Shown here: in pieces, positions 1 to 5,980 of the stretch | Layout of the letters: every line of letters begins with the position of its first letter | How positions within the stretch are numbered: the first letter of the stretch is position 1 | Source: a virus | Length of the DNA stretch: 5,980 nt | IMG/VR virus record: IMGVR_UViG_3300045988_005058 | Strand: one strand, 5' to 3' | The notes under the pieces: generated by a model | Told to the model about the DNA's origin: nothing | The model's input: the letters and a program-made list of their open reading frames with translations, nothing else | The model's database searches: none | Made by a program: the position numbers and the translations under genes

Positions 1-1415
1 ACATGTTCGGCGAAAACGACACCAACTACTGGGCAGAAAAAACCGAATATTCCACACCGAAAACCAAAATTGAAGGAAAGGGCATCGGTAACGGAACAAT
101 CGGGGATTACTTCGGAATCCCAACAAATGTACCGCTGGAAGTAAACGCGCTACCGGCACGCGCCTACGCGATGATTTATAATGAGTGGTTCAGAGATGAA
201 AACCTTGAAGCACCAATAATGATAGGATACAAGAAAACTGACGACGGAGGTATATCAGCAGAACCAGAAGCAGACGAAGCAAAATACGCCAATAAACCAG
301 AATTTACTGCAACCGCATCAGAAGGTGCACTATACGCAACGAAACCCGCCAAAGCGGGCAAATTTCACGACTACTTCACCAGCTGTTTGCCAAGCCCGTT
401 AAAAAATGACCCTGTGGAAATCAGCATGACAGGCAATGCACCGGTAGCATTCTTTAGTGGCACCGACCTGACCGAAATCTGTAATTTAAACAAAGATATC
501 TACATGGACGGAACAGGAACTGCAGCGCCGAAAATAAGACAATGGCCACGGGCAGATGGCGGCGCAACGGTACTAGTCGACGGCGCAACGGTATCAGGAG
601 GAACGACAAACAATCACGCTTACCTGGGCGCAGACTTAAGTAACGTAAGTGCAATTAGCATTCAGGACTTAAGAATGGCAATAGCCTTGCAACACATTTT
701 TGAAGCAGATGCACGAAACGGCACGCGATACCGTGAGTTCCTGTCTGGTACATGGGGCGTAACGAGTCCGGACAGCCGTATGCAGATTCCTGAATACATC
801 GGTGGACAGCGCATTGCAATCAATGTAAATCAGGTTGTGCAGACGAGCCAGACGGACCCGACAACCGGACAGGCACTAGGCAATACGGCAGCATACAGCC
901 TGACCACGTGCAGCAAGCAGATGGTGGACTATGCAGCGACCGAATACGGCTACATCATCGGACTGGCAGTAGTACGAGTGGAACACAGCTACCAACAAGG
1001 GCTAGCAACCAAGTGGACACGTGGCGGGCGGTTCACGTACTATGACCCGCGACTAGCAGCTTTAGGCGAACAACCGGTATATAACCGTGAAATCTATGCA
1101 CAGGGCACGGCAGAAGATAACCAAATCTTTGGGTATCAGGAATGCTGGGCGGACTACCGCTACAAGCCTTCCTACGTAACCGGAGAAATGCGATCTAACT
1201 ATAAGACCAGTTTGGATGCATGGCACTATGCGGACGATTACGAAAAGCTTCCGCGTCTCTCGGCGGAGTGGATTCAAGAAGGACAACAGAACATTGACCG
1301 AACGATTTCAGTAACAAGCGAAAGAAGCCACCAGTTCTTGTGTGACTTCTACTTCAGCGAAGACTGGTATCGTGAAATGCCTATTTACAGCATTCCCGGC
1401 ATCGAGAGAATCTAA
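1..1415 (+). CDS. VP1: Major capsid protein VP1 (F-like), C-terminal about 471 codons; the 5' part lies at 5628-5902 of the same circle
   Basis: Frame 3 is open from the window edge to TAA 1413-1415. The translation MFGENDTNYW... continues the motif FFFVPCR-LLWEHWENMFGEN seen at 5859-5920, which is the conserved FFVPxRxxWxxWxxFxGE region of microvirus capsids as I recall it. The total of about 560 aa is typical of gokushovirus-type VP1. Confidence 0.9.
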   Translation, partial: MFGENDTNYWAEKTEYSTPKTKIEGKGIGNGTIGDYFGIPTNVPLEVNALPARAYAMIYNEWFRDENLEAPIMIGYKKTDDGGISAEPEADEAKYANKPEFTATASEGALYATKPAKAGKFHDYFTSCLPSPLKNDPVEISMTGNAPVAFFSGTDLTEICNLNKDIYMDGTGTAAPKIRQWPRADGGATVLVDGATVSGGTTNNHAYLGADLSNVSAISIQDLRMAIALQHIFEADARNGTRYREFLSGTWGVTSPDSRMQIPEYIGGQRIAINVNQVVQTSQTDPTTGQALGNTAAYSLTTCSKQMVDYAATEYGYIIGLAVVRVEHSYQQGLATKWTRGGRFTYYDPRLAALGEQPVYNREIYAQGTAEDNQIFGYQECWADYRYKPSYVTGEMRSNYKTSLDAWHYADDYEKLPRLSAEWIQEGQQNIDRTISVTSERSHQFLCDFYFSEDWYREMPIYSIPGIERI

Positions 1416-1425
1416 GAAAGGAGGA

Positions 1426-1451
1426 AGCCCCGCAAAAGCGGGGCTATTTTT
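1426..1451 (+). terminator. Intrinsic terminator after VP1 (probably leaky)
   Basis: Perfect 8-bp GC-rich stem AGCCCCGC (1426-1433) / GCGGGGCT (1438-1445), loop AAAA, followed by A then T5 (1447-1451). Confidence 0.75.
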
Positions 1452-1453
1452 GA

Positions 1454-2326
1454 ATGGAGACATTATTAAAATTTATGCCGTACCTCATGAAAGGACTAAG
1501 CCTACTGACGGGCATCATCACAAACAGTAACATGAGCAGCGCCAAAGACAACCAAGCATCAGGCAGCGAGACCACAACAGGCAGCGAGACCACAACAGGC
1601 AGCGTAACAGCACCACAGCAAATCGGTGCAACACAAATAAGCACGCCAACAGGTATTGCAACATTCAACAACCAGAGCAGCGTAAACACCGCAAACGCAC
1701 TGCAAATGATGAGCGGACTACTGAGCAACCTTGCGAATGCTGGAAGCCAAGCAAGCGCCAAGAAATACAACAGTGCAGAAGCGGCAGCAGAGCGAGCATT
1801 TCAAAAGGAAATGAGAGGGACAGCCTATCAAGACACCGTAAAGGACATGATCGCAGCGGGCATCAATCCTATTTTGGCAGCGACCAACGGCGCAACAAGC
1901 GCACCATCGGGAGCATCTGCGAGCATTGGAAGCCAACGTTATAACCAGCAGAGCGCACAGGCTGCAAGCGTATCCGCAATGTACGAATACGGCAACAACA
2001 CAGCAGAGCTAGCAGACAAATACTTACAGCTGGCAAAACAGGCCACCAGCGCAAAACAGCTTAAAAGCGCGAAAAGCTGGGAACAGGCAGCGAGCGAGAT
2101 GGCAACCTCAAGCGCAAAACAGGCACAACAGTACAGCTATGCAGCCAACAAATTGGGTTCTGGGCTTGCGAAAGCGGGAGAAAAAGCCAAAGACACAATA
2201 AAAAAGGCCGGTAAAGCAGCCAAAGAAGGTGTTGACAAAGTAGCCGAAGATACTGTCAACAAGGCAGCAAGAAGACGCAAACTAATTGATGGGTTCAAAT
2301 CTGGACAACCATACACAGGAGACTAA
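1454..2326 (+). CDS. VP2: Minor capsid / DNA pilot protein VP2 (H-like)
   Basis: 290-aa ORF directly after VP1. It has a hydrophobic N-terminus, Q/A/S-rich low-complexity coiled regions, and the motif AERAFQKEMRGTAYQDTVKDMIAAGINPILA, which matches the conserved pilot-protein core (...ntAYQr.v.DmkaAGlNP.La) as I recall it. Confidence 0.8.
   Translation: METLLKFMPYLMKGLSLLTGIITNSNMSSAKDNQASGSETTTGSETTTGSVTAPQQIGATQISTPTGIATFNNQSSVNTANALQMMSGLLSNLANAGSQASAKKYNSAEAAAERAFQKEMRGTAYQDTVKDMIAAGINPILAATNGATSAPSGASASIGSQRYNQQSAQAASVSAMYEYGNNTAELADKYLQLAKQATSAKQLKSAKSWEQAASEMATSSAKQAQQYSYAANKLGSGLAKAGEKAKDTIKKAGKAAKEGVDKVAEDTVNKAARRRKLIDGFKSGQPYTGD
1560..1604 (+). repeat. 18-nt in-frame tandem repeat, 2.5 copies (CAGGCAGCGAGACCACAA)
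   Basis: Exact copies at 1560-1577 and 1578-1595, plus a partial copy at 1596-1604. They encode GSETTT-GSETTT-GS within VP2. Confidence 0.95.
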
Positions 2327-2332
2327 GAAAGG

Positions 2333-2361
2333 AAGGGGGGTGGAAAACATCCCCCTTTTTT
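2333..2361 (+). terminator. Intrinsic terminator after VP2
   Basis: G-run 2335-2340 pairs with C5 2351-2355, and AA 2333-2334 can pair with the following Ts. The loop is TGGAAAACAT and is followed by T6 (2356-2361). The sequence CTAAGAAAGGA precedes both this hairpin (2323-2333) and the VP1 terminator (1412-1422). Confidence 0.65.
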
Positions 2362-2387
2362 GTAACAATAATCCAAAAAATAAAGAA

Positions 2388-2595
2388 TGTGGAAAACTTG
2401 AGTTTTCAACACTTTCAACAGGTTTTCAACAACAAGTTGCACAAAGAAATTCGTCAAAATGACGAACATTCAACAATTCAACAAGTTTTCAAAAAAGTTT
2501 TCAACAGGCAAAAAGACAATAAATAAACGTAGTAACGTTAAAAAAACGAGTTTTCAACACTTTCAACACTACTACTACTACTCCTACAACAAGTT
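2388..2595 (+). repeat. Iteron-like direct repeat array (core TTCAACA, extended GTTTTCAACA) with embedded palindromes
   Basis: Perfect TTCAACA copies start at 2405, 2414, 2425, 2469, 2477, 2500, 2553 and 2562, with a degenerate TTCAAAA at 2488. GTTTTCAACA occurs at 2402, 2422, 2497 and 2550. The exact 21-mer GAGTTTTCAACACTTTCAACA occurs at 2400-2420 and 2548-2568. Inverted near-copies GTGGAAAAC lie at 2340-2348 and 2389-2397. CAACAAGTT occurs at 2430, 2479 and 2587. (ACT)5 lies at 2568-2582. Confidence 0.95.
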
Positions 2596-2620
2596 AATAT
2601 ATAAAGAAAGCGAGGTGTCA

Positions 2621-2655
2621 ACCGGCACAAGATAGACAAGGAAGCTTGTGCCGGT
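2621..2655 (+). promoter_or_regulatory. Perfect 11-bp hairpin enclosing the rep SD and start codon; candidate translational operator and/or origin hairpin
   Basis: ACCGGCACAAG (2621-2631) is the exact reverse complement of CTTGTGCCGGT (2645-2655). The 13-nt loop ATAGACAAGGAAG contains the SD AAGGAAG (2638-2644). GTG 2648 lies in the 3' arm. Confidence 0.7.
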
Positions 2656-3652
2656 AACAAAAATGCCATGTACAAAACCATTAGTATTTCAGATGGACAC
2701 GAAAAAACCGAAACTGTGGGGAAGTCTGGAGAACCTATCAAAGCAAGGACTACAAACGGACATCATGGACGGAGTCAAAAAAGGAAAATTCGCGTTGTTA
2801 CCATGCGGTAAGTGCGAGTATTGCCGCAAACAGACGGCAGACCAATGGGCAACAAGAATAGAACTAGAAGCCAAAGAGTGGGACGATGTAATTTTTCTAA
2901 CACTGACATATGACAATGATCACATACCTTACGGCGAAATCATCAAAGGCTACAGAAGCATTCAAAGTCAGACAGTAAGCAAGCGAGACGTGCAACTATT
3001 TCTAAAAAGGCTGCGAAAAGCGTACAAGAAACCAATAAAATACTTCCTAGCGGCCGAATACGGCGACAAAACAAAAAGACCACACTATCATGCAATAGTA
3101 TTCGGACTAAAGCCACCGGATGCGCAATGGTATAAGAACCAAAAGGGAAACAGCTATTTTAAAAGCGAATGGTTACAAAAAATCTGGGGCAAGGGCATGA
3201 TAGACTTTTCACCAGCACAACCGGGAAGTTTTGCATACGTAGCGCAGTACGTCAACAAAAAAGCCATAGGTGCAGAGCAAGCGGCAAAATACTGGATGGA
3301 AGGTCGAGAACCTGAGTTTAGAATCATGTCGAAAGGCATCGGCGAAAAGTATCTAAAAGAACACAAAGATGAAATCTTAAAAACAGATAGCATTATCTGT
3401 GCAGGAGGACGCGAGAAAAGGCCGCCACGCTATTTTGATAAGATTCTAGATAAGGATACCAGCCAAGACACAGAAAGCTATTTTAAAGCACATTCTGACG
3501 AGCTAAGAGAGGTTAGAGCCAGACGCAGACGCAGCGCAATACAAAGTTTAATCAATCTCGAACAGAGCACAAGCGTGGATTATGAAACCTATCTCAACAT
3601 TCAGAAAGAAAAGGACAAGCTAAAGCAAAAATGGCGTGAACCAAAAGAATGA
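2648..3652 (+). CDS. VP4: Rolling-circle replication initiator VP4 (phiX gpA-like HUH endonuclease)
   Basis: Motifs: PCGKCEYCR, FLTLTY (2894-2911), HUH as PHYHAIVFG (HYH at 3083-3091), and the double-tyrosine motif YVAQYVNKK (3236-3262), close to phiX gpA YVAKYVNK. The start is ambiguous. GTG 2648 lies 3 nt after AAGGAAG. ATG 2663 gives MPCTKP..., the usual MxCxxP N-terminus, but has no nearby SD. Confidence 0.9.
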   Translation: MPVTKMPCTKPLVFQMDTKKPKLWGSLENLSKQGLQTDIMDGVKKGKFALLPCGKCEYCRKQTADQWATRIELEAKEWDDVIFLTLTYDNDHIPYGEIIKGYRSIQSQTVSKRDVQLFLKRLRKAYKKPIKYFLAAEYGDKTKRPHYHAIVFGLKPPDAQWYKNQKGNSYFKSEWLQKIWGKGMIDFSPAQPGSFAYVAQYVNKKAIGAEQAAKYWMEGREPEFRIMSKGIGEKYLKEHKDEILKTDSIICAGGREKRPPRYFDKILDKDTSQDTESYFKAHSDELREVRARRRRSAIQSLINLEQSTSVDYETYLNIQKEKDKLKQKWREPKE

Positions 3653-3786
3653 CGCGCACAGCGCTAAAAAGGAAAATTTATTAAGCCGAGTTCCGCCTTG
3701 GCTCCACACGGCAGAGCGCTAAAGCGCTTTCAAACCAGAGGAGCAAAACCAGCTACTAATATATCAATTAAAATTTCAAAAAAAAC

Positions 3787-3815
3787 TTGACTTTTTTCAA
3801 AAAATATGATAGAAT
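3787..3815 (+). promoter_or_regulatory. Strong sigma70-type promoter with extended -10
   Basis: -35 TTGACT (3787-3792), a 17-nt spacer, TG at 3807-3808 and -10 TAGAAT (3810-3815). A perfect TATAAT follows at 3815-3820. An A/T-rich UP-like tract lies at 3759-3786. SD AAGGAAGG (3827-3834) and ATG 3843 are downstream. Confidence 0.7.
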
Positions 3816-3842
3816 ATAATCACAGAAAGGAAGGTGCTCAAA

Positions 3843-4040
3843 ATGACACACACCTACGAACTTAGAAGTTGGAACGACGACGGCAGCATGACAACAGTAC
3901 TTAAACTTACAGCAGAACCCAAATATGCAAAAGAAAGAGCAAAGGACTACGCGAACCGGCACCCGGGTCTCTACTCATTAGAAAAAGTAGAAAAGGTAGC
4001 AATGTACCTTACAGAAAAGGAGATTGACGAAAATGCTTAA
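3843..4040 (+). CDS. Hypothetical 65-aa soluble protein, first gene after the promoter
   Basis: ATG 3843 lies 8 nt after AAGGAAGG; the track start at 3834 is a GTG inside the SD. No motif recognised and no hydrophobic segment. Its end overlaps the next gene (ATGCTTAA). Confidence 0.6.
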   Translation: MTHTYELRSWNDDGSMTTVLKLTAEPKYAKERAKDYANRHPGLYSLEKVEKVAMYLTEKEIDENA

Positions 4041-4052
4041 ATGCTATATAAT
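4024..4052 (+). promoter_or_regulatory. Second near-consensus sigma70-like promoter motif overlapping the peptidase start
   Basis: TTGACG (4024-4029), a 17-nt spacer, TATAAT (4047-4052). It is inside coding sequence, so chance is possible. Confidence 0.3.
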
Positions 4053-4425
4053 GGACACAGACGGAAACGTAAAGCTTGGAAGACACTTCAAAGTAAAAGA
4101 ATTTAGCTGCCGTGACGGCAGTCAAGTGGTATTCATAGACGACTACTTATATTCCGTTCTGGACATCCTCCGACATAAACTAGGAAAGCCGGTAATCATA
4201 ACCAGCGGATACAGAACACCAGAATGGAACGCAAAATGCGGTGGAGCAAAATACAGCTATCACATGCGCGGTATGGCAGCAGATATCCGGGTAAATGGAA
4301 TAAGCGCAAAAGAGCTTGCCAACAAACTGGATGAAATCGTACCGGATGGATGCGGCATTATCGTATACAAAAACTGGGTGCACTTTGATGTGCGAACCGG
4401 GAAAAAATACAGAAAGGGGATGTAA
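4033..4425 (+). CDS. Zinc D,D- or L,D-peptidase of the M15 (Peptidase_M15_3 / VanY-like) family, putative peptidoglycan hydrolase
   Basis: HxxxxxxD zinc motif in SYHMRGMAADI (H 4261-4263, D 4282-4284), second His in WVHFDV (H 4381-4383), and the upstream FKVKEFSCRDG element typical of this family. Start ATG 4033 overlaps the previous stop; ATG 4051 is an in-frame alternative. The track start 4024 is a TTG abutting the SD. Confidence 0.8.
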   Translation: MLKCYIMDTDGNVKLGRHFKVKEFSCRDGSQVVFIDDYLYSVLDILRHKLGKPVIITSGYRTPEWNAKCGGAKYSYHMRGMAADIRVNGISAKELANKLDEIVPDGCGIIVYKNWVHFDVRTGKKYRKGM

Positions 4426-4491
4426 CAATGGAACATACCAGCATCAACTGATAATCGAATAACACCATAACCTGGAAAGAAGGATTAGCAA

Positions 4492-4713
4492 ATGACAAAA
4501 GCAACATGGAATGCAAGAGACACTCCCACAGAAGCACTAGAAGAACTACTCGAAAGAAAATACAAAGAAATTAATAGCAACTACAAAATGCTTAAAAAAG
4601 TGACAAAAATAGAAGATGCTAAAAAGCTAGTAGATGAAATATGGCAAATGAAAAGCTTTGCAAACAGCATTGAAGTAGAGCTAATGAGAAGGGAGTATAA
4701 CAGTGGCACATAG
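4492..4713 (+). CDS. Hypothetical 73-aa helical protein
   Basis: ATG 4492 lies 7 nt after AAGGA (4480-4484). The sequence is charged and looks coiled-coil-like. No motif recognised. Confidence 0.6.
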   Translation: MTKATWNARDTPTEALEELLERKYKEINSNYKMLKKVTKIEDAKKLVDEIWQMKSFANSIEVELMRREYNSGT

Positions 4714-4819
4714 AAGCGGAGCGGGTCGAGGCGACCAGAAGAGATTTACCCAGACTGCAAAGCGGGTAAAAAACATCAACGTTCGACCGAAAGTATCACG
4801 AGGCGGAATCAGATTATAA
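4703..4819 (+). CDS. 38-aa highly basic DNA-binding/packaging protein (phiX J-like, SpV4 ORF8-like)
   Basis: Below the ORF-track size cutoff. GTG 4703 lies 7 nt after GGGAG (4691-4695) and overlaps the stop of the previous ORF. Translation: MAHRSGAGRGDQKRFTQTAKRVKNINVRPKVSRGGIRL, with 11 K/R and 1 acidic residue. Its length and C-terminal ...RGGIRL resemble the SpV4 ORF8 tail ...PRGGRRF, recalled from memory. Confidence 0.65.
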   Translation: MAHRSGAGRGDQKRFTQTAKRVKNINVRPKVSRGGIRL

Positions 4820-4848
4820 ACCATACAAACAAAGAAAGGAGGTGTAAA

Positions 4849-4965
4849 ATGGCATTAATCAATGTAAAGGACGTTAAGGAAGCAATTGCGCTGATGATGA
4901 ACATCCTTGAAAAGCTCGACGAAATCTACCACGCACTGAAGGATGCAAACAAAGACAAAGAGTAA
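4849..4965 (+). CDS. Hypothetical 38-aa protein
   Basis: Very strong SD AAGGAGGTG (4836-4844) lies 4 nt before ATG 4849. Translation: MALINVKDVKEAIALMMNILEKLDEIYHALKDANKDKE. No motif recognised. Confidence 0.5.
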   Translation: MALINVKDVKEAIALMMNILEKLDEIYHALKDANKDKE

Positions 4966-4976
4966 AGGGGAAAAAC

Positions 4977-5225
4977 ATGAAACTTAAATTCTACTCATTC
5001 CACGATGCATTGACCAACGGCTACTCACAGCCATTTCTGCAGAACAACAGGGCACAGGCAGTGCGAACGGCACGCTGGAAAGCCAACGAAAGCAAGCCAA
5101 GTGAAGTCGAAGATATTTCGCTCGTAGAACTGGGCGAATTCGACACCGAAACAGGCTACATGAGCGAAGCAATGCCTGAACACATCGCACGGCTCATCGA
5201 CCTGAAGGAGACGGCCAAATGCTAA
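4977..5225 (+). CDS. Small nonstructural protein, VP5-like (phiX C analogue in gokushoviruses)
   Basis: ATG 4977 lies 6 nt after AAAGGGG. The pattern MKxxFYSxxD...PF...N...A.R........ps...D..L.ELGEFDTETG matches my recollection of the conserved small microvirus protein usually labelled VP5. Not verified. Confidence 0.45.
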   Translation: MKLKFYSFHDALTNGYSQPFLQNNRAQAVRTARWKANESKPSEVEDISLVELGEFDTETGYMSEAMPEHIARLIDLKETAKC

Positions 5226-5644
5226 ATCCTAATACACTGGTAAGGTACTACGGTCTACCGACCGAAAGAGTGACAAACAATCCGGGCAGCAAAACCGCAC
5301 CAACGTGGAAAGCAGTAAAGCGACCGAACGGCACTACCGACTACATCCAGCAGCCGGACGAAGACACATACGAAAAAATCCAGCGAGCCGGCGAGGGCTA
5401 CGATCTTGCAAGCGCAATCGCACGGCTGGAAGCGGGAGACACCAGCATCAAGGCAAAAAGCATGGTATATACCGAGGGCACCGACCTTGAAAATCTGCCC
5501 AAGGACATCATGACGATGCACGAAAAGGCCAAAGATGCAGCCGAAACGCTGGAACAGCTGAAACAGATGCAGCAGACCGAACAGCCGAAGCCGAAAGAGG
5601 AAGAAAAAAAAGAGGAGGTGAAAGAAAACGAACCGAAACAGTGA
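5219..5644 (+). CDS. VP3: Putative internal scaffolding protein, VP3-like
   Basis: ATG 5219 lies 8 nt after AAGGAG and overlaps the VP5-like stop. 141 aa, sited immediately upstream of VP1. The central segment DTYEKIQ...DLASAIARLEAGDTS...Y...TDLENLP resembles gokushovirus VP3 as I recall it. It has an acidic/lysine-rich tail. Confidence 0.5.
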   Translation: MLNPNTLVRYYGLPTERVTNNPGSKTAPTWKAVKRPNGTTDYIQQPDEDTYEKIQRAGEGYDLASAIARLEAGDTSIKAKSMVYTEGTDLENLPKDIMTMHEKAKDAAETLEQLKQMQQTEQPKPKEEEKKEEVKENEPKQ

Positions 5645-5980
5645 AAACCATTTCGCGCAAGTGCCGCGAATGGAACGACCGCGAAGCAAATTTGACAGAA
5701 GTCACCAGCTGTTGACGACCATCAACGAAGGTGACCTCGTACCCATCTACTGTGATGAAGTGTTACCGGGCGATACCGCAAAAATACGACTAAACGGACT
5801 TGTCCGAATGAGCACTCCCATCTATCCTATCATGGATAACTGCTACATGGATATCTATTTCTTCTTTGTTCCATGCCGTCTGCTGTGGGAACACTGGGAG
5901 AACATGTTCGGCGAAAACGACACCAACTACTGGGCAGAAAAAACCGAATATTCCACACCGAAAACCAAAATTGAAGGAAA
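5628..5980 (+). CDS. VP1: Major capsid protein VP1, N-terminal part (non-canonical start; frame disrupted at 5880)
   Basis: Frame 3 reads (ACG)NRNSENHFAQVPRMERPRSKFDRSHQLLTTINEGDLVPIYCDEVLPGDTAKIRL...MDNCYMDIYFFFVPCR up to 5879. This is the hallmark VP1 N-terminus (HxFAQVP, RSxFDRSH, EVLPGDT, FFFVPxR). The conserved continuation LLWEHWENMFGEN is in the +1 frame from 5881. The first canonical in-frame starts are GTG 5661 and ATG 5670. Confidence 0.8.
5903..5980 (+). repeat. Terminal redundancy (copy of 1-79), marking circular closure
   Basis: 78 nt are identical to 1-79 except for one A-run: A5 at 5939-5943 versus A6 at 37-42. Confidence 0.95.

Follow-up and report, generated by a model that had tools for sequence, protein, structure and literature searches.

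A DnaA-box-like repeat array beside the rep gene of gut gokushoviruses resembles the unwinding region of bacterial chromosomal origins

Results

Noncoding region between VP2 and rep

The window, which is the whole 5,980-nucleotide stretch of DNA analysed here (IMG/VR record IMGVR_UViG_3300045988_005058), contains a circular microvirus genome of 5901 nt. The genes for VP2 and for the replication initiator rep are separated by a noncoding region, which harbours an element resembling a bacterial chromosomal origin (oriC). A first-pass annotation of the sequence had placed this gap at 2327–2647 and called it the only long noncoding one. It is the longest, but the stretch 3653–3842, which includes a strong sigma-70-type promoter, is also noncoding, and the gap continues past 2647 up to the rep ATG at 2663, with an in-frame GTG at 2648. 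The region contains the following features.

2333–2360, + strand: terminator-like hairpin GGGGGG...CCCCCC followed by a T run, end of the VP2 transcript
2388–2609, + strand: whole oriC-like element (DnaA-box cluster, DnaA-trios and AT-rich tract)
2388–2411, unstranded: palindrome TGTGGAAAAC-TT/GA-GTTTTCAACA with 11-nt arms that are 91% complementary
2403–2431, + strand: distal box cluster, TTTTCAACA at 2403, CTTTCAACA at 2412 and TTTTCAACA at 2423, spaced by 9 and 11 nt
2450–2466, unstranded: central palindrome TTCGTCA-AAA-TGACGAA, between the box clusters
2467–2506, + strand: middle box cluster, CATTCAACA at 2467, AATTCAACA at 2475, TTTTCAAAA at 2486 (degenerate) and TTTTCAACA at 2498, spaced by 8, 11 and 12 nt
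2551–2568, + strand: directly abutting tandem of trio-proximal boxes, TTTTCAACA and CTTTCAACA
2569–2586, trios on the − strand: DnaA-trio run CTA CTA CTA CTA CTC CTA (3'-GAT GAT GAT GAT GAG GAT-5')
2587–2595, + strand: CAACAAGTT, partly dyad-symmetric (AAC-nn-GTT), with further copies at 2430 and 2479
2594–2606, unstranded: AT-rich block TTAATATATAAAG, a candidate duplex-unwinding tract
2621–2655, + strand: Rep-leader hairpin with a perfect 11-bp stem, ACCGGCACAAG / CTTGTGCCGGT
2663–3652, + strand: rep (VP4), HUH-type replication initiator (Pfam REP_ORF2-G2P, E = 2.2e-20)

The terminator-like hairpin, which was recognised from the inverted-repeat listing and by direct reading and is not among the hits of a simple terminator scan, forms the 5' limit of the noncoding region. 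The Rep-leader hairpin, identified from the inverted-repeat listing and fold prediction, is part of the rep module and lies outside the oriC-like element; in genomes L005 and L006 it stays beside rep, and the element is more than 200 nt farther off. A consensus scan of 2327–2662 detected no sigma-70-type site, and the TATAAT-like words in the AT tract are not accompanied by a usable −35 element. Two small open reading frames in the gap (2389–2526 and 2459–2635) were rejected as genes, since the homologous stretch of L003 has early stop codons and neither frame has a Pfam match. The sole Rfam match, to U4, was below threshold (20 bits against a cut-off of 46, E = 0.25) and was taken as chance. 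A blastn search for plasmid relatives gave no match among 72,556 plasmids. The genomes are mosaic: a peptidase module and the second noncoding region are 80–88% identical in DNA between otherwise divergent genomes.

Repeats and DnaA-box-like motifs

A direct check confirmed the position of every sequence feature that had been listed in the first-pass annotation. The motif TTCAACA occurs in nine exact copies in the window, eight of them within 2405–2568 (+ strand, starting at 2405, 2414, 2425, 2469, 2477, 2500, 2553 and 2562). Shuffled windows contained 0.96 copies on average and four at most, and none of the 200 shuffles reached nine. The array also includes a degenerate copy, TTCAAAA, at 2488, four copies of GTTTTCAACA (2402, 2422, 2497 and 2550) and two copies of the 21-mer GAGTTTTCAACACTTTCAACA (2400–2420 and 2548–2568). 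The two inverted near-copies noticed earlier, GTGGAAAAC, are at 2340–2348 and 2389–2397. There are nine DnaA-box-like 9-mers of the form nTTTCMACA, all in the same direction, within 180 nt. The variant TTTTCAACA departs from the Escherichia coli consensus at position 6, which is fixed in the relaxed consensus TTWTNCACA; we call it a DnaA box because it is used in chromosomal origins. The stretch TTTCAACAGGTTTTC(A/C)ACA of the distal cluster is near-invariant among relatives.

Layout of the tandem boxes, trios and AT-rich block

The basal unwinding scaffold of Bacillus subtilis has the structure TTATCCACA-AATCCACA-GGCC-CTACTATTACTTCTACTA (Richardson 2016; Pelliciari 2021, PMC8287927). The segment 2551–2606 of the window reads TTTTCAACA-CTTTCAACA-(CTA)4CTC CTA-CAACAAGTT-AATATATAAAG, and its order, strand and polarity are those of the scaffold, as checked against the scaffold oligonucleotides. 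The (ACT)5 repeat of the first-pass annotation is the same run, read as (CTA)4-CTC-CTA at 2569–2586. That annotation was right that the repeat and the AT-rich block are present and left their role uninterpreted, yet together with the last two boxes they have the layout of a chromosomal origin. The tandem boxes at 2551–2568 are the counterparts of DnaA-box 6 and box 7 of B. subtilis; the upstream TTTTCAACA has two mismatches to TTATCCACA and the downstream CTTTCAACA three, so that the upstream box is nearer to the consensus, as expected of a bacterial basal unwinding system (BUS).

DnaA-trios are recognised as at least three consecutive 3'-NAN-5' triplets, with GAT preferred, and the window has six (four GAT, GAG and GAT). 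The published search rule permits 0–16 bp overall between a box with up to two mismatches to TTATCCACA and the first trio; TTTTCAACA at 2551 is 9 bp from the trios, and relatives have TTTTCCACA, with one mismatch, at 4 bp. The published rule in its loose form gives about seven chance matches per random genome and was therefore not used as evidence; only a strict version is informative. The strict scan demanded a box with at most two mismatches, no more than 16 nt from at least three trios, with at least three CTA among the first four. It identified 2551–2586 as the sole site in the window, matched 11 of 17 relatives and gave no match in 300 Markov simulations.

The GC-rich spacer of about 4 bp that precedes the trios in B. 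subtilis is reduced to 0 bp in the window, where an extra CTA takes its place, and most relatives have a C-rich spacer of 3–4 nt (TGCC, CCCC, TCCC or GTCC), like the GGCC of B. subtilis. The AT block of the window is about 13 nt long, set off from the trios by CAACAAG, and is shorter than chromosomal examples. The block is longer in relatives, in which AT-richness rather than sequence is conserved after the trios: the 30 nt that follow them average 69% AT, against 54% for the genome (126 relatives).

Conservation among gokushoviruses

About 200 nt of the element (2404–2609) are 70–98% identical in 40 GenBank gokushovirus records and in more than 120 IMG/VR contigs. Among more than 120 gut gokushovirus genomes, the element is 70–83% identical at the DNA level, whereas between clades the Rep proteins share 32–40% and the VP1 proteins 41–48% identity. 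Conservation is selective, with column values of 0.91 for boxes, 0.87 for trios and 0.67 for spacers. The motif CAACAAGTT reaches 0.94 and is present in 105 of 126 microvirus elements. In 126 genomes, the 260 nt upstream of the trios contain on average 8.1 forward and 0.3 reverse boxes, against a background of 0.06. Half of these relatives (63/126) have three trios in a row and the other half (63/126) five or more. The slot of the degenerate box at 2486 is occupied in relatives by TTTTCCACA or by a perfect TTATCCACA, and 10 of 29 non-redundant relatives have TTTTCCACA as their trio-proximal box.

The element adjoins rep in all 128 genomes compared, upstream of it in 27 and downstream in 101. 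Relative to the genes, 95 of these genomes carry it in antisense and 33 in sense orientation, and its AT-rich end points toward rep in 122. The AT skew of the coding strand is the same in both orientations (0.33–0.37 for the genome and about 0.50 at four-fold sites of VP1). The packaged strand is probably not flipped together with the element, because the strong excess of A over T in the coding strand does not change with orientation; this comparison argues weakly, and not decisively, against a flipped packaged strand.

Palindromes and predicted folding

In the palindrome at 2388–2411, box 1 is paired with an inverted box, the reverse complement of TTTTCCACA, which differs from the consensus at one position. 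In single-stranded form, the palindrome is predicted, both in the minimum-energy and in the centroid fold, to adopt a hairpin whose stem includes a DnaA box. The palindrome is present in some relatives only, namely the clade of the window, L006, L010, L011 and L015. A different palindrome, GCACAAA-TGGT-TTTGTGC, occupies the central position in L009, L012, L013 and L016; judged from these sequences, the central position keeps a putative hairpin or dyad and not its sequence. The array region folds better than shuffled sequences (z = −4.35; other strand, z = −4.17). This signal comes from three small hairpins that fold equally well on both strands, not from the extensive orientation-specific structure by which a minus-strand origin is recognised. 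The tandem boxes and trios, which are the most conserved parts, are predicted to be unpaired, and fold prediction detected no hairpin with a conserved loop in the array.

Similarity to chromosomal origins and to other phages

A search pattern derived from the phage element matched at least 120 genome loci, chromosomal dnaA-dnaN origins among them; 90 of the loci listed are closely preceded, on the same strand, by sequence that codes for DnaA signature motifs. Flanking dnaA and dnaN were confirmed in the uncultured genomes L180 and L159, and their intergenic regions contain 5–10 copies of TTCAACA. A profile built from 95 copies of the element aligns along the element length with the oriC of Oscillospiraceae and Ruminococcus genomes at E = 3.5e-17 to 8.5e-13 among the matches listed, including 3.5e-17 and 1.9e-14 for L180 and L159. 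After removal of the part corresponding to the search pattern, the profile still matches L159 at 5.6e-8. These E-values overstate homology, because repeat arrays can align without common descent.

The correspondence extends to details. The sequence 'TTTTCAACAggTTTTCAACA' of the distal cluster is also present in the oriC of L159 and L180, in which the 8 and 11 nt spacings of the middle cluster recur. The origins of L159, L180 and L173, also an uncultured genome, share with the phage element the box flavour, TTTTCAACA mixed with TTTTCCACA, a GG-separated pair, the 8 and 11 nt spacings and collinear profile matches, as well as a proximal tandem pair, a C-rich spacer, (CTA)5 and an AT-rich tract. 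They differ from it in being longer, in having inverted boxes and in lacking CAACAAGTT. These three genomes are the best among the matches listed, which is not proof that they are hosts.

Related modules occur in other phages. Beside rep, phiCA82 has three perfect boxes and (CTA)6, and L122 has four perfect TTATCCACA followed by ATTTCCACA-TTTCCACA-ATGC-(CTA)5. A siphovirus contig carries the same array, with no rep gene in the 8.7 kb of contig examined. The motif CAACAAGTT is absent from the host origins, phiCA82, L122 and the siphovirus element. Several larger viral contigs have modules of this kind, which suggests that phages other than microviruses borrow origins as well. The module is absent from the classical gokushoviruses Chp2, phiMH2K and SpV4, so it is not required by the family.

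Discussion

Our comparisons establish the architecture and polarity of the array and show that it is selectively conserved, is independent of Rep lineage and of orientation, and resembles, collinearly, the oriC of Oscillospiraceae- and Ruminococcus-type bacteria. We consider it likely, from sequence, that the phage carries in this array a copy or mimic of the region in which a bacterial chromosomal origin is unwound. Binding of DnaA, unwinding and use of the opening are steps that we infer. The element lies between VP2 and rep and is not chromosomal; therefore, it would work like an oriC or derive from one, and not be one itself. The recruitment or titration of host DnaA, a secondary idea of the first-pass annotation, is supported by relatives that have TTTTCCACA and perfect TTATCCACA in the same slots. 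The origin-like array thus suggests that the phage may use the replication initiator of its host. We know of no reason for a rolling-circle phage to need DnaA, and a description of such a function of DnaA boxes and trios in Microviridae was not found in the literature.

Based on the layout of the element, a mechanism can be proposed. Most likely, the element would attract host DnaA to the phage DNA once this is in its double-stranded replicative form, so that the duplex is opened and replication proteins of the host are loaded. After conversion of the phage genome to the replicative form, the boxes would be filled by host DnaA-ATP. A DnaA filament would be nucleated at the tandem pair 2551–2568 and grow onto the trios of the − strand (3'-GAT-5', 2586 back to 2569). 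The filament would stretch the − strand, and the duplex would open over 2569–2606. The opened DNA would engage the host helicase loader, helicase and primase, and the host initiation machinery could then replicate or prime the replicative form without phage Rep. An inherent by-product would be that the numerous phage copies tie up DnaA. More tentatively, we speculate that the replicative form might be a DnaA-dependent minichromosome with a captured host origin, which would replicate in theta mode in step with the cell cycle and persist in a non-integrated carrier state in hosts of the Oscillospiraceae or Ruminococcaceae type, with Rep needed only to make the single strands that are packaged; we regard this extension as possible, although doubtful.

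Among known systems, the BUS of B. subtilis oriC (Richardson 2016; PMC8287927) likewise has an abutting, co-oriented box pair directly 5' of CTA-type triplets, then AT-rich DNA, and distal boxes upstream. It differs in several respects: the phage element is part of a 5.9-kb single-stranded DNA phage instead of lying between dnaA and dnaN, has boxes of the type nTTTCAACA instead of TTATCCACA, has no GC spacer in the window, and contains an extra invariant CAACAAGTT that separates the trios from a short AT tract. P1 oriR, pSC101 and F are examples of mobile replicons with DnaA boxes. Ordered boxes, the TTATCAACA variant among them, are likewise retained in the injection-stop region of T5-like phages to exploit the host initiator (bioRxiv 10.1101/866236). 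In these systems, either a few boxes accompany the replicon's own initiator or the boxes have a non-replicative use, and no DnaA-trio run in origin polarity is reported there. Origins of the phiX174 type and those of CRESS viruses and rolling-circle plasmids share with the phage element the adjacency of an HUH rep and direct repeats near AT-rich DNA, and the CAAC...AT-rich motif is loosely reminiscent of the phiX174 origin core. In contrast to these origins, the phage repeats do not co-vary with Rep, have neither a fixed orientation nor a nick-site hairpin, and are found in bacterial chromosomes.

The dense packing of nine boxes in 180 nt and the many copies expected would also fit an array that binds DnaA without being an origin, and that blocks initiation of the host chromosome or times neighbouring phage genes. 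In B. subtilis, multicopy plasmids that carry clusters of DnaA boxes interfere with initiation, and in E. coli DnaA is sequestered by the datA locus. T5-like phages keep eight ordered boxes for which a non-replicative role was proposed (bioRxiv 10.1101/866236). Such titration requires boxes only and leaves unexplained the near-invariant trios in the correct polarity and register and the conserved AT-richness, and a regulatory role is at odds with the lack of a promoter-like site in the scanned region and with a neighbouring gene that varies between configurations. We therefore regard binding or regulation alone as unlikely. The first-pass annotation had favoured repeats that serve as iterons for the HUH Rep beside a hairpin, as in CRESS viruses and rolling-circle plasmids. 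The nick site would then be in or near the array, for example in CAACAAGTT/AATATA, and melting by DnaA would be optional help. The constant adjacency to rep and the AT-rich end facing it in 122 of 128 genomes are consistent with such an origin, as is CAACAAGTT, which is invariant, phage-specific, absent from chromosomal origins and loosely similar to the phiX174 origin core CAACTTG/ATATTAATAAC. DnaA filaments would, in addition, leave the + strand of the window single-stranded, which is the substrate that HUH enzymes need. The proposal is nevertheless improbable. The expected co-variation of repeats with Rep is contradicted by the alignment, in which the box columns are the most conserved despite Rep identities of 32–40% against 70–83% for the repeat DNA. 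The element changes sides of rep and is inverted in 95 of 128 genomes, probably without flipping of the packaged strand; the array has no conserved-loop hairpin; and the box–trio module occurs without CAACAAGTT in phiCA82, L122 and a siphovirus, and the same array in chromosomes. Nick cores are not present beyond chance: two copies of the phiX174/pC194-type core ACTTGATA (up to one mismatch, CTTGATA-type) are present in the window, where 3.6 would be expected, and both lie outside the array.

The hairpin at 2388–2411 could instead seed a DnaA-dependent primosome on the incoming single strand through its duplex box, in the manner of the 'A-site' hairpins of plasmids R6K and pBR322. Of this minus-strand origin, considered in the first-pass annotation, one small hairpin with a box in its stem, predicted in both folds, and the better-than-shuffled folding of the region stand. 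Against it, the three small hairpins form on either strand, the box-bearing one is missing in most relatives, the best-conserved tandem boxes and trios are predicted to be unpaired, and both orientations of the element are found, although a signal that acts on a single strand would not be expected to tolerate inversion; this function is very improbable. Finally, the array could be a functionless fragment of a host origin, acquired by recombination and spread among gokushoviruses. The mosaic genomes, which share modules of 80–88% DNA identity across divergent backgrounds, and the resemblance to host oriC are compatible with such passenger DNA. We give it almost no credence, considering that more than 120 divergent genomes, each about 5.9 kb in size, have retained the element, that its conservation is focused on boxes and trios instead of being even, and that separate lineages have their own versions of it in this location.

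In the textbook view, microviruses replicate as rolling circles and depend on their own Rep together with host elongation factors. A conserved module of DnaA boxes and trios in origin polarity would add the host initiator to this picture. The replication and persistence of gokushoviruses in the gut are poorly understood, and the hosts of those from human and animal guts are largely unknown. The element offers a concrete, testable mechanism for both replication and persistence, and its likeness to certain chromosomal origins provides a sequence-based link between phage and host, which points to Oscillospiraceae or Ruminococcus. If the replicative form is indeed a minichromosome, the flavour of the DnaA boxes would report the hosts of uncultivated microviruses and of tailed phages with similar modules. 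As a compact, naturally selected origin-unwinding module, the element could be used to test which origin features suffice outside a chromosome.

Genome organization and the repeat array

The window contains a complete circular gokushovirus genome of 5901 nt, with bases 1–79 repeated at 5902–5980. Every gene is on the plus strand:

Genes of the window genome
5670 across the junction to 1415, +, major capsid protein VP1 (Pfam Phage_F, 3e-112)
1454–2326, +, VP2
2663–3652, +, replication initiator rep/VP4 (REP_ORF2-G2P, 2.2e-20)
4033–4425, +, M15 peptidase
4977–5225, +, VP5
5219–5644, +, VP3-like scaffold protein

Most of the genes are preceded by a Shine-Dalgarno-like sequence, and the promoter TTGACT-17-TAGAAT with an upstream TG is located at 3787–3815; these features suggest that the host uses Firmicutes-type expression signals. 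Base composition of the coding strand is heavily biased toward A over T (A 37%, T 17%, AT skew +0.37).

The longest noncoding stretch, 2327–2662, holds the repeat array. The TTCAACA repeats reported in the first-pass annotation are real: the window contains nine copies, eight of them on the plus strand within 2405–2568, and shuffled sequences contained 0.96 copies on average and never more than four. The 21-mer repeat with copies 148 nt apart, four copies of GTTTTCAACA, two of GTGGAAAAC, three of CAACAAGTT, the palindromes at 2388–2411 and 2450–2466, the ACT/CTA triplet run, and the AT-rich block were all recovered where that annotation had placed them. Small open reading frames in the noncoding gap are not conserved in relatives, and the gap matched no Rfam family. 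The palindrome between the distal and middle box clusters keeps its position while its sequence is replaced (TTCGTCAAAATGACGAA at 2450–2466 of the window, GCACAAATGGTTTTGTGC in the relatives L009, L012, L013, and L016), which suggests a structural or dimer-binding role. A perfect 11-bp hairpin at 2621–2655, just 5' of rep, holds AAGGAAG, which resembles a ribosome-binding site, and an in-frame GTG at 2648 in its loop and 3' arm. In relatives L005 and L006 it stays with the window-type rep and not with the array, and it may regulate translation of rep or serve as a site specific for Rep.

Candidate DnaA boxes and DnaA-trios

Aligning 18 copies of the element (2388–2609 in the window), and subsequently 95, showed repeat slots of the form nTTTC(A/C)ACA, with A (76%) or C (24%) at position 6. 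Single slots in relatives are TTTTCCACA, and four GenBank genomes contain the perfect consensus DnaA box TTATCCACA; TTATCAACA and TTTTCAACA are entered in a curated origin database as species-specific DnaA boxes of some bacteria. The best-conserved part of the element is its 3' end, which consists of two abutting boxes, CTA CTA CTA CNN CTA, an invariant CAACAAGTT, and AT-rich sequence; a C-rich spacer of 3–4 nt separates boxes from trios in most relatives.

The basal unwinding system of B. subtilis was defined experimentally and reconstituted on a scaffold with the top strand 5'-TTATCCACA AATCCACA GGCC CTA CTA TTA CTT CTA CTA-3' (PMC8287927, supplement). From the two boxes, bound DnaA extends in an ATP-dependent manner as a filament along the 3'-GAT-5' trios of the complementary strand and separates the two strands (PMC8287927). 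Positions 2551–2586 of the window read TTTTCAACA CTTTCAACA CTA CTA CTA CTA CTC CTA, in the same order, strand, and polarity, and relatives provide textbook examples, such as TTTTCCACA GTCC CTACTACTACTACTAC in L011. By analogy with this scaffold, the (ACT)5 run, located correctly in the first-pass annotation but left there as a bare repeat, is a DnaA-trio run, and the AT block that follows is a candidate unwinding tract. The fourth trio (within 2578–2583 and at homologous positions) is the only variable one (CTC, CTA, CGA, CGT, CGG, or CTG) between invariant neighbors; its middle base is G in roughly half of the genomes, which violates the NAN rule.

The published loose box-trio rule is satisfied approximately seven times per random genome, and was therefore discarded as evidence. 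A strict rule (a box with at most two mismatches, within 16 nt, and at least three CTA among the first four trios) matched the window and 11 of 17 relatives once each, always at the element, and none of 300 simulations. In 29 non-redundant copies, column conservation was 0.91 for boxes, 0.87 for trios, and 0.94 for CAACAAGTT, and was lower in spacers (0.67) and in the AT block (0.64), which keeps its composition but not its sequence. The 260 nt upstream of the trios contain 8.1 ± 1.6 forward and 0.3 reverse boxes (126 genomes), against a background of 0.06 elsewhere.

Conservation and independence from Rep

Searching GenBank phages by blastn located the core of about 200 nt (2404–2609) in 40 gokushovirus records, at 71–98% identity, from feces of humans, pigs, mink, raccoons, and monkeys. 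In all but the nearest relatives, divergence prevents megablast from aligning the remainder of the genome, with the exception of short shared modules. A pattern scan of IMG/VR retrieved at least 120 contigs with the element, nearly all of 5.3–6.2 kb. Classification of 131 genomes distinguished three layouts:

Layouts of the element, among the matches listed
Antisense to the genes, directly downstream of rep: 95 genomes
Sense, directly upstream of rep, as in the window: 27 genomes
Sense, downstream of rep: 6 genomes

The first-pass annotation had interpreted the array mainly as Rep iterons. All 27 genomes with the layout of the window encode the window-type Rep (80–98% identity). Repeats specific to Rep should co-vary with it and hold one orientation relative to the nicked strand. 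However, between the two Rep types, Rep is 32–40% and VP1 41–48% identical, whereas the DNA of the element is 70–83% identical, and the element occurs in both orientations; in relatives L003 and L004 it is cleanly inverted between near-identical flanks. Rep-specific repeats are therefore not supported among the genomes classified; the array forms a discrete unit, conserved across many genomes and independent of the Rep lineage.

Genomes of the other Rep clade have a hairpin right after the rep stop codon, with variable stems and the conserved loop TATCAAGTAA (L003:1020–1060, L004:1025–1065, L009:3645–3690). The complement of the loop contains ACTTGATA, which resembles the nick-site core of phiX174 and pC194. 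The hairpin is a candidate for the actual Rep nick site of this clade. Z-DNA-prone tracts of alternating purine-pyrimidine GC sequence (GCGCGCACGCGCGC...) flank the element in many genomes, often by its AT-rich end (L003:1120–1180; L004:1070–1115; L009:3705–3745; also L007 and L011).

The second noncoding region of the window (3653–3842) contains the conserved blocks AGCCGAGTTCCGC... and GCGCTAAAGCGC in addition to the TTGACT-17-TAGAAT promoter. Together with the M15 peptidase gene (within 4024–4431), it shares 80–88% DNA identity with genomes far more diverged in capsid and rep, which indicates modular recombination. The array is contiguous with this region in L003, so that the layout of the window looks as if a rep gene had been swapped in between them.

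Similarity to chromosomal origins

The phage-derived pattern retrieved at least 120 loci from bacterial genomes, searched with one genome per species. Among the matches listed, 90 loci have DnaA signature motifs (GxGKTHL, DH[TS]TV) encoded just upstream on the same strand, which is the classic dnaA-origin-dnaN position; the upstream sequence of another ten was too short to judge. Most listed origins have TCCACA-type boxes (Streptomyces, cyanobacteria, many Clostridia), and a few use TTCAACA:

Chromosomal origins with TTCAACA boxes, and matches to the profile of 95 phage elements
L159, Oscillospiraceae: 10 copies; E = 3.5e-17
L180, Oscillospiraceae: E = 1.9e-14
L140, Oscillospiraceae
L173, Ruminococcus: 8 copies; E = 8.5e-13
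L215, Mesoaciditoga: 9 copies

In L180 and L159, dnaA and dnaN flank the origin (Pfam). Like the phage element, the TTCAACA origins contain a GG-separated box pair, a middle cluster spaced 8 and 11 nt, a proximal tandem pair, a C-rich spacer, (CTA)5, and an AT tract. The profile matches to L159, L180, and L173 cover about 180 of 206 positions, and loci with the search pattern alone reach 18–24 bits. A profile ending before the part used as search pattern still matches L159 (5.6e-8), L173, L215, and L180 immediately upstream of the trios. Because profile scores are inflated by repeats and the origins are those among the matches listed, we grade the reading: evidence is strong that element and TTCAACA origins share a design and moderate that the element arose by capture of a host origin, and the host assignment to Oscillospiraceae or Ruminococcus is only a pointer.

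Modules in other viruses

The published turkey-gut microvirus phiCA82 (L258, NC_015785) has its own module directly after rep, at 3680–3860, comprising TGTGGATAA, two TTATCCACA, TTATCAACA, TTTTTCACA-G-TTTCAACA, (CTA)6, and AT-rich DNA. Its record annotates a protein-coding gene, p4 (3674–3889), over the box cluster, (CTA)6, and AT-rich tract; this gene is probably spurious. L122 and L126 are members of a remote microvirus lineage with genomes of 4.7 kb, whose VP1 and Rep are 35% and 28% identical, respectively, to the references. Right after rep (L122:4130–4290, also L126), they contain four perfect TTATCCACA, ATTTCCACA-TTTCCACA, ATGC, (CTA)5 CTT, and an AT-rich tract. The box-trio module thus recurs across lineages with differing box flavors, as expected for a module with a host protein as its partner. 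It is missing from Chp2, phiMH2K, and SpV4.

The module of L122 is followed by a TTGACT-17-TATAAT promoter. The coding strands of L122 and L126 are T-rich, opposite to the A-over-T bias common to all relatives of the window in either element orientation. Similar modules of box array, spacer, CTA-trios, and AT-rich DNA occur in non-microvirus viral contigs of 23–43 kb (L070, L081, L090, L059, L124), including a siphovirus with tape-measure, Dit, and tail genes (L070:1790–1985, minus strand); L070 and L090 each have at least ten TTTTCAAC-type boxes. Borrowing of origin modules may be common among phages.

Proposed mechanism

Inversion and relocation of the element are tolerated, and its single strands are predicted to fold into only three small hairpins of equal stability on both strands; its most likely substrate is therefore the double-stranded replicative form. 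Host DnaA-ATP would fill the boxes, and the tandem pair at 2551–2568 would load a filament onto the minus-strand trios. The duplex would then open over 2569–2606 and enable the entry of host helicase-loading and priming proteins. The replicative form would thereby gain a Rep-independent, bidirectional replication or priming route. Sequestration of DnaA would be an automatic consequence of the element at high copy number.

The main rival is a purely titrating or regulatory role. Titration or regulation leaves the kept trios, their register, and the AT tract without explanation. It is also possible that opening by DnaA gives the HUH Rep access to the displaced plus strand and, with it, to the phage-specific CAACAAGTT. 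Such a hybrid conflicts with the antisense orientation of the element in most genomes and with the coding-strand skew (A ~37%, T ~17%), which is unchanged in both orientations.

The unwinding module, as proposed here, is an already known kind of system, and plasmid and phage-plasmid replicons have DnaA boxes next to their own initiator. In full-text literature searches, no paper was found that connects DnaA boxes with Microviridae or gokushoviruses, and none that reports DnaA-trios in phage genomes. Among the literature found, the closest precedent in phages is a preprint describing eight ordered DnaA boxes in T5-like phages, proposed to stop DNA injection (bioRxiv 10.1101/866236). The occurrence of such a module in small rolling-circle phages, as a conserved and mobile cassette, appears novel.

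Follow-up and report, generated by a model that had tools for sequence, protein, structure and literature searches.

Where does translation of a major capsid protein begin when its reading frame offers no canonical start codon at the position where the initiator methionine is expected? This question is raised by VP1 of the window, i.e., the whole stretch of 5,980 nucleotides that was analyzed here (IMG/VR record IMGVR_UViG_3300045988_005058). The window has a terminal redundancy of 79 nt (1–79 are identical to 5902–5980) and represents a circular gokushovirus genome of 5901 nt (circular reconstruction). Gokushoviruses are small ssDNA phages, the nearest GenBank records of the window are assigned to the Gokushovirinae, and its gene content (VP2, VP4 replication protein, VP3 scaffold, and VP5 on a circular genome in the range of about 4.5–6 kb) is that of a gokushovirus, with matches to the Pfam profiles REP_ORF2-G2P, Phage_ORF5, and, weakly, Chlamy_scaf. 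VP1 is a full-length member of the Phage_F family (PF02305; E = 4.3e-147, 491 bits, profile positions 1–500 of 501) with relatives in the PDB entries 9CGM and 8DES, which, going by PMC11281519, represent VP1 of SpV4 and phiEC6098, respectively. Its coding sequence on the plus strand occupies positions 5628–5980, runs past the end of the window into the circle, and continues after the 79-nt redundancy from 80 to 1415 (stop codon TAA, 1413–1415), giving 562 codons when counted from an ACG at 5628–5630. Immediately upstream lies a VP3-like internal scaffolding gene (5219–5644, plus strand, stop codon TGA at 5642–5644), the product of which matches Chlamy_scaf with E = 1.6e-4, i.e., under the gathering score, and the homologue of which in Dulem virus 202 is annotated as 'internal scaffolding protein'. 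The VP1 frame is +1 relative to that of VP3, and the last 17 nt of VP3 overlap VP1 codons 1–6. The remaining genes mostly start with ATG preceded by a Shine-Dalgarno (SD) sequence, with VP2 lacking an evident one, and the stop codons of the annotated genes are TAA (5), TGA (2), and TAG (1).

In the VP1 frame, the stop codon TGA at 5619–5621 (plus strand) is followed by AAG AAA ACG AAC CGA AAC AGT GAA AAC CAT TTC GCG CAA and then by GTG (5661), CCG, CGA, and ATG (5670). The sequence agrees with the initial annotation in that none of these 13 codons is ATG, GTG, TTG, CTG, or ATH. Four options had been left there: genuine initiation at ACG 5628, a T-to-C error at 5629, a start at GTG 5641 with one A missing from the run at 5644–5647, or a truncated protein beginning with GTG 5661 or ATG 5670. 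GTG 5641 indeed overlaps the VP3 stop codon as GTGA. TGA or TAA is present at 5619–5621 in 60 of the 61 members of the clade described below; the lone member without it (L150) has GTG as its start. Because this stop codon closes the frame, entry from further upstream is ruled out. Transcriptional slippage on the A8 run at 5604–5611 was rejected for the same reason, since the stop lies 3′ of the run and blocks ribosome delivery. Recoding of the TGA as tryptophan was likewise rejected, since the annotated genes include two that end in TGA, some relatives have TAA at 5619, and the VP1 frame upstream contains another stop and no start.

Codon 5628 and its surroundings in related genomes

We linked the codon at 5628 with information on its counterparts in 100 unique related genomes retrieved from IMG/VR, ENA metagenomes, and GenBank. 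ACG is present in 86 of them, ATA in nine, GTG and ATG in two each, and GCG in one. A neighbor-joining tree resolved a monophyletic clade of 61 genomes (ACG 54, ATA 3, GTG 2, ATG 1, GCG 1) that is sister to a clade exclusively using ATG. In total, about 100 non-identical human-gut gokushovirus genomes from independent studies, the window included, show the feature, and the ACG-bearing sequences stem from GenBank records from China, Ireland, and France as well as from IMG/VR contigs and ENA gut metagenomes. The VP1 genes of MG945135, MG945373, MG945591, and Dulem virus 202 begin with ATG AAC CGN AAC AGY GAR, corresponding to MNRNSE, and their ATG aligns with ACG 5628; throughout the outgroup and the sister clade, ATG occupies this position at the head of the motif MNRNSE.HF.QVP. 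The homology to the gokushovirus VP1 N-terminus, stated with reference to Chlamydia phage in the initial annotation, is thereby confirmed with closer relatives, and the proposal that ACG 5628 takes the place of the homologous methionine, for which a look at the start codons of the closest VP1 genes had been suggested, holds as well. The comparison shows that a large human-gut clade exchanged the ancestral ATG for ACG at its base and that, over a VP1 divergence of at least 25%, ACG was either retained or replaced by ATA, GTG, or ATG.

The overlap with VP3 leaves eight codons at this position ([A/G][C/T][G/A]). Codons differing from AUG by no more than one mismatch are found in 99 of the 100 unique genomes, the exception being the genome with GCG (two mismatches), and ACA, GCA, and GTA do not occur in any of them, although VP3 tolerates an A at 5630. 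No ATG, GTG, TTG, CTG, ATT, or ATC lies between the upstream stop and codon 7 in 96 of the 100 genomes, and 25 lack ATG, GTG, and TTG all the way to codon 15. In the window itself, the conserved coding sequence is not preceded by a canonical in-frame start, and the codon at the orthologous start position is a single mismatch away from AUG. One transition would suffice to turn ACG into ATG, and for VP3 it would be synonymous (AAC to AAT). This change has nevertheless not taken over in the clade, so either ACG is adequate or a weak start is selected. C5629 changed four times on the tree, and ordinary C/T synonymous sites did so two to eleven times; this is within the normal range and does not constitute statistical proof of selection against ATG. 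Among the few genomes that reverted to ATG or GTG, there was no consistent pattern of weaker SD sequences. The residues encoded at codon 1 (T/I/V/M/A) would also form a plausible series of sense-codon substitutions.

A purine-rich element precedes the ACG. The window contains AGGAGGTG at 5613–5620, which extends to AGGAGGTGA at 5613–5621 (plus strand) with the core GAGGTGA at 5615–5621 and lies within VP3 coding sequence (Glu-Val-Lys). It had been singled out as the best SD in the genome, and with a duplex energy of −16.3 kcal/mol against a generic anti-SD it is in fact the strongest SD-like site on the plus strand. The spacing of 9 nt to the ACG given for it has to be corrected to 7 nt when counted from G5620, or to 6 nt from A5621 when the extended form GGAGGTGA is considered. 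GAGGTGA with a 6-nt spacer recurs in 92 of the 100 unique relatives. The VP3 third positions within the core (5617 and 5620) underwent one and three parsimony changes, respectively, compared to 4–14 at neighboring third positions. This comparative pattern shows that the SD is under selection, and its extended, conserved form stands at a distance suitable for initiation.

Whether the segment directly following the ACG is translated can be judged from its substitutions. VP1 codons 2–14 (NRNSENHFAQVPR; 5631–5669, plus strand) form a conserved N-terminal segment located 5′ of the first canonical starts. On the tree of 61 genomes, they accumulated 74 codon changes and only five amino-acid changes, so that 93% of the changes were synonymous versus an expected 21% (binomial P = 3e-40). 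Nearly all changes are non-synonymous when the other two frames are read (40 codon and 36 amino-acid changes in one, 40 and 39 in the other). The ratio for codons 2–14 equals that for codons 16–40 (262 codon and 16 amino-acid changes). Even within the overlap with VP3, 14 codon changes in the VP1 frame include no non-synonymous one, whereas all 15 in the VP3 frame are non-synonymous. The onset of constraint is sharp: VP1-frame codons −2 and −1 are free of constraint, with 18 amino-acid changes accompanying 23 codon changes, while codons 2–6 exhibit 23 codon changes without a single amino-acid change, i.e., purifying selection sets in directly 3′ of the codon at 5628. By the measure of sequence evolution, codons 2–14 are thus shown to be translated in the VP1 frame. 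The Phage_F match in the window also begins at codon 5655, 5′ of both GTG 5661 and ATG 5670.

Probable initiation at ACG 5628 and the possible role of ATG 5670

Homology, constraint, and recurrence all support the first of the four options listed above, and we consider it likely that VP1 is translated from ACG 5628 by SD-driven near-cognate initiation, probably in a manner coupled to the translation of VP3. The 30S subunit would be held by the unusually strong and conserved GAGGTGA located 6 nt 5′ of the ACG, where the initiator fMet-tRNA (anticodon CAU) would pair with the codon despite a single mismatch at the middle base. The resulting protein would begin with (f)Met-Asn-Arg-Asn-Ser-Glu, just as in relatives starting with ATG. 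Measured from the end of VP3, the ACG is located 14 nt within that gene, and ribosomes terminating at the VP3 stop codon (5642–5644) probably feed it. Such translational coupling would increase the local supply of ribosomes, and the yield from ACG would presumably be sufficient for VP1. The VP3–VP1 arrangement itself is shared by the ATG-starting relative MG945591. A functional N-terminal segment is in line with this reading, given that the N-termini of gokushovirus VP1 point to the interior of the capsid and are ordered by DNA or in contact with VP8 (PMC11281519). In E. coli, ACG does initiate and yields an N-terminal methionine (bioRxiv 10.1101/063800), but it was the weakest of eight codons in CAT reporters, reaching about 0.7%–1% of AUG (48/7314 and 78/7838 CAT units; PMC3643588). 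A level of about 1% of AUG appears insufficient for the most abundant virion protein, unless it is raised by context, by coupling, or by the host.

The downstream canonical codons have to be weighed against this reading. GTG 5661–5663 (plus strand, codon 12) is an ordinary sense codon for valine; it is GTG in 47 and GTA in 14 of the 61 clade members (nine independent changes) and is consequently not a conserved start. ATG 5670–5672 (plus strand, codon 15), in contrast, is present in all 61 members. No SD precedes it, and in the sister clade codon 15 encodes alanine, with HAE or RAE being read there in the sister clade and the outgroups. Since purifying selection on codons 2–14 is as strong as that on codons 16–40, ATG 5670 is not the only N-terminus. 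The fourth option, a truncated protein, therefore fails for GTG 5661 and for ATG 5670 as the sole start, and what survives of it is that the invariant ATG may act as a second, downstream start that adds a shorter VP1.

A more far-reaching interpretation, which we regard as possible but rather unlikely, is that VP1 is deliberately built with two starts. ATG 5670, newly acquired at codon 15, would provide the bulk of VP1 in an arm-less form via ribosomes that terminate at the VP3 stop codon 25 nt 5′ of it and then reinitiate, and the weak ACG or ATA, held by the SD and fed from VP3, would yield a minor, 14 residues longer but essential full-length isoform. This minor form would carry the conserved 14-residue interior N-terminal arm. 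Both in-frame starts are in fact conserved (ACG/ATA at codon 1, ATG at codon 15 in 61 of 61), the gain of ATG15 coincides with the loss of ATG1, and weak codons persist even though ATG is only one VP3-synonymous transition away; the low activity of ACG in E. coli, about 1% of AUG, fits as well. In addition, ATG1 is present in contig L018 but is cut off from the VP1 frame by a 5-nt deletion, which leaves downstream starts only; if this genome is viable, a downstream start suffices. On the other hand, an SD is lacking before ATG 5670, Met15 was gained only once on the tree, which reduces the correlation to n = 1, and this methionine may be merely a structural residue. Strong selection on codons 2–14 is explained more easily if most molecules carry them, and the T=1 capsid consists of 60 identical subunits with no known need for two isoforms. 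The two interpretations overlap insofar as ACG still initiates in both; they differ in which start is the main one.

Unlikely alternatives: frameshifting, downstream-only initiation, and artifacts

A programmed +1 frameshift that takes ribosomes from VP3 to the VP1 frame somewhere in 5622–5633 and results in a VP3-VP1 fusion, with ACG read as threonine, is very unlikely. The frames overlap with the required +1 offset, prfB likewise has an SD-like sequence 5′ of its shift site, and sense substitutions of the kind seen at codon 1 (T/I/V/M/A) would be acceptable. However, the 12-nt stretch available for the shift contains no codon able to re-pair in the +1 frame, its sequence is variable (AAG GAA AAC, AAG CAG AAC, AGC GAA GAT, and others), and the A site offers neither a stop nor a rare codon. 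The 6-nt spacing between SD and ACG suits initiation, compared to 3 nt in prfB, and the SD lies 21 nt from the VP3 stop. Sites of the prfB type are characterized by a conserved combination of a P-site codon that can re-pair in the +1 frame, slow decoding in the A site, and an SD at a distance of about 3 nt; this combination is not found here. Moreover, relatives with the same VP3–VP1 overlap (e.g., MG945591) have a plain ATG, and scaffold-capsid fusions are unknown in Microviridae.

It is also highly improbable that VP1 starts exclusively at ATG 5670 (or GTG 5661), as chosen by GenBank annotators, with the conservation 5′ of it being due to a non-coding element of RNA or DNA or to relic sequence. 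A 6-bp hairpin (TTCGCG/CGCGAA, 5652–5670) is present in this region, but it is disrupted without compensation by synonymous variants (GCA, CCA, AGA), and RNA folding gave a non-significant z-score of −1.1; a conserved RNA structure was rejected on these grounds. A search against Rfam returned nothing for the region apart from a chance match to U4 (E = 0.25). A strict periodicity of 3 nt is seen in the substitutions for the VP1 frame alone (51/5 vs. 40/36 and 40/39), GTG 5661 is frequently replaced by GTA, and in EC6098 VP1 (8DES) the homologous segment forms the translated N-terminus.

Among the readings that assume an error, a start at GTG 5641 combined with an A lost from the run at 5644–5647 does not hold: the relatives have AGC, TCA, TCG, or GAC there with the frame unchanged, and none has A5. 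Slippage on this run from GTG 5641 was discarded because of the run's lack of conservation and because AAA would have to read GAA for −1 re-pairing to occur. ACG to AUG editing occurs in plant organelles, and to our knowledge mRNA C-to-U editing is not established in bacteria. A sequencing or assembly artifact (a miscall at 5629 or the lost A) or C-to-U editing restoring AUG can be dismissed for practical purposes, for while one base change would recreate a canonical gene, the 86 occurrences of ACG among 100 unique genomes come from many independent assemblies, the A run is replaced by other codons, and editing could not rescue the ATA lineages. Accordingly, we reject a miscalled base, an indel in the A run that would place the start at GTG 5641, and initiation at GTG 5661; the relatives bear out neither the ATG or A5 expected from a faulty assembly nor a start at 5670 without upstream conservation, the two findings that had been named as speaking against ACG.

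Known systems and consequences for VP1 annotation

Initiation at ACG 5628 would resemble the AUU and AUA starts of bacteria (E. coli infC and pcnB, AUU; S. aureus infC and ccpN, AUA, and cvfC1, AUU), in which a near-cognate codon stands where orthologues have AUG, is conserved across relatives, and is accompanied by a strong, extended, and conserved SD at normal spacing. The conserved AUU/AUA starts in S. aureus all possess extended SDs and reach 10%–30% of AUG (PMC13009471). The ATA sub-lineages of our clade fit directly into this class (PMC13009471), whereas the codon is mostly ACG here, with a middle-base mismatch, and ACG is not a member of the documented bacterial set AUU, AUA, AUC, and CUG, of which only ATA occurs at this position (9 of 100 genomes). 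A further difference is that the bacterial examples are low-abundance regulators for which weak initiation is the point, while VP1 is the most abundant virion protein. Our literature searches for a natural, conserved ACG start in bacteria, phages, or Microviridae did not yield any example.

With canonical gokushovirus VP1 proteins (Dulem virus 202 PP511406, MG945373, MG945591, the IMG/VR sister clade, and phiEC6098 8DES), VP1 of the window shares the Phage_F domain, the (M)NRNSE.HF.QVP motif, and an SD before the start, and some of them, such as MG945591, also have the same type of overlap between the end of VP3 (EPKQ*) and the start of VP1. The canonical proteins differ by their ATG start and by alanine at codon 15. 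Termination-reinitiation as in M13 gene V-VII (Yoo and RajBhandary 2008; PMC2268962) is likewise comparable, as no more than a few nucleotides separate the stop codon of the first gene from the start of the second (ACG precedes the VP3 stop by 14 nt, and ATG15 follows it by 25 nt), but the characterized cases use AUG or GUG, and the coupling of VP1 to VP3 is putative. With prfB, the region has in common overlapping frames offset by +1 and an SD-like element upstream; it differs in that a slippery codon is absent, the shift site has no A-site stop, and the SD spacing is wrong. By analogy, the capsid gene of AAV may also be considered, in which VP2 (ACG) and VP3 (AUG) are produced in a ssDNA virus from an in-frame upstream ACG and an invariant downstream AUG, with the N-terminal extension residing inside the capsid. 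AAV, however, relies on eukaryotic leaky scanning, which is absent in bacteria, and the second isoform is putative here. If the gene did have two deliberate starts, it would provide a T=1 phage capsid with a fixed isoform ratio, a bacterial-virus counterpart of AAV VP2/VP3, and its ACG would be the first start codon of this kind in bacterial systems that is both natural and selected.

A conserved, selected ACG start is essentially undocumented in bacteria or their viruses, and its presence on the top-expressed structural gene of an abundant human-gut phage clade would challenge common assumptions about start-codon strength. Such a use of ACG would point to a host or context in which this codon works well, or to a weak start that is selected as such. 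The clade can furthermore be seen as a natural experiment in which ACG, ATG, ATA, and GTG interconvert under dual-frame constraint. The host scan of the genome contigs gave a single match, a whole-phage contig binned in the 'Bacteroides sp. CAG:545' MAG, which is uninformative as a guide to the host and does not agree with the clear use of SD sequences.

Gene callers and GenBank annotators begin VP1 at GTG12 or ATG15 throughout the clade. As VP1 is truncated in this way, database N-termini, structure predictions, and phylogenies would be off by 11–14 residues in at least 100 genomes. A search with the M15 peptidase suggests that many more genomes are affected: it returned more than 1000 homologues, and the best 120 listed are located almost exclusively on contigs of about 6 kb or less, with one contig of about 8 kb and one of about 11 kb as exceptions and 'Microvirus sp.' as the only taxon-bearing name among them.

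The start region of VP1

The window comprises the whole circular genome of a gokushovirus, 5901 nt in length, plus an exact terminal redundancy of 79 nt (1-79 = 5902-5980). The reading frame for the major capsid protein VP1 (Pfam Phage_F, E = 4.3e-147) extends from 5628 to the end of the window, continues at position 80 and ends with a TAA stop at 1413-1415; the Phage_F profile alignment begins already at the codon at 5655. This frame is +1 relative to that of the VP3-like scaffold ORF (5219-5644, weak Chlamy_scaf match), whose TGA stop (5642-5644) is located 14 nt downstream of ACG 5628. The genome also encodes a replication protein matching Pfam REP_ORF2-G2P, an ORF5 protein and an M15 peptidase (4033-4422). 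VP1 is an ordinary gokushovirus VP1 in all respects but its start.

In the VP1 frame, TGA at 5619-5621 is followed by AAG AAA ACG AAC CGA AAC AGT GAA AAC CAT TTC GCG CAA GTG CCG CGA ATG, and the statement of the initial annotation that ATG, GTG, TTG, CTG and ATH are all absent upstream of GTG 5661 and ATG 5670 is thus exact. The Shine-Dalgarno (SD) sequence singled out there as the best, AGGAGGTGA (5613-5621), is indeed the strongest anti-SD-binding site on the plus strand (-16.3 kcal/mol), but it precedes ACG 5628 by 6 nt rather than 9 nt. Most other genes of the genome, including those for VP3, VP5, the M15 peptidase and a 38-aa ORF, start with ATG behind an SD; VP2, for which no SD is evident, is the exception. 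SD-dependent initiation is evidently used by the host.

Codon 1 in related genomes

Relatives were gathered from IMG/VR (78 loci and 98 whole contigs), ENA and other metagenomes (55 contigs) and one MAG contig, and de-duplication on a 280-nt region left 100 unique sequences. Most IMG/VR contigs stem from one large dataset (3300045988), but those from GenBank and ENA are of separate origin. The N-terminal homology named in the initial annotation proved real. More distant GenBank relatives (MG945135, MG945373, MG945591 and Dulem virus 202, PP511406) start with ATG AAC CGN AAC AGY GAR (MNRNSE.HF.QVP) with an SD in front, and their ATG aligns precisely with ACG 5628, which thus occupies the site of the ancestral start. 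MG945591 shares the VP3 end overlapping the VP1 start (EPKQ*) with the window, and the alignment with phiEC6098 VP1 (PDB 8DES) begins at query residue 2. The four closest GenBank genomes, all from human gut (KX513876, KX513864, MT121961 and KT264784; China, Ireland, France), exhibit the same gap without a canonical start, with ATA as codon 1 in KX513864 and ACG in the other three.

Codon 1 reads ACG in 86 of the 100 unique sequences; ATA accounts for nine, GTG and ATG for two each and GCG for one. In 25 sequences, neither ATG nor GTG nor TTG occurs anywhere from the in-frame stop to codon 15. A T-to-C error in the window, one of the explanations originally offered, is incompatible with this prevalence of ACG, which includes contigs independent of dataset 3300045988. 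In a neighbor-joining tree calculated for VP1 from alignment column 26 onward, the window is nested within a monophyletic clade of 61 genomes that carries the ACG, ATA, GTG, ATG and GCG states, whereas all 21 genomes of the sister clade have ATG as codon 1. The tree thus points to a single replacement of ATG by ACG, which has since persisted down to about 74% VP1 protein identity, the lower end of the tblastn matches. The ACG at codon 1 in this clade is a real, conserved and biologically meaningful feature.

The coding requirements of VP3 permit [A/G][C/T][G/A] at 5628-5630, that is, eight possible codons. Those observed, ACG, ATA, ATG and GTG, each differ from AUG by at most one mismatch, GCG occurring once, and ACA, GCA and GTA were not encountered in any of the 100 sequences, even though all ATA lineages show that A at 5630 is compatible with VP3. 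T at the second codon position goes with A at the third (Fisher P = 4e-10, in a test that ignores phylogeny), and ATA arose at least twice. C at 5629 is not imposed by VP3, in which replacing ACG with ATG would be silent (AAC to AAT). By this pattern of variation, codon 1 behaves like a start codon. The predicted ribosome-binding site GAGGTGA (5615-5621) is likewise maintained: it is present in 92 of the 100 sequences, and the VP3 third-codon positions within it changed once and three times on the tree, compared with 4-14 times at neighboring VP3 third positions.

In the GenBank records KX513876, KX513864 and MT121961, VP1 is annotated from an internal codon, either GTG at codon 12 or ATG at codon 15. 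The deposited proteins lack the conserved N-terminal 11-14 residues, and the VP1 N-terminus of the clade is therefore systematically mis-annotated. One complete 5739-nt genome of the clade with ACG (CAVKUS010000079.1) was binned in the MAG 'Bacteroides sp. CAG:545'; as the contig is entirely phage, it provides no evidence for integration or for the host, and the clear SD usage of the phage would be unusual for a Bacteroidota host.

Selection on codons 2-14

Fitch parsimony on the 61-genome clade, in which the counts of changes rest on the neighbor-joining tree, yielded 74 codon changes in codons 2-14 and only five amino-acid changes; codon 7, which is variable, accounts for four of these and codon 14 for the fifth. 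The synonymous share is 93%, compared with 21% under random mutation (binomial P = 3e-40), and the same ratio applies to codons 16-40, which are undisputed VP1 (262 codon and 16 amino-acid changes). Codons 2-6 account for 23 codon changes and no amino-acid change. Within the VP3 overlap, 14 of 14 changes are synonymous for VP1 (CGA, CGG, AGA) and 15 of 15 are non-synonymous for VP3 (P/Q, K/E). In codons 7-14, where there is no overlap, 51 codon changes led to five amino-acid changes in the VP1 frame as opposed to 36 and 39, each out of 40, in the other two frames. The pattern of substitution thus indicates that ribosomes read codons 2-14 in the frame of VP1. Codons -2 and -1 of the same frame are unconstrained (23 codon and 18 amino-acid changes; K/R/S/T/A/V). 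Because constraint switches on exactly after ACG, the VP1 N-terminus is located at codon 1, and synthesis of VP1 from 5661 or 5670 only, one of the options listed originally, is excluded. In addition, GTG 5661 is GTA in 14 of the 61 genomes, through nine independent changes. The proposed start at GTG 5641 combined with a missing A fails as well, since the A-run is not kept in relatives.

[quoted passage not shown] Both arrangements fit the strong selection on codons 2-14.

Probable initiation at ACG and alternative readings

We consider it likely that ACG 5628 is the functional start codon of VP1. In the best-supported reading, the initiator tRNA would start VP1 at this near-cognate codon, anchored by the SD, and initiation is probably helped by coupling to VP3 translation, given that the VP3 stop is only 14 nt downstream. 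The start would then work like those of known near-cognate genes with extended SDs. Staphylococcus aureus infC, ccpN and cvfC1 possess conserved AUU/AUA starts, all with extended SDs and 10-30% of the AUG yield (PMC13009471), a class into which the ATA lineages fit. That class, however, comprises low-level regulators and not high-abundance structural proteins, and literature searches did not reveal ACG, with its middle-base mismatch, among documented natural bacterial starts; codon and kind of gene are thus what sets the present case apart. In Escherichia coli, ACG initiates, with the N-terminal Met confirmed by MS (bioRxiv 10.1101/063800), but yields relative to AUG are ~0.7-1% for ACG and ~3-4% for AUA (PMC3643588). 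For a major capsid protein, so low an efficiency poses the chief problem. Three ways out are conceivable: ACG is made efficient by context, coupling or host, a weak start was selected, or the bulk of VP1 originates elsewhere.

The last possibility could be realized by two isoforms, a minor full-length and a major truncated VP1, the latter made by reinitiation at ATG 5670. Codon 15 is ATG in all 61 clade genomes and Ala in the sister clade and outgroups, so that its gain coincides with the loss of ATG at codon 1. Two isoforms would account for the persistence of the weak codon, the invariant Met15 and selection on the N-terminal arm, and reinitiating ribosomes could reach ATG 5670, 25 nt past the VP3 stop. 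This ATG nevertheless lacks an SD and the argument rests on a single evolutionary event; the arrangement is considered rather improbable. A singleton (IMGVR_UViG_3300045988_030479, 1480-1510) has ATG at codon 1 and a 5-nt deletion (CGAAA) in codons 3-4; its ATG-AAC-CAG-TGA terminates, detached from the VP1 frame, the VP3 stop is lost and VP1 can be started only downstream. It may be a defective genome or a mis-assembly, or else it may test the downstream start in nature; such a start would suffice if this phage is viable.

A programmed +1 frameshift creating a VP3-VP1 fusion was rejected: the sole stretch in which it could occur (5622-5633) varies and offers neither a re-pairing codon nor an A-site stop, and the SD spacing fits initiation instead. 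The stop at 5619-5621 likewise bars entry by slippage on the A8 run. A non-coding conserved element is contradicted by the frame-specific periodicity; the RNA fold was non-significant (z = -1.1) and Rfam gave no match. C-to-U editing would be of no use to the ATA lineages.

Further features of the genome

A 24-codon third-frame ORF (5641-5715; MKTISRKCREWNDREANLTEVTSC) begins with GTG 5641, which shares bases with the VP3 stop (GTGA). This GTG might serve as a decoy for reinitiation; as a conserved gene the ORF was dismissed, nearly all substitutions over codons 7-14 (5646-5669) being non-synonymous. The M15 peptidase has >1000 homologues at E <= 1e-10, which suggests great abundance of this phage group; most of the best 120 listed reside on contigs of up to ~6 kb (two are longer, 8.1 and 11.2 kb) and most in Logan and ENA assemblies. 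As 130 aa is common among them, ATG 4033 is favored over TTG 4024 as the predicted start. Of two terminator-like GC hairpins, one (1426-1450, AGCCCCGC-AAAA-GCGGGGCT followed by ATTTTT) separates the VP1 stop (1415) from the VP2 ATG (1454), and the other (2333-2362, AAGGGGGGTG...CATCCCCCTT followed by TTTT) is located directly after the VP2 stop. The ~320-nt intergenic region from VP2 to the replication gene contains six exact plus-strand copies of TTTCAACA (2404-2568; 0.3 expected by chance, six reached in 0 of 200 shuffles) and degenerate ones such as ATTCAACA and TTTCAAAA; these iteron-like repeats may be a regulatory or origin element. Two 38-aa ORFs are unannotated, one with a GTG start (4703-4819) that is very basic (MAHRSGAGRGDQKRFTQTAKRVKNINVRPKVSRGGIRL) and looks like a VP8/J-type DNA-binding protein, the other with an ATG start (4849-4965) behind the second-strongest SD of the genome (AAAGGAGGTG). 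GTG 2648, listed as the start of the replication gene, is spanned by a perfect inverted repeat of 11 bp, ACCGGCACAAG / CTTGTGCCGGT (2621-2655); the gene may in fact start with ATG at ~2664 (MPCTKP...).
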